This document shows positions 1 to 64,000 of a stretch of 64,000 bases of DNA, piece after piece. Numbering within the stretch: the first letter of the stretch is position 1; each line of letters starts with the position of its first letter. The stretch comes from an uncultured cyanobacterium (GTDB lineage: Bacteria; Cyanobacteriota; Cyanobacteriia; Cyanobacteriales; CAWCAG01), in the NCBI GenBank assembly GCA_963793425.1, contig CAWCAG010000005.1:1525178-1589177 (forward strand), written 5' to 3'. Under the pieces are notes generated by a model. That model saw only the letters and a program-made list of their open reading frames with translations, was not told where the DNA came from and ran no database searches. The position numbers and the translations under genes were made by a program.

Positions 1-273
1 AGTTAAAAACAGAGAAAGTCCGTAGGATAACCAGGGTTCAAAGCCAAAAATTTCTACTCCCGCAGCAAGAAAGATACAAATTCCTGCACATATACCCAAA
101 TAGGGCAAAAATAACTGAAAACCTTGTAAATCAGCTAAAGTATTACTCTTACGATCCTTTGACCATTGTTGTACTTTTTCTTTGAGAGTGCTTTCAAAAG
201 CGACACCGCTAGTCATGCCAGCAAATAAACCGAAAACAAGTAAAAAATAAGGCGGTTCAGGAAAAAAGTACAT
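1..273 (-). CDS. hypothetical membrane protein (first 91 codons; gene runs off the window start)
   Basis: Not in the ORF track because it has no stop in the window. A minus-strand ATG at 273-271 opens a stop-free frame to position 1 (MYFFPEPPYFLLVFGLFAGMTSGVAFES...GICAGICIFLAAGVEIFGFEPW...). It has two hydrophobic segments and lies 32 nt downstream of the ABC1 gene on the same strand. Confidence 0.4.
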   Translation of the reverse strand, partial: MYFFPEPPYFLLVFGLFAGMTSGVAFESTLKEKVQQWSKDRKSNTLADLQGFQLFLPYLGICAGICIFLAAGVEIFGFEPWLSYGLSLFLT

Positions 274-305
274 AGATTATGATCTTTAAATTAGTTTTTC
301 TGGCT

Positions 306-2006
306 TTACTTCACTGCTGTAGGAATTAAAGCTGTCACTCTCTCGGCTGAGATCTCTCTCAAAGCACTTAGAGCAACATTAAATAATTTACCCGGTTTTA
401 GGTCATCTTTGACTAAATTCCACAACCTCTGCACTTCTTTGGTGTGGAGTTGATCATCTTCTACTAAGGCTAGTATAAGTTGATCTCTCAAGTAACGCCC
501 TTCTTCAGACATGAGGTATTGTAACCCTAGTTGTGCTGTGGGTAGAAGATCGAATTGATGATCAGAACGGGCGATCGCAATCATATTTTCTAAACGTTCC
601 CATTGAAATTTCCCATCTTTCAATAAAACTTCTACTAACCTACGTCTCAAGCCTGGAGAATTTCCGGTTAGTAGCTGGCGAGAGACATAGGGATAGGCAA
701 CCTCGACAATTTTAAAGTTAGGGTCTAAACTGAGGGCTAGGCCCTCTTGAGTAACCAGGGAACGAATAATTAGAGCGAATTTAGCTGGAACCCGGAAGGG
801 ATACTCATACATCAACTGAGAAAAATCATCAGTGATCGTTTTGAAGTTGAAGTCTCCTACACTTTCTCCTATGGCATTGCCCAACACCCTCTCTAAAGCA
901 GGGACAATAGGTAGAATATCAATATCAGGAGTTAAGAAGCCTAGTTGGACATAATCTTGAGCTAAAGCGTAGTAGTCTTTATTAATAAGGTGAACTACTG
1001 AAATAGCTAAGGTTTCTTTGGTGACTTCATCTAATTGATCCATCATGCCGAAGTCAATGAAAGCCATGCGCCCATCGTAGGTGGCGAAGAGGTTTCCGGG
1101 ATGAGGATCAGCATGGAAGAAACCATGTTCCAATAATTGGCGTAAGCCAGAAGTAACACCAATTTTAATAAAACTTTGGGGATCTAAACCCGCCGCTTCA
1201 ATTTTGGCAATGTCCGTCAACTTAAAGCCGTCAATCCACTCTAAAGTCAAGACGCGGGTATTGGTATAACGCCAATAAATGGCAGGAACTTTAACATCTG
1301 GATCATCAGCAAAATTAGTAGCAAACTTCTCGCCATTACGGGCTTCGTTGATGTAGTCAATTTCTTCAAACAGTTTCTTACCAAACTCATCCACAACTAA
1401 GTTGAGATCATGACCTAAGTTGAGGGGTAATAAAGGCGCGAACCAACTCGCTGCCCAACGCATAATGTAGAGGTCAAGGGTTAAAGTAGGTAAAAGATTT
1501 GGTCTTTGTACCTTAATAGCAACTTTTTCTCCTGTATGCAAAACGCCGCGATAAACCTGTGCTAAACTCGCTGCCGCCACAGGATGAGGAGATATTTCCC
1601 GATAAGCTTCGGCGACGCTACGTCCTAATTCTGATTCGATTTGGGCAAAGGCAATCTCGTTAGGAAAAGGAGGTAACTGATCTTGCAGTTTAATTAACTC
1701 TTCTAAAAAATCTTTACGAATTAAGTCTGGTCTGGTAGAAAGGGCTTGACCTACCTTAATAAAAGTCGGCCCTAAATCTGTGAGGATGTGTCGTAGTTGA
1801 ATTGCTCTTTTATATTTATGCTTCTCTTCTTTGCCAAACCATTTATCCCATTGAAGACCAAAAACAAATCGACCGAAAAGCCAGATAACAGTTAAAGTTC
1901 GCCAGATCACTAACCAAGGTCGATAACGATATTTCTGGGCTATTTCTTGAGCATTATAGCGTTGGCGCTGTTGTTGTTGAGAAGAAACTGTTTGATATTG
2001 ACTCAC
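306..2006 (-). CDS. ABC1/UbiB-family atypical protein kinase
   Basis: 566-aa ORF with ABC1-family motifs: AAASLAQVYRGVLHTGEKVAIKVQRP, FFHADPHPGNLF, FIDFGMM. Confidence 0.9.
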   Translation of the reverse strand: MSQYQTVSSQQQQRQRYNAQEIAQKYRYRPWLVIWRTLTVIWLFGRFVFGLQWDKWFGKEEKHKYKRAIQLRHILTDLGPTFIKVGQALSTRPDLIRKDFLEELIKLQDQLPPFPNEIAFAQIESELGRSVAEAYREISPHPVAAASLAQVYRGVLHTGEKVAIKVQRPNLLPTLTLDLYIMRWAASWFAPLLPLNLGHDLNLVVDEFGKKLFEEIDYINEARNGEKFATNFADDPDVKVPAIYWRYTNTRVLTLEWIDGFKLTDIAKIEAAGLDPQSFIKIGVTSGLRQLLEHGFFHADPHPGNLFATYDGRMAFIDFGMMDQLDEVTKETLAISVVHLINKDYYALAQDYVQLGFLTPDIDILPIVPALERVLGNAIGESVGDFNFKTITDDFSQLMYEYPFRVPAKFALIIRSLVTQEGLALSLDPNFKIVEVAYPYVSRQLLTGNSPGLRRRLVEVLLKDGKFQWERLENMIAIARSDHQFDLLPTAQLGLQYLMSEEGRYLRDQLILALVEDDQLHTKEVQRLWNLVKDDLKPGKLFNVALSALREISAERVTALIPTAVK

Positions 2007-2389
2007 GAATCTTCTGGAGCCTCTCTTTTAAACAATATTTAATGAAATTTTACTTTTAGTATACAAGATTTAGTATACAAAATTACACAATTCTGCTATC
2101 AGAGTGAAATAATCCCAATAGCATGATGCTATAACTGCATACGTTACTGAGCTTTTACTCACTTCCCAGTCGGCTTTCTCATTTGTGAATATAGACGCTA
2201 CAATAGGTAAATACCTTTGTACTAATATATTCTTGTTTCTAAACTGCGAGACTGCTACCAATATCCGAGGAATGTTTACAATAAAAAAAGGTTTTCCTAG
2301 ATAAATAGCTTCAGTAAGATTAAATACAAAGTAACTAGTTTCAGTTTTTTAAAAAAAGTAAAAATTAACTAACACTTCTTGAGGCGCTA

Positions 2390-3523
2390 ATGGCTGCGAC
2401 AACAATCACCAACAACTCCGACAAGGAAAAAGCACTCAGCTTAGTATTACAGCAAATTGAGCGTAACTTTGGCAAAGGTTCAATTATGCGCTTAGGAGAT
2501 GCTACCCGTATGAGGGTAGAAACAACTTCTAGCGGCGCATTAACTTTGGATCTAGCCCTTGGTGGCGGTTTACCCAAAGGAAGAGTTATTGAAATTTATG
2601 GACCGGAAAGTGCGGGTAAAACAACCTTAGCCCTCCATGCCTTAGCAGAGGTACAAAAATCTGGTGGGGTAGCTGCTTTTGTTGATGCAGAACACGCCCT
2701 TGATCCTGTCTACTCTGCGGCTTTGGGAGTAGATATTGAAAACTTGTTGGTTTCTCAACCGGATACAGGAGAATCTGCTTTAGAAATTGTTGATCAACTA
2801 GTACGTTCTTCGGCAGTAGATATTGTTGTTATCGATTCGGTTGCCGCTTTGGTTCCCCGTGCAGAAATTGAAGGGGAAATGGGAGATACTCAAGTCGGTT
2901 TGCAAGCTCGTTTAATGAGTAAGGCACTACGGAAAATTGCTGGTAATATTAGTAAGTCTGGTTGTAGCGTTATTTTCCTCAACCAACTACGACAAAAAAT
3001 TGGTATCACCTATGGCAGTCCTGATGTGACCACAGGAGGTAATGCCCTCAAGTTTTATGCTTCTGTGCGTTTAGATATTCGTCGCATACAGACCCTGAAA
3101 AGAGGCACTGAAGGGGATTATGGCATTCGGGCAAAAGTTAAGGTAGCCAAAAACAAGGTTGCCCCTCCTTTCCGCATTGCTGAGTTTGATATCATTTTTG
3201 GTCAAGGTATTTCTAGTGTTGGCTGTCTTTTGGATTTAGCAGAACAAACTGATGTGGTGGTACGCAAAGGTGCTTGGTATAGCTACAAAGGCGAGAATAT
3301 TGCTCAAGGGCGCGATAATGCTGTTAAACACCTAGAAGATAATCCTGAAATTGCTTTGGAAGTGGAGCAACAGGTACGGGAGAAATTAGACATGGGGGCA
3401 GTGGTTTCTGCTAATTCTGTTAAACCTTTAGAAACCGAATCTAGTTCGGAGACAAATGGTTCTGCTTCTGCTGGCAAAAGATCCAGGAAGTCTAAGAAGT
3501 CTGAGACAGATTCTGAGGAGTAA
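2390..3523 (+). CDS. recA: recombinase RecA
   Basis: 377-aa ORF with the RecA core ([13 protein letters not shown] Walker [29 protein letters not shown]). It has an extra Ser/Lys/Glu-rich C-terminal tail. Confidence 0.98.
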
Positions 3524-3532
3524 TTATTAATT

Positions 3533-3560
3533 GCTAGTGGCTAGTGGCTAGTGGCTAGTT
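3533..3560. repeat. 7-nt tandem array (GCTAGTG)x3 plus one variant unit
   Basis: Direct reading: gctagtg gctagtg gctagtg gctagtt, starting 10 nt after the recA stop. Confidence 0.9.
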
Positions 3561-3566
3561 GTTTGA

Positions 3567-3620
3567 GGGCGGGTTTATTTAGTTTGAGGTTGATCTCGAA
3601 ATTTGAATTGAAACCCGCCC
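3567..3620 (+). other. GC-rich 10-bp stem with ~34-nt loop downstream of recA
   Basis: gggcgggttt (3567-3576) is the perfect complement of aaacccgccc (3611-3620). No U-run follows, so it may be an mRNA 3' stabiliser or a repeat element rather than a classic terminator. Confidence 0.35.
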
Positions 3621-3887
3621 CTACGAAACCTATACCTCTTTGCATATTCAGCAAAAAATAATATCCATTCTGAAGAAACTACAATTAATTTAGAACGTTT
3701 GTACTGGAAAATTTTGTTAAAACGGTAAAAAAGAGCAATAACACCCTTGAAAAATCGCTTTTAAGGACGCACCTTTTCCACCTCATACATAATATCATGT
3801 CGAGGGAGAAAAATGCAATAGGTCATAAAAATGATAGCTAATCTGCCACTTTCAACCAACAACTGTACACCTTGCTATTTCCATAGA

Positions 3888-3958
3888 CATCAGTTATCAC
3901 TGATCATTGTAAGGCTTGCCTTTGCCGCAGGCATTATTGATAACTGATCATTGATAGC
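3888..3958. repeat. composite repeat: ACTGATC-type heptamers flanking a ~23-nt core (aaggcttgcctttgccgcaggca)
   Basis: Heptamer-like units (tcactga tcattgt / ttattga taactga tcattga) lie on both sides of the core at 3911-3933. Related cores occur at 5345-5374, 31728-31754, 31910-31933 (inverted) and 36399-36425. Confidence 0.7.
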
Positions 3959-3963
3959 TTTTC

Positions 3964-5007
3964 ATGGTTCAAACTTCTCCTTCCCCTAATGAAATTGCCG
4001 AAGCCTTAGAAACCCCTGTAGACTTTAGCTTTGACCTTCCTGACCCAGAAGACGAAGAAATTGAAGAATTTGATTTTCAACAGCAATTAGATATTGCTTG
4101 GAAGGTTTGCGAACGCTTTGATTTGCAAACTGATATTTGGCGAGGGAGAATTTTACGTTCTATACGCGATCGCGAGAAGAAAGGCGGCGAAGGGAGAGGG
4201 GAAGGTTTCATTAATTGGTTGAAGCAACGGGAATTTACCAAAAGCCAGGCCTACTCTTTAATTCAATTAGCTAATAGTGCCGATACCCTTTTGGAAGAAG
4301 GACAACTTGATCCTGAAGCAATTAATAATTTCAGTAAGCGGGCTTTTGTAGAGACAGCGAAATCTGCTCCGGAAGTGCAGAAGTTAGTTAGCGAAGCCGC
4401 CCAACAAGGGGAACATATTACCCGGCGAGAGGTTAAGCAACTTTCTGATCAATGGACAGCTATGAGTTCCGATTTGCTACCGGAGGAAGTGAAGGAGAAA
4501 GCCGCCGAAGGTTCTCTTCCTCCCCGTCATCTCGCTCCCTTGGTTAAGGAGATGGAAAAGTTACCGGATTTGCATCTTAAGGAGATTCAAAGAGAAATTG
4601 CTGCTAATCCAGAGGTGGATACAGTAAAAACCTTAACTACCGATGCCCGTAACTTAGCTAAATATCTTGATGCCGCAGCACAGGTACAAACCTTAAATAG
4701 AGCTTCTTTAGATTTGGAGTTAGCTTTGGAGGAAGCGTTGCGTTTAGATTGCTTAAACACAGCCGCAGACTTAGTTAAACAAGCCACCAACTTAGAACAA
4801 ACCGTAGCCAAATTATTTACTACCTGGAAGCGTTTAGGCAACCTTGCAGACCGTTTATATGTAGATACTGGGGCAAGTAACCCTCACCTGCGATCGCTCC
4901 TTACTTGTCTAGAAACTTTGACTAATGAAGTGATTGAGGTGCATTTAGATGATGCTGGGGATAATATAGTACGGCTGCGGGTTATGGATGAGTCTGGTCA
5001 AAAGTAA
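3964..5007 (+). CDS. hypothetical protein (acidic N-terminus, helical; possible HTH)
   Basis: 347-aa ORF with protein-like composition and no family motif I can name. The segment IWRGRILRSIRD...GFINWLKQREFTKSQAYSLIQLA reads like a helix-turn-helix. Confidence 0.75.
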   Translation: MVQTSPSPNEIAEALETPVDFSFDLPDPEDEEIEEFDFQQQLDIAWKVCERFDLQTDIWRGRILRSIRDREKKGGEGRGEGFINWLKQREFTKSQAYSLIQLANSADTLLEEGQLDPEAINNFSKRAFVETAKSAPEVQKLVSEAAQQGEHITRREVKQLSDQWTAMSSDLLPEEVKEKAAEGSLPPRHLAPLVKEMEKLPDLHLKEIQREIAANPEVDTVKTLTTDARNLAKYLDAAAQVQTLNRASLDLELALEEALRLDCLNTAADLVKQATNLEQTVAKLFTTWKRLGNLADRLYVDTGASNPHLRSLLTCLETLTNEVIEVHLDDAGDNIVRLRVMDESGQK

Positions 5008-5124
5008 CAAGTAATAAGTTTGGACAGGATATAGTAAGGGAGATGGGGGGAAATTAAAGTCCGTTACCGATGAGAATGAAGGGCGACCAATAATAGGGAT
5101 GATTAAGACCACTAACAAAAGTAG

Positions 5125-5262
5125 GGTGGGCAAAAGAAGGTCACAGTAAAAATTAGTTGGTAACCCAATTATCTTTGCCCACCATTAGTTAATAAGCTAC
5201 TTCATGGCAGAGCGATTGCCAGAAATCCAGCTTATTAACCTTAGTAAGATAAGGTGGGCAAA
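5125..5262. repeat. nested inverted repeats (GGTGGGCAAA / TTTGCCCACC / GGTGGGCAAA with an inner 11-bp palindromic pair)
   Basis: ggtgggcaaa at 5125-5134 and 5253-5262; its complement tttgcccacc at 5174-5183; inner perfect pair gttaataagct (5188-5198) / agcttattaac (5229-5239). Confidence 0.7.
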
Positions 5263-5442
5263 CATAGGTGAATTTTTGATGCTTGTTATATCCCAAATCC
5301 TGTTTAAATAGCATAAGTTATCGGTGAGGGTAGGGAGTAGGGTTGGCGCACTTCCTTGCCGTAGGCTACAGGCAGTAGGGTTTGAAAACTTTTTCGGTGA
5401 ATTTTGTATTTGGTTTTTAATAACCGGATTTGGTATAAGTAA

Positions 5443-5516
5443 TGGCTCAAGGCAGATTTGAACTGCCGACCTTGGGCTTATGAGTCCCCTGCTCTAACCA
5501 ACTGAGCTACTGAGCC
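5443..5516 (-). tRNA. tRNA with CAU anticodon (elongator Met, or Ile2 if lysidine-modified)
   Basis: The reverse complement folds as a 74-nt cloverleaf: acceptor GGCTCAG/TTGAGCC + A73, D arm GCTC-AGTTGGTTA-GAGC, anticodon loop CTCATAA, variable AGGTC, T arm GGCAG-TTCAAAT-CTGCC. It is not initiator-like (no C1:A72, no 3 G-C pairs in the anticodon stem). CCA is not encoded. The anticodon stem has G27:A43 and A31:G39 mismatches. Confidence 0.85.
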
Positions 5517-5586
5517 GTAATATTAACAACAGTTTTTGATTCTAACATAAGAAGGGCTTTTCTTTCCAATCTTTCCAATTTTTTGC

Positions 5587-5627
5587 AAAAAAAAAGGGGG
5601 AGTCCTAAGACTCCCCCTTTCTTTTTT
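5587..5627 (-). terminator. rho-independent terminator after the M23 peptidase gene (bidirectional shape)
   Basis: Perfect 9-bp stem gggggagtc (5596-5604) / gactccccc (5609-5617) with loop ctaa. It is flanked by A9 (a U-run on the minus strand) and tttctttttt. Confidence 0.85.
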
Positions 5628-5651
5628 AGCTATTTTAGCTATTAAGTTAAA

Positions 5652-7907
5652 TTAGCGTTTCTGTAAGTAAGCCATTGGGTTAACAGCACTCTTACCACCA
5701 GGATGAACTTCAAAGTGTAAGTGAGGTCCTGTACTATATCCAGTACTACCCATATCAGAAATATGCTGACCTTGTTCCACTTTTTGTCCGCTTCTGACCA
5801 CAACGCGGCTATTGTGACCATAGCGAGTCATCGTCCCATCGGGGTGACGAATTTCTACTAAGTTACCATAACCACCAGAGTTCCAGCCGGCTGTAATAAC
5901 TTCTCCAGGACCGGAAGCAACAATAGGAGTTCCAGTTGGAGCAGCAATATCAATACCTTTGTGCATTCTTCCCCAGCGCATACCGTAACCGGAAGTGAGA
6001 ACACCCTTAGCCGGCCAGCTATGGCGACCATTCCAAAGATCAGGACTATCAGGAAGATACTCATCTGGTGCGGCTAGAGGAGGTAAGTCAGGGCTGACCA
6101 CCTCTCCCACTGGAGGCTTAAGCAAGGAATTGTAAGTATCAGCCGGAGCAGGGGCTACTGCCACAGTTTTTGGTTCTTCGGCAACGACTGTTTCCTCTTC
6201 TTCTTGAACAGGAAGTGTTACTGGTATAGAAATAGCTGCATTAGCATTAGGCTTTTGAACAGATATTGGGCTGAGGGAATTAGCTGTAGGTGCTGTTACT
6301 TCAACTTTTTCTGTTTTCTCAGTAGAAGTTGGTACTGGTATGGAGCTAATATCACTCAGAATCGGCTTTTGAACAGGCTGCCTACTAATAACATTTTCCC
6401 GCAGATCCTGTACCTCTACCACTAAAACTTGACCATTGCTACGGTCTGTTTGCCACTCAGTATTAATCTGTGCAGCAACTTCAGTTCTAGAAGAAGTCTC
6501 AGCAGAAGCGACAAGAGTATTAACTTGCTGCTGAGGTTGGTATTGAGCTTGTAGCCTGACAATATCTTGCTGTAGGGGAGACTGGTTTACCTCCACCTCT
6601 TCTACAGTATCTTCTGGTTTGTTGCTAGTCACTCCAGGAAGAGTATTAACAGCGACTGTACTATTATCAAGGCTCTGGCGAGCGCTCCGAGCAATTTGAG
6701 GATTGGGAATAGTTATTGCTTGGTTAATAACTATTCGGTTCGGGTTATCAAGTTGATTAGCCTCAACTAACTCTGTTAAACTTAAACCATACTGGCGAGC
6801 AATTTCGTCAACGGTTTCTCCTGGCCTAACACGATGCACTTTTGTTGCTTCTGTTGCTACGGTTACCGGGGGAACAACTACCGGAGTTTCTGTAGCTACT
6901 TCCGACTCAGCTTCTGGCTGTGCTTGAGGTGTAGGAACTGGAATTGCAACAGGAACTTGGCTAGCGGCTTCTGGTTGTACCGTAACTGAATTTTCTGGCT
7001 GGGGTACGGGAATAATTACTGATTGTGGCTCTTGGAGAGTAGATGGTGAAGCGGCTATTTGAGGAGCCTTAATTTGCTCAGTTGGCTCTTGGTCTGTCTG
7101 TAGCTTAGCTAAACTATCTTTTAGCTTGCCCTGCTCCTGCTTAAGGTTTTCTAGGGCTGTTTCTTGTTTGTTTTTCAGTAAAGTATCTACTTCACCAGGG
7201 ATAGTTACTAATTCACCTTCAGCAACAGAGGATTCAATTTCTTCAGACTCTATTCCATAGTCTTGAGATAAAGAGGCTACTGTTTCGCTAGCTTCTACCT
7301 GATGAACAATACCGTTGGTTTCAGGAATATCTAAGCTCTGCCCTACAGAAAGGTTAGAAGTAGGAGCAATTTGATTAGAAGCAGCTATTGCTTCAGGAGT
7401 TACTTGATATGCTTTAGATATTTGCCAGAGAGTTTCCCCGGATTTAACTTCATGGTGATGATAGCTTTGGGGAACCTTCGCGATTTCTTGCTCCGACTCT
7501 ATTTCAAGAGTAGGTTGGACAACAAAATCTTGGCTTTCTACTAAAGCTTCTTCTGTTTCTTCCACAACAGAGAGGTTTTCTACCTCTTCTTGGGTAGAAA
7601 CAGCCGCAGTTTCCCAATCTGGTGTGGTTGAGCCGCTATCTACTTCTTCTGGTGTAGATAGTGTGTCAGCCAAAGAGGATTCAGCAGCTACTGCTTCATC
7701 ACTTTGACCAGGTAGCAATACACCTGTTGCGCCCATGGAAATGGCTAAACCAATCATGGCAGCAGAGGTGAAAGCTCGGCGGTTACCTTCATTAGAAACA
7801 AGGGTGTCTTCAGTAAGAACTTTTTGAGAGAGATTGGCCAAATCTCCTAAAGAGTCTACTGGACAGGGATTAGTAGGTTTAGCCTTCTGGGTAAACAAGC
7901 GTTTCAA
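5652..7907 (-). CDS. M23-family metallopeptidase with LysM repeats
   Basis: 751-aa ORF. C-terminal M23 motifs (HKGIDIAAPTGTPI, GYSTGPHLHFEV). LysM-like modules (HEVKSGETLWQISKAYQV..., HRVRPGETVDEIARQYGLS...). Long Pro/Glu/Val/Gln-rich linkers. Confidence 0.9.
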   Translation of the reverse strand: MKRLFTQKAKPTNPCPVDSLGDLANLSQKVLTEDTLVSNEGNRRAFTSAAMIGLAISMGATGVLLPGQSDEAVAAESSLADTLSTPEEVDSGSTTPDWETAAVSTQEEVENLSVVEETEEALVESQDFVVQPTLEIESEQEIAKVPQSYHHHEVKSGETLWQISKAYQVTPEAIAASNQIAPTSNLSVGQSLDIPETNGIVHQVEASETVASLSQDYGIESEEIESSVAEGELVTIPGEVDTLLKNKQETALENLKQEQGKLKDSLAKLQTDQEPTEQIKAPQIAASPSTLQEPQSVIIPVPQPENSVTVQPEAASQVPVAIPVPTPQAQPEAESEVATETPVVVPPVTVATEATKVHRVRPGETVDEIARQYGLSLTELVEANQLDNPNRIVINQAITIPNPQIARSARQSLDNSTVAVNTLPGVTSNKPEDTVEEVEVNQSPLQQDIVRLQAQYQPQQQVNTLVASAETSSRTEVAAQINTEWQTDRSNGQVLVVEVQDLRENVISRQPVQKPILSDISSIPVPTSTEKTEKVEVTAPTANSLSPISVQKPNANAAISIPVTLPVQEEEETVVAEEPKTVAVAPAPADTYNSLLKPPVGEVVSPDLPPLAAPDEYLPDSPDLWNGRHSWPAKGVLTSGYGMRWGRMHKGIDIAAPTGTPIVASGPGEVITAGWNSGGYGNLVEIRHPDGTMTRYGHNSRVVVRSGQKVEQGQHISDMGSTGYSTGPHLHFEVHPGGKSAVNPMAYLQKR

Positions 7908-8839
7908 AAACGACCTCCTAAGTTGTGTGACGAGCGCTTAACTGTCCGGTGTGGGATGATGCTTTTATCTAATTCGATAGAGATAAATTGCATCCGGAAG
8001 TGATGTTAATCACTGACTGTAAATATACATTGAGTAAGGCACAAGGGAAAGATTACCCTGGTTTTTGAATTTCGACAAGTGTTGGTTAGGAAATTAATTT
8101 CTTTCGCCTAGTGCTTTTGTTAGTAGACCCTATGAAAGGTGACAGTTTTAAACGCTTTAATTAATTTGATGTTTACGGTGTTTCCTGGTTGATTTTAAGT
8201 ATTCACTAGCTAATAGTTCTAGAAATTAGTGTATGAGACTACATACCCCTTTAAACAATATAGCTCCGGAACAAAACTTAAACTCAAAGGTCAATAATAG
8301 CAGTTACTAGTTAAAAGACAACAAATTGGCTAGTTCAGTAACAAGGGAAAGATTTAGATACAGTTAGCTACGAAATACCCTACTGATGGTTGTATTAAAT
8401 GACTTACTTTCTGTAGCTAGAGACAGTTCAAATCCTTGTCTGGCTTGGAGTCAGTGTTAAGCAAATAAGCTGCTTAAATATCTACTTAACCTTCCTGTAA
8501 TGATGACAAAAATTTATCTCCTAAGTTCCTCAACTTAAGCTAGGTTTCATAGATATTTCTTATCGGAAAAGCTGTATTTAGTATTCTATATAACTGATAA
8601 GTCAGATGATTAGAGTTTCTAAACTCTTGGATAACAAATCTTAAGGGGATAATTTGTCAGCAGCAGAGAAACTAATCCTAGTTTCACTTTCCTCTTAACT
8701 TAGGGGCATTAGCTATATATGAATAGATATAGATGAAGCCCTACTTAATACAGTTCTAAAAACGGTATATGCCCTCTTTGCTAGGTGCATTTGGATATAG
8801 AGAGATAAGAATACTAAGAAGTTATATAGATAAAGATTG

Positions 8840-9316
8840 TTAACTACAGCCCAATTGTCGGCGTGCTTCAAACAACCCCACAGCAGCACTAACGGAAAGA
8901 TTTAAACTACGTACTTTCGGTTGACTCATCGGTATGAAAACCATTGTTTGGCAAATTTCCATGACGGTTTGAGGTAAACCCTGAGTTTCGCTGCCAAACA
9001 ACAACCAGTCACTGGCTTGAAAGCTAAAATCTGTATAGCTTTGGACTCCGCGTACACTAAAGCCAATTAATCTTCCTCCCACTTTTTGTTGGAATGCCAG
9101 AAATGCTTCCCAGTCTTGATGTTGGTGTAATTTGACATGAGGCCAGTAATCTAAACCAGCTCGCTTGAGATAGCGATCGCTAATTTCAAAGCCCAAAGGT
9201 GCAACTAAATGAAGTTCTGTCCCTGTAGCAGCACAAGTGCGAGCAATATTGCCAGTATTGGGGGGGATTTGGGGGTTGACAAGCACAAGTTTTGGCATAA
9301 TCTTCTTAAGACGCAC
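8840..9316 (-). CDS. trmL: tRNA (cytidine/uridine-2'-O)-methyltransferase TrmL (SpoU family)
   Basis: 158-aa ORF: LVNPQIPPNTGNIARTCAATGTELHLVAPLGF and the C-terminal SLNLSVSAAV knot motif. Confidence 0.9.
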   Translation of the reverse strand: MRLKKIMPKLVLVNPQIPPNTGNIARTCAATGTELHLVAPLGFEISDRYLKRAGLDYWPHVKLHQHQDWEAFLAFQQKVGGRLIGFSVRGVQSYTDFSFQASDWLLFGSETQGLPQTVMEICQTMVFIPMSQPKVRSLNLSVSAAVGLFEARRQLGCS

Positions 9317-9551
9317 CTATTCGTTTTTCTTAGCCATAGCATCACTCTTTAGATAGTACTTTATTCTCTCTTAAGATTGATTTTATCTAAAACATTCCTT
9401 ATTTCTTAAGGAAACATATAGTTTTTTTTTATAGGTATGTTTGTAAGTGGATTGATTAGAATTTCATGACTTTGAAAAAGGTGTTAAACGATTACTGATT
9501 AGTATTGAACATGGAGTCTATAAGCTTTACTGTCAGAGACTTAGCTCAAAA

Positions 9552-10691
9552 TCAAGCCACCAGAAGCTGACAGAGTTTATCTTCCAATTCATGTTCTTGT
9601 TGAGCCATTTCTTGGCTACCTTTAGCTAGTATTTGTGAAATAGTTTTTCCTTGGTTGTATTGTTTCAACCATTGCTGGGCAGTGTTACCTTCTCGGAAAA
9701 TTTTCTTTAAGGGAGAGAGAAAACAGCTATAACCATTTTTCTTCGCAACAGGCCAGACTTGTTGATAAATTTGTTCCAGCCACTCTTGGGCCAAAATCGG
9801 TTGACCATCTTGCCAGTGGTGTAGCTGGGCTTCAAGACTATTAACGGCTACGGCTTGTTCATTAGCATTAGTTAAAACGATTAACTCTTCTGGAGAAAAC
9901 TTACTACTCACTAAAGGATCAAGACTAGGGTCAGAGAACATTTGTTTTAAACGCGCTTCCAACAAAGCCATAACTGCTAGTAAAGCGAGAGGATCTACCA
10001 TTAAGTCGCAAATCCTCAATTCTAAACGATTAAGGTTATAAGGACGGCGATCACCATTTGGTCTTACAGATGACCAAAGATGGCGAACATTTCGCATTGT
10101 TCCTGCTGATAATTGTTCTTCAGTCCACCGGATGAAGTGAGAGTGACTTTCAAACAAAGGTACGTGGGCAGGAGTTTGAGGGAAGGTATGCCAGCGTGTG
10201 GAATGGTAACCTGTCGCTTTACCTCCCAAAAAAGGAGAAGAAGCGCTCAAAGCCAGGTAAAGAGGTGCTTCAACTCTAATTAACCGACAGGCCTTCATTA
10301 ATAATTCTGGGTCGTCAATACCGACATTAATATGGATGCTGGCCGTAACAACCGTTGTGCCGTAGGTTTTTTCGATGTAGCTATGATAAGGATTTTTTGG
10401 ATCAGAACGATAAAAGCGGCTAGTATCTCCTAAAGATAAAGTACTACCGGGAATTAAAGTATAGTTACCTAACTTTTTTAAATAATTTCTCAGATTTTGT
10501 CGCGGACGTACCAAGGCGCAAAGCAAGCGATCATAACAATATAAAGGTGCGGTAGTATATTCCACATTACGACTGTCTGGTTCCCGTACAAAGCCTTGTA
10601 AGTCGGCAACAATACGGTCTGATAGACCGACAATTTCTCCTTGAGGAGTGCCGGTATACATTTCAACTTCAAAGCCTTTGGATAGTAGCAC
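9552..10691 (-). CDS. gshA: glutamate--cysteine ligase (cyanobacterial GshA type)
   Basis: 379-aa ORF. The N-terminus MLLSKGFEVEMYTGTPQGEIVGLSDRIV and the overall pattern match my memory of cyanobacterial GshA. No search was run. Confidence 0.75.
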   Translation of the reverse strand: MLLSKGFEVEMYTGTPQGEIVGLSDRIVADLQGFVREPDSRNVEYTTAPLYCYDRLLCALVRPRQNLRNYLKKLGNYTLIPGSTLSLGDTSRFYRSDPKNPYHSYIEKTYGTTVVTASIHINVGIDDPELLMKACRLIRVEAPLYLALSASSPFLGGKATGYHSTRWHTFPQTPAHVPLFESHSHFIRWTEEQLSAGTMRNVRHLWSSVRPNGDRRPYNLNRLELRICDLMVDPLALLAVMALLEARLKQMFSDPSLDPLVSSKFSPEELIVLTNANEQAVAVNSLEAQLHHWQDGQPILAQEWLEQIYQQVWPVAKKNGYSCFLSPLKKIFREGNTAQQWLKQYNQGKTISQILAKGSQEMAQQEHELEDKLCQLLVA

Positions 10692-10878
10692 GATATTTTC
10701 ACCTGATGAACTAAAGACGGCCAGCAGTCTACAAAGAAATTTTCAAAGGGCAGCTAGTCCACTCTCTAAGTCTAGACTACTAAAGATCATTCCCGTTTGT
10801 CCTTTGCCTAAAGTGAGAAAGCTTGTCGGGAACAGATTGATTTTTTACATCTGAAGTTAGATAGAACTAGGTAAGGTT

Positions 10879-11982
10879 ATGGGAGTTAGTTTAAGAATTT
10901 TCCAGGATATGAGCATTAATATTAGCTATCTATCTATCATGACATGGGCAGTACCGATTGCTTTGATTGTTGTTGGGGCATTAGCTGGCATTATTTTTGA
11001 GAAAATAATTCTCAAGAAGATGGTGGCAATTACTCGCAGGACTACTTCAAAAATCGATGACCGATTGTTCCTTTCTTTACGAGGTATCGGTTTAATTTGG
11101 TTCTTTTTGGCTGGTCTTTATGGTGCAGTTTTGTTTAGTAAGCTGAACGCGGATAGTGCGGCTTTTCTTGAAAAAATACTTTTAGTCGTTATTACTTATT
11201 CTTTCGCTTTATTTGCTTCTAGAGTGATTGTTGTTGTCATTAGTTTGTTGTTGAAGAAGTTTCCTAGTATACCTACTTCTCTAACTTCTAATTTAGTGAG
11301 AATTATCATTTTTGGTTTCACAACCTTAGTTGTTTTACAAAATTTAGGTATTGATATTACCACAATAATTACTACTCTAGGGATTGGTGGTTTAGCAGTA
11401 GCTTTGGCACTACAAGATACTCTATCAAATTTATTTGCTGGCTTTTATATCACTTTATCTGGACAAGTAAGGACAGGAGATTATATTAAGCTGGAAACTA
11501 GTCAAGAAGGCTATGTAATTGATATTAGTTGGCGTAACACTACAGTTAAAGAGTTACCCGATAATCTAGTAATTATCCCCAACTCTAAGTTGGCTTCAGC
11601 TATTTTTACTAACTACCATTTACCTGCCAAAAATATCACCCTAACTTTTTCTTTGGGAGTTAGTTACGAAAGCGACTTAGAGAAAGTGGAAAGAGTAACA
11701 ATTGAAGTGGCAAATGAAGTGATGACAGAAGTTTGTCAAATCAAAACTGATTTTGAGCCGTTTATTTTATACGAAACATTTAATGATTTTAGTATTGATT
11801 TCACGGTATTTTTGCGAGTTAATGAATTTTTAGAAAAACGCACAGTTAGGCATGAATTTATTAAAAGATTGCACCGTCGCTATAACGAAGAAGGAATAAA
11901 CATTCCTTTTCCCATCCGCGATGTGAATTTTACTCCCCACAACGGTAAAGGGGTTAAGGAAGTCATAAGTAATAATTTGTAA
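10879..11982 (+). CDS. mechanosensitive ion channel (MscS family)
   Basis: 367-aa ORF with N-terminal TM helices and the MscS pore/beta-domain motif GIGGLAVALALQDTLSNLFAGFYITLSGQVRTGDYI. The true start may be an internal Met. Confidence 0.85.
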   Translation: MGVSLRIFQDMSINISYLSIMTWAVPIALIVVGALAGIIFEKIILKKMVAITRRTTSKIDDRLFLSLRGIGLIWFFLAGLYGAVLFSKLNADSAAFLEKILLVVITYSFALFASRVIVVVISLLLKKFPSIPTSLTSNLVRIIIFGFTTLVVLQNLGIDITTIITTLGIGGLAVALALQDTLSNLFAGFYITLSGQVRTGDYIKLETSQEGYVIDISWRNTTVKELPDNLVIIPNSKLASAIFTNYHLPAKNITLTFSLGVSYESDLEKVERVTIEVANEVMTEVCQIKTDFEPFILYETFNDFSIDFTVFLRVNEFLEKRTVRHEFIKRLHRRYNEEGINIPFPIRDVNFTPHNGKGVKEVISNNL

Positions 11983-12004
11983 AGTCTTTTCGTTCCCTTG
12001 TTGC

Positions 12005-12056
12005 AAAAAAAATAAGCGGACAAGATTTAATCTTATCCGCTCAAATTTCTCTTTTT
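12005..12056 (+). terminator. probable terminator after the MscS gene
   Basis: Stem agcggacaagat (12015-12026) / atcttatccgct (12030-12041), 11 of 12 pairs, loop tta. It is preceded by A8 and followed by T-rich sequence that is not immediately adjacent. Confidence 0.5.
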
Positions 12057-12414
12057 CATAAAGTGAATCATGCTTAGCAATCTAGTACTAGTTAATTTCG
12101 CTAGTGGATGTTCTAGGAAAAACTTGTGTGATTGCCGCAGCAGTATTTTGAATTATTGCTAATTCAGACCTGATTTTACTTAACAAGACAAGAGAGTGAG
12201 GATGTAATCACTAATTTAGCCAAGTAGTGAGGTAAATACTTGGTCAAATTACTCGGATGAACCAACATTAACACTGAGAAAACTAGACTTTGTACAATTT
12301 GCTACCATTCTCTACATATAAACGTTGATTGTCAGAGCATTTTTATATTACAAAAAAAGTAAAAAAACTGAGTTATCATCTATCAAGTGTGTTTAAGTGT
12401 GAGGAAAGTCAACC

Positions 12415-14076
12415 GTGTACAAACTACTATGGCAATCGCTTTTAGTTAGTCCGGCCCTGTTTGGATTAGCATTGGCAGCTAACGCTGCGGAAAACTCTGT
12501 CAGCAGTGAATATAACCAACAAGAAATTACGGATACTGAAGTATCTCCGGAACTAAATTTTGCAGCATCCGAAGAAACTTCCATTGCTCAGTCTGATACC
12601 AGTGAAATGATTGAGCAAATCAATGAATACAGTGGCGATCGCAATGCCCTTGATCAAGTAACCAGCGTTAATCAGCTTTCTGATATCGATCCATTTTGGT
12701 TCAGCGCTGTACAAAAAATGGTTGACAAATACGGCTGTATTGTTGGCTATCCCGACGGAACTTTCAAAGGACAAAGAAATATTACCCGCTACGAATTTGC
12801 AGCAGCAGTTAGCCGTTGTATGGAGTGGGTTGAAGAAAACATTGGTAGTGTAGATGGTACTGATTTAGCTACTCTACGCCGCTTAGTAGAAGAGTTTGAA
12901 ACTGAACTTGCTGTATTAGGAGCCAGGGTTGATGACTTAGAAGGGCGTGTTGCTTTTGTTGAGGATAATCAATTCTCCACCACAACCAAGTTGTCTGGTG
13001 AAGTTATTATGCAAGTATCCGATGAATTTGGCGGCACTGCGGATAACAACACTGTTTTTCAAGATAGGGTTCGTTTAACCCTCAATACTAGCTTCACTGG
13101 GCAAGATACCCTAGTTACCCGTTTAGCGGCTGGAAACGGTTCTGCTTATGGTGTTGATGGCAGCAGTGAAGGAACTTTAAGCGTTGCTACTTTTGTTCCT
13201 GGTGGCGGTGGTAACAATGTCCAAATGGACTGGTTAGCTTATTACTTCCCCTTCGGACAGTCTCAAGTGTACATCGCTGGTTTTAATGGTATTCATAGCG
13301 ATTATGTTAATACCATTAACCCCTACTTTGAAGACTATGACGGTGGTAATGGCGCTTTGACAGCCTTCGCTTCAGAAAGCCCCATTTATCGCATCGGTTT
13401 TGGCTCCGGTGCAGGTGTTAACTTTGGAGTTGGCCCCGCCACCCTAACCTTGGGTTACTTAGCTGCGGAGGGAGAAAGCCCTGGTTTAGGTCAAGGTTTG
13501 TTTAATGGTGACTATGCAGGCTTGGCACAGCTAGATTTTAACCTGGGCGACAAACTAGGTATTGGTGTCACCTACGTCAACAGCTACAATGCTTCGGGTG
13601 GAATATTTTCTGGTGTAACAGGTTCCTTCGGTGCTAATAACCCTGCTGGTTCACTGGTAGGCACTACTTTCTCTTCATCTCCTGCGGTTGTTAACGCCTA
13701 TGGTGTAGAAGCTGCTTTCCAACTCGCTGACACAATTTCTATCAGTGGTTATGGTATGTACGCTGATGTCATTGATGTCCTCAACGCTGCTGGAGACAAC
13801 GAAGTTTGGAGTTATGGTGGCGGTATTGCCTTTGCTGATCTTGGTAAAGAAGGAAATCTTTTAGGCATCTTTGCTGGGGCGCAACCTTATGCCGGAAGCC
13901 TTAATGCTACTGTAACCAGTAATGATATTCCTCTCCATGTGGAAGGTTTCTACAAGTACCAGGTAAATGACAACATTTCCATTACTCCTGGTGTAGTTTG
14001 GGTGACAAACCCCAACCAAAGTGAAGCTAATTCCGATCTCTTCATCGGTACTCTTAGAACCACCTTTACTTTCTAA
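12415..14076 (+). CDS. outer-membrane porin, SLH domain + OprB-like beta-barrel
   Basis: 553-aa ORF with a GTG start preceded by gaggaaag. Signal peptide ...GLALAANA. SLH motif (VQKMVDKYGCIVGYPDGTFKGQRNITRYEFAAAV). A coiled segment, then a Gly/aromatic-rich barrel ending ...LRTTFTF. Confidence 0.85.
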   Translation: MYKLLWQSLLVSPALFGLALAANAAENSVSSEYNQQEITDTEVSPELNFAASEETSIAQSDTSEMIEQINEYSGDRNALDQVTSVNQLSDIDPFWFSAVQKMVDKYGCIVGYPDGTFKGQRNITRYEFAAAVSRCMEWVEENIGSVDGTDLATLRRLVEEFETELAVLGARVDDLEGRVAFVEDNQFSTTTKLSGEVIMQVSDEFGGTADNNTVFQDRVRLTLNTSFTGQDTLVTRLAAGNGSAYGVDGSSEGTLSVATFVPGGGGNNVQMDWLAYYFPFGQSQVYIAGFNGIHSDYVNTINPYFEDYDGGNGALTAFASESPIYRIGFGSGAGVNFGVGPATLTLGYLAAEGESPGLGQGLFNGDYAGLAQLDFNLGDKLGIGVTYVNSYNASGGIFSGVTGSFGANNPAGSLVGTTFSSSPAVVNAYGVEAAFQLADTISISGYGMYADVIDVLNAAGDNEVWSYGGGIAFADLGKEGNLLGIFAGAQPYAGSLNATVTSNDIPLHVEGFYKYQVNDNISITPGVVWVTNPNQSEANSDLFIGTLRTTFTF

Positions 14077-14110
14077 AAGAGTTGGTTTAGATAATTAGAT
14101 TTTGCTCGCA

Positions 14111-14138
14111 AAAGCCCTGTGTATGCAGGGCTTTTTTT
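14111..14138. terminator. bidirectional rho-independent terminator (porin / HDAC-like convergent pair)
   Basis: aaa-gccctg (14114-14119), loop tgtatg, cagggc (14126-14131), followed by T7. Confidence 0.8.
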
Positions 14139-14150
14139 GTCTGCTAGCCA

Positions 14151-15065
14151 CTAAAGTTTATACTGCTGGAATACTTCAGTCGCTGCCTTATGTAACAAAG
14201 AATGGCGATAAATCAATCCGGACATATTCTGGGAATAACCACCACCTATCACACAAGCAACAGGATATCCTGCACTGATACAAGTAGTTAAAACTTGCAT
14301 TTCTCGCCGATAAATTCCCATATCTGTGAGGGCTAACTTCCCCAATCTATCTTCTACATGAGTATCTACCCCGGCATCATAAATAATTAAATCTGGTTGC
14401 ACTTTTGCCAATAACTCAGGTAAATGTTGAGCCAAAATTTGTAAGTAACTCTCATCATCTAAACCCATAGGCAAAGGTATATCTAAATCGCTGCTTTGTT
14501 TATGATGAGGAAAGTTAGCTTCGCAGTGCATCGAAAAAGTAAATACCCTGGGGTCGTCCTGAAAAATATAAGCAGTACCGTCTCCTTGGTGTACATCTAA
14601 ATCGACAATTAAAACTTTATTTACTAATCCCAATTTCTGTAAAACTCGCGCGGCGATCGCTAAATCATTAAAAATACAAAACCCTGAACCATAGCTAGGA
14701 AAAGCATGGTGTGTCCCACCAACTGTATTACAAGCTAAACCTCTTTTTAAAGCTAGCTGTGCGGTTAATATTGTCCCCCCAACTGCTGTACAAGTACGAT
14801 TTGCTAATTCCAGACTCCAAGGTAGCCCGATGCGCCTCTGGGCTTTGGGTTCTAAATTTCCTGAACAGTAAGCTGCAACGTAATCAGGAGTATGTACTAA
14901 TTTTAGCCATTCCTGAGATGCCGGTTCGGGAGTTTCTATTTGCGATCGCTTAACAATCTTTTTCGCCAGTAGGTATTGATATAAGCCCCCAAACTTCGGC
15001 ATCGGAAAGCGATGTCCTTCTGGTAAAGGGGCAACATAATGGGGATGATGTATAACAGGCAGCAT
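14151..15065 (-). CDS. histone deacetylase-family (acetoin utilisation/acetylpolyamine amidohydrolase-like) protein
   Basis: 304-aa ORF with class I/II HDAC motifs: GGTHHAFPSYGSGFCIFNDLAIA, DLDVHQGDGT. Confidence 0.9.
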   Translation of the reverse strand: MLPVIHHPHYVAPLPEGHRFPMPKFGGLYQYLLAKKIVKRSQIETPEPASQEWLKLVHTPDYVAAYCSGNLEPKAQRRIGLPWSLELANRTCTAVGGTILTAQLALKRGLACNTVGGTHHAFPSYGSGFCIFNDLAIAARVLQKLGLVNKVLIVDLDVHQGDGTAYIFQDDPRVFTFSMHCEANFPHHKQSSDLDIPLPMGLDDESYLQILAQHLPELLAKVQPDLIIYDAGVDTHVEDRLGKLALTDMGIYRREMQVLTTCISAGYPVACVIGGGYSQNMSGLIYRHSLLHKAATEVFQQYKL

Positions 15066-15117
15066 TTATTCAGTTATAGATAAGCAAATGATGCCTACAA
15101 TTAGTGGCAAACCGTTC

Positions 15118-15690
15118 TTAATCAGGAAGAGCAAATCCTGTACGAGGATCGCGGATATATAAACCTAGTACCAAAGAGTTCATCACTGTATCCCAAACAG
15201 GGATTAACTTTTCTGCTTCATCAGCCCAATAATCAAAAGTAATCAAGCATTGAACTCCTGAACCCAAACCAATGCAGATACGAGAGTAGGCTTCTCGATC
15301 TTCTTGAGGATCAATAAACTTAATTTGAGTCCAGACAACGCGGGCGGTTTGACGCTTTAGCTGAACAATGTCTCCTCGTTCAATAACATCGCGGCTTTCA
15401 TCCTTAATCACCTTTTTCAAAAGGGGAACTAGAGGAAATTCCTTCCAGTTACCGGGGGGCAAAAGGTTGAAAGAAGCTTCTAAGCGACAATTATCATCAG
15501 GGGGTTTACCATCTAAGAAGCGAAATGATTTTTCATCTGGTTCAAAATGCCAATCATGGGGAACATCAAAGCGTAACGCCCCTCTTCCTGCGACAAAAAT
15601 CCGATTTCCTGGTTGCGATTGCCAGCGATGGTTTTCTTCTAGCTCCAGAGTTTCTTTGATCCACCGACTTTTTTTCTTACGTTTAGACAC
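15118..15690 (-). CDS. hypothetical protein
   Basis: 190-aa ORF with balanced composition, 52 nt downstream of the HDAC-like gene... it lies upstream of that gene on the same strand, so an operon is possible. The antisense 139-aa ORF (15368-15787) is Ser/Arg-rich junk. No motif recognised. Confidence 0.7.
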   Translation of the reverse strand: MSKRKKKSRWIKETLELEENHRWQSQPGNRIFVAGRGALRFDVPHDWHFEPDEKSFRFLDGKPPDDNCRLEASFNLLPPGNWKEFPLVPLLKKVIKDESRDVIERGDIVQLKRQTARVVWTQIKFIDPQEDREAYSRICIGLGSGVQCLITFDYWADEAEKLIPVWDTVMNSLVLGLYIRDPRTGFALPD

Positions 15691-15821
15691 GGCTGCCCTA
15701 ATTTTGACCTACTTTGCTTATTTTAGAGCTTACTCAGAAAAACAGGAAAGAGAGAAGAGGAAAAGCTATGTACCTCATGTGGCTTAGAATTACTATAAGT
15801 GTTCAGCATTAAACTCAATTG

Positions 15822-15998
15822 ATGAAAAAGCACCACTTCAATATTGATAGAGTTCAAGAGCCGATTATTCAAGCCCCACCTGATATTAAGAAGTTAATCG
15901 AGGGAGTTTTAGCTTTAGAAAAAGAGCGACTCCACCAAAAAGTACCGCGCAATATTAATGAAGATATTCTCAAAATAATTAAAGACGTTGTGCAATGA
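15822..15998 (+). CDS. small hypothetical protein (58 aa), translationally coupled to the downstream ATPase
   Basis: Below the ORF-track cutoff. ATG at 15822, protein MKKHHFNIDRVQEPIIQAPPDIKKLIEGVLALEKERLHQKVPRNINEDILKIIKDVVQ. Its stop TGA (15996-15998) overlaps the ATG (15995) of the next gene as ATGA. Confidence 0.5.
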   Translation: MKKHHFNIDRVQEPIIQAPPDIKKLIEGVLALEKERLHQKVPRNINEDILKIIKDVVQ

Positions 15999-18058
15999 TC
16001 TTAACATCAATTAGGTTGTGTAATTTTCGCCAATTTTATGGCAAAACTCCGGAAATGCAACTTTCAGCCGGGGAACATAACACTACTATATTTCACGGCA
16101 ATAATGGTTCCGGTAAGACCACCTTGCTCAATGCTTTCACCTGGGCTTTATATGAACAATTTACCGCTGCTTTTGCCTCTCCACAACAGTTAATTAATAA
16201 AAGAGCAATTACTGAAGCTGATTTTGGTCGTTCTGTAGATTGTTGGGTAGAAGTAATGTTTGAGCATGAACATAAACGCTATCAAGTAAAACGCCAATGT
16301 TATGCCCACAATACAGGGGAAAAAATCAACTACAGCGATACAAAATGTTTTATGCAAATTGCTGGGGATGATGGGCGTTGGTATCCGCCTTTAGAACAAC
16401 CGGAAGATGTTATTGGCAGAATTTTGCCCGTTAGTTTACATCACTATTTCTTCTTTGATGGTGAACGCATTGATCGCTTTTTTCGTCAGGATGGTAAAAG
16501 TAGTGTTGCTGAAGATACTAAGGAGTTGATTGGGGTTAAGGTCTTAGATCGGGCTATTGAGCATTTAAAAAAAGCTAAACGCAAACTGCAACAAGAACTG
16601 CAATCTGTTGGTGATTTAGAAATAAAGCAACTTTTACAAGCACAAAGCAAGTTAGAAAACCAAAGCGATCGCCTCGAAACTAGACAAGGAGAAATAGAGA
16701 CTAAATTAGCTCAGCAAGAAGAGTTTAAACAAGCTATTAATAAGCAGCTTTTAGAGTTAAGCGGTGCAGTAGAGTTGCAAAATCAGCGAGAGCAATTAGA
16801 GGAAAGAGAAAAGTCTCTACGCCATACTTTAGTGGAGAAACAAGAAAGTCTGAAAAAAATTATCTCTACTAATGGTTATACGGTTTTCTTAGAGCAGCTA
16901 TTAAGGCAATCAAGTTCTATTATTGGCACAATGCGAGGTAAGGGAGAGTTACCGACAGGAATTAAAAAACAATTTGTTCAGGAATTATTAGAGCAACATC
17001 GTTGTATTTGTGGTGGAGAACTTTTAAAAGGAAGTGAAACTCGTAAAGAAGTAGAAACTTGGCTCGATAAAGCAGGAGTTGCTGATGTCGAAGAAGCGGC
17101 CATTCGCTTAGAAACCCAAGCAGGAGAAATGGAACAGAGAATTCCTCAATTTTGGCAAGAAGTTGATCTCCGGCAAGCTAATATTGAGCAAGCCAGGACA
17201 GAATTAGGGCAGATTGATGAGCAGTTATTTACTATTAGTAAAAAGCTAAGAAATTATCCTGATCATAATATCCAAAAGTTGCAAAAGGATTTAGAAGCAA
17301 CAGAAAAGCTGATTGAACAATTAACTTTAGAAAAAGGAGGTAATCAACAGCTATTAGTTAGCTTCAACCAAGAAAACGCAGCTAAACAAAAGCAAATAGC
17401 TAAACAAAAGCTTAAAGAAGAAAAGCAATTTATTGCTCAACGCCGAATCACTGCTACCCAAGAAGCCATAGACAGAATTATGGAAGTAAAAAGACGCTTA
17501 GAAAAGCAATTTCGTCGTTCTTTAGAACAAAGAGTTCAAGAAATATTCAATTCTATTTCCTTCACTCCTTACATACCCAGATTAAGCCATGACTATGAAT
17601 TATCCTTAATAGAAAACACTTCCGGTAAAGCAATTCAAGTGGCCGCTTCTACAGGAGAAAATCAGATTCTGAGTCTTTCTTTTATAAGCGGAGTTATTGA
17701 TAGAGTTAGGGAATGGAGTTATCAAAATACTCTCATGGGACCTGATAGTAGTACTTTCCCCATTGTCATGGACTCACCTTTTGGTAGCTTAGATGAAATT
17801 TACCGTCGCCAAGTAGCAACCTCTATTCCTAAACTAGCTAATCAACTCATAGTTTTAGTAACCAAAACTCAATGGCGAGGAGAAGTAGCAGAGGAAATGG
17901 AGAACTATATTGGACAAGAATATGTCTTAGTTTATAACTCTCCTAAATCAGATTGCCAAGCAGATCAAATAGAAATTGCTGGACAAACTTATCCTCTGAT
18001 ACAACGTAGTAATAATGGCTTTGAATATACAGAAATTATTCCTGTGCAAAGGAATTAG
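15995..18058 (+). CDS. DndD/Rad50-like SMC-type ABC ATPase with long coiled coil and central CxC motif
   Basis: 687-aa ORF. N-terminal IRLCNFRQFYG...GNNGSGKTTLLNAFTWALY (Walker A), YFFFDGERI, ~330 aa of K/E/Q/L heptad-rich sequence, HRCICGGEL at aa 335-343, and C-terminal STGENQILSLSF (signature-like) plus FPIVMDSPFGSLD (Walker B/D-loop). Confidence 0.85.
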   Translation: MILTSIRLCNFRQFYGKTPEMQLSAGEHNTTIFHGNNGSGKTTLLNAFTWALYEQFTAAFASPQQLINKRAITEADFGRSVDCWVEVMFEHEHKRYQVKRQCYAHNTGEKINYSDTKCFMQIAGDDGRWYPPLEQPEDVIGRILPVSLHHYFFFDGERIDRFFRQDGKSSVAEDTKELIGVKVLDRAIEHLKKAKRKLQQELQSVGDLEIKQLLQAQSKLENQSDRLETRQGEIETKLAQQEEFKQAINKQLLELSGAVELQNQREQLEEREKSLRHTLVEKQESLKKIISTNGYTVFLEQLLRQSSSIIGTMRGKGELPTGIKKQFVQELLEQHRCICGGELLKGSETRKEVETWLDKAGVADVEEAAIRLETQAGEMEQRIPQFWQEVDLRQANIEQARTELGQIDEQLFTISKKLRNYPDHNIQKLQKDLEATEKLIEQLTLEKGGNQQLLVSFNQENAAKQKQIAKQKLKEEKQFIAQRRITATQEAIDRIMEVKRRLEKQFRRSLEQRVQEIFNSISFTPYIPRLSHDYELSLIENTSGKAIQVAASTGENQILSLSFISGVIDRVREWSYQNTLMGPDSSTFPIVMDSPFGSLDEIYRRQVATSIPKLANQLIVLVTKTQWRGEVAEEMENYIGQEYVLVYNSPKSDCQADQIEIAGQTYPLIQRSNNGFEYTEIIPVQRN

Positions 18059-18338
18059 TTACTTCCCTGCGGTCATAATTATTACTTCTTTTACCAGGAC
18101 GTTCCTTAGCCTTATTAACCCTTAATTCTCTGTTCATCCATTCTGCACCATCCAATGCTTCTATAGCTTTTGATTCTTCTTCTTCTGAGGCAAAATCTAC
18201 AAAACCAAAACCGCGCATACGACCAGTTTCTCGGTCAGTTGGAATTGCAACTCGCTTGACACTGCCGTAATCAGAAAAGATATATTTAACATCGTCTTCT
18301 GTTACGCTGTAGGGTAAGTTACCGATATAAATTGACAT
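18036..18338 (-). CDS. RRM-type RNA-binding protein (cyanobacterial Rbp)
   Basis: 100-aa ORF with RNP2 IYIGNL and RNP1 RGFGFVDF. Its 3' end overlaps the ATPase 3' end by 23 nt. Confidence 0.95.
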   Translation of the reverse strand: MSIYIGNLPYSVTEDDVKYIFSDYGSVKRVAIPTDRETGRMRGFGFVDFASEEEESKAIEALDGAEWMNRELRVNKAKERPGKRSNNYDRREVTNSFAQE

Positions 18339-18593
18339 GAATTCTTTACAAGCAATCGAGCGAAAGGGACAAAGATTATTTCTCAGTTAGGAGTCGAAGT
18401 ATTAACAAAATTACCAATACTTGTAATTACCTAATCTTCTTGTAAATTAACACAAATAAAAAATCAAGGAAACTACTTAGAAAAAAGTTCGGCCATTATG
18501 CTTAATTTTTACGACAAATGTAGTAAGTAAAAGGCTATCTATTTAACTCAAATTAACTAGATTAATCATTAAATTTGCTTAAGAATAATATCT

Positions 18594-20519
18594 ATGGTGA
18601 AAAGTTCAATACTTTTACAATCTAGTTTTCTCTCTTTAACTTTGACAAGTATTTTTCTCTCTTCAAAGGTAACTGCTTTTCCTGATAGCCAAAACCATTG
18701 GGCGGCCGAATGTATCAAAGTGATGTCAGAGAGGAACTTAGTTACAGGCTACCCAGATGGCAGTTTCCGCCCCCAAGGAACTATCACTAGAACCGAGTTT
18801 GCGGTGTTAATGTTGAATGCTTTTCCTAATGCCCCCATCAAAAGAAATAAAACTACTTTCCGGGATGTACCGAGTAATTACTGGGGTTTTCAAGCTATTC
18901 AAAATGCCTACCAAAGAGCATTTTTCACTGGCTATCCTGGAGGTATTTTTCAGCCTAACCAACCTATTCCTAGAGTTCAAGCAATTGCTGTTTTAGCTGA
19001 TGCTATAGATTACCCCAAACCTAGCAATGCTAATAGTATTTTGAACCAGTACTATCAAGATGCGGCACAAATTCCTAGCTATGCCCATTCTGTCATAGCT
19101 GCTGCATCCCTAAACAATCTTGTAGTTAATTATCCCCAGGTTCATCGACTAAATCCTAATCTTAGGACTACAAGGGGAGAGGTGGCTGCTTTATTATGTC
19201 GCGGCTTGCATATAGATACTATTCCGCCTCAATATATTGCTGGTATTGTTGCCAAACCTCAGCAAGTACGCCCTTTGCCAGGAAAACTAAATAATGTTCC
19301 GGTTTTTAATAGTAATAGTCCTGAATTAGTACGTACAGAAGGTATCCTCCTTTCTACCTTTCCTCCTACAAATAAAAGCTATCCTAATGCCCATCTTAAC
19401 TATGCCTTTCAAGGACGTTTTGATATCTTTTCTCACCACATTGCTAGGGCAGAAACTGCTTCTCAAACCCATCCTTTATATCAAGGTATTCTGCTTCATA
19501 ACCCAAGCAACCAAGCTATTACTGTGGAAATTTTGCAAGCAGCAAGTTATTTAAGTAATCCCGATGCACCTTTTGTTTCCTTACCTGATTTAGCAGATAA
19601 TTCCCAAGGAGATGTTTTTTCTGGCCCAGGAGGTAGAGTTATGGGAGATATTTTACGAGGGGTTCGTCAAAGAGAATTTCCTGAGCAAATTACTATCCCC
19701 CCAACAGAAAGCAGAATCTTATTAAACCAAGCAATTCCTGTTAACCGCGCTCCGGCTTCTAACGGACGTTCAACTATGATTAGGCTGCGTAGTAATGGTA
19801 TAATTCATGTTGCTAATTTAGCGAAAAAAGCTCCTCGTAATAACAACGGAACTTACCGCCCTCCTACCTTAAGTGAATGGGAACAAATGGTCACAACAGC
19901 AGATTTGGCTGGGCCAAGAGATAGTATACCTACTCCCCTCAATCCTCCTAAACATCCTACAGTTTTTGGTCGGGTAGCCGGTGTATCTCAAGGTTCTCAG
20001 TGGAAAGGAAGAATCACAGATGAAAATGCTAGTAATCTTGCTATTCCTACTCCAGGAAACAGAATTTCTTTTGTACTAGGAACTCTCCATTTAATTACTT
20101 TAGGAACGGGACAAATTCAAAGCGCACCAATGCTTGAACGTTATGCCGATACAGCTTATTTTGCTCATAGTAATTATGGAGTAGAATACAACTTAGTTCT
20201 ACCTTTAAAAAATAATACTAATCAACAACAAATAATAAATATATCTTTGCAAACTCCTGTTAAAGACGAAGGAGATACAGAAAGATTATTATTCACTAAT
20301 CCTCAAGATGAAAGAATATTTTTCCGGGGTACAGTTAAAGTAACTCATCAAAATGAAGCTAGTTATGTTCATTTAGTACAAAGAAGAGGACAGCAAGGAG
20401 AACCTTTATTAACTTTAAATCTACTTCCTAATGAAACCAAGGAGGTGCAAGTAGATTTTATTTATCCTCCTGATGTTACCCCGCCTCAAGTTTTGACTAT
20501 TAAAACTTTATCTCATTAA
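18594..20519 (+). CDS. SLH-domain protein with a large conserved C-terminal domain (possibly DUF3370-type)
   Basis: 641-aa ORF with a signal peptide and three SLH-like repeats (HWAAECIKVMSERNLVTGYPDGSFRPQGTITRTEFAVLM...). The C-terminal family name is from memory only. Confidence 0.8.
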   Translation: MVKSSILLQSSFLSLTLTSIFLSSKVTAFPDSQNHWAAECIKVMSERNLVTGYPDGSFRPQGTITRTEFAVLMLNAFPNAPIKRNKTTFRDVPSNYWGFQAIQNAYQRAFFTGYPGGIFQPNQPIPRVQAIAVLADAIDYPKPSNANSILNQYYQDAAQIPSYAHSVIAAASLNNLVVNYPQVHRLNPNLRTTRGEVAALLCRGLHIDTIPPQYIAGIVAKPQQVRPLPGKLNNVPVFNSNSPELVRTEGILLSTFPPTNKSYPNAHLNYAFQGRFDIFSHHIARAETASQTHPLYQGILLHNPSNQAITVEILQAASYLSNPDAPFVSLPDLADNSQGDVFSGPGGRVMGDILRGVRQREFPEQITIPPTESRILLNQAIPVNRAPASNGRSTMIRLRSNGIIHVANLAKKAPRNNNGTYRPPTLSEWEQMVTTADLAGPRDSIPTPLNPPKHPTVFGRVAGVSQGSQWKGRITDENASNLAIPTPGNRISFVLGTLHLITLGTGQIQSAPMLERYADTAYFAHSNYGVEYNLVLPLKNNTNQQQIINISLQTPVKDEGDTERLLFTNPQDERIFFRGTVKVTHQNEASYVHLVQRRGQQGEPLLTLNLLPNETKEVQVDFIYPPDVTPPQVLTIKTLSH

Positions 20520-20833
20520 AGTCACCAAAACCATAAATAGCTTTTGTGAATATAGAGAATGCTTAGTCTGACTTGAGATAGATAAAAAATACTCAAGAAT
20601 AAAAACTTACTACTTAAAAAGTCATAATAATATTTCTCTAGACGGAAGATAGTTAATCAAACCTTAACTTATAATGAATTGTTAAAGCCCGTCTACATTT
20701 TTTAGAAAATTGAAGATTCTCTATAAATGTTTTTAGATAGGCTGAGTTGAGAAAAATAGATATTCTATTACATAGCTAATAAAATATCTATTTTTCAAAT
20801 GCTTTTCAAGTAAGTCTGAGGAGTCATAAAAGA

Positions 20834-21637
20834 ATGTCCCAATTAATTAAAAATACTTTACTCTGGCGCAATTTACGTAAAGGTGCGCTAGCTTTCGCTT
20901 TAGTAGGTTTACTTCTTCCTGCTGCTTGTACCGACACTGAAACAGTAGAGGAAGCAGAAATAGAAGAACAAGAAGAAGAAAACGTTACCGCAGAAGACGT
21001 TACCGAGAATACAGGGGATCTTATTGGTCAAACTGTAACCGTTAGAAGCGACGTTGAAGCTGTTGGGGAACAGAGTTTCCTCATGAGTGATGAAAAACTA
21101 TTTAGCGGCGAAACGATTTTAGTTATTAATGCCACAGGGGAAATTTTTACAGTTCCCACCGATGGTACAGAAGTTCAGGTGACTGGGGAAGTTAGGGAGT
21201 TTATTTTAGCAGATATAGAAGAAGAATTTGCTGACTTTGAGTGGAACCCAGAAGTTTACGAAGATTATGAAAAAAAAGCGGTTATCATCGCTGAATCTCT
21301 CGCCGAAGCGCCAGATACAGATGAATTAACTGATAACCCTGAAGAATATTATGGAGAAGTTGTAGCAGTACAAGGGGATGTTGAAGAGGTTCTTAGTGAC
21401 AATACTTTTGTAACTGATGATGGCTTACTTGTGGTTGTTTTAGAGACGGAAGGAGTCTTGACAGAAGGAGAAGAGGTAGCAATGACAGGGGAACTTAAGG
21501 AGTTTGTCGTTGCTGATATAGAAAAAGACTATGATCTAACCTGGGATTTAGATGTTAAAGAAAAAATTGAAGCCGAGTATGAAACTAAACCAGTGTTGAT
21601 TGCTAAGAAAGTTTATCCTTCTGCGGTAGAAGAGTAA
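20834..21637 (+). CDS. highly acidic lipoprotein with an internal tandem duplication
   Basis: 267-aa ORF with a lipobox-like LLLPAAC. Two ~100-aa repeats (…IGQTVTVRSDVEAV…VQVTGEVREFILADIEEEF… and …YGEVVAVQGDVEEV…VAMTGELKEFVVADIEKDY…). Confidence 0.75.
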   Translation: MSQLIKNTLLWRNLRKGALAFALVGLLLPAACTDTETVEEAEIEEQEEENVTAEDVTENTGDLIGQTVTVRSDVEAVGEQSFLMSDEKLFSGETILVINATGEIFTVPTDGTEVQVTGEVREFILADIEEEFADFEWNPEVYEDYEKKAVIIAESLAEAPDTDELTDNPEEYYGEVVAVQGDVEEVLSDNTFVTDDGLLVVVLETEGVLTEGEEVAMTGELKEFVVADIEKDYDLTWDLDVKEKIEAEYETKPVLIAKKVYPSAVEE

Positions 21638-21656
21638 CCTGCCATAAATAATTAAT

Positions 21657-21698
21657 CAAAAGCGGGGATACGATATTAATATTGCGTCCCCGCTTTTT
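21657..21698. terminator. bidirectional terminator between the acidic lipoprotein gene and cphA
   Basis: aaaa-agcgggga (21661-21668) ... tccccgct (21687-21694) followed by ttttt. The loop contains the palindrome atattaatat. Confidence 0.8.
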
Positions 21699-21705
21699 GA
21701 TTTGA

Positions 21706-24354
21706 CTAAACTTCTACAGGTTGAGAAGCATTACTTTCTACAGATTCCCTTTCTTTAATTAAAGCGATCGCCCCACCAACGCTTTCTGGCAAAATCACCA
21801 CTAAACCCCCTTCTGTCACCTTATCTAAGCCCACTTTAATGGCTTCAGCTTCATTGAGAATTGTCAAACAATCAGAATCAGGTTTCTTGGCGCGAATTCC
21901 TTTCACAATCAAATCAGCTACTTCACCCCGCCCCCTGCCCCTAGTATCTTCATCTTCTTTAACAATAATCTGATCAAAAAACTCTGCTGAGAGTTCCCCC
22001 AAGGCGATTAAGTCTTCATCTCGGCGATCTCCAGGGCCACCCACTACCCCTATACATTCTCCTTCCCAGTTACAGACAAAACTTCCTAAAGCAGCATAAC
22101 TCGCGGGGTTATGGGCATAATCTATCAAAGCATGACCTTTCTCTAGGGTAAAGAGATTCATTCGACCGGGAGTTTGACCCACAGAAGGGGCAAAAGTTCT
22201 TACTCCTTGGCGAATAGATTCTATTTCCACTCCTTGGGTATAAGCGGCTAAACAAGCAGCTAAGGCGTTAGCAATCATAAAAGGAGCCATTCCCCCCATA
22301 GTAATGGGAATATTAGCTGCCCGTTCAATATGTACAGTCCAGTCTCCAGAAAGGAGAGAGAGGTAGCCATTTTCATAAATAGCAGCCAAGCCCCCTTCTT
22401 TTGTATGCTCCTGTACCAAAGGGTTGTTGGGGTTCATGGAAAAATAAGCTACCTTCGCTTCCACCTGTCCCGCCATATCTGCTACTAAAGGGTCATCGGC
22501 GTTGAGAATAGCATAACCTTCCGGTCGTACCGCTTCTACCACCACGCTTTTAAGGCGGGCTAATTGTTCTATGGTATCAATATCTCCAATACCCAAATGA
22601 TCTGCGGCGACATTTAAAACTAAACCAATATCACAAAATTCAAAAGCTAAGCCGGAACGCAAGATCCCCCCACGGGCCGTTTCTAACACCGCCACCTCAA
22701 CAGTAGGGTCTTTAAGAATCACCAGAGCGCTTTGAGGCCCTGTGGTATCCCCTTTTTCCACTAAATGCCCATCAATATAAATACCATCGGTGGTGGTGTA
22801 ACCAACTACCTGCCCCGTTTGGCCATAGATATGGGCAATGAGACGGGTTGTAGTGGTTTTACCGTTAGTACCAGTGATAGAAATGATGGGAATACGGCTA
22901 GGAGTTCCTTTAGGAAAAAGCATCTCCAAAACCGGGGCCGCCACATTGCGAGGCAAACCCTTACTAGGAGAAACGTGCATCCTAAACCCAGGGGCCGCGT
23001 TAACCTCAACCACAACCCCAGATACTTCTCTTAAAGGTTTGGTGATATCTGGGGTAACCACATCTATCCCGGCAATATCTAAGCCAATTACCTTCGCAAC
23101 CCTTTCTGCTAGCCAAATATTCTCAGGATGAATATCATCGGTACGATCTACAGCAATACCACCAGTGCTTAAATTAGCGGTGGCTCTAAGATAAACAATC
23201 TTTCCTGGCTCTAAGATCGTATCAAGGTTATAGCCTTGGCGCTGTAAAACATCCGTAGCGGTTTTATCTAAAGTTATCCTAGTCAGAACATTATCATGAC
23301 CATCCCCTCTATCGGGATCACGGTTGGTTTGGTCAATCAGTTGTTGAATAGTTAACTCACCATCACCAATTACATGGGCAGGGACTCGCTCTGCTACCGC
23401 CACAAGCTTACCATCAATGAGCAAAATACGATGGTCGCTACCCCGGTAAAAACGCTCGACAATTACCCCACGAGTCTTAGCTTCTTGGCTAGCAAAATCG
23501 TAAGCTTGTTCTGCTTCTGACCAATCTTTAATATCAATGGTGATACCTCTACCGTGATTGCCATCAAGAGGCTTAATCACAATGGGATAACCCCCTAAAT
23601 CTTCAACGGCTTCTTCGAGTTCATTGAAGTAAGAAATAACCGTGCCGTTGGGTACAGGAATGCCGGCATCCCTCAAGATAGTTTTAGTTCCTTCCTTATC
23701 ACAAGCTAGTTCTACCCCTAAGATACTGGAATAGTCACTTAAGGTCGCTTGAATACGTTTTTGGTGGACTCCGTAACCTAATTGCAGCATGGCACGGGCG
23801 TTAAGGCGAAGCCAGGGAATTTTGCGGGCTTCGGCTTCCCTAACAATAGTTTCTGTACTAGGGCCGAGGGCAGAACTTTTAGCGAGATTTTCCAGATCGT
23901 CTAAATCTTGATCTAGCTCTCTAGCGGGATAAGTCCCTGCATTAATGATACTTTGACACAATCTCACGGCGGCTCTACCTGCGTAGCGCCCTGCTTGTTC
24001 ATCAAGATATTCAAAAACGACTTGATAAACTCCTGATGTACCCGTTTCCCTGGTACGACCAAAACCCACAGGCATACCTGCTAGTTCTTGCAGTTCGAGG
24101 GCTACGTGTTCGATGATGTGACCCATCATCGTTCCTTCTTGAACTCTACTGAGGAATCCTCCTCGACAGCCTGGAGAACAGTGATGTTCTACCAAACTAG
24201 GTAATACTTCAATAAGTCCTTCGTAGAAGCCCTGAATTTGATTAGAAGGCTTCTCCGCAAGCTCTTCTAAGTCTAAGCGGAGGATGATTAATTTATGCCG
24301 TCGAATGCTCCAATAATTGGGGCCGCGTAAGGTCTGGGTTTTCAGAATTCTCAT
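21706..24354 (-). CDS. cphA: cyanophycin synthetase
   Basis: The ORF track gives 905 aa from 24423. The conserved N-terminus starts at the internal Met, MRILKTQTLRGPNYWS (start 24354). It has an ATP-grasp region plus a Mur-ligase-like region (ITGTNGKTTTTRLIAHI). Confidence 0.95.
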   Translation of the reverse strand: MRILKTQTLRGPNYWSIRRHKLIILRLDLEELAEKPSNQIQGFYEGLIEVLPSLVEHHCSPGCRGGFLSRVQEGTMMGHIIEHVALELQELAGMPVGFGRTRETGTSGVYQVVFEYLDEQAGRYAGRAAVRLCQSIINAGTYPARELDQDLDDLENLAKSSALGPSTETIVREAEARKIPWLRLNARAMLQLGYGVHQKRIQATLSDYSSILGVELACDKEGTKTILRDAGIPVPNGTVISYFNELEEAVEDLGGYPIVIKPLDGNHGRGITIDIKDWSEAEQAYDFASQEAKTRGVIVERFYRGSDHRILLIDGKLVAVAERVPAHVIGDGELTIQQLIDQTNRDPDRGDGHDNVLTRITLDKTATDVLQRQGYNLDTILEPGKIVYLRATANLSTGGIAVDRTDDIHPENIWLAERVAKVIGLDIAGIDVVTPDITKPLREVSGVVVEVNAAPGFRMHVSPSKGLPRNVAAPVLEMLFPKGTPSRIPIISITGTNGKTTTTRLIAHIYGQTGQVVGYTTTDGIYIDGHLVEKGDTTGPQSALVILKDPTVEVAVLETARGGILRSGLAFEFCDIGLVLNVAADHLGIGDIDTIEQLARLKSVVVEAVRPEGYAILNADDPLVADMAGQVEAKVAYFSMNPNNPLVQEHTKEGGLAAIYENGYLSLLSGDWTVHIERAANIPITMGGMAPFMIANALAACLAAYTQGVEIESIRQGVRTFAPSVGQTPGRMNLFTLEKGHALIDYAHNPASYAALGSFVCNWEGECIGVVGGPGDRRDEDLIALGELSAEFFDQIIVKEDEDTRGRGRGEVADLIVKGIRAKKPDSDCLTILNEAEAIKVGLDKVTEGGLVVILPESVGGAIALIKERESVESNASQPVEV

Positions 24355-24575
24355 AATGATTGTAAAGTCGGACTTCGGAAGCACCAAGAAGCCATATGTT
24401 ATATCATAAGTTTCTCGCTTCAAAAAGCAATTAAACTGTTACTGATGAACGGTTTTTCAGTTATCAGTGTGAGGGCAGCCTATTTTTAAGATGTTAAGGG
24501 AGATTATTAGTCATTAGGCCACCCTAGATTATCAGTCGGGGGAATGAAAATGTAAACCTGCTGAGGATAGTAGTT

Positions 24576-25442
24576 TTAATCAGAAGACATGATTTGGCGA
24601 GATTCAACTTGATAGCGATCGCCATGACAGAGAATGTGCAGACGTAAGTTATGAATATTAAGGGGATCAGCAGTCCCCACCTTACTTTGGTTGGTATAAG
24701 ATAAGCACAAGGGATCTACGATGGTTACTGTTCCCTTACCAATAACCCGTAATATTCCATCTTTTTCAAAAACAGCACAAGTATCTTCATCAATACCGAT
24801 TCCTAAAAGATTAGGGTACATAGCAACAGCGCTAAGCAAGCGGGCCATGCGATTGCGATTGTGAAAATGTTGATCAACAATCACATCGGGGATCATGCTC
24901 AACCCTGTTGCCATATCTACTAAAGAGCGATTAGGAGACTCGCCACTGCCCCCTCCAGCAATCATACGATGCCCCATAACCGCAGCTCCCGCACTGGTTC
25001 CAGCCAAGGTTACTTCCCCTAGCTGAACTCTTTGACGTACTCGTTCGGCGATGGGAGTATCAGCCAACAAACCGCAGAGTCTAAGCTGATCTCCTCCGGT
25101 CATAAAAACCCCGGTACACTCTTCAATATATTCTTTGTAGCTGCGGTCATCTCCTTGTTGGCGATCGCGGATATCCAAGACTTTTATTTGTTTGGCTCCC
25201 ATATCTTCAAAGATACGTTCGTAGCGACCACCTGTGAGGGCTGGTTCCCTAGAAGCTGAGGGAATAATAGCGATTATGGACTCCGAACCACCTGCCCGCT
25301 TAAAAAAGTGGTGAAGAATTTCTCGCCCATGGACTTTATCTTCTGCCCCACCAATCACCAAGATGGCAGTTTTTGTTGATAGAGGCATCTTGGTTTCTGA
25401 CATTTGAGACTCCAGTTGCAACATAAGCTGGCTTTTTAACAT
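24576..25442 (-). CDS. cphB: cyanophycinase (S51 peptidase)
   Basis: 288-aa ORF with ILVIGGAEDK, FMTGGDQLRL and LAGTSAGAAVMG (catalytic Ser). It lies upstream of cphA on the same strand. The true start may be a downstream Met. Confidence 0.93.
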   Translation of the reverse strand: MLKSQLMLQLESQMSETKMPLSTKTAILVIGGAEDKVHGREILHHFFKRAGGSESIIAIIPSASREPALTGGRYERIFEDMGAKQIKVLDIRDRQQGDDRSYKEYIEECTGVFMTGGDQLRLCGLLADTPIAERVRQRVQLGEVTLAGTSAGAAVMGHRMIAGGGSGESPNRSLVDMATGLSMIPDVIVDQHFHNRNRMARLLSAVAMYPNLLGIGIDEDTCAVFEKDGILRVIGKGTVTIVDPLCLSYTNQSKVGTADPLNIHNLRLHILCHGDRYQVESRQIMSSD

Positions 25443-25636
25443 AGGGAAAATTAATATTCATTTTTGCTGGCTTACCCGGTGTTTTTGCAAGCAAACACTA
25501 GATAAATTAAAAGAAAAGCAATAACTGATAACCAAGCTAGGTAGTAGAAATAAAGATTATATGATGATGACAATACTTGGGACAATAGGTATCCTTAAGT
25601 GTTAAAGCTTTTAACCGTAATATTTCCATAACTACT

Positions 25637-26326
25637 GTGCGAATTGATGTTATCACTTTGTTTCCTGACTTTTTCTCTTCACCTTTGAGTTCGAGTTTGC
25701 TAGGTAAAGCTTTGGCAAAGCAGATTGCTACTGTTTATTTACACAATCCGAGGGATTTTACTACAGATAAACATAGAAGGGTAGATGATGAACCCTACGG
25801 TGGTGGCGTTGGTATGTTGCTTAAGCCAGAGCCTATTTTTGCGGCTGTGGAATCTTTGCCTGTATTACCTAAACGCGACATTATCTTGCTGACACCCCAA
25901 GGTCAACCCCTAAAGCAAAAGTTGTTGCAAGAATTAGCAACAGATTATGCACAATTGGTATTGCTCTGTGGTCACTATGAGGGAGTGGATGAACGGGTTC
26001 GTAATTTGGTGAGGCGGGAGGTATCTTTAGGGGATTTTGTGCTTACTTGCGGGGAGATCCCTGCTTTAGCTTTGATTAATGGAGTTGTGCGGCTATTACC
26101 AGGGACTGTTGGTAAGGAAGAATCCCTGAAAGCAGAAAGTTTTGAGGAGGGTTTGCTAGATTATCCTCAATATACTAGACCTGCTGTTTTTCGAGGCTGG
26201 GAAGTGCCAGAGGTACTACGTTCAGGAAACCATCAAAAAATCGCTCGTTGGCGCAAAGAAGAGCAAATCAAAAGAACAAAAGAACGCCGTCCTGATTTGT
26301 GGGAGGATGGGAAGCTGGGGAGCTAG
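25637..26326 (+). CDS. trmD: tRNA (guanine37-N1)-methyltransferase
   Basis: 229-aa ORF with a GTG start: MRIDVITLFPDFF, DDEPYGGGVGMLLKPEP, LLCGHYEGVDERV. The last ~5 codons run into a heptamer array. Confidence 0.95.
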   Translation: MRIDVITLFPDFFSSPLSSSLLGKALAKQIATVYLHNPRDFTTDKHRRVDDEPYGGGVGMLLKPEPIFAAVESLPVLPKRDIILLTPQGQPLKQKLLQELATDYAQLVLLCGHYEGVDERVRNLVRREVSLGDFVLTCGEIPALALINGVVRLLPGTVGKEESLKAESFEEGLLDYPQYTRPAVFRGWEVPEVLRSGNHQKIARWRKEEQIKRTKERRPDLWEDGKLGS

Positions 26327-26350
26327 GGAGAAAACTATTAGCCATTAGCA
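26315..26350. repeat. composite heptamer block (…GGGAGCT AGGGAGA AAACTATTAGCCATTAGCA)
   Basis: About 36 nt, near-identical (~5 mismatches by eye) to 27099-27134. The two copies bracket the ABC ATPase gene. Confidence 0.75.
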
Positions 26351-26355
26351 TTAAA

Positions 26356-27084
26356 TCAGTTTGCTACTGCCACCTTAAGCATTTCCTCTGGAGTGAGGTT
26401 GTGGTGAACCACCTTACCATCAAGAAACCAGACGATACGTTGGGTTAAACGGGCTACTTCCGGCTCGTGTGTGACCATGATAACAGTCATGCCGCTATTG
26501 TTTAACTCAGCGAAGATATCCATTACTTCGCGGGTGGTGTGGGAATCTAAAGCCCCTGTGGGTTCATCGGCGAGAAGGATAACAGGTTGGTTAACGATGG
26601 CACGGGCGATCGCAACTCTTTGTTGTTGCCCGCCGGAGAGTTGGTTGGGTTTATTATTGAGGCGACTTGATAAACCCACCCTAGTTAAGGCAACTATGGC
26701 GCGATCACGCCTTTCTTGGCTAGAAACTCCAGCATATAACATCGGTAAGATGACATTATCTAAAGCTGTCATTTGAGGTAAGAGATGAAATTGTTGGAAG
26801 ACAAAGCCAATTTTGAGGTTACGGATTTTAGCTAACTCTGATTCTGGCAAAATGGAAACATCAAGATTATCAAGATGGTAACTTCCTGAAGTGGGGCGAT
26901 CTAAACAACCAATGGTGTTCATGGCCGTAGATTTTCCGGAACCAGAAGCCCCCATTATTGAGCAATATTCCCCCCTTTCTACTGTTAAATTAACTTCAGA
27001 AAGAGCGCGCACTTCAGCGTTACCGCTACCGTAAATTTTAGAAATATTCTCTAAACGAACAATCTTTTTCTTTTCATTTAACAT
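26356..27084 (-). CDS. ABC transporter ATP-binding protein (MacB/LolD/DevA-like), no permease gene adjacent
   Basis: 242-aa ORF: GASGSGKST Walker A, LSGGQQQRVAIARA signature, ILLADEPTGALD Walker B. Confidence 0.9.
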   Translation of the reverse strand: MLNEKKKIVRLENISKIYGSGNAEVRALSEVNLTVERGEYCSIMGASGSGKSTAMNTIGCLDRPTSGSYHLDNLDVSILPESELAKIRNLKIGFVFQQFHLLPQMTALDNVILPMLYAGVSSQERRDRAIVALTRVGLSSRLNNKPNQLSGGQQQRVAIARAIVNQPVILLADEPTGALDSHTTREVMDIFAELNNSGMTVIMVTHEPEVARLTQRIVWFLDGKVVHHNLTPEEMLKVAVAN

Positions 27085-27090
27085 TTAAGG

Positions 27091-27155
27091 AGTGGGGAGT
27101 AGGGAGCTGGGGAGAAAACTATTAGCAATTAGCAATTAGCAATTAGCAACTAGCG
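27091..27155. repeat. heptamer arrays (AGTGGGG-type x3, then ATTAGCA x4 plus variants)
   Basis: agtgggg agtaggg agctggg gagaaaact attagca attagca attagca attagca actagcg. This fills the whole 72-nt spacer between the kinase gene and the ABC ATPase gene. Confidence 0.9.
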
Positions 27156-27156
27156 A

Positions 27157-28614
27157 TTAACCATTTTCCAATTCTTGTAGCAAATCTTCAGCAATTTGAT
27201 ACCATTGTTCACGGTACTGTCTATCTTTCTCTTCTCCAGTTAAAGTATAATCTTTTAATTGCGGGTTTTGAGAGTAAAAAGTTTCGTTAACTTGGTCGTA
27301 GAAAGCTTTCTCTTCAATATCAATCTTGTTAAGACGACTAATAATTTTTGCTTGCCTTTCTTGTTCTGTTGAACTGACATTTTCATCTGGCTGGGTGGGC
27401 AAAGATTCTTCTTGAGTAGTAGAAGCAAAAGGCCAGGGAATGAGGGCGAATACTTGTTTAATGCCCCAAGTACCAAGACTAATTAGTAAGGCAATGCCAA
27501 TGCCGAAAGAGATAATTTTTAATACTCCCTCACTACCCAGATTTTTGTTTAAAGCATTGCTTCCTCCTTGATTAATTTGGCGAAAAGAAGTTAAAGAAGT
27601 TAGCATCGTCTTTAAAGGGCGGGCTGGGGCAACAACCACAGTACGAAGCTTGGAAACAGCTTGATTGAAAACGCCATGATTATGATTGCTAGAAGCAGCA
27701 GGAGAAATAGTAGTTGGTGCAGCAGTTGTTGGAGCCTGGTAAGTTTTTTGCTGGGGTAAAGAACCAGGGGTATTGTTATTTCTTAAAGCTTCTAAAGCTT
27801 CTTCTGCTGAGGAATAGCGATCGCGAGGGCGATAGGCTAACATTTTAGTTAGAAATTCTCGGAAACCAGCGCTAACATTAATAGTTTGTAAGTTCCAAGT
27901 AGCATTGGCACTTTCGTAAAGATCCTCAGGTTCTCGGTTAGTTAAAAGTACTAATATGGTTGCCCCCAAAGCATAGAGATCACTACTAGGAGAAATCTCA
28001 CCAAACTGCATTTGTTCTTCTGGGGCATAACCATCTTTACCAATAATTGTTCCCAATGGCTGTTGATGATTAGCTGAACCAGCACTCATGGCTACCTGCT
28101 TAACAGAACCAAAATCAATCAAAATTGGTAACTTATCTTTGCTGCGTAAAATAATGTTATCAGGAGAAATATCGCGATGAATGACATTTTGACGGTGGAT
28201 ATATTGCAACACCGGAAGCAGCTTAAACAGCAATTGAATCAGATCAGCTTCACTAAAGCGCTTACCGGCTTTTAAAAGTTGAGAGTAGGTTTGTCCTTCA
28301 ATATAATCTTGCACCAAAAACAAAGATTCTTGCTTACCAATGTTTACCTTGAGCATTTCGCGGAAACAAGGTATTTGAGAATGATTAAGTTGGTAAAGCA
28401 TTCCTGCTTCCCTCTCAAACAATTCCTTAGCTTTATGCCATTCCTGACTATTCTGGACTTGAGGTACAAACTCTTTGAGGACACAAGACTCATGAAAACG
28501 ATTCGTATTCTCTGCCAAATAAGTTCTGCCGAACCCTCCCTGTCCTAATTCCCGTACAATACAGTAACGATTCTCTATAATTGAGCCAGGACTAAGCGCA
28601 GAGGAAGTATACAT
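27157..28614 (-). CDS. Hanks-type Ser/Thr protein kinase with TM segment and C-terminal extracytoplasmic tail
   Basis: 485-aa ORF: GQGGFGRTYLA, HRDISPDNIIL, DFGSVK, GYAPEE, a TM helix (ISFGIGIALLISLGTWGI), then a ~90-aa acidic helical tail. Confidence 0.9.
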   Translation of the reverse strand: MYTSSALSPGSIIENRYCIVRELGQGGFGRTYLAENTNRFHESCVLKEFVPQVQNSQEWHKAKELFEREAGMLYQLNHSQIPCFREMLKVNIGKQESLFLVQDYIEGQTYSQLLKAGKRFSEADLIQLLFKLLPVLQYIHRQNVIHRDISPDNIILRSKDKLPILIDFGSVKQVAMSAGSANHQQPLGTIIGKDGYAPEEQMQFGEISPSSDLYALGATILVLLTNREPEDLYESANATWNLQTINVSAGFREFLTKMLAYRPRDRYSSAEEALEALRNNNTPGSLPQQKTYQAPTTAAPTTISPAASSNHNHGVFNQAVSKLRTVVVAPARPLKTMLTSLTSFRQINQGGSNALNKNLGSEGVLKIISFGIGIALLISLGTWGIKQVFALIPWPFASTTQEESLPTQPDENVSSTEQERQAKIISRLNKIDIEEKAFYDQVNETFYSQNPQLKDYTLTGEEKDRQYREQWYQIAEDLLQELENG

Positions 28615-28801
28615 AAATTGACCTATATCTCTAGAAAAATAAAATTAAAAGCAAAAAGATGGGTTACAGGTTATTTTAACTAACTACATTATCCAACTCT
28701 AAATCTACGGATGCGGAAAAAATAAGCTAGCAGTTGTTGAAAGCAGCTAGAGATGTAGCCAGGGCAAATAATAAATGATCAAATGTTAAATAATTAATGA
28801 T

Positions 28802-31021
28802 ATGAGTTCTTCCCAGCCTCCCAATAAACCCCAAACTCAGATCGGCCAAATCTTTAGCCAAGCAACTCAAGTTTTCCAAAATGCCCTTGCTATTAAACCG
28901 GGGGCTAAGGTGGCAGAATTATGGGTACAAGAAGCTAATTCCCCAAAAGCCAAAGTACATAAATTACTAGGCGATCGCTACTTTTTAGGGCGCAGTTCTC
29001 AAGATGCAGATATTGTGGTTCCTAACCCGGTGGTTAGTAAGAAACATTTATCCTTAACTAGGGATAGTAAACGTCCCCGTAAGTTTATAATTCGAGATGA
29101 ACATTCTACCAACGGCATTTATTTAGGCAGAAAGAGGCTAAAATCCTTACTGCTACGTCACGGTGATATTCTTACCTTGGGACCGCCGGAACTTAAAGAT
29201 GCTGTTCGGGTTCAATTCCACAACCCACCACCGTTAATTATTCTCATTGTACGCTACCTTCTCTATGGTATTGGGGGAGTTTCTGGTTTATTCGTGTTGT
29301 GGATTGCCATAGTTTGGGCAAAATATCCCGTAGGTAGGATGCCCCCTGGGGTACAAGGACCAGTAATCGTTTATTCCAGGGAGAATGAACCTTTAAGGGA
29401 ATTGCGTAATAATACTCACCAAGAATTAAAACTTTTAAAAGATTTTTCCCCTTATTTACCCAAAGCCTTACTCGCTTCAGAAGATAGCCGTTATCACTGG
29501 CACTTTGGGGTAGATCCTTTGGGGATTGCGGGGGCTTTGCGGAGAGGTTTTGGCGGAGGTAGTACCCTCACCCAACAGGTAGCCCGTAGTCTTTTCCCGG
29601 AAGTGGGGAGAGAGAATACCATCGGGCGTAAGATTCGGGAAATGATTGTCGCTTTTAAACTAGAAACTTTTTATAGTAAAGACAAAATTATTAGAACCTA
29701 TTTAAACCGAGTTTATTTAGGGGTTGATAGTTATGGTTTTGAAGATGCGGCACAGTTTTACTTTGATAAATCAGCTAGGGATTTGGATATTTCCGAATCG
29801 GCAACCTTAGTAGCTATTTTACCAGCTCCGAATAGTTTTAATCCCGTCCAGGATTACGAAACTGCTATTAAGTTGCGTAACCGCATCATCACCCGCATGG
29901 CTGACCAAGGTAAAATTAGTGGTGAAGAAGCTTCCAGGGCTAGGCGATCGCGCATTGAAGTCAGTCCCGAAGCCAGGAGAATTTTAGGCAGCACCAAAGC
30001 ACCTTATTTTTATGCCTATATTTTTACTGAATTAAGAGAACTATTAGGAGAAGATTTAGCGGAAGAAGGTAACTTCATTGTCCAAACTTCTTTAGATTTA
30101 GATGTGCAAGCCCAAGCTGACGGGGCTTTGCGTAACGGAGTTAATAATACCGGTTCTCGCTTGGGTTTTTCCCAGGGGGCCATCGTCACCCTCAACACTC
30201 GCAATGCGGAAATTGTCGCCATGACTGGGGGAGTAGATTATGGTCAAAGTCAGTTCAACCGTGCTTTCCAAGCTCAACGTCAACCAGGTTCCACCTTCAA
30301 AGTCTTTGCTTACGCGGCAGCAATTGAACAGGGCATTCCCCCCGGCAAAGCCTACTCCTGCGCCCCTTTAAACTGGCAAGGACAAGCCTACAAAGGCTGC
30401 GAACGGGTTGGAGGTGGTTCAGCAAATATGTATACAGGTTTGGCACAATCAGAAAATGCGATCGCCTTGCGTGTTGCCCAAGATGTAGGCTTAGATAAAA
30501 CCATTGCTATGGCTAAGAAGTTAGGGATTAAATCCAAGCTAGTAGCAACCCCTGGCTTAGTTTTGGGGCAAAGTGAAGTCAATGTTTTAGAAATTACGGG
30601 GGCTTATGCAACCTTCGCCAACAATGGAGTTTGGAATCGTCCCCACGGCATCCGTCGCGTCCTTGATAGCAGTGATTGTGAGGATTATAAGAACCCAGAC
30701 ACCTGTCGAGTAATTTACTCCTATGATCAGGATAGCAGCCGGGGTGTTCAAGCTATTTCTACGGGGGTAGCTAACACCATGAATAGCCTGTTGCGAGGGG
30801 TTATTAGTGGTACAGGCAGCGCTGCAGCCATTGGTAAAGGAGAAGCGGGTAAAACCGGAACTACTAACCGCAATGTAGATATGTGGTTTATTGGTTATGT
30901 ACCTGGCGCTCAGCTAGTAACAGGAGTATGGTTAGGTAATGACGAGATCATTGCTACTAGGGGCAGTAGCGCCCAAGCAGCGAGAATTTGGGCTAATTAT
31001 ATGGGGCAAATTACTCAATAA
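28802..31021 (+). CDS. class A penicillin-binding protein (GT51 + transpeptidase) with N-terminal FHA domain
   Basis: 739-aa ORF. FHA (YFLGRSSQDADIVVPNPVVSKKHLSL...STNGIYLGRKRL...GDILTLG), a TM helix, GT51 motifs (EDSRYHWHFGVDP, GGSTLTQQVAR), and transpeptidase motifs STFK, SEN, KTGT. Confidence 0.9.
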   Translation: MSSSQPPNKPQTQIGQIFSQATQVFQNALAIKPGAKVAELWVQEANSPKAKVHKLLGDRYFLGRSSQDADIVVPNPVVSKKHLSLTRDSKRPRKFIIRDEHSTNGIYLGRKRLKSLLLRHGDILTLGPPELKDAVRVQFHNPPPLIILIVRYLLYGIGGVSGLFVLWIAIVWAKYPVGRMPPGVQGPVIVYSRENEPLRELRNNTHQELKLLKDFSPYLPKALLASEDSRYHWHFGVDPLGIAGALRRGFGGGSTLTQQVARSLFPEVGRENTIGRKIREMIVAFKLETFYSKDKIIRTYLNRVYLGVDSYGFEDAAQFYFDKSARDLDISESATLVAILPAPNSFNPVQDYETAIKLRNRIITRMADQGKISGEEASRARRSRIEVSPEARRILGSTKAPYFYAYIFTELRELLGEDLAEEGNFIVQTSLDLDVQAQADGALRNGVNNTGSRLGFSQGAIVTLNTRNAEIVAMTGGVDYGQSQFNRAFQAQRQPGSTFKVFAYAAAIEQGIPPGKAYSCAPLNWQGQAYKGCERVGGGSANMYTGLAQSENAIALRVAQDVGLDKTIAMAKKLGIKSKLVATPGLVLGQSEVNVLEITGAYATFANNGVWNRPHGIRRVLDSSDCEDYKNPDTCRVIYSYDQDSSRGVQAISTGVANTMNSLLRGVISGTGSAAAIGKGEAGKTGTTNRNVDMWFIGYVPGAQLVTGVWLGNDEIIATRGSSAQAARIWANYMGQITQ

Positions 31022-31084
31022 TGGGGAGGGAAAAAGCTTGTTTGAGAGAATATATCCTATTACTACGCAAGCCCAATGTTCTAT

Positions 31085-31669
31085 TCACTTTGCAGCTTTC
31101 TGAAAGCGACGTTTAACAAAGTAACCTCCTAGCAAGAGTAAACCTCCCATTGCTGTGGGTTCAGGAACAGATTGAGCATCATTATCTTGGGGAAATTCTG
31201 CTTGATTTTGAGTGCAATCCGCAGCACTATTGACACCAGAGTTGCCGACTAAACCATCAGCATCTAAACAAGTCTTTGCACCACCTATACCTTCTACCTC
31301 AACTCCTAAATCAGCTTGCACGTCCGCTTCAACTAGATTGTCACCACCAATAGTAATTTCCCCTTCTAAGGAACCTTCTTTCTGGATTGCTTCTCCCAAG
31401 TTGTGCAAATCAGGGATTTCTAAGTCCTTAAGATCGTTCACTCCAACCTCAGTATAGGAATCTGTACCTAATCCTGCCAGGTTGTCTATTTCAGTGTCGC
31501 TGTTTTCCCCTAAAAAAGCATCAAGTCCGTCTTCAGTAGTAGCTCCTAAAGTAGCATCAACTGTGTTAGTTAGTGTTCCGCCTAATGAAGGAAATGCAGA
31601 TACTGAAGGTGCAAACCCTGTATTTAAAGCGGTAGTGGCGATTGCGGCGACGAAAAATAACTTGTTCAT
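31085..31669 (-). CDS. PEP-CTERM sorting-domain secreted protein
   Basis: 194-aa ORF with a signal peptide (…APSVSA), an acidic Gly/Asp/Thr-rich body, and a C-terminal VPEPTAMGGLLLLGGYFVKRRFQ (PEP motif + TM + basic cluster). Confidence 0.8.
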   Translation of the reverse strand: MNKLFFVAAIATTALNTGFAPSVSAFPSLGGTLTNTVDATLGATTEDGLDAFLGENSDTEIDNLAGLGTDSYTEVGVNDLKDLEIPDLHNLGEAIQKEGSLEGEITIGGDNLVEADVQADLGVEVEGIGGAKTCLDADGLVGNSGVNSAADCTQNQAEFPQDNDAQSVPEPTAMGGLLLLGGYFVKRRFQKAAK

Positions 31670-31936
31670 GACTTGCTCCTTTGTTTTGATTGATACTTTG
31701 TTTTTTAGCTATACCTCAGTATGAAATGCCTATGTTTGCCGTTAGGTGTGCGCGATGTTTGCGTTTATGTTTTACTTAAAGTTAATGTTTACGGAGACAA
31801 CATTTTCTGATTTTTAGGGACAATTGCAGGGTTTACCGGATCAATAGATTAGTTGTTGAGATTGATGGGGTGACGAGGAGAATAAGTAACGGCTGTTCAC
31901 TGATAAATGTAGCCTAACGGCAACGCTTACGCGAAT

Positions 31937-31964
31937 AATGTTTAATGTTCAATGTTCAATATTT
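31937..31964. repeat. 7-nt tandem array (AATGTTC family x4)
   Basis: aatgttt aatgttc aatgttc aatattt, directly 3' of an inverted copy of the dispersed core (31910-31933). Confidence 0.85.
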
Positions 31965-32104
31965 GAAGGATTTTTGCTAATAGTCCTAAAGTACTAACAG
32001 CAAATAGGACTTAGGAACTATTGAATTTAGGAACATTGCACCATGTCATTTGCTTTTGCGGTTGCCTAAGATGGAACAGTAAGCCATCAAAAGAGTACAA
32101 CAAA

Positions 32105-32464
32105 ATGAAAAAGCCCTCAATTTTCCGCACTCTCTTTAGTTCTCTGCCTATTACTGCTGCTTTTGTTGTTACTATAGTTGCGGCCCCAGCTTTTGCAGTA
32201 ACATTGCCGACTATAGATACTAACGATACTACCTGGCAATTAAATGAAGTAGCTTTGGAAATTGATGTCAATATTGAAGGGTCGCCTGTACCTAATAATA
32301 GACCAAAGCCTAATCGTCCTGCACCTAATAACAATCAATCAGCCCCTAATCGTCCTACTCCTAATAATAGACCAAAGCCTAATCGTCCTGCCCCCAATAA
32401 CAATCAACCAGCCCCTAACAATAATAGGCCTGTACCTAATCCTTCCCCTTCTAATAATAGTTAG
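32105..32464 (+). CDS. secreted Pro/Asn-rich repeat protein
   Basis: The internal ATG at 32105 gives MKKPSIFRTLFSSLPITAAFVVTIVAAPAFA (signal peptide). This is followed by NNRPKPNRPAPNNNQ-type repeats encoded by a 69-nt DNA tandem repeat (units start at 32291 and 32360). Confidence 0.6.
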   Translation: MKKPSIFRTLFSSLPITAAFVVTIVAAPAFAVTLPTIDTNDTTWQLNEVALEIDVNIEGSPVPNNRPKPNRPAPNNNQSAPNRPTPNNRPKPNRPAPNNNQPAPNNNRPVPNPSPSNNS

Positions 32465-32625
32465 TACTTACGCTGATTCTTAAGCTAACATCTCCTAGAA
32501 TTAAAAACAAAATCGATTCTCATACTGAAATCATTAATTGTTCCCTGTAGTCTACGACAACGCTACCCTAACCCTGTCCCCTCTTTTCCAGAAATGTCTA
32601 ATATGAAATTTACCCCATCAGGGTG

Positions 32626-34842
32626 TCAATTTTGAGCCACTTTTCTACCTTGATTGTTACCTCGATTTACAAAGAATATTCTGGGCAGTAATAAGCTTTT
32701 AATCAAGAAAAATAAAGAAGCTAACTCTCCTGGTGCTTTTTCAAATAACCATTGTCCTGGACGGCAAAATAACAGAGCAATTAATTGCCTTTCTTGTTCT
32801 AAGGAAAGATTAGTAAAGCTGATTTGTAAGTCAGAAATATTGTTCTTTGATTGAATAGTTTTTACTTTACCTTGTAAAATCAAGTTTTCTTTGGTTATAG
32901 TTAAATTTGCAGAATCAATATCCTTGAGAAAATTACTATTTTGAGTTAACTTTATTTTTGCACCAATTTCTGAAATTGTCGTAGTTACTCCCGCAAAAAC
33001 TTGACCTCCTGCTTCAATTTTAACTACTCGCTGTAAGTCAAACCAAGGATAGGAGTTAGGTTGAGGAATATCGATTAAGGAAAAAATGGCTATCCCTAAC
33101 AAGAAAAGATTGTAGGTACTCCAAAACCAAATTAAACCCAAACTGTTTCTTGCTTCAGTTGGTGATAGCCACAAACCAAAACTGCGTCCTAAAGCGAGCA
33201 AAGTACCGAGGAAAAGTAAAATTAAAGGAGTAGCTAATAACCAGTTTAAATGAGAGCGATCGCGGCGTATTCCTTTTGGTGTTACTTTGAATCCTTTAGA
33301 GAAGGGTTTGATTAGGGTTTGGATGACAGTTATGGCTACAGGAAGGCAATAAACTACGTTAGCAAAATCTAGGGTAAGGGCAGAACGGGAATGGTTATTT
33401 AACCAGGAGAAAGCAGCTATGTTTAAGAGGTAATAAGGTAAGAAAAAATAAAGCAATTCGTTGATGGTTGCTTGAACGGGGATAATATTGAGAAAAGAGT
33501 AGAGTATGGGGAGGATTAAAAAAGCGGCACGGGAGATATTTGTAAACCAATAAAGCAAGCTTTCAAAGTTAGCTAATCTTTGGCGAAAGTTTAGTCCGGG
33601 AATGGTTAAAGGGTTGGCATCAATAAAAAATGTTTGCAAAGTCCCCCTTGCCCAACGCAATCTTTGAGTCATTAACCCTTCGATATCTTCTGCGGCTAAG
33701 CCTGAACTTAGTTTTTCTGCTAAATAAATGACTTGATAACCAGAAGCAGAGAGTTTAATACTGGTGGCATAATCTTCACTTAAAGATGCAGTTACGAAGC
33801 CGCCGATTGTTTCTAAATGAGTTCTTCTCACCAGAAAGGAACTACCATAACACATAGCAATATCAGCCCCATCGCGAATAGGTTGGTTATGGCGAGAAAA
33901 AAGTTCTTGATCGTGGGGAATAATTGTTCCTAAACCTAAGTTGCGTCCTAAAGGTTCAAAGTTATAAAATTCTTGGTGAGTTTGTACTAAAGCAATGTTA
34001 ACTTTTTGAAAGAAGCCGACAGTACGGGTAAGAAAGTTTTGGGTGGGGATAAAATCTGCATCAAAAACAGCAATCAATTCTCCTTTGGTTTTGCCTAAAG
34101 CGTAGTTTAAGTTACCTGCTTTAGCATGAATGTTATTGGGTCGGGTGATATATTTGCAACCTAATTCCAAAGCCAATTGCGCCATTTCTGGGCGACGACT
34201 ATCATCAAGGAGATAAACAGTTTTGTTGGGGTAATCTAAAATTTGGCAACCAATAATTGTCCGGCGTAAAACTTCAGTTGGTTCACTATAGGTAGGAATA
34301 AAAATATCTACCAAAGGAGTATAAAGACTATCTGCTACTGCCACCGCCATTCTATCTGCTTCTTTGTTCCTTACTTTGCGATGCAGTAAGAAAAAGAGTT
34401 GAATAGCAACCATAGCAATAATGATTGCTTCTAAAGCTAATAAGCTGAAGCTGAAAATACCATTTAAAAGAGTATCTAAGTTAAGAGTAGACAAACTACG
34501 CCACAGCAAATAACGTACTGTAACCGCCAGAATAATAGCCACAATAATCACCCGCGACCATTTTTGTGGTTGGGGTGAAACTTTCATCACTCCTTGGGCA
34601 ATTCCAAACAAAATAATGGTGGGTAGAAATAAAGAATATTGCTGCTTAAAATTAGGAACTTCTAACCAAAAAGGGGGATTTTGTTGCCCTTGACTTAATT
34701 GTGTAAAAAAGTTAGTGATACTACAGGTTTGAGGTAAACAAACTATAGTAATGGCACACCCAGCTAATATAACTACAAAAATTAGCCATCTCAACTTACT
34801 ATGTCCAAAAATTATTTCTTTACCCCATTTAGATACTGTCAT
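32626..34842 (-). CDS. cellulose-synthase-like family 2 glycosyltransferase with C-terminal PilZ-like domain
   Basis: 738-aa ORF with multiple TM helices. GT2 processive motifs (LLDDS, VFDADF, SEDYATS, QRLRWARG). The C-terminal beta-rich domain has TISEIGAKI ((D/N)xSxxG-like). No clear RxxxR lies just upstream of it. Confidence 0.85.
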   Translation of the reverse strand: MTVSKWGKEIIFGHSKLRWLIFVVILAGCAITIVCLPQTCSITNFFTQLSQGQQNPPFWLEVPNFKQQYSLFLPTIILFGIAQGVMKVSPQPQKWSRVIIVAIILAVTVRYLLWRSLSTLNLDTLLNGIFSFSLLALEAIIIAMVAIQLFFLLHRKVRNKEADRMAVAVADSLYTPLVDIFIPTYSEPTEVLRRTIIGCQILDYPNKTVYLLDDSRRPEMAQLALELGCKYITRPNNIHAKAGNLNYALGKTKGELIAVFDADFIPTQNFLTRTVGFFQKVNIALVQTHQEFYNFEPLGRNLGLGTIIPHDQELFSRHNQPIRDGADIAMCYGSSFLVRRTHLETIGGFVTASLSEDYATSIKLSASGYQVIYLAEKLSSGLAAEDIEGLMTQRLRWARGTLQTFFIDANPLTIPGLNFRQRLANFESLLYWFTNISRAAFLILPILYSFLNIIPVQATINELLYFFLPYYLLNIAAFSWLNNHSRSALTLDFANVVYCLPVAITVIQTLIKPFSKGFKVTPKGIRRDRSHLNWLLATPLILLFLGTLLALGRSFGLWLSPTEARNSLGLIWFWSTYNLFLLGIAIFSLIDIPQPNSYPWFDLQRVVKIEAGGQVFAGVTTTISEIGAKIKLTQNSNFLKDIDSANLTITKENLILQGKVKTIQSKNNISDLQISFTNLSLEQERQLIALLFCRPGQWLFEKAPGELASLFFLIKSLLLPRIFFVNRGNNQGRKVAQN

Positions 34843-35189
34843 ACTTCCCTTTTATTAATGTCGCTTTTACCGTGACTTAGCTAAATGAGATTATCTCTAG
34901 GAATAATGAAGAAGTAGGGAAGAAACTTACCTAGCTTCTTTATCTACCAATAGTTAATGGTTGGAAACATCGAACTATGGTATCAGCCCTGAAATATTTC
35001 CCTGATTCCGTTACTATGACGAAGAAAAATGAATTTTTACTGAGTAAAACAGAAGAGTAAAGGGCAAAATTGCTAAGATAAACTATATCTCATCATTTTC
35101 TCTTTAAGTTCTCATTTGCTCCTAATTTAAACTTAGGGTTTTAGTTGAATAATTATTAATAGCAATAACGTTGTGATTAGGTATTTTTT

Positions 35190-35687
35190 ATGAACATCAG
35201 TAAAATCAATAAATTGGCGATCGCAGCTTGTCTAGGGATTTTCTTAGCAAGTTGTGCTACAGAAGCCCCAGAAGCCCCCCCGGAAGAAACTTCTGCTAGT
35301 CCGACAACAGAAGAAACAACTACCCCAGCCTCCCCCAGTGAATTACAAGCAACTGCTTCGGGTAACTTTGTTGAAGCAGAACATCCCACCGCTGGTATAG
35401 CAACCATTGTTAATGAAGATGGTAAGAATTATTTGCAGTTTGATGAGAATTTTAAAAGCGATGACGGACCAGATTTGTTTGTTTTGCTACATAAATCAGA
35501 AGTCCCCGAAACCTACAAAGAAGAAGACTATGTTAGCCTCGGTGAGTTGCAAAGCACGAATGGGAGCCAACGCTACGAAATTCCTGATAGTGTCAACCTT
35601 GCAGACTATCAATCTACAGTAATTTGGTGTCGCAAATTTGATGCCACATTCGGTTACGCAACCCTAGCTTCCGAACCAGCGGAATAG
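35190..35687 (+). CDS. DM13-domain lipoprotein
   Basis: 165-aa ORF with lipobox GIFLASC and a DM13-like pattern: GNFVEAEHPTAGIATIV...YLQFDENFKSDDGPDLFVLL...VIWCRKFDATFGYATL. Confidence 0.8.
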   Translation: MNISKINKLAIAACLGIFLASCATEAPEAPPEETSASPTTEETTTPASPSELQATASGNFVEAEHPTAGIATIVNEDGKNYLQFDENFKSDDGPDLFVLLHKSEVPETYKEEDYVSLGELQSTNGSQRYEIPDSVNLADYQSTVIWCRKFDATFGYATLASEPAE

Positions 35688-35721
35688 CACTTTAGTTGTT
35701 AATGTTGCCAAAAATAAAACT

Positions 35722-36381
35722 ATGACTGCTTCAGACTTCCTTGCTTTAATTCATCCTGCCCTAGCTGTAATTTTAGTTTTCCCCCTCATTGGTATTGTGG
35801 TTAACTTTGCCTGGGCTACTCGCCAGCGTCGCCTGCAATTAGCAGAGGGCATCAAAAGCAAAATTCCCCCAGTAGTAGGAAAAGAACACGTTCAATTAGG
35901 ACGGTGGTTAGCTAGTGCGGTGGTAATTTTGAGTTTAGTAGGGTTTGCCTACGCTATTGTTCTTAAAAACATTGTGGCGAATAATTTATGGAACAGTGAT
36001 CCTTTCCAAACAGTCTTCCTTTTCCTCCTCTTCGCCCTCACCGTTGCTTCCTTAGTCTTTCTTTATCGGGCCAGACAGAAACTGTGGCGCGGTGTCTTTG
36101 CTACTTTAACAGGTATGGGCATCGTGATCCTAGGTTGCCAAGATGGAGTCTTTCGCCGCAGCGAGGAGTGGTATTGGTCACATTTTTATTTAGGCATCGC
36201 TGCCACTTTGTTAATGATTTTCTCTTTAGCAATTATCCAAGATATTTATCAAGATAAATCCTTAACTTGGCGTAGGGTTCACATTATCCTTAATAGCATT
36301 GCCCTACTATTTTTTGTTGGTCAAGGTTTTACTGGAGTAAGAGACTTGTTTGAAATTGGTTTTTACGCCAATGCAAAATAG
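35722..36381 (+). CDS. six-helix integral membrane protein (DUF4079-like)
   Basis: 219-aa ORF, 34 nt after the DM13 gene. About six hydrophobic helices by eye. Only four His (H11, H56, H154, H187), each at the start of a helix. Confidence 0.8.
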   Translation: MTASDFLALIHPALAVILVFPLIGIVVNFAWATRQRRLQLAEGIKSKIPPVVGKEHVQLGRWLASAVVILSLVGFAYAIVLKNIVANNLWNSDPFQTVFLFLLFALTVASLVFLYRARQKLWRGVFATLTGMGIVILGCQDGVFRRSEEWYWSHFYLGIAATLLMIFSLAIIQDIYQDKSLTWRRVHIILNSIALLFFVGQGFTGVRDLFEIGFYANAK

Positions 36382-36386
36382 CTTTT

Positions 36387-36438
36387 TCAATGATCAATGT
36401 ACGGCTTGCCGTTGCCGTTAGGCATCAATGATCAAAGT
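36387..36438. repeat. composite repeat: TCAATGA heptamers flanking the core gtacggcttgccgttgccgttaggcat
   Basis: tcaatgatcaatg (36387-36399) and tcaatgatcaaag (36424-36436) flank the core at 36399-36425. It shares TTGCCGTTAGG with the copies at 31728-31754 and 31910-31933 (inverted). Confidence 0.75.
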
Positions 36439-36502
36439 AAGAGACAGAAAAGTTTTCTTTCCCTCTCACAGTCTCCCAGTCAATCTCAACAAGCCTGACA
36501 GC

Positions 36503-36558
36503 TTACTTATTACTTATTACTTATTACTTATTACTTATTACTTATTACTTATTACTTA
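36503..36558. repeat. 7-nt tandem array (TTACTTA)x8
   Basis: Eight perfect units by direct reading. The last unit provides the final Lys codon and the stop codon of the minus-strand gene 36552-37076. Confidence 0.95.
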
Positions 36559-37076
36559 GCTTCTGCTTGTTCTACAGAACGATTACGAACCCCTAAAGTT
36601 AAGCGCAAAGTCTCTTTTTGAGGTAAAGACTTAACCACCTGTCTGTACACACTATAGTTAGTGGGCAAGGTAACATTATTTTCCCCATTTTGGTAAGTCA
36701 TTTCATAACTAACTTGCCGCAACAATTCTGGTCGATGGTGCTTTTCTTGAGATTTTGCTCGTTGTTCAATTTCATTTAAACTAGGTTTAGGTGGTACTTT
36801 GGGCCACCATAAACCTTGATCATCCGGGGGAGTAAGAACCCCATCAGGTTTGTTACCATTAATGTTAAGTAAAGAGGCAGAAGCAAACTCTTCAAAACGC
36901 CTTTCTCGTTCACTTTGCCCCTGAAATTCAGGAGTATACTTAACTCGCCAGGTAAGCTGGGTTAAGGCTGTAGCTTGATATTCATTTGTGGTGATGCGGC
37001 TACAGCCAACAAAGGCAAAGCTAAGCATTAGCATTAGCCCGAAACTAAACAAACCAATTCGTCTTTTAAGTTTCAA
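36552..37076 (-). CDS. hypothetical lipoprotein
   Basis: 174-aa ORF with a signal peptide and lipobox (LSFAFVGC). No family recognised. Confidence 0.7.
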   Translation of the reverse strand: MKLKRRIGLFSFGLMLMLSFAFVGCSRITTNEYQATALTQLTWRVKYTPEFQGQSERERRFEEFASASLLNINGNKPDGVLTPPDDQGLWWPKVPPKPSLNEIEQRAKSQEKHHRPELLRQVSYEMTYQNGENNVTLPTNYSVYRQVVKSLPQKETLRLTLGVRNRSVEQAEAK

Positions 37077-37095
37077 CCTTTAACCCCTAAGCTAA

Positions 37096-37557
37096 TTAAT
37101 CAGCCCATTCAATAGACCATTCAGAATTATTATCCCAGTTATAGCGCGATTCTTCTTCAATAATGACAGGACGTTCTTTAGCTTGGGAGATCCAGTTGAT
37201 TATTTGTTCAAAAGAAGGAAGCAATTTAACAATCGTCAGTTGTTCATTGACCCGTAAAATCTCTTCATAAAGGTCATTAGGCGAAACCTGCCCAAGTTTT
37301 TCGACACTATCTACTCCTGATGCCTCTAATAACTTCGAGTACTCCCCTCCTACCCCCTTAATTTGGATCAAGTCAGCTAAATGTAGCCAGCGAAAGATCA
37401 TTCCTTCTTCAATTCCTGCGGCTTGAGATAATTCTCTTCTTCCTGCCACAGACTTACCTTTCTCTAGCAGTTCCTCTACAGTATTGATATTTGCCTTTTC
37501 TAGTTGACTAACATAAAAAGGAGTTATACCATCAATATCTTCAATCTGGTGTGCCAT
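37096..37557 (-). CDS. DUF4332-like (helix-hairpin-helix) protein
   Basis: 153-aa ORF: IEDIDGITPFYVSQLEKANINTVEELL ... IKGVGGEYSKLLEASGVDSVEKL. These are two HhH-like modules typical of DUF4332 (family name from memory). Confidence 0.75.
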   Translation of the reverse strand: MAHQIEDIDGITPFYVSQLEKANINTVEELLEKGKSVAGRRELSQAAGIEEGMIFRWLHLADLIQIKGVGGEYSKLLEASGVDSVEKLGQVSPNDLYEEILRVNEQLTIVKLLPSFEQIINWISQAKERPVIIEEESRYNWDNNSEWSIEWAD

Positions 37558-37692
37558 TGCCTGTATGTAAAAAAATTTGCTTATTTATTTCTATTGTCAG
37601 GCTAAACGTTACCATTTGAACGATTCGTTACCGTTAAGATACAAAATAATCTTTTTAAAACAGTTATTACTATTCCCTTTGGCAATAAACCG

Positions 37693-39330
37693 ATGACATC
37701 AACCCTTTTAAACAATCGCTATCGTCTCCTCAAACCTCTTGGTGAGGGTGGTTTTGGCAATACTTTTTTGGCTGAAGATACCCATATGCCCTCCGGAAGG
37801 CGTTGCGTAATTAAGCAACTTAAACCCGTCACCAACGATCCTCAATACTATCAATTGGTTAAAGATCGCTTCGGCAGAGAAGCTGCTACCCTAGAAAAAT
37901 TAGGTCAAGGTAACAACCAAATACCTAACTTATATGCCTATTTTTCTGAGGCTGACCAGTTTTATTTAGTGCAAGAATGGATAGAAGGAGAGACTCTAAC
38001 TAAGCTGGTTGAAAAACAAGGCAAGTTAGGAGAAAGCCAAGTCAAAGAACTTCTAACTAGTCTTTTACCTGTATTAGCTTATATTCACTCTCAGCGCATT
38101 GTTCACCGGGATATTAAACCAGATAATATTATTATTCGTACTTTAGATAATCAACCGGTACTAATTGATTTTGGTGCAGTTAAAGAAGCCATGGGTACGG
38201 TGGTTAATTCTCAAGGTAATGCCACCAATTCTATTGTGATTGGTACTCCTGGTTTCATGCCCAGTGAACAAGCTGCCGGAAGACCAGTTTATGCTAGTGA
38301 TCTCTATGGTTTAGGGTTAGTGGCGGTTTATTGCTTGACCGGGAAAATGCCCCAAGAATTAGTTAACGATCCTCAAACCGGGGAACTACTTTGGCAAGAA
38401 TACGCCCCTCAAATTAGCCCTCAATTAGCTAGAGTACTCAACAAAGCAATCATGAGTCATCCTCGCGATCGCTTTAGTGATGCCCAAGAAATGTTAGCAG
38501 CGTTGCAAAGCAATCTTGATAATGCCCCAACCATAGCCGTTGCCCCAGGAAATAGAAATCCTGTTTCCCAAGCAGAATTTTCTCCTACTGTGGCTGTTTC
38601 TGCCCCTTCTAGCCAAACAGTAACTGTTCCGAAGAGAAAATCTGGTCTTGCTGGTAGCATTCTTCTCGGTAGCATCATCATGGCTGGTATAATTGGCGGT
38701 GCAGTGATGCTAGGTTTGAGGTTAAACAATGCTTCGGATACCACTAACCAAGAAACAGTTTCTTCTACGACAAACTCTTCTGAAGCTGATTCGACACAAC
38801 AAACTCAAACTCAAAATATTCCCCCAGCCAGGGAAGAAACTACTAATCAACCAGATAATTCCTCCCCGCCTATTGCCAGTAACAATTCTCCCGTAACCGA
38901 AAAGCCACAACCAGAGAATACGCCTGATTTTGAAACGAACAATTCTCCAGTAACTGAAAAACCCCAACCAGAAGAAAAGGAAACTTCTCTTTCTCGTCCT
39001 ACACCAAAACAAGCTGTATTAGATTATTACAACAACTTGAATGATGGTAATTTACAAGCTGCTTGGCAACAATTACCAGAAGAGTTACAAAATAATCCTA
39101 GAGTACATCCACAAGGTTATTCTTCCTATGCCAATTGGTTCGGTACAGTAGATTTTGTAGATGTACAACAAGTCAAGGTGGCAGAAGAAAAAGGAGAAAC
39201 GGCGAAGGTTGATGTACGCTTCAAATATAATATGAATAACGGCAAAGTTTCTAGTCAGAATTTGCGTTATTTCTTGATTTGGAATCCTGAAACAGAAAGT
39301 TGGCAGTTTGCACAAATTACTAATAAATAA
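37693..39330 (+). CDS. Hanks-type Ser/Thr protein kinase with TM segment and C-terminal NTF2/ARC6-like domain
   Basis: 545-aa ORF: GEGGFGNTFLA, HRDIKPDNIII, DFGAVK, GFMPSEQ, a TM helix (GSILLGSIIMAGIIGGAVMLGL), a Pro/Thr/Asn-rich linker with a short duplication (NNSPVTEKPQPE x2), and a ~110-aa C-terminal globular domain. Confidence 0.9.
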   Translation: MTSTLLNNRYRLLKPLGEGGFGNTFLAEDTHMPSGRRCVIKQLKPVTNDPQYYQLVKDRFGREAATLEKLGQGNNQIPNLYAYFSEADQFYLVQEWIEGETLTKLVEKQGKLGESQVKELLTSLLPVLAYIHSQRIVHRDIKPDNIIIRTLDNQPVLIDFGAVKEAMGTVVNSQGNATNSIVIGTPGFMPSEQAAGRPVYASDLYGLGLVAVYCLTGKMPQELVNDPQTGELLWQEYAPQISPQLARVLNKAIMSHPRDRFSDAQEMLAALQSNLDNAPTIAVAPGNRNPVSQAEFSPTVAVSAPSSQTVTVPKRKSGLAGSILLGSIIMAGIIGGAVMLGLRLNNASDTTNQETVSSTTNSSEADSTQQTQTQNIPPAREETTNQPDNSSPPIASNNSPVTEKPQPENTPDFETNNSPVTEKPQPEEKETSLSRPTPKQAVLDYYNNLNDGNLQAAWQQLPEELQNNPRVHPQGYSSYANWFGTVDFVDVQQVKVAEEKGETAKVDVRFKYNMNNGKVSSQNLRYFLIWNPETESWQFAQITNK

Positions 39331-39451
39331 TAGGTAATAAGTGAGTTGCTTTTCTTGAAAATTAATCGAGGTTGAACAACTAAAAAACAAAAGGAAATTA
39401 GTATTTTTTAGAGCTATTCCTCTTTTACTTCTGCTTCTTTCGACCATCGCC

Positions 39452-40819
39452 TCAGCTTCTCGAAGTAATTAAATTAAAATACTCTAAAGACTTCCCTCGC
39501 ACCATACAATTAGCCGCTTCAATGATAGTTTCTTCTGCATAGGGTTTGGTAAAGTGTCCCCAAGCCCCCAACTGTTGCCACAGAGGAGGCTGAATCATCT
39601 TATTTATTCCTCGGCTAGTTAGTATTGCTACGGGAATCCCTTGTAAATGCTCACTTTTTTTAAGCCTTTTGAGAAATTCATAGCCATCCATACGGGGCAT
39701 TTCAATATCAGCAAAAATGGCATCACAATGTAAGCCTTCTTGCAATAACTCCCATGCTTCTTTTCCATCTCGCGCTTTGATGATGTTGTAACCTGCCTTA
39801 GTGAAAGTCATGTCTAAGAGTTCCCGCACAGTAATAGAATCGTCAATAACCAAAAGGGTAGAGGAATTGGCTTTAGCTGCACCTACTCCTTCTGTGATTA
39901 CTACTCCTGTCATATCTGCGGTTTTAAGATTGGTATCTTGGAAAGTGGTACGGATCAATTGGGAGTTATTCAGCTTAGTATGATGGGCGATCGCTTCTAT
40001 AAACTGACAATCTACAATGATACTCCCCTGTAGATTCGCCCCTGTTAAATCAGTTCCTTGTAAGCTTACCTGTTTTAAGGTTGCCCAGTGCAAATTGACC
40101 CCCTGCAAGTCTAGCTCATCCAAACTAGTATTTTCTAGCCAAGCCCGTTGGAAATTGCGGTTTCCCTCTGTAAGTTGAGCTTCAACGGCTCTAGAATCTA
40201 AATATTTTGCTCTTTGATCCAATAGCTTTGCAATTAAAAGTGCGATTCCAGTTGCAACAACTTCAGGTTTAGCCTGCTTTCTGCCAATTTCCTGCCAAGC
40301 CTCCTTTGCTTCTTCTGCCTGCCATTCAATTCCTGCAAACTCCTCATACAAAGTCTTCGCAAAGCCTCCAGTACAACCCACTGGCAAAACCATCCCCCCT
40401 GACCCCAATGCCCAACGTGCTTCTTGTTCCGTCCCTGGGCCTCCTTCTAAGAGCAAATAAATCGGAGCAGCATGAGCCAAAACGAAGCGTCTTTGTTTTA
40501 AGGTTTGCCCCGCCGTTAGATTATGACCATAATCCCAAGGAAGAAAGCCCTGGGGCTGAACATGAAATACAGGAGGATTATCATCTCCTCCTCCCTGACG
40601 ATGTTGGTAAAAGCTACGGGATACTGCTTCGGGAATACCAGAAACCCCACCAGTTAAAATTGCTATCTCTGTTAGTGCAGCTAACTTGCGCCCTGTGGCA
40701 TAGCAAATGGCTTCGGTAGACTTTTGCCAAAAAGAGGTGCTACCAATAATGGCAACTTGGCGAGGGGTAGAAAAGTGACATCGCAAACCAGCAACTAGGG
40801 TATCTAGGTTGAGAGACAT
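39452..40819 (-). CDS. response regulator: N-terminal SLOG/LOG-like Rossmann domain + pentapeptide repeats + C-terminal receiver (REC)
   Basis: 455-aa ORF. aa ~20-160 VAIIGS...LTGGVSGIPEAV...LLLEGGPGTEQEARWAL (TIGR00725/LOG-like motifs). aa ~225-305 A(D/N)LxG pentapeptide repeats. aa 322-440 REC with DD326-327, D371 (FADIEMPRMDG), T401 and K425. Confidence 0.85.
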   Translation of the reverse strand: MSLNLDTLVAGLRCHFSTPRQVAIIGSTSFWQKSTEAICYATGRKLAALTEIAILTGGVSGIPEAVSRSFYQHRQGGGDDNPPVFHVQPQGFLPWDYGHNLTAGQTLKQRRFVLAHAAPIYLLLEGGPGTEQEARWALGSGGMVLPVGCTGGFAKTLYEEFAGIEWQAEEAKEAWQEIGRKQAKPEVVATGIALLIAKLLDQRAKYLDSRAVEAQLTEGNRNFQRAWLENTSLDELDLQGVNLHWATLKQVSLQGTDLTGANLQGSIIVDCQFIEAIAHHTKLNNSQLIRTTFQDTNLKTADMTGVVITEGVGAAKANSSTLLVIDDSITVRELLDMTFTKAGYNIIKARDGKEAWELLQEGLHCDAIFADIEMPRMDGYEFLKRLKKSEHLQGIPVAILTSRGINKMIQPPLWQQLGAWGHFTKPYAEETIIEAANCMVRGKSLEYFNLITSRS

Positions 40820-41110
40820 GATTGACAGAAGTTAAACAAAAGAGGGTGAAAAAATCAATTAACACAGATTTTATTCTAGGGACTCAGGCATTTAAAGATA
40901 GAGTGTTCCACCTCAATTACTGTCAATACTTTTTCAATACAATTGTTATTCAAGAACGGATAATGGCTAATTATCCATTGCTAAGTTTGTTACCCTAGCT
41001 AATAATCGGGGCAATTTAATCAAGAGATAATTGAATTTACTAAATATTTAGCTCAAATTGTGCCTTGAGAGGGTTGAGCTAAATTCAAAAGCTGATTAGC
41101 GTTGAGCAAA

Positions 41111-42760
41111 ATGGTTAAAACCAAATCAAAGAAAAAATCTCCAGGAGGCAAAAACAATCAGCCTATCCTGAGTAGAGAAGAATCAATTGCCCAGCAACGG
41201 AAAGCTAAGCAAGCTAAGCAAAAACTAATTAAAACCATCTTTACCGGTTTAGGTATTGGCATCCTTTTTGGTATGCCAGCTATGGCAGCAGTTAGCCCTA
41301 TCATCGGCTTAGGAGTGATGCTAGCCATCCCCACCCTTCTATTTTGCTATGCCTATCCTAGTTTGGGGCTGTGGCTATTCCTCATTTATTTACCTTTCAG
41401 CGGTACAGTAACTTACTGGATTGGGGGAGGAAATGCTCTTTTCAGTTTAGCTAAAGATGCTTTTTATATTCCCGCTTTATTTGGTATGTTGCGGGAATAC
41501 AAACGAAAAAGAGAACGTCTGCCGATCCCGAAAAACTTAACCTTAACCTTTAGCTTATCCCTAGTTTTAGCTGTAATGACCCTGCTTTTAGTTAATGGTA
41601 GCTTACAGCTTGCTGGTTCAGGAGAAGGCGTTCCTTTCTTACAAGGAGTTTTAGGCTTAAAAGTTCTTTTAGGCTATGTTCCTCTAATTGTTTGTGCCAT
41701 TTATTTAATCAAAACAAAAAAAGAATTACTTATTTGTACCCGCCTCCATTTAATCTTGGCAATTATTTGCTGTGTCCTGGGGGTGATGCAGTATTTAATG
41801 TTAGATAGCGGTACTTGTGTGGGAACTCGTAATGCTGTGGGGGAAGAGTTATTCAAAGCAACTGTAGAAGCAAAATGTTTGGTAGGAGGTTCTGTTGCTT
41901 TTGCCCCTTCCCAAGATATGATTCGTTTGCCGGGAACTTTCCCTTCTCCTTGGCACTGGGCTTGGTTTTTAATTGCTAATAGTGTCTTAACCTATACTGT
42001 TGCTTTTGGTGATCCTTCCTTTTTCTGGCGCATGGGAGGTATAGCAGGTATGGTGTTGGTATTTGCTAATGCCGTTGTTTCTGGACAACGAATTGCCTTG
42101 GCATTAGTACCTGTGGTTACGATTATATTACTGGTTTTAACTGGACAATTAGCTAACCTAAAAAGATTTATCCCTATTGGTGGGTTGCTAGCCTTAGCCT
42201 TAGTTTTTGCTATCAGCAAAAATCCTGATATAGTTCAAGAAAGGATTGATAGTTTCCAAAGTCGGGCAGAAGCTTCTCCTCCCCAAGCTTTTATTGAAGA
42301 GCAGTTTCGCTGGGCTTTTGAGTCTTCTGAAGGGTTTTTGGGGATGGGTTTAGGGCGGGCTACTAATTCTACTAGGGTGTTTGGTAAAGTTTCTTTGGTA
42401 GAAACCTATTACCCGAAACTTATTTATGAAATGGGCTTACTGGCAACTTTAGCCTTTTTGTTTTTTTTAACCAATATAGTTTACGTCGGCTTCAAGAATT
42501 ATCGTGCTGTTCGTGATAAGAATTTACGTTCTTTAGGTTCAAGTTTGTGGGTATTTGTTTTAATTATCAGCTACAACACTTACTGGTATCCTTTAGATAC
42601 AGAACCTGTTAATGTTTATTACTGGTTTTTTGCTGGGGTAATTCTACGTTTAGGGGAAATTAATCGGCAAGAAGAAGAGAAGCGTATAGAAGCAGAAGAA
42701 AATGATCCTATTTTGCAAAAGAAACTCAGAAGGAAGCTAAAAAAGAAACAAACAGCTTGA
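41111..42760 (+). CDS. O-antigen ligase/polymerase-like (Wzy_C family) membrane protein
   Basis: The track ORF starts at TTG 41102; the first ATG is at 41111. It has more than 10 hydrophobic helices, a large periplasmic-loop region and a Lys-rich C-terminal tail. Confidence 0.75.
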   Translation: MVKTKSKKKSPGGKNNQPILSREESIAQQRKAKQAKQKLIKTIFTGLGIGILFGMPAMAAVSPIIGLGVMLAIPTLLFCYAYPSLGLWLFLIYLPFSGTVTYWIGGGNALFSLAKDAFYIPALFGMLREYKRKRERLPIPKNLTLTFSLSLVLAVMTLLLVNGSLQLAGSGEGVPFLQGVLGLKVLLGYVPLIVCAIYLIKTKKELLICTRLHLILAIICCVLGVMQYLMLDSGTCVGTRNAVGEELFKATVEAKCLVGGSVAFAPSQDMIRLPGTFPSPWHWAWFLIANSVLTYTVAFGDPSFFWRMGGIAGMVLVFANAVVSGQRIALALVPVVTIILLVLTGQLANLKRFIPIGGLLALALVFAISKNPDIVQERIDSFQSRAEASPPQAFIEEQFRWAFESSEGFLGMGLGRATNSTRVFGKVSLVETYYPKLIYEMGLLATLAFLFFLTNIVYVGFKNYRAVRDKNLRSLGSSLWVFVLIISYNTYWYPLDTEPVNVYYWFFAGVILRLGEINRQEEEKRIEAEENDPILQKKLRRKLKKKQTA

Positions 42761-42842
42761 TTTTTGTTGCCGTAGCTAACAACTAAGGGCAACCTAAAAA
42801 GGGATACTTTTTAAACCAAAGTTGATAACTAAAAATATTGCT

Positions 42843-43844
42843 ATGAATTGGCCCCTCGTTTCTATTGTTATACCCACCTATGGCAGAGAAGAGCCTTTAA
42901 GGGATACTTTAAAAGATGTATTGAAGCAAGATTATCCTAATTTTGAAATTTTAGTTGTAGATCAAACTCCTAGCCATGAGCCAGAAACCCAGCAGGTTTT
43001 GGCTGAGTTATCTACTGGGGGTAAAATTAATTTATTTAAAGTTGACTGGGCGAGTTTACCGGGGGCCAGAAATTACGCTGTGCGTCGGGCAAAAGGAGAA
43101 ATTATTATCTTCATTGATGATGATGTGCAGATGCCAGAAGGTTATATCAAAGCCCATGCTAAAAACTATAGTAACCCTGAAATTGGTGCTGTAGCAGGGC
43201 GGGTTTTTGATCGTATGAAGCTAGCTGATTATCAGAAGTTTGCTAACGAAGGGGATGCTTATGAAATTGAAGACTTGCCCCCAGAAGCAATGGATGCTGG
43301 TATCGCTTGGTATCACATCGACTTGGTACATACAACTAAGCCTCAACGGGTAATTTCCACCAGGGGCTGCAATATGTCTTTTCGTCGGGAAATTTTTACT
43401 AAACATGGTGTTTGGTTTGATGAACGCTTCCGGGGTTCAGCAGTACGGGAAGAGTCTGATTTTTGTTTGAGGATTAGGAAAACTGGCTACCAAATTTGGT
43501 ACGATCCTGAAGCTGATTTAGTCCATTTAGGGGAAGAAACGGGGGGCTGCCATGATATTAGTACGCGATCGCTTAAATATCAGTTTACGTTTTACCACAA
43601 CCATTTTTTAATGGCCCAAAAGAATTTAACACCGGGGCAACAATTACGTTTGTACAGCAAGTTGTTTGATTGTCACGTTTTAGGTAATCCTCCTTGCAAC
43701 AAAAGTGGTTCCCCTTTAAAGGTTGCTAGTCGGGGTTTATTCTATACTTTAGGCTTTTTTGATGCTTTGAATACTCGCATTAAATCTGCTTGGGATGATG
43801 GGCAGATTTATAGTCGCCAGGATAAGAATACAAGTAATAAGTAA
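42843..43844 (+). CDS. family 2 glycosyltransferase
   Basis: An ATG at 42843 gives MNWPLVSIVIPTYGREEPL (the track uses TTG 42822), with the FIDDD DxD motif. The last four codons and the stop lie inside the AAGTAAT array. Confidence 0.9.
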   Translation: MNWPLVSIVIPTYGREEPLRDTLKDVLKQDYPNFEILVVDQTPSHEPETQQVLAELSTGGKINLFKVDWASLPGARNYAVRRAKGEIIIFIDDDVQMPEGYIKAHAKNYSNPEIGAVAGRVFDRMKLADYQKFANEGDAYEIEDLPPEAMDAGIAWYHIDLVHTTKPQRVISTRGCNMSFRREIFTKHGVWFDERFRGSAVREESDFCLRIRKTGYQIWYDPEADLVHLGEETGGCHDISTRSLKYQFTFYHNHFLMAQKNLTPGQQLRLYSKLFDCHVLGNPPCNKSGSPLKVASRGLFYTLGFFDALNTRIKSAWDDGQIYSRQDKNTSNK

Positions 43845-43866
43845 TAAGTAATAAGTAATAAGTTTT
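43832..43866. repeat. 7-nt tandem array (AAGTAAT)x4 plus a variant; reverse complement of the TTACTTA family
   Basis: aagtaat x4 (43832-43859), then aagtttt. Same unit as the array at 36503-36558 in the opposite orientation. Confidence 0.9.
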
Positions 43867-43903
43867 GAAGAGACTGTTTATTCTTCGGTCTTACTTGTTA
43901 GCG

Positions 43904-43938
43904 ATTAGCCATTAGCCATTAGCAAATAACAATTATCA
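43904..43938. repeat. 7-nt tandem array (ATTAGCC x2, ATTAGCA, AATAACA, ATTATCA)
   Basis: Runs directly into the ATG (43939) of the GT4 gene. Same family as 27121-27155. Confidence 0.85.
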
Positions 43939-45111
43939 ATGAAAATACTCGTTGCTAGCCATAGTTATATTGTTGACCTTAACTGTGAAAAGTTGAGAAA
44001 ATTAGCTCATTTACAACCAAATGTTGAAGTTACAGCAGTAGTACCCAAACGCTGGAAACCGGGGGGAGTACAGAATAAAATCATTGAAACTAAATATTGG
44101 CAAGATGGTAATTTTCGGGTTGTACCAGTTGCTAACTTTAGTGAAAATAATCAGGCATTACTAACTTTTGGTATCGATATAGTTAAATTGTTGCGGGAAT
44201 TCAAGCCTGATATTATTCAAGTAGAACAGGGAGCAAAGGCTTTAGGTTATGCTCAATTAATTACTTTAAATAAGTTATTAGGTTTAAAAGCGAAAAATTG
44301 CTTTTTCACTTGGTGGAATTTACCTTATCAAGCTAAGTTTCCTATTTCTGTTCTCGAATCTTACAATCTCAACAACACCGATGGGTTGATTTCTGGCAAT
44401 CAAGATGGTGTAGATATTTTACGAGAACATGGCTATCAAGGCGCTGTTAAAGTAATGCCTCAATTGGGAGTAGATGAGAGTTTATTTAAACCTCAAGCTC
44501 AACCAGAATTAGCAGCTAAATTAGGCATTGAATCAGAAGAGTTTGTTATTGGTTTCGTGGGTAGGTTTGTTCAGGAAAAAGGCATTTTAACCTTAATTAA
44601 AGCTTTATCTAAATTGAAAGAAAAAAGCTGGAAACTGTTACTATTAGGTAGAGGGGAATTAAAAGAAACTTTACAAGAAAAAGCGGCGATCGCCGGAATT
44701 AAAGAACGATTAATTATGGTAGAAAGTGTCCCTCATGATGCAGTTCCTTACTATATTAATCTTATGAATACTTTAGTTTTACCCTCAGAAACCACCTATG
44801 AATTTAAAACCTTAACTGCGGCAGGTTGGAAAGAACAATTCGGTCATGTTCTCATTGAAGCAATGGCTTGTCGAGTACCTGTAGTTGGTTCTGATTCAGG
44901 AGAAATTCCTCATGTAATTGGTGAGGTGGGTTTGGTGTTTCCAGAAGGAAATGCCGAGGCTTTAAGCAAGGCTTTGTTATCTTTAATAGAAGACTCAAAT
45001 TTGACGCACAAGCTAGCTAACAAAGGTTATGAAAAGGCAATGAAACAATATACTAACCAAGCTTTAGCTAAGCAACAATTACAATTTTATCAGAATTTAT
45101 TAGCTAGCTAA
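43939..45111 (+). CDS. family 4 (GT-B, group 1) glycosyltransferase
   Basis: 390-aa ORF: GFVGRFVQEKG and EQFGHVLIEAMACRVPVVGSDSGEIPHVIG (E-x7-E region). Confidence 0.9.
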   Translation: MKILVASHSYIVDLNCEKLRKLAHLQPNVEVTAVVPKRWKPGGVQNKIIETKYWQDGNFRVVPVANFSENNQALLTFGIDIVKLLREFKPDIIQVEQGAKALGYAQLITLNKLLGLKAKNCFFTWWNLPYQAKFPISVLESYNLNNTDGLISGNQDGVDILREHGYQGAVKVMPQLGVDESLFKPQAQPELAAKLGIESEEFVIGFVGRFVQEKGILTLIKALSKLKEKSWKLLLLGRGELKETLQEKAAIAGIKERLIMVESVPHDAVPYYINLMNTLVLPSETTYEFKTLTAAGWKEQFGHVLIEAMACRVPVVGSDSGEIPHVIGEVGLVFPEGNAEALSKALLSLIEDSNLTHKLANKGYEKAMKQYTNQALAKQQLQFYQNLLAS

Positions 45112-45163
45112 TATCGTTGATCCGACAAATATTTGATGATTTATTCTTTTTTAGGCGCACAAA

Positions 45164-46096
45164 ATGCAAACAGTTAACTTAGGAAAACATGGTCCTGCCG
45201 TCACTGCTTTAGGGATTGGTACTTGGTCTTGGGGAGACAAGTTATTTTGGAACTATGGTAGCGATTATGGCCCTTCCCAGGTTAAAGAAGCTTTTGAGGC
45301 AGCGATCGCAGCGGGAATTACTTTTTTTGATACGGCTGAGGTTTATGGTATCGGTAAGTCAGAATCCTTGTTAGGAGAGTTTACGGGGCAACAACAAGGT
45401 TCCATTGATATTGCCACAAAATATGGCCCTTTGCCCTGGCGTTTGACAGGGGATTCTGTAGCTGAGGCCCTAAGTAATAGTTTAGAACGTTTACAATTAA
45501 AACAAGTCACTCTTTACCAGGTTCACTGGCCTTTCAGCTTTTTTATGACCCAAGAAACCTTAATGAATGCTTTAGCTGATGAGGTGAAAAAAGGTCGTAT
45601 TTTAACAGTAGGAGTGAGTAATTATTCAGCAGAAGAAATGTGCCAAGCCTCTGATATTTTGGCTAAAAGAGGTGTTCCTTTAGCAGTTAATCAGATGCAA
45701 TATTCTTTGTTACATCGTAACATTGAAAGCAATGGTGTTCTGCAAACAGCAAAAGATTTAGGCATAACAATTCTTGCTTACAGTCCTTTGGCACAAGGTT
45801 TACTCACAGGCAAATATGATCCAGCTAACCCTCAAACTCCTGAAGGTGCAAGACGTTTTGATTCTCGTTTTAGCAAAGGCGGTTTAGCAAAGATTGCTCC
45901 AGTTTTAAATGCTTTAAAAGAGTTGGGAGCAAAGTATAATAAAACTTGCGCTCAAGTAGCCCTAAATTGGTTAATAAATCAAGGTGATGTTATTCCTATT
46001 CCTGGAGCGAAGAATGCTCAACAAGCTACTCAAAATGCAGGTGCTTTAGGTTGGAGTTTGGAAGCGGGAGAAGTAGCTTATTTAAGTAATAAATAG
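45164..46096 (+). CDS. aldo/keto reductase
   Basis: 310-aa ORF: LGIGTWSWG, FFDTAEVYG, LYQVHWP, GVSNYS, IPIPGAKN. Confidence 0.9.
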   Translation: MQTVNLGKHGPAVTALGIGTWSWGDKLFWNYGSDYGPSQVKEAFEAAIAAGITFFDTAEVYGIGKSESLLGEFTGQQQGSIDIATKYGPLPWRLTGDSVAEALSNSLERLQLKQVTLYQVHWPFSFFMTQETLMNALADEVKKGRILTVGVSNYSAEEMCQASDILAKRGVPLAVNQMQYSLLHRNIESNGVLQTAKDLGITILAYSPLAQGLLTGKYDPANPQTPEGARRFDSRFSKGGLAKIAPVLNALKELGAKYNKTCAQVALNWLINQGDVIPIPGAKNAQQATQNAGALGWSLEAGEVAYLSNK

Positions 46097-46137
46097 CTAG
46101 TTGCTAGTTGCTAGTTGCTAGTTGCTAGTTGCTAATA
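46096..46137. repeat. 7-nt tandem array (GCTAGTT)x5 plus a variant
   Basis: Starts at the last base of the aldo/keto reductase stop codon. The same unit recurs at 58964-59005. Confidence 0.95.
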
Positions 46138-46174
46138 GTTGTCACTTAGTCACCCCGTCTCTTTATCTGTTTAA

Positions 46175-46203
46175 GAAAAAGCGCCTGAAACAATTCAGAC
46201 GCT
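46175..46203 (-). terminator. rho-independent terminator of the atp operon
   Basis: agcgcctgaa (46180-46189) / ttcagacgct (46194-46203), 9 of 10 pairs, loop acaa. An A-run at 46176-46180 gives the U-tract on the minus strand, 25 nt after the atpC stop. Confidence 0.75.
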
Positions 46204-46227
46204 CTACTTATACAAACGTTATGTTAG

Positions 46228-47175
46228 TTAACCAGCCGACTCTGCACCGGCAACAACTTCCAGAATTTCTTGAGTAATCGCTGCTTGCCTTGCCTTGTTG
46301 TAGGACAAAGTAAGAGTACTCACTAATTCAGTGGCATTCTCGCTAGCACTATTCATCGCTGTCATTCGTGCTGCTAACTCGCTGGCTGCAGACTCTTGTA
46401 AAGCACGAAGCAACTGATTGTTCAAATATAGCGGCAGAAGAGCATTAAGGATTTGCGCTGGATCTTGCTCAAAAATCATATCCCTAGGAAAGCTACGCAT
46501 TTGAGACGTAACTTTTTCCCGTTCAACCTCAAAATCTCCACCACTGGTAGTTAGGCGAAAGATTTCATCGTCTTTAGGCTCCAATCCTTGGGGAGTTAAA
46601 GGTAGAAGGGTTTGTACCACGGGTCGAGAACTGATCAGAGAAACAAACTTAGTGTAAATCAACTCTACCCGATCTACTTCCTCAGAAAGAAATAAAGAAA
46701 GTAGTTGGTCGGCAATTTGGGATGCTTCAGAAGCAGAAGGAATTTGCTCTAAGCCAGTGTAAGTACCATCAATGGGTGCTTTACGTCGCTCAAAGTATTG
46801 GGTGGCTTTACGCCCGACTAGGACGTATTTATAAGCAACCCCTTCTGCTTCTAGTTCCTTGGCTCTGGTTTCAGCTTTTTTGATGACGTTACTGTTATAG
46901 CCACCGCATAAACCGCGATCGCCAGATACGACCAACAGTCCTACGGAGTCAACTTCCCTTTGCTTTAATAAAGGCAAGTCAACATCTTCAAATTTAAGCC
47001 GATTTTGCAAACCGTAAAGCACTTGAGCCAAACGGTCAGCAAAAGGACGAGTGGAGTTAACCTGCTCTTGAGCGCGGCGCACTTTAGCTGCTGCGACAAG
47101 ACGCATCGCTTCGGTGATTTTTTTGGTATTTTTGACCGTCTGAATGCGATCGCGAATAGTTTTCAGATTAGGCAT
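46228..47175 (-). CDS. atpC: ATP synthase F1 gamma subunit
   Basis: 315-aa ORF: [36 protein letters not shown] ... [13 protein letters not shown]. Cyanobacterial naming is atpC (atpG in E. coli). Confidence 0.97.
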
Positions 47176-47207
47176 TGGTCATTGGTCACTTGTCATTGGT
47201 CATTTTT
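47173..47207. repeat. 7-nt tandem array (CATTGGT family x5) forming most of the atpA-atpC spacer
   Basis: cattggt cattggt cacttgt cattggt cattttt. On the transcribed (minus) strand each unit reads ACCAATG. The first unit supplies the atpC start codon. Confidence 0.9.
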
Positions 47208-47221
47208 TCTGAGGGAAAAAG

Positions 47222-48742
47222 TTAAGCAGCAGCCAAGAAGGTTTGCTTATACTCTAAGATTGCTTCTTTAAGAAGACTTTCTGCTTCATCAGTCAATTTC
47301 TTCTCTGAAGCAATAATCTCAGTATATTTGCCCTTGCTATTATTCAAATAATCTCGCATACCCTGAGCAAAGTTAGGGACTTTCTCCGGTTCAATATCAT
47401 CAAGATAGCCATTTAAACCAGCGTAAACTACAGCCACCTGTTCTGCGACAGAAAGCGGATCATATTGGGGTTGTTTGAGGACTTGGCGCAGACGCTCTCC
47501 CCTAGCTAATTGTTGTTGGGTAGCTTCGTCAAGGTCAGAGGCAAATTGGGAGAAGGCTTCTAATTCAGCAAATTGAGCTAATTCTAACTTTAATTTACCA
47601 GCTACTTGCTTCATCGCTTTGGTTTGAGCGGCTGAACCAACCCTAGATACAGAAATACCCGCGTTAATAGCCGGACGGAAACCAGCGTTAAATAAATCCG
47701 AAGAGAGGAAGATTTGCCCGTCGGTAATAGAAATTACGTTGGTGGGAATGTAAGCGGAAACGTCCCCAGCTTGGGTTTCAATGATAGGCAGTGCTGTCAT
47801 GCTACCTTCTCCTAACTCGTTACTGAGCTTCGCTGCTCTTTCTAGTAAGCGAGAGTGGAGGTAAAATACATCCCCTGGGTAAGCTTCCCTTCCTGGTGGG
47901 CGACGTAGTAACAAAGACATCTGGCGGTAAGCTTGGGCTTGTTTAGAAAGGTCATCATAAACAACCAAAGTTGCCTTACCGTTGTACATAAAGTACTCAG
48001 CAATAGCGGCTCCGGTGTAGGGGGCTAGGTATTGTAGAGTTGCCGGATCGTTGGCATTTGCTGCCACAACCACGGTATAATCTAAAGCCCCTCTTTCTTC
48101 CAGCACCCCAGCTACTTGAGCTACGGTAGAAGCTTTTTGACCAATAGCTACATAAACACAAATAACATCTTCTCCTTTTTGGTTGAGAATTGTGTCTACT
48201 GCTACTGCTGTTTTACCTGTTTGTCTGTCACCAATAATTAATTCTCGCTGTCCTCTACCAACAGGAATCATCGCGTCGATGGCGGTAATGCCTGTTTGCA
48301 TTGGTTCGTAGACAGAACGACGTTCAATAATACCAGGAGCAGAGGATTCAATCAGGCGACTATCGGTAGCATTGATATCTCCTTTGCCATCAAGGGGGCG
48401 AGCTAAAGAATCAACTACCCGACCAATTATGGCTTCTCCTACAGGAATTTGGGCAATTTTCCCGGTCGCTTTAACAGAGCTACCTTCTTGAATGTCGCGA
48501 CCATTACCCATTAATACTGCGCCGACATTATCTTCTTCTAAGTTAAGAGCAATGCCGATAGTACCATCTTCAAATTCAAGTAATTCCCCTGCCATCGCTT
48601 TTTCTAAGCCATAGATACGGGCAATACCATCACCAATTTGTAGAACTGTTCCTACATTGGCAACTTGAACTTCTTGGTCATAGCCTTCAATTTGTTGGCG
48701 AATAATATTACTAATTTCGTCTGGTCTAATGCTGGCAACCAT
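47222..48742 (-). CDS. atpA: ATP synthase F1 alpha subunit
   Basis: 506-aa ORF: [18 protein letters not shown] Walker A, and the characteristic alpha C-terminus. Confidence 0.98.
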
Positions 48743-48812
48743 TTTTTTAGTTAATAACTTACTTGTTTGTGGTTAATTTATTTGTCATTGCTCTTGAGGA
48801 GACAATAACGAT

Positions 48813-49370
48813 TTAGTTAGGACTAGTTAAGCGCATACTAATACGACGCAACTGCCCTCGAAGACTGGCATCAAGAACTTGGGAACCCACTTTAATAATT
48901 ACCCCACCAATTAAGCTAGGGTCAATTTCCGTTTGTAGTTCTACAGAATCAGCACTAGTCATATTTTTAACTTTGTCAGTGACAGCATTTTTTTGCTCTT
49001 CGTTTAATTCCGCCGCCGAGGTTACTGTAGCTAAGACAGTTCCTTTAAGCTGGCGTAATTTTTCTAAGTATTGCTGACAAATCTCTTCTAAAAAGACGAT
49101 GCGTTTACGGTCTATAAGCAGCATCAAAAAGCTTTTGAGGTAGTTGTTAGTATCTTCCCCCAAAACTTGATTTAAGACCGCTTTTTTATTATCTTCTTTA
49201 ACAACCGGATTGCTTAAAAACCCATTTAATTCTGATGATTCTTTAAGTAAGTTTTCTAAAGCTTTAATATCTTCCCCTAAGCTATCGACAAGATCATTAT
49301 CTTTGGCTAGGGCCATCAAAGCTTCTGCATAAGGCTCAACAATTTTAGAGCTTAGTAAGCTGTTTTTCAT
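48813..49370 (-). CDS. atpD: ATP synthase F1 delta subunit (OSCP)
   Basis: 185-aa ORF in the operon position between b and alpha: IVEPYAEALMALA ... LIGGVIIKVGSQVLDASLRGQL. Confidence 0.93.
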   Translation of the reverse strand: MKNSLLSSKIVEPYAEALMALAKDNDLVDSLGEDIKALENLLKESSELNGFLSNPVVKEDNKKAVLNQVLGEDTNNYLKSFLMLLIDRKRIVFLEEICQQYLEKLRQLKGTVLATVTSAAELNEEQKNAVTDKVKNMTSADSVELQTEIDPSLIGGVIIKVGSQVLDASLRGQLRRISMRLTSPN

Positions 49371-49921
49371 TAACTACCTCCTAGTTGAGCAATGCTACGG
49401 TCAATTAGTTTATGCTGGAGAGAATCGTCATCGAGACGTTCTCTTAACTGTGACTCAACTCGCTCAACGGCTAAAGCAGCAACTTGCTGTTTTAACTGAT
49501 CAATTGCCTTATCTCTTTCTGTGTTGACATCTTGAATCGCACCTTCTTTAATGCGCTCTACATCAACTTTAGCCTGAGCTAAGATACTTTCCTTGGCTTT
49601 TTTTGCACTTTCCTCTGCTGCTGCTTTAATGCGCTCTACTTCTGCTTGAGCCTGAGCTAATTTCTGCTGAGCATCAGCTAAAGCTGCGGCTGCTTCCTTG
49701 GCTTTGGTTTCTGCTTCAGTGATTTCCGACTCTATTTCTGAGCGTCTTTCACTGAGAATGTTGCCTAAGAATTTACGACCAAAGAAATATAATACCCCGA
49801 TAATAATTGCGAGGTTGAGCAAGTTAGTCTCTAAAATATCGAAATTCAGACCAAAGCTTTCTTCTGAGGCGACTTCTGCCGCCGCAGTAGCTAGGTATGA
49901 AAAATTCCCCATAATACCCAT
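49370..49921 (-). CDS. atpF: ATP synthase F0 subunit b
   Basis: 183-aa ORF with a single N-terminal TM followed by a long Ala/Glu/Lys helix. Its TAA overlaps the atpD ATG by 1 nt (TAATG). Confidence 0.9.
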   Translation of the reverse strand: MGIMGNFSYLATAAAEVASEESFGLNFDILETNLLNLAIIIGVLYFFGRKFLGNILSERRSEIESEITEAETKAKEAAAALADAQQKLAQAQAEVERIKAAAEESAKKAKESILAQAKVDVERIKEGAIQDVNTERDKAIDQLKQQVAALAVERVESQLRERLDDDSLQHKLIDRSIAQLGGS

Positions 49922-49981
49922 CTACCCCTGCACTTGTGATTACTTTAATAAATTTAGGTCTGTGTTAGCTAAGCCAATTGA

Positions 49982-50473
49982 CTAACTAACTAATTCAGGT
50001 GTTAACAGCTTTTCTAAGATTTGGCGACTTAAAGCGTCTACATCTTGTTCTAGGGTTTGCAATGCCTCTGCTTTTTGAGCTTGAATCTCTTGAGCAGCTT
50101 GTTCCCTTTCAGCTTGCACTGCCTGCTGTGCCTCTTGAATTTGTTTTGCCGCTACTTTTTGAGCCTCTTCTTGAGTAGAGGCAATATTTTCTTGAGATTT
50201 GCGACGCACGTCTCTTAACTCTTGCTCATACTGTTGAGTGAGAGTTTTGATTTTTCCTTGTCGCTCTCCTGCCTCTGATAATTTTTTGCGTATATAATCA
50301 GCCCGGCTATCAATTGCTTGCCCTAAAGGTTTATAAAAAACGACATTGAGCAAGGCTACTAAAATTAGGAACTGTACTGCCATGAGAGGTAAAGTGGCAT
50401 CAAAATCAAAAAGCCCCCCTTCCGCCGTTGTTTCAACGGCTTCAGCAGCCAGTAAAGTTGTCCAATATATCAT
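49982..50473 (-). CDS. atpG: ATP synthase F0 subunit b'
   Basis: 163-aa ORF, the second b-type subunit ([25 protein letters not shown]). Its presence is specific to cyanobacteria and chloroplasts. Confidence 0.9.
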
Positions 50474-50506
50474 TATCCCTTAGTTTTTGCTTCAAGCTGT
50501 ATAATA

Positions 50507-50561
50507 AGCGGTCACTTGATTTGCTAGTGAGTTGATATATCTCTGAAATCAAATGACCGCT
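50507..50561 (-). promoter_or_regulatory. strong intra-operon stem-loop immediately downstream of atpH
   Basis: agcggtcacttgattt (50507-50522) pairs with aaatcaaatgaccgct (50546-50561), 15 of 16 pairs, with a 23-nt loop. It begins 10 nt after the atpH stop and ends 33 nt before the atpG start. Confidence 0.7.
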
Positions 50562-50571
50562 GAGTAACGAT

Positions 50572-50832
<261 letters not shown>

Positions 50833-50929
50833 TTAATGAACTAAAACAATGAGTAAATCTCTGGAAATTTTTACTTCAATGAGTAAAATCACCAAGATTA
50901 TGAGAATAAAGATTTAACGGAGAAACTAC

Positions 50930-51685
50930 CTAATCGTGTTCCTCTCCCCCATGGCCTTCCATTGCTTCTCCAATGTAAGCAGCAGCGAGGGTGGCGAAAA
51001 TCAGTGCTTGAATGGCACTAGTAAATAGTCCTAAAGCCATTACTGGTAAAGGAATAAATAAAGGTACTAAGAGTACTAAAACTGCTACTACTAGCTCGTC
51101 TGCGAGGATGTTACCAAACAGACGGAAACTTAAAGATAAAGGCTTAGTAAAATCTTCCAAAATATTAATTGGCAACAGTATTGGCGTTGGCTCAATATAT
51201 TTGGCGAGATAACCCAAACCTCGCTTTTTAAAACCAGCGTAGAAATAAGCTAAAGAAGTAAGTAGAGCTAAGGCTACAGTGGTGTTGATGTCGTTGGTAG
51301 GAGCAGCTAATTCCCCTCCTGGTAGCTCAATTAGTTTCCAAGGTACTAAGGCCCCTAACCAGTTGGCTACAAAAATAAATAAGAATAAAGTTCCTACGAA
51401 CGGAACCCAAGGGCGATACTCTTTTTCGCCAATCTGGTTTTTAGCCAGATCCCGCAGAAATTCCAAAGCATATTCCATAAAGTTTTGGAAACCTTGAGGG
51501 ATTCTTTGGATATTCCTTGTGGCAGCCAATGAAGCAATTAATAGGAGGCCAATTACAATCCAGGAGGTGAGAAATACCTGACCGTGGACTTTTAAATTGC
51601 CGATTTCCCAATAAAAATGCTTGCCGACTTCTAATTCAGCGAGGGGGAAAGAATTGAGAATACTCCAACTATCTAAAATTTGCAT
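50930..51685 (-). CDS. atpI: ATP synthase F0 subunit a
   Basis: 251-aa ORF: [16 protein letters not shown] (essential Arg motif), with five TM helices. Confidence 0.97.
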
Positions 51686-51775
51686 TCTTGTGAACTTGTT
51701 TCCCCAGATATCAAAACGTTTGTATCAAGGATTTCTTTAGTAACCGCATGATTAAGCTTTATAAGCAACTGCTTT

Positions 51776-52198
51776 TTACTTCTGCTCTGGCAAAAGTGTT
51801 GTTTGCAGTACATAGGCGATAATTGCGGCTTTATAGGTCATAAATCCAAGAAAGATGGGTAGAACCTGTAGTTGTTGCCACTGGGTAGCAACGACGATTA
51901 GCCCAATGAAAAGCGCTATTCGGCTAGAACCAAGACGCTGTGAGCCTCCTGATCCTATTCTCTCAACTTTTTTGCCCAATAGCCTTAAATAAACTACCCC
52001 GACACAAGCTCCAATTAAGTAATTTAGAGCGATGTTTAAGGAGTAAAAGTACCAGACAAATAAGCAAATAATTCCGGTAAAACCTAGAGTTATTAGCAGT
52101 AATGTCTGTAGCAGTCGATAATACTCTCGCATGGAATTTGCTGAGATATCATCTTCTGGGGCTGAGTTTGTTTCGAGAGTTTGATTAGACGGATTCAC
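51776..52198 (-). CDS. atp1: ATP synthase protein I (atp1 / gene 1)
   Basis: 140-aa hydrophobic ORF at the 5' end of the atp operon, the standard position of atp1 in cyanobacteria. Confidence 0.8.
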   Translation of the reverse strand: MNPSNQTLETNSAPEDDISANSMREYYRLLQTLLLITLGFTGIICLFVWYFYSLNIALNYLIGACVGVVYLRLLGKKVERIGSGGSQRLGSSRIALFIGLIVVATQWQQLQVLPIFLGFMTYKAAIIAYVLQTTLLPEQK

Positions 52199-52332
52199 GC
52201 TCTATTTGCGCTTAGGCTAGTCCAGATTTTACGGCTCGATTAGAACACGAACCAGCAGCAATAATATCACGATATAGTGACAATTCTTAAATATTTGTGA
52301 AATAAAAGTTACGAGTTTAGGGGGGTTGCTAG

Positions 52333-53508
52333 TTAAATACCAAGAAGAACGAGTTGTCTTTTTTGAAGCGATCGCACTCCTTCTAAGCTTAGGGAGACTT
52401 GGCTTAAGATGTCTTCGACACTTTTATTTTCATCACAGCCTTGAAGAAATTCAAATTCCTCGGCTGATAATTGTGCCATTTGGTAGTTGTGGTTAAGGAT
52501 GTTTTGGCTAGGCCAACCATTCATACAGGGGTTTCTTTGGGGGATGACTGATTTGAGTAAAGAGTCATTAGACCAATCTACTTTTTCTAAGGGGGATTTA
52601 GCTAAGAAAAATTCGTAGTGAGTAATTTCGGGGTCTAACCTCTCAATCAATTGATAGCGCTCCATAGCACTTAATTTTTCTGCCCTAGCCATCAAATCAG
52701 GGGATTTCCCTAACAATCTCTCTAAGTCCCAATATTCAGGGTTAGAAAAGCCAACAAACTCTAAATCAGAAGCTTCGATCAATTCAAAAAGGTTTTCTAA
52801 GCGATAATCTGTTTCTTGGGGATGAAGGTACATATCAGCAAAACATTCATCTTTGAAGTTTTCCATGGCCCAGCGTTCTTTTTCTCGCTGCACTAAACGA
52901 TTATTTTCCGGCAGGTTGGCAAAAACTTCTCGCCCAACCTGAACTCCATCCTGATAATCTCCTTTTTTATTCCCTTGAAGCAAGGTGATCGCTTCTTGCA
53001 TTAAGGTGATTTCCCAACGTCCTAACTCAGCGTAAACAAAGATATGTAACAAGCCGCCGGGGGCTAATTTTCGAGCGATCGCCGCAATACCTTTATGAGG
53101 GTCTGGCAGATGGTGTAAAACCCCCACGCAATTAATCAACTCAAATTCCCCTGGTAGTTGAGTCGCATCTTCAAGATTAAGCTGCTGAAATTCTACTCCT
53201 TTAGTTCCGGAACGACGACAGCGCTCTTTCGCCACAGCTAAAGCTCCTTCACTTAAGTCTATGGCAACTACCTCCGCTTCTGGATTGAGGTGAACCAGGT
53301 ACTCCGTACCAACACCCGTACCGCAACCTGCATCTAAAATGCGAATTTTAGAATGATCAGGCTTACGTCCTGCACAAAAGTTATAGGCAGTTAACCACTT
53401 CCAGCGCCAGTTATAACCAGGAGGTGGTTCATCGATTAAAGGGTCAGGGGGAAAAGGATAAGTGTCGTAAAGTTTCTTAACCGCCTCGCGCTGAGTAGTT
53501 TCATTCAT
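52333..53508 (-). CDS. class I SAM-dependent methyltransferase with C-terminal extension
   Basis: 391-aa ORF: ILDAGCGTGVGTEYL (motif I), VVAIDLSEGAL, INCVGVLHHL. About 190 aa of unassigned C-terminal sequence. Confidence 0.85.
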   Translation of the reverse strand: MNETTQREAVKKLYDTYPFPPDPLIDEPPPGYNWRWKWLTAYNFCAGRKPDHSKIRILDAGCGTGVGTEYLVHLNPEAEVVAIDLSEGALAVAKERCRRSGTKGVEFQQLNLEDATQLPGEFELINCVGVLHHLPDPHKGIAAIARKLAPGGLLHIFVYAELGRWEITLMQEAITLLQGNKKGDYQDGVQVGREVFANLPENNRLVQREKERWAMENFKDECFADMYLHPQETDYRLENLFELIEASDLEFVGFSNPEYWDLERLLGKSPDLMARAEKLSAMERYQLIERLDPEITHYEFFLAKSPLEKVDWSNDSLLKSVIPQRNPCMNGWPSQNILNHNYQMAQLSAEEFEFLQGCDENKSVEDILSQVSLSLEGVRSLQKRQLVLLGI

Positions 53509-53752
53509 TGGTTAAATTAGATAGTGAAGAGTGGGCAGTAGAAAGTAGGGAGCTAGTAGTAAAAGTTTATTAAGTCTGAACCATATATTTTTAGCGATAA
53601 GTAATTTTTCTACCCAATAAACAACATACTTCTTAACAAAGCCCCTCAGTAAGCACGAAAAGTTTTAATCTAAAAGCTGACTACAGTGCTGACTTAAACA
53701 TTAAACATATCGTTTTTAGCAAATTGTCCGGAGAATTTCTCTTCCTTCATAA

Positions 53753-56566
<2,814 letters not shown>

Positions 56567-56592
56567 TTTGTAATCTTTAAGCTTTGAATTAG

Positions 56593-56629
56593 AAATAGGG
56601 ACGAAGTTTATTCTTCGTCCCTATTTTTT
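56593..56629 (+). terminator. rho-independent terminator of apcE
   Basis: aaatagggacgaag (56593-56606) / cttcgtccctattt (56613-56626), a perfect stem with loop tttatt, followed by a T-run. Confidence 0.9.
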
Positions 56630-57041
56630 AAGGTAGAGGTGTTCCTGGTATTGCTATATATGATAAGTTTTAGTTGGGTTAAGCTAGCTTAGCTATTAAA
56701 TATCTTGAATTTACATAACTTCAACTTTACAAATGTCAAGCCCAAAAATTTGCTTTAAATGACGCATTTGTGTGGTTTTATGGGATAATTGAAAAAATCA
56801 TACTAGTATTTTTGTGGTCAAAAATAAAAGTAAAACGCTACAAGCTCGCTAAATCGTTGGTAAAGTCAATATTTACTCTCAAAATTTTATCTTTTTGAAG
56901 TGTATGAATGCACAAATTTTGAGAGGATTTTAAAAGTTTTTTTGACAAAAATGGCAACTTAATGTATGAAGTACCTTTTTCTTATAGTAGTTTGAAAGTT
57001 TCAGAAGAAGCAACAATAATCTCTATCGATTCTCAACTCAT

Positions 57042-57221
57042 CTAATCAACTACTTGTAAAATTCCATGACGTACACCGTAGAAAACTCTTTCAATTAAAG
57101 TTTTGTCTTCATCCGGCAGATTATCTTCATGCAACAAAGAAGACATTAACTGCTTTTCGGGGAGGGAAATACGGCGAGAAGATAAAACTCTGGCAACTAA
57201 TTCTTGGATATCAATTCTCAT
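57042..57221 (-). CDS. small hypothetical protein (59 aa)
   Basis: Below the track cutoff. Minus-strand ATG at 57221: MRIDIQELVARVLSSRRISLPEKQLMSSLLHEDNLPDEDKTLIERVFYGVRHGILQVVD, stop at 57044-57042. It has protein-like amphipathic helices and resembles, from memory, small conserved cyanobacterial ORFs ending ...RVF..V R.G.L.VVD. Confidence 0.45.
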   Translation of the reverse strand: MRIDIQELVARVLSSRRISLPEKQLMSSLLHEDNLPDEDKTLIERVFYGVRHGILQVVD

Positions 57222-57421
57222 TTTGTTTAGCTTGTTTGTTTGTCATTTACTACTATCTACTTTTTGCCGTTACATATCCGCGATCGCAACTACGTATTCT
57301 AGGTGACAATTTTCTTGAATATCTGTGATTTAGATCGCTGTTTCCTTTGATGCCTCAATAATTTTCCTCTTGTTAGTATTAACAATTACTTGCTTTTATT
57401 TAATAAGCCTAAGTAAGGAAA

Positions 57422-58582
57422 TCAAACTTTAATAAACCAACGTTGACGATACATAAAATAGAGAATTAACCACCAAAATGCTACGCTAACCAAGGCAAAT
57501 AACAAAGAGCCATTAATTTCTCCTGCCCAAGAAGCAAAGAAAGTTTCATAAATCCAAGCATAGGTAGTTGGTGCATCTTCTCCAGAACCAACATTAGTAC
57601 GGTAGAGAATGCGAACGATAAAACCAGAGAGAACAAAAATAAAAATTGCATTCATTCCCATAACTTTAAAAGGAAAACTCCAGGAACGAATATTTCTCAC
57701 TTCAATTAATTCATAGCAAGCTGCGAGTAGAAGTGAAGCCCAACCTGCGCTATATAAAACATAAGAACTAGTCCATAATTGTTTATTGAGAGGAAAAACT
57801 AATCCCCAAAACCAGCCTATAAATAAGGCAGCAATACCAAATAGCACTAAACCAATAGTAGTGCGAGATTTAATGGGTTGATGACGTATCCAATCTCCAG
57901 CAAAGTAGCCTAACCAAACTGTTACGATAGCAGGGAGAGTACTAAATAGTCCTTCAGGATCAAAACCATTGATATAGAGATGTTTTGTACCTAGAACCAG
58001 GCGATCAATATAAGTAGCTAAGTTCCCTTCCAAACTCAAATTTCCTGCACCATAATTGGGTACAGGAATTAGCATCATTGCCCCCCAATAGCCTAAAAGA
58101 ATTACCCCTGATAAAATCCACAGAGCCTTTTTGTTTAAATTTAGTACAGCGATTCCAGCGAAGAAGTAAGCTAAACTAATACGCTGTAAAACCCCCATAA
58201 TACGCAGGTTGGCTAACTCGCTAAGGGATTCTCCTTTAAAAAGAGCATTCATGACTAAAGAAGAAGCATTAAGAAACAAACCTAAAGCAAAAAGAATTAA
58301 ACAACGTTTCAAGAGGCGCAAGTAGACTTCTTGAGGCGGTTTTTCCTCTTTAATGTATTTAGCTAAGGAAAATGCTATTGATGTTCCAGCGATGAAAAGA
58401 AAGGCAGGAAAGACAAAATCTGTAGGGGTAAAACCATGCCATTCTGCATGAAGCAAAGGGGCATAAACGTGTTCCCAACTGCCGGGATTATTAACCAAAA
58501 TCATCCCCGCGATCGCCATACCTCGAAAAACATCAATTGAGGTGAGGCGTTGGGTTTTTTGGAGGTTTGACTTATCATTCAT
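57422..58582 (-). CDS. acyltransferase-like membrane protein (DUF1624/DUF5009, heparan-alpha-glucosaminide N-acetyltransferase-like)
   Basis: 386-aa ORF: RLTSIDVFRGMAIAGMILVNNPGSW, with ~10 TM helices. Confidence 0.8.
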   Translation of the reverse strand: MNDKSNLQKTQRLTSIDVFRGMAIAGMILVNNPGSWEHVYAPLLHAEWHGFTPTDFVFPAFLFIAGTSIAFSLAKYIKEEKPPQEVYLRLLKRCLILFALGLFLNASSLVMNALFKGESLSELANLRIMGVLQRISLAYFFAGIAVLNLNKKALWILSGVILLGYWGAMMLIPVPNYGAGNLSLEGNLATYIDRLVLGTKHLYINGFDPEGLFSTLPAIVTVWLGYFAGDWIRHQPIKSRTTIGLVLFGIAALFIGWFWGLVFPLNKQLWTSSYVLYSAGWASLLLAACYELIEVRNIRSWSFPFKVMGMNAIFIFVLSGFIVRILYRTNVGSGEDAPTTYAWIYETFFASWAGEINGSLLFALVSVAFWWLILYFMYRQRWFIKV

Positions 58583-58630
58583 GCTAAAAGTTGCTTCTGA
58601 ATAAGCTACATACTAACTCTCTAGTTGATA

Positions 58631-58929
58631 ATGAGTAAGTTTCGTAGCAAAAAACAAGCTTTTGGACATCCAGGTATTGAATCTCGTTGGACTCATGGTA
58701 GCAAGCAAGGAATCGGTACAGCTTATTCCATTTTTAGTAATGCTTGGCTTACATTGGTCAAAGGATGGAGGGGAAAATAAAACAAGAAACCTAAGCAACA
58801 GCCACATCTTTGGAGATTTATTATGTTGATATTGCGATCGCAGCAGATTGGCAAGGGCATATTTCCTTTACTTTCTTAGATTTACCTGGGGGAGAAGAAG
58901 AAAGTTATTCTGTAGCGATCGCCGTTTAA
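58631..58929 (+). pseudogene. remnant of a GH15 glucoamylase-type gene (N-terminal ~42 codons and a probable C-terminal ~40 codons; interior deleted)
   Basis: 58631-58780 encodes MSKFRSKKQAFGHPGIESRWTHGSKQGIGTAYSIFSNAWLTL..., which matches the N-terminal signature (AFG-PGI-PRWT...K-G-GTAY...W-TL) of bacterial glucoamylases as I remember it, then stops after 49 codons. A second frame (58795-58929) ends ...LEIYYVDIAIAADWQGHISFTFLDLPGGEEESYSVAIAV*. Confidence 0.55.
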
Positions 58930-58963
58930 TTAAGAAAATCCCAAGATAAAGATTTATCCAAAA

Positions 58964-59005
58964 GCTAGTTGCTAGTTGCTAGTTGCTAGTTGCTAGTTGC
59001 TAAAA
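58964..59005. repeat. 7-nt tandem array (GCTAGTT)x5 plus a variant
   Basis: Identical unit and copy number to 46096-46137. Confidence 0.95.
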
Positions 59006-59043
59006 TCTCAGACTTCAAAGGATATTTTGTTTTTTGGAATGTT

Positions 59044-59979
59044 CTAAGAGCCTCTTAACTCCTTTAATTTCCTATCAGCTACCTCTTGCTCATACTTAAT
59101 TGCTTTAATACGAGAAGGAGGTAATTGTTGTTCATTAGCTAAAGCAGTTTCAAAATCTTCAAGAGCTTTTTCTAACAAAGAGATATCTTGCTTATTTTTC
59201 CCTAATTTATAAAAGATTTGTCCGCGCAAATAAACAACCTCTCGATTATCAGGTATCGCTTTTAAAGATTGCTCAACATAACCTAAGCCTTTCTCATAAT
59301 ATTCAATTGCTTTGGCAGGATTGTCATCTTCCTTTTTATTACCTAAATCACGATAAGCAACAGCAATACCATGATTAACTAAAAATTCTGGTGCGGCTTT
59401 ATTTTTAAACTTATCTATAGCTTGTTCGGCATTAGAAAATGGTAAATTAACTGCCAGCAAAAGTTCCATATAACCCTTCAACATATTCATTTCTGGATCG
59501 TTGGGGTCAATTGCTTCTGCTTTATCGAGGTATTCAAAGACTTTTTGTAACTTAGTTACAGCGCCAATCGGACCATCATTTTTATATTGATAGGCTCCTT
59601 CTAAAAAATGCCCCACAGCTAAATAAAGATTGCCTCGTAGAGAATCTTCATCTGTATCTACTAAATTATCTGCTGCTTGGATAGTTTTACTAGCATAACT
59701 ATTCATAGTAGATAAGTCTTCGTTCATAAAAGCTAAAGCAGCTCTTAAAGCATAAACTAAAGGCTCATCAGGATCACTTTTTTCAGCTTCTTGTAAATCT
59801 TGAATTGCTTCTTGATATTTCCCTTCTCGAAACAAAGTATCAAAAGCTTCCTCTGTCTCATCTCCCATATTATAAGGGTTACCAGGGCGGAAAGGATCTC
59901 CTGCTGAGACTGGATTACTAAAAAGGGTGAGAGCGACAATTAAAGAACTAGCAAATGTAAAAGATTTTCGTGTGGACAT
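59044..59979 (-). CDS. TPR-repeat protein, secreted
   Basis: 311-aa ORF with a signal peptide (…FSNPVSA) and several 34-aa TPR-like repeats (YQEAIQDLQEAEKSDPDEP, AIEYYEKGLGYVEQSLKAIPDN...). Confidence 0.85.
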   Translation of the reverse strand: MSTRKSFTFASSLIVALTLFSNPVSAGDPFRPGNPYNMGDETEEAFDTLFREGKYQEAIQDLQEAEKSDPDEPLVYALRAALAFMNEDLSTMNSYASKTIQAADNLVDTDEDSLRGNLYLAVGHFLEGAYQYKNDGPIGAVTKLQKVFEYLDKAEAIDPNDPEMNMLKGYMELLLAVNLPFSNAEQAIDKFKNKAAPEFLVNHGIAVAYRDLGNKKEDDNPAKAIEYYEKGLGYVEQSLKAIPDNREVVYLRGQIFYKLGKNKQDISLLEKALEDFETALANEQQLPPSRIKAIKYEQEVADRKLKELRGS

Positions 59980-60204
59980 AATTGATTTGTTTCGTAAGTT
60001 AATTAGTTGAAGAAATTAGTTAAAAAGGTAAATTATCAGCATTTTTTCTGCTCTTTAGCTAAGAAAACAGATTACCTCCCTATTTTAGTTAATTTCCTAC
60101 AGGATTTGACGCAACCCTCAATCTGCTAGTTCCAAAGGCATTTACCTTACCAAAAGCATATTCAATTGTGTTAATTTGTACGAATTGCCGTCGCCCTAGG
60201 CTTA

Positions 60205-60225
60205 GCTGATCACTGATAACTGAAG
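60205..60225. repeat. 7-nt tandem array (ACTGATN x3)
   Basis: gctgatc actgata actgaag, ending 2 nt before the ATG at 60228. Same family as the heptamers at 3888-3958. Confidence 0.7.
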
Positions 60226-60227
60226 AA

Positions 60228-60896
60228 ATGCTTTATCTTAAAAATCTGGTATATCATCCCCCGGCGACTGCCCTTCCTATTCTCAAAGGCATTAATCTAG
60301 AATTAGCCCCCCAGGAATTAGGTTTGATTGTCGGTAAAAGTGGCTCTGGGAAAACCACTTTATTAGAAATTTTGGCAGGATTAGCAGAGAAAACCAGAGG
60401 CGGAATTTTCTGGCAAGACCAAGAGTTAACATCTTTAGATTTACAATACTTAGGGGGTTTGGTTTTCCAGTTTCCCGAAAGACATTTTTGCGGCAGCACT
60501 ATTTTAGAAGAATTGCGGATCGGCCATCCTGAATTGCGTTTTCAACAGGTTAGGGAAGCTTTGCAGGAGGTGGGTTTACAACATCTTCCTTACGCAAATT
60601 CTCCCAATGCTTTGAGCGGAGGGCAGCAGCGCCGTCTCGCTTTAGCAGTACAATTAGTACGTCAACCTAATCTTTTGATGTTAGACGAACCCACAGCAGG
60701 TTTAGATTGGTCAATGCGACAACAACTGGCTAATTTATTGGCTAAGCTGAAAAATCACTGGACTTTATTAGTTGTTACCCACGATCCGGGAGAATTAGCT
60801 AAGATTGCCGATCGTTGTTGGTTAATTGAGGAAGGAGAATTGGAAAGTGTCGAAGCTGATAGTTTGGTGAGGAAGAAGGTTCAAATAGTTGGCTGA
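60228..60896 (+). CDS. ABC transporter ATP-binding protein (ECF/CbiO-like), orphan
   Basis: 222-aa ORF: GKSGSGKTTLLEIL, LSGGQQRRLALAVQL, LLMLDEPTAGLD. No permease gene adjacent. Confidence 0.88.
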   Translation: MLYLKNLVYHPPATALPILKGINLELAPQELGLIVGKSGSGKTTLLEILAGLAEKTRGGIFWQDQELTSLDLQYLGGLVFQFPERHFCGSTILEELRIGHPELRFQQVREALQEVGLQHLPYANSPNALSGGQQRRLALAVQLVRQPNLLMLDEPTAGLDWSMRQQLANLLAKLKNHWTLLVVTHDPGELAKIADRCWLIEEGELESVEADSLVRKKVQIVG

Positions 60897-61177
60897 ATTT
60901 TACTGTCTTACAACAGAAAATTGCCCCGATTCATAACTTAACTTATTAAGTTACTGGGAGCTTATTATTCAAATTTAGAGCCTTCCCTAAAGAATATATA
61001 GTTTAGCTCTACTTGATCGCAGAATGCACTAGCCCAATTATTCCCTAATTGTTCTAAAATCACCCGGTATTTACAGGAATTGGTATCATCTAAATTATAG
61101 AGAAAAAGCAAAGTAAATTGATCAACTTTTAACCTTAAAAAACGACAATTTATTTTCCCCAGCACAAAATATTTATA

Positions 61178-61906
61178 ATGAACAAGCAACCTGAAATCAC
61201 AAAACATAGCGAACTACTCAATCGCTTAGTCTTGAACCGTCGCACCACAGATAAAATTGGTAACGTAGAAAAGATTTGGCTAGATCCTCAAGCCCATCGT
61301 GTACTTGGCTTAGTTTGTAAATCTGGTTTGCTTGGTATTCATAAAGACTTAGTTGCTTGGCAGCAAGTAGAAAAAATTGGCGAAGATGGCATCATAGTCA
61401 ATCTGCCAACTGAAGAAAAAAGTAATGAAAAGCCTGAAAAAGATGAAATCTTAATCGGTCATGAAATTTGGACAGATGAAGGAACTAAGGTAGGTAATTT
61501 AGTAGATTATTTATTTATCCCCGAAACTGGAGAAGTTATTGGCTATTTGTTTGCTTCTAGTGGTTGGCGTGGTGTTGTAGAAGGAGTATATATGCTTACT
61601 CCTGTTGCTATTTCTAGTGTAGGAGATAGAAGAGTAATTGTCTTAGCAACTGCCTTAGAAAATCCTCGCCTATACCAAGAGGGAGTAAACCACAGAATTG
61701 AAGATATCAAAGATTATTTTCAAGAAGATTTAGCCCAAACCAAACAGGATTTACGAACTGCCATTGGCTTACCCAAAAGAGTAGTAGAGCAATTACAAGA
61801 TGCCGCTGAATCAGCTACAGACAAAGTAAAAGATAGGTTCAAAGCTCAACCAGAACCTGATCAAAAAGAGGATGAGAAAATCAAGGATAGCGATCTTGAA
61901 AATTGA
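61178..61906 (+). CDS. PRC-barrel domain protein
   Basis: 242-aa ORF with two PRC-barrel-like modules (LLNRLVLNRRTTDKIGNVEKIWLDPQAHRVLGLV; ILIGHEIWTDEGTKVGNLVDYLFIPETGEVIGYLF) and an acidic C-terminal tail. Confidence 0.8.
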   Translation: MNKQPEITKHSELLNRLVLNRRTTDKIGNVEKIWLDPQAHRVLGLVCKSGLLGIHKDLVAWQQVEKIGEDGIIVNLPTEEKSNEKPEKDEILIGHEIWTDEGTKVGNLVDYLFIPETGEVIGYLFASSGWRGVVEGVYMLTPVAISSVGDRRVIVLATALENPRLYQEGVNHRIEDIKDYFQEDLAQTKQDLRTAIGLPKRVVEQLQDAAESATDKVKDRFKAQPEPDQKEDEKIKDSDLEN

Positions 61907-61927
61907 ATATTAAAAAGGAAAAATAGA

Positions 61928-62272
61928 ATGCAAAGTTTACTGATATTAGCTGTGATTATTGCCATAGTCTCAGTATTTTTCGCTTTACAAAACCCTGTGA
62001 CTGTCACTATTAATTTTATTATTTGGCAGTTTCAAGGCCCTTTAGCATTATTCCTACTCTTGACTTTAGGGGCAGGTGTTGTTGTGGGTTTCCTCTTTTC
62101 TGTACCTGCGGTAGTGAAAAGGAAGCTAAAAACTTTAGGTAAAAATAAAAGAATTAATGAATTAGAAGACGAAATGAATGCTAAGCAAGAGAAAATATTT
62201 GAGCAAGAAAAGAGAATAAAATACTTAGAGCAAACCTTACAACAAAAAAGCAACTTGACAGAAGAAATGTAG
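61928..62272 (+). CDS. LapA/DUF1049-family small membrane protein
   Basis: 114-aa ORF with two TM helices followed by a Lys/Glu coiled-coil tail, 21 nt after the PRC-barrel gene. Confidence 0.75.
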   Translation: MQSLLILAVIIAIVSVFFALQNPVTVTINFIIWQFQGPLALFLLLTLGAGVVVGFLFSVPAVVKRKLKTLGKNKRINELEDEMNAKQEKIFEQEKRIKYLEQTLQQKSNLTEEM

Positions 62273-62301
62273 GTAAACAATCTAAGACTTAATCTTTGCT
62301 A

Positions 62302-62330
62302 ATAGTTCAATGTTTGATGTTCAATGATTC
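62302..62330. repeat. 7-nt tandem array (AATGTTC family, 4 units)
   Basis: atagttc aatgttt gatgttc aatgatt. The last unit contains the nanE start codon (62324). Confidence 0.75.
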
Positions 62331-63004
62331 TATCTTCCTTAAAAAATAACCTCATCGTTTCCTGTCAAGCGCCAAAAAATTCCCCTTTACATAATCCCTT
62401 AATAATTGCAGCTATAGCAAAAGTAGCAATCAACTGTGGTGCAATGGGGGTACGGCTAGATACTCCTGATCATGTTCAAGCAGTCCGAGAAAACATTGGC
62501 GATGTACCAATTATTGGCTTGTGGAAACAGCAAATTCCTGGTTGCGAAGTTTATATTACTCCCCGCTTTAAAGATGCCGCTGCGATCGCTCAAGCGGGTG
62601 CTGATATTATTGCCATTGATGGGACAGCAAGAGAACGTCCTAACGGGGAAACTTTAGAAGAATTAATTCCTCGAATTCACAAAGAATTAGACAAATTAGT
62701 CATGGCTGATGTTGATACCATAGAAAATGCGATTTTAGCAACAAAAGCAGGGGCAGATATTGTCGGTACAACCCTATATGGGTATACATCTCAAACCAAG
62801 GATTTATCTCCTCCTGGTTGGCAATTACTTCAAGAAATGGTCACAAAATTAGCTATCCCCGCCATTTGCGAAGGGGGTATTGCTTCTCCAACTATGGCTA
62901 AAAAAGCGCTAGAATGGGGAGCCTATGCTGTAGTTGTAGGAACTGCCATTACGGGTATTGACCTCCAGATTCAAAATTACGTATCGATGCTTAGTTGTGA
63001 CTAA
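62324..63004 (+). CDS. nanE: N-acetylmannosamine-6-phosphate 2-epimerase
   Basis: 226-aa ORF: LIVSCQAPKNSPLH, GAMGVRLDTP, ADIIAIDGT, ICEGGIASP. This is the NanE TIM-barrel pattern. Confidence 0.85.
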   Translation: MILSSLKNNLIVSCQAPKNSPLHNPLIIAAIAKVAINCGAMGVRLDTPDHVQAVRENIGDVPIIGLWKQQIPGCEVYITPRFKDAAAIAQAGADIIAIDGTARERPNGETLEELIPRIHKELDKLVMADVDTIENAILATKAGADIVGTTLYGYTSQTKDLSPPGWQLLQEMVTKLAIPAICEGGIASPTMAKKALEWGAYAVVVGTAITGIDLQIQNYVSMLSCD

Positions 63005-63571
63005 ATGACTAATTCTTTGCAATTCAGTATCATGTTTCTCTGTTTTTTGACTGCTGGGGCCTTATTTTGGGAAGGAAAGCGACCGAAAATAGAACCAGCG
63101 ATCGCAGCCTCTTCTGAACAAGAATTTATCCCAGCCAAACTAACTTCTTCATCTTTATTACAATTATCAGCCTCTCTAAGTAGTAGTTTAGTAGTTGATT
63201 TAAGCGATCGCACTGTATCTTTCTATGAGTTTGATAAATTAGTTACCAGCTATCCTGTAGCTATTGGTAAGGATGGTTGGGAAACCCCTACAGGTACTTT
63301 TTCAGTCAAAGACATGAATTCTCATCCGGCTTGGTATCAACCCATCACTGGAGAAGTGATTCCCCCTGGTCCTGATAATCCTTTAGGATCAAGGTGGATT
63401 GGTTTTTGGTCTGATGGGGGAGATGTTCACCAAATTGGCTTCCACGGTAGTAATCAAGAAGGTTCAATTGGAGAAGCTGCATCTCACGGCTGTTTACGAA
63501 TGCGTAATGATGACATTGAAAAGATGTACGAACAAGTTAGTGAAGGTACGATAGTTATTGTTCGTAAGTGA
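63005..63571 (+). CDS. L,D-transpeptidase (YkuD domain)
   Basis: 188-aa ORF with an N-terminal TM anchor and YkuD motifs (YPVAIGKDGWETPTGTF..., HGCLRMRNDDI). Its ATG directly abuts the nanE TAA. Confidence 0.88.
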   Translation: MTNSLQFSIMFLCFLTAGALFWEGKRPKIEPAIAASSEQEFIPAKLTSSSLLQLSASLSSSLVVDLSDRTVSFYEFDKLVTSYPVAIGKDGWETPTGTFSVKDMNSHPAWYQPITGEVIPPGPDNPLGSRWIGFWSDGGDVHQIGFHGSNQEGSIGEAASHGCLRMRNDDIEKMYEQVSEGTIVIVRK

Positions 63572-63577
63572 TATCAG

Positions 63578-64000
63578 TTAAAACCCCAAATTTGCCTTAC
63601 CTATCTCCGCCGCCGCAAAAACTTCCTCATCCGACATCTCTTCCCAAGCCGTATCGCCAATTTCAGCGTAGAAAGTTTGGTCATAGGGACGGGTACGCAC
63701 TACCACAGGCATCGGCACGGCATGGCCCAGCACAAGGGCTTGCTGTTTAGAATCAAGTTTAGCCAAAACAGAACGCAAACCACTAGCCCCGGAAACTCCT
63801 GTAAAGATGGCATCAATGTCCTTATCATCGTTAAGCAAACAGGTGATGCGAGTACCTACTTGGGACATCACCTCGTTATCAATACCAGAAGGACGCTGAT
63901 CGACGATTAATAGAGTAACAAAATATTTACGCATTTCCCTGGCAATAGTACCAAAAATAGTTTGGTTAACAATCGCTGAATCGAGGAAGCGATGGGCTTC
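63578..64000 (-). CDS. HerA/FtsK-like (DUF87-type) ATPase, C-terminal part (gene continues beyond the window end)
   Basis: The frame is open to position 64000: EAHRFLDSAIVNQTIFGTIAREMRKYFVTLLIVDQRPSGIDNEVMSQVGTRITCLLNDDKDI... This has the (D)EAHRF Walker-B-proximal motif and the QRPS motif typical of HerA-type P-loop ATPases. Confidence 0.7.
   Translation of the reverse strand, partial: EAHRFLDSAIVNQTIFGTIAREMRKYFVTLLIVDQRPSGIDNEVMSQVGTRITCLLNDDKDIDAIFTGVSGASGLRSVLAKLDSKQQALVLGHAVPMPVVVRTRPYDQTFYAEIGDTAWEEMSDEEVFAAAEIGKANLGF

Follow-up and report, generated by a model that had tools for sequence, protein, structure and literature searches.

A small ORF overlaps the gene for a coiled-coil ATPase

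The window analysed here, a stretch of 64 kb of cyanobacterial DNA, holds on its forward strand a small ORF of 58 codons followed by an ORF of 687 codons (Table 1). Both the sequence and the ORF list bear out the preliminary description of this pair: the small ORF ends in ...GTGCAATGA, and its TGA shares the tetranucleotide ATGA with the ATG of the larger ORF, a junction that suggests translational coupling of the two genes. The small ORF starts with an ATG at 15822, preceded by an in-frame TTG at 15819, and had been taken to be unannotated; in public records it is entered for a Spirulinaceae MAG as "hypothetical protein WA865_07985", 58 aa long.

The flanks are also as first described, with an HDAC-like gene and a 190-aa gene upstream and an RRM gene that converges on the ATPase gene and overlaps its 3' end. 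Pfam assigns the genes flanking the pair to housekeeping families, which is an unusual setting for a defence system. Downstream, the RRM gene and an SLH-DUF3370 gene are syntenic in the window and in two related loci (L001, the closest relative, and L006). The 190-aa gene was found again only at L001 and was therefore left out of the module. Scanning for promoters and terminators near the operon gave no excess of sites over shuffled sequence.

Table 1. Genes and sequence features at the locus, in window coordinates
Feature	Position	Strand	Basis or remark
HDAC-like gene	14151-15065	-	PF00850, E 1.8e-61
190-aa gene	15118-15690	-	no family match in Pfam, NCBIfam or PADLOC
Small ORF, 58 aa	15822-15998	+	PbeB-like "small protein" of the CxC-ATPase system; ORF list, homologues, consensus, dN/dS
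ATGA junction	15995-15998	+	small-ORF stop overlaps ATPase start (sequence)
PbeC-type CxC zinc-hook ABC ATPase (predicted), 687 aa	15995-18058	+	ORF list, sequence, PADLOC, Pfam, AF2, structural matches
Walker A/P-loop GNNGSGKTT, aa 35-43	16097-16123	+	G38, G40, K41 and T42 invariant in 72/72
FFFDGE, aa 152-157, N-terminal half of head	16448-16465	+	invariant in 71-72/72
Ascending coiled-coil arm, aa 168-315	16496-16939	+	long helices (AF2)
CxC motif C337-I-C339, presumed zinc hook	17003-17011	+	non-helical apex, aa 316-362, between the arms (AF2)
Descending coiled-coil arm, aa 363-521	17081-17557	+	AF2 secondary structure
ABC signature-like STGENQ, aa 552-557	17648-17665	+	S552, G554, E555 and Q557 invariant in 72/72
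Walker B and D-loop PIVMDSPFGSLD, aa 589-600	17759-17794	+	M592, D593, S594, F596, G597 and L599 invariant in 72/72
RRM gene, convergent to the ATPase gene	18036-18338	-	overlaps ATPase 3' end by 23 nt

The large protein matches PbeC

The ATPase motifs read from the sequence at the outset all stand at the residues given for them, including the longer forms FFFDGERI (aa 152-159), HRCICGGEL (aa 335-343) and IVMDSPFGSLD (aa 590-600), and are essentially invariant across the 72 homologues over which conservation was counted (Table 1). The first cysteine of the CxC motif, C337, is present in 72/72 and the second, C339, in 71/72. The Walker B motif is of a "DSP" form that has no catalytic Glu directly after the Asp, and the Ser594 in its place is invariant (72/72). 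An AF2 model built on 34 close homologues (pLDDT 70) joins aa 1-165 and 526-687 into an ABC head that is parted by the two helical arms. Its best structural matches in Foldseek are Rad50, JetC, SMC, MukB and LmuB, and the Pfam matches are AAA_23, AAA_15 and SMC_N; searches of PDB sequences with the ATPase and PbeD profiles returned nothing relevant. Pfam, NCBIfam, AF2 and Foldseek agree with the original proposal of a coiled-coil ABC ATPase that resembles Rad50 and DndD and bears a Cys motif at its predicted apex.

The closest known relative is the ATPase of PbeABCD, a CxC ABC-ATPase-centred system treated by Xiong et al. 2019 (PMC6459918) and by the Aravind laboratory in 2024 (PMC10853773), its first description being credited to Krishnan et al. 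2020 (PMC10853773). The system comprises PbeA (HKD nuclease and SF2 helicase), the small protein PbeB or "SP", the CxC ABC ATPase PbeC and the DndE cognate PbeD (PMC10853773); the CxC hook defines the PbeC clade and is absent from DndD (PMC10853773). The PADLOC model for PbeC, PDLC02753, matches the window ATPase over positions 1-647 of 648 at E 1.8e-299 and 992.7 bits, whereas the best PADLOC model for DndD reaches only E 4e-44 and about 150 bits, and the top 25 PADLOC matches are all PbeC or DndD, with JetC and LmuB making up 0/25. Other profiles stay under their thresholds: the NCBIfam model for DndD, TIGR03185, aligns end to end (E 3.8e-50), but its 171 bits fall short of the cutoff of 245.85, Rad50 and SbcC score 32-37 bits (cutoffs 478-1087), and SMC_prok_A scores 25.8 (cutoff 729). 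The window ATPase combines the marks of PbeC, namely an ABC head interrupted by a coiled coil of ~350-400 residues, an invariant CxC apex with presumed zinc binding and a best, full-length profile match to PbeC. The preliminary description had seen in the pair a system that could not be named; with the ATPase matching PbeC and the small protein upstream of it taking the place of PbeB/"SP", the locus is a reduced variant of a known system.

DndD, as in the DndD-DndE pair (TIGR03185/TIGR03184), belongs to a sister clade (PMC10853773) and is alike in Walker A and overall length, but the window ATPase carries the hook that DndD lacks, and no DndE, DndC or DndA gene lies near it. In Rad50 and SbcC, too, an antiparallel coiled coil interrupts the ABC head and bears a Cys-based zinc hook at its apex, and structures of Rad50 are the best Foldseek matches (E 3e-12); their hook, however, is CxxC, their coiled coil is much longer than the ~150 residues per arm seen here, and no Mre11/SbcD nuclease partner is encoded beside the window ATPase. 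SMC proteins proper have a hinge domain where the window ATPase has an apex of ~45 residues with CxC; their coiled coil runs to 800-1000 residues and they have kleisins as partners, features that the window ATPase does not share. Wadjet JetC and Lamassu LmuB are coiled-coil ABC ATPases with similar heads that counter foreign DNA with the help of small accessory subunits, but the window holds no kleisin, KITE or nuclease genes corresponding to JetABD or LmuA.

The small ORF is conserved and occupies the pbeB position

Of the 88 loci whose sequence extends upstream of the ATPase gene, 83 have a recognisable homologue of the small ORF directly before it. The ORF has a 50-aa core with strong conservation over 70 distinct sequences, and its dN/dS is mostly 0.0-0.35. 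These findings show the small ORF to be a genuine conserved gene and not a chance ORF, which upholds the idea that it is a co-conserved partner. The ATGA junction is usually kept: the 4-nt overlap is found in about 69 of 82 related loci, and the remainder show gaps of -14 to +184 nt. Omega of the ATPase gene is 0.06-0.17 among related loci; between the window and L001, which also has the pair only, it is 0.117 for the ATPase gene and 0.35 for the small ORF, and between two further pair-only loci (L014 and L016) it is 0.13. Judged by these ratios, both genes are under purifying selection, with an omega of about 0.1. Degenerate small ORFs do occur, truncated forms being present in L077 and L082.

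The N-terminal part of the small protein carries the conserved peptide VQEPIxxAP. Two helices are predicted after it, at aa 20-39 and at aa 45-57, and the AF2 model of the protein, built on 3 sequences and with a mean pLDDT of 66.7, has no beta strand. Its family comprises 135 clusters (at 50% identity) of stand-alone proteins, nearly all of 29-110 aa, and one spurious repeat match aside no domain fusion was found among 1.8 billion representatives. There was no meaningful match in Pfam, NCBIfam or PADLOC, and none to the PDB when the model was searched with Foldseek.

PbeB of Haloterrigena, 66 aa long, is encoded between pbeA and pbeC, and protection depends on it (PMC6459918). The small protein of the window family, ~57 aa long and encoded immediately upstream of the ATPase, has the pbeB position, and even the small-ORF homologues of the most distant relatives, which have all four genes (see below), are recognisably related to that of the window. 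Its position and the presence of homologues in four-gene loci mark the small ORF as the probable PbeB component, like Haloterrigena PbeB in the place of its gene. In contrast to PbeB/SP, which has been described as rapidly evolving and mostly disordered (PMC10853773), the small protein of the window is well conserved.

PbeA and PbeD genes come and go at related loci

About 88 related loci were compared, the counts for PbeA and PbeD being taken from the first 86. A PbeA helicase gene lies upstream in 41 of these (TIGR04095, 639-664 bits for the upstream PbeA genes of relatives, cutoff 600), and 32 have a PbeD/DndE-like gene downstream (TIGR04062, dnd_assoc_4; 109-198 bits, cutoff 74). The most distant relatives, at 38-41% identity (L072, L074, L076, L078 and L081), display the full order pbeA, small ORF, pbeC and pbeD, with a PbeA of 700-740 aa and a last protein of 150-170 aa; PbeD of the published system has 152 aa (PMC6459918). 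Where PbeA is present in cyanobacteria it lacks the HKD nuclease domain, unlike PbeA as described for PbeABCD. Genes for DndB (DGQHR) occur near some related loci, and dndA, dndC and dndE are not among the recurrent neighbours.

The window differs from these four-gene loci. Neither 16 PbeA sequences nor 32 PbeD-like proteins found anything by tblastn in its 64 kb, and it contains no DndB, HNH, methylase or dnd homologue, so that the initial observation that no effector gene lies in either flank extends to the whole window. It had been allowed at the outset that a known effector gene might lie beside orthologues and have been lost here, and the PbeA and PbeD genes of the related loci are of just this kind. 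The window belongs to a cyanobacterial clade of 26 members from several genera, which includes the Spirulinaceae MAG, Pleurocapsa PCC 7327, Gloeothece verrucosa, Lusitaniella and Spirulina subsalsa, in which PbeA adjoins the pair only in L028 and in L087 (67% identity) and PbeD does not occur within 3.5-8 kb in any member with enough flanking DNA.

Split loci are found in other genomes. Gloeothece citriformis PCC 7424 (L091) has a solitary PbeA, L093 has PbeA and the small ORF without the ATPase, L088 and L090 have the ATPase without the small ORF, and in L092 the ATPase is split into 178 and 506 aa. Since the parts can sit apart in this way, partners of the window pair may act from elsewhere in its genome. 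Separation from accessory genes is also known from the published set, in which 58% of pbeAC pairs likewise had no dndCD nearby according to Xiong et al. (PMC6459918).

Interpretation and alternative readings

We consider it highly probable that the pair is the PbeB-PbeC core of PbeABCD in a vertically inherited cyanobacterial lineage, with the other components unlinked at this locus and the pair still functional. The intact motifs and the low omega, including that of pair-only loci, support the prediction that both genes remain functional in the window genome. Between a pair that works alone and one whose partners are encoded at other sites of the genome, we lean towards the latter.

Several observations sit less comfortably with a PbeB-PbeC core: there is no PbeA or PbeD in 64 kb, the pair is flanked by housekeeping genes, conservation of the small protein is good, and throughout the 26-member clade PbeD is never nearby and PbeA adjacent only in L028 and L087. 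In an unlikely alternative, the genome lacks PbeA and PbeD altogether and the pair has been domesticated into a self-sufficient SMC-like machine that no longer serves defence, with chromosome or plasmid maintenance or DNA-damage surveillance as example roles. The pair-only arrangement extends through the clade and several genera under selection as strong as that on complete loci; the locus lies in a housekeeping, vertically inherited context instead of a defence island, its downstream genes keep their synteny with L001 and L006, and a published study reports monophyly and vertical inheritance for cyanobacterial "DndD" proteins (PMC8569181). The loss of the HKD nuclease domain from cyanobacterial PbeA points the same way, as does the fact that none of the best 120 of ~8000 PbeA matches was assigned to a pair-only genome. 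Against such autonomy, the split loci of other genomes indicate that the components tolerate dispersal, and two members of the very same clade, L087 and L028, keep PbeA beside the pair.

The small ORF might instead be a DNA-binding ribbon-helix-helix protein, a "half DndE", or an antitoxin-like regulator of the sort considered in the preliminary description, that replaces PbeD. A short conserved N-terminal segment followed by two helices gives it a superficial likeness to a ribbon-helix-helix monomer, but alignment of its profile with that of PbeD by hhalign yielded a probability of 0.1%, the model contains no strand and found no match in the PDB, and the family databases returned no matches, so that we reject the "half-DndE" and regard the reading as a whole as very improbable. 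Nor is the small ORF a replacement for PbeD, because both coexist in complete loci.

Slightly less probable still is that pbeA and pbeD were deleted and that the leftover pair is a decaying, nonfunctional remnant. Of the four genes that proved indispensable in the work of Xiong et al. (PMC6459918), two are missing locally, and degenerate cases exist elsewhere (the split ATPase of L092 and the truncated small ORFs of L077 and L082), but in the window both ORFs are intact, the ATPase motifs and CxC are invariant, the ATGA junction is kept, and omega is about 0.1 when the window is compared with L001 and likewise across pair-only genera. Least credible of all is a canonical DndD of a dndABCDE phosphorothioate-modification system, a reading encouraged by JGI, which calls many homologues "DNA sulfur modification protein DndD", by the end-to-end match to TIGR03185 and by the DndB genes near some relatives, but contradicted by the subthreshold score of that match, the far higher score of PbeC, the CxC hook and the lack of dndA, dndC and dndE in the window and among recurrent neighbours.

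A working model for the PbeB-PbeC core can be drawn from its family. The ATPase would fold back on itself to give an ABC head and an antiparallel coiled coil ~150 residues long, and two ATPases could join tail to tail through zinc held by their apical CxC motifs, as in the Rad50 hook; ATP-driven engagement of the heads may then allow the dimer to clamp, loop or scan DNA. Its small partner protein, a predicted two-helix hairpin with a conserved N-terminal peptide, may be supplied by translational coupling as a subunit of fixed stoichiometry; its probable role is that of a regulator or adaptor which either attaches to the ATPase or connects the ATPase with PbeA. In complete systems PbeA would act as motor or effector and PbeD would provide DNA recognition, and the outcome would be a block to replication of invading DNA. 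Experimental proof of protection comes solely from Haloterrigena jeotgali, for pbeABCD together with dndCDEA (PMC6459918).

Implications for CxC-ATPase systems

The mechanism of PbeABCD is poorly understood, including how work is divided among the CxC ATPase, PbeB, the helicase and the DndE-like protein. The cyanobacterial lineage offers a natural dissection of the system, as no arrangement persists as widely as that of the small ORF with the ATPase, the helicase and PbeD are present at some loci and absent from others, and the nuclease domain has already been lost. The comparison favours the small protein over DndE as the most constant neighbour of the CxC ATPase in this lineage, which qualifies the published view of a universal linkage of CxC ATPases with DndE (PbeD) (PMC10853773). 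If the pair works alone, a defence motor would have been domesticated for a chromosomal task, and its ATPase would be the first of the CxC type shown to do without DndE. If it does not, callers that require four genes would miss dispersed Pbe systems of cyanobacteria.

The gene pair in the window and its flanks

The raw sequence, read alongside the ORF list, revealed that a small ORF, with an in-frame TTG one codon 5' of its ATG and a 3' end of ...GTGCAATGA, is joined to the ORF of a large ATPase through an ATGA in which the stop of the former overlaps the start of the latter. The anatomy of the pair is as the preliminary description had it, since all the motifs that it placed in the ATPase were found in the raw sequence at their residues, and the ORF list and Pfam returned the flanking genes that it named, i.e. 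an HDAC-like gene (PF00850), a divergent 190-aa gene and a convergent RRM (RNA-binding-protein) gene whose 3' end overlaps that of the ATPase gene. The small ORF had been taken to be unannotated; a public record exists, a 58-aa hypothetical protein from a Spirulinaceae MAG, and the same MAG encodes an 'AAA family ATPase' with 100% identity to that of the window.

Neither Pfam nor NCBIfam nor PADLOC matched the product of the 190-aa gene; the gene is nearly unchanged in L001 (a fetched locus around a homologue, as are all L numbers), which also shares the convergent RRM/ATPase overlap, and was not found adjoining the pair in other loci. Farther out lie housekeeping genes, those for an M23/LysM peptidase, SpoU methylase, GCS2, MscS, an OprB porin, SLH-DUF3370, cyanophycin synthetase, cyanophycinase and TrmD. 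The cyanophycin synthetase gene (PF18921 and Mur ligase domains) adjoins the Peptidase_S51 (cyanophycinase-like) gene, and the two are an ordinary cyanobacterial nitrogen-storage pair.

Positions of the genes and segments discussed, in the window and in the fetched loci
Feature	Sequence	Positions	Strand	Remarks
190-aa gene	window	15118-15690	-	transcribed divergently from small ORF
Small ORF	window	15822-15998	+	58 codons counted from ATG; ORF list and raw sequence
ATPase ORF	window	15995-18058	+	687 codons; ORF list and raw sequence
ATPase C-terminal extension	window	17915-18055		aa 641-687
RRM/ATPase 3' overlap	window	18036-18058		23 nt
Cyanophycin synthetase and Peptidase_S51	window	21706-25442	-	adjoining genes
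Helicase-only PbeA	L008	3402-4790		
Helicase-only PbeA	L002	3839-5419		
Helicase-only PbeA	L087	5349-6860		
PbeA, for contrast	L047	2593-4809		
PbeA then small ORF	L093	7001-8819		57-aa small ORF
ATPase	L090	8001-10097		
ATPase	L092	8702-10764		called as two genes (178 and 506 aa)
DndB/DGQHR gene	L046	9682-11274	-	PF14072, TIGR03187
DndB/DGQHR gene	L053	8940-10115	-	PF14072, TIGR03187
Uma2-family gene	L003	7101-7718		PF05685
Uma2-family gene	L005	7192-7824		PF05685
Uma2-family gene	L087	6943-7692		PF05685
Uma2-family gene	L013	7060-7701		PF05685

The ATPase belongs to the PbeC family

While Pfam returned only generic matches to the ATPase (AAA_23, AAA_15 and SMC_N), PADLOC was decisive in assigning it, by homology, to PbeC: the 14 best matches were all to PbeC models, the top one with an E value of 1.8e-299 over positions 1-647 of 648. 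PbeC is the SMC-like ATPase of the four-gene cassette pbeABCD, which also encodes the helicase PbeA, the 66-aa PbeB and the 152-aa PbeD and in which every gene is needed to stop virus SNJ1 from replicating (Xiong et al. 2019, PMC6459918). [quoted passage not shown]

The window ATPase fits this description. Its AF2 model (mean pLDDT 70) consists of an N-terminal (1-165) and a C-terminal (526-687) half-head, long helical arms (168-315 and 363-521) and a non-helical apex (316-362) that contains C337-I-C339. Among 72 homologues C337 is conserved in all and C339 in 71, and K41, FFFDGE, S552/G554/E555/Q557 and D593 are invariant or nearly so. PADLOC's PbeC profile stops ~40 residues short of the C terminus, and these residues form a small, beta-rich and conserved segment, in which Y643, Y647, S649-P650-K651, Y666 and E677 are invariant among 34 close homologues (alignment A5).

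Assignment to DndD was rejected, as the NCBIfam model (TIGR03185) aligned end to end at 171 bits, below its cutoff of 245.85, the CxC hook is present and neither DndE nor DndC is encoded nearby; PADLOC DndD models reached ~150 bits at most. Rad50/SbcC, SMC, JetC and LmuB were rejected as well; the Rad50, SbcC and SMC models of NCBIfam scored 26-37 bits, where their cutoffs are several hundred bits or higher. The solved folds that came nearest to the AF2 model in Foldseek were Rad50, JetC, SMC, MukB and LmuB.

The small ORF occupies the PbeB position

Loci around homologues were sampled from genomes (2), from metagenomes (80) and by exact-protein look-up (11). The conservation of the pair, as proposed in the preliminary description, was borne out: a small-ORF homologue lies directly 5' of the ATPase in 83 of the 88 loci that include upstream DNA, with the 4-nt ATGA overlap in ~69 of 82 small-ORF-bearing loci (remaining spacings -14 to +184 nt), and dN/dS is low both for the small-ORF core (0.0-0.47, mostly < 0.2) and for the ATPase (0.06-0.17). 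The consensus of 70 distinct sequences reads vqePIt.AppEvrqIIerVl.lEKdkLy.k.pr.INdDIL.IiKe.vq. Even the most distant relatives (L072, L074, L076, L078 and L081; ATPase 38-41% identical) keep a homologous small ORF in the canonical order PbeA, small ORF, ATPase and a 150-170-aa protein. By these sequence comparisons the small ORF therefore sits at the PbeB position and represents a genuine protein family, and the view that the pair matches no named system does not hold, as a PbeC-type ATPase with a small ORF at the PbeB position corresponds to the PbeABCD core.

Searching 1.84 billion cluster representatives with the small-ORF profile retrieved 135 clusters, essentially all of stand-alone proteins of 29-110 aa, and no informative fusions. 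The AF2 model of the small protein (pLDDT 66.7, shallow alignment) has irregular residues 1-19 followed by helices 20-39 and 45-57; an RHH or 'half-DndE' fold was considered and rejected after profile comparison with PbeD and Foldseek. In one clade (L002, L017, L020, L024, L046, L063, L069, L071 and L085) the frame runs ~30 codons further 5', and because this extension is conserved (..FRYxDSAIAP..ILAEKRSSYHTDKDL..), the small protein there is probably ~85-95 aa long.

Relatives of the pair adjoin PbeA and PbeD

Clustering the flanking ORFs of all fetched loci unearthed two dominant partner families; effector genes adjoin orthologues of the pair, an outcome that the preliminary description had named as refuting its reading. 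The upstream same-strand partner, in 41 of the first 86 loci, is PbeA (PADLOC E 1.8e-248; NCBIfam TIGR04095, 'DNA phosphorothioation system restriction enzyme', 639-664 bits versus a cutoff of 600). The downstream same-strand partner, ~155 aa and present in 32 loci, is TIGR04062 ('dnd_assoc_4', 109-198 bits versus a cutoff of 74), located exactly at the PbeD position in distant loci at a spacing of -34 to +5 nt. Full-length PbeA (700-740 aa; PLDc_2, ResIII and Helicase_C) occurs in more distant lineages whose ATPase is 38-53% identical to that of the window, whereas cyanobacterial lineages nearer the window carry a helicase-only PbeA of 460-530 aa that aligns only with positions 245-680 of the PADLOC profile and is devoid of the PLD/HKD nuclease domain. 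This short form abounds in cyanobacteria and is well conserved there (~8000 matches below E 1e-20, the best 120 of them 68-78% identical to the query).

Less frequent recurrent neighbours are DndB/DGQHR, Uma2, MazG-like, LexA and HNH genes. In ~18 related loci with PbeD, a DndB/DGQHR gene is present as well, 3' of the pair and on the other strand. Genes of the Uma2 family (putative restriction endonuclease-like) repeatedly adjoin the pair, on its 5' side in Pleurocapsa, Gloeothece and a Xenococcaceae MAG and on its 3' side in other loci.

A reduced locus under purifying selection

No homologue of PbeA, PbeD, DndB or the other recurrent neighbour families was found within the 64-kb window. In ATPase trees, which are neighbour-joining and hence rough, deep branches have all four Pbe genes tightly packed, and in middle cyanobacterial clades, where PbeA is nuclease-less, the four are often accompanied by insertions and a DndB gene. 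The window ATPase falls within a 26-member clade that includes L001 (87% identity), Pleurocapsa PCC 7327, Gloeothece verrucosa PCC 7822, Lusitaniella coriacea and Spirulina subsalsa, and in which PbeD is absent from the 3.5-8 kb of flank available and PbeA adjoins the pair in two members only (L028 and L087). L006, L001 and the window share the RRM and SLH-DUF3370 genes 3' of the pair, which indicates, from gene order, that the reduced locus has been inherited vertically. This pattern agrees with the report that cyanobacterial 'DndD' is monophyletic and vertically inherited in incomplete, disordered clusters (Jian et al. 2021, PMC8569181).

Have the absent partner genes been lost, or do they lie elsewhere in the genome? 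PbeA stands alone in Gloeothece citriformis PCC 7424 (L091, CP001291), L093 has PbeA and then a genuine small ORF without the ATPase, and the ATPase of L088 and L090 has no small ORF within 8 kb. Pbe components can therefore clearly be dispersed within a genome, and we lean slightly towards the window pair working with partners encoded elsewhere in its genome. That the pair is truly autonomous, acting without PbeA and PbeD, we regard as unlikely. A decaying remnant was rejected, as dN/dS indicates purifying selection on both genes in the window clade as strong as in complete loci. In L092 the ATPase that follows PbeA and the small ORF was split in two by gene calling, so it is a frameshifted pseudogene or the long-read assembly is in error there.

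Beyond what is directly supported (family identity, architecture, motif conservation, a conserved small ORF that is under selection and in most loci overlaps the ATPase, and the lack of PbeA and PbeD at the locus), family knowledge suggests how the pair may act. The CxC motifs of two ATPases would hold one zinc ion in the manner of a Rad50 hook, and ATP-dependent head engagement would clamp or loop DNA. The small protein would be a stoichiometric subunit or adaptor, its amount tied to that of the ATPase by translational coupling, and in complete systems PbeD may provide DNA recognition and PbeA translocation, with or without cleavage. The small ORF remains beside PbeA in the split operon of L093 and beside the ATPase in the window, where PbeA is gone, which suggests that the small protein may bridge the two.

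The window pair is thus homologous to the PbeB-PbeC core and by analogy would work alike, but differs from PbeABCD in that both an adjoining PbeA and an adjoining PbeD/DndE are missing and in that it is linked to no modification module. The dyad of small ORF and ATPase is the most widely persisting part of the Pbe system in cyanobacteria, a modestly new finding, as is its retention by a clade of some size, under purifying selection and in a housekeeping context, without a DndE-like gene, in contrast to the literature's view of DndE as a universal partner.
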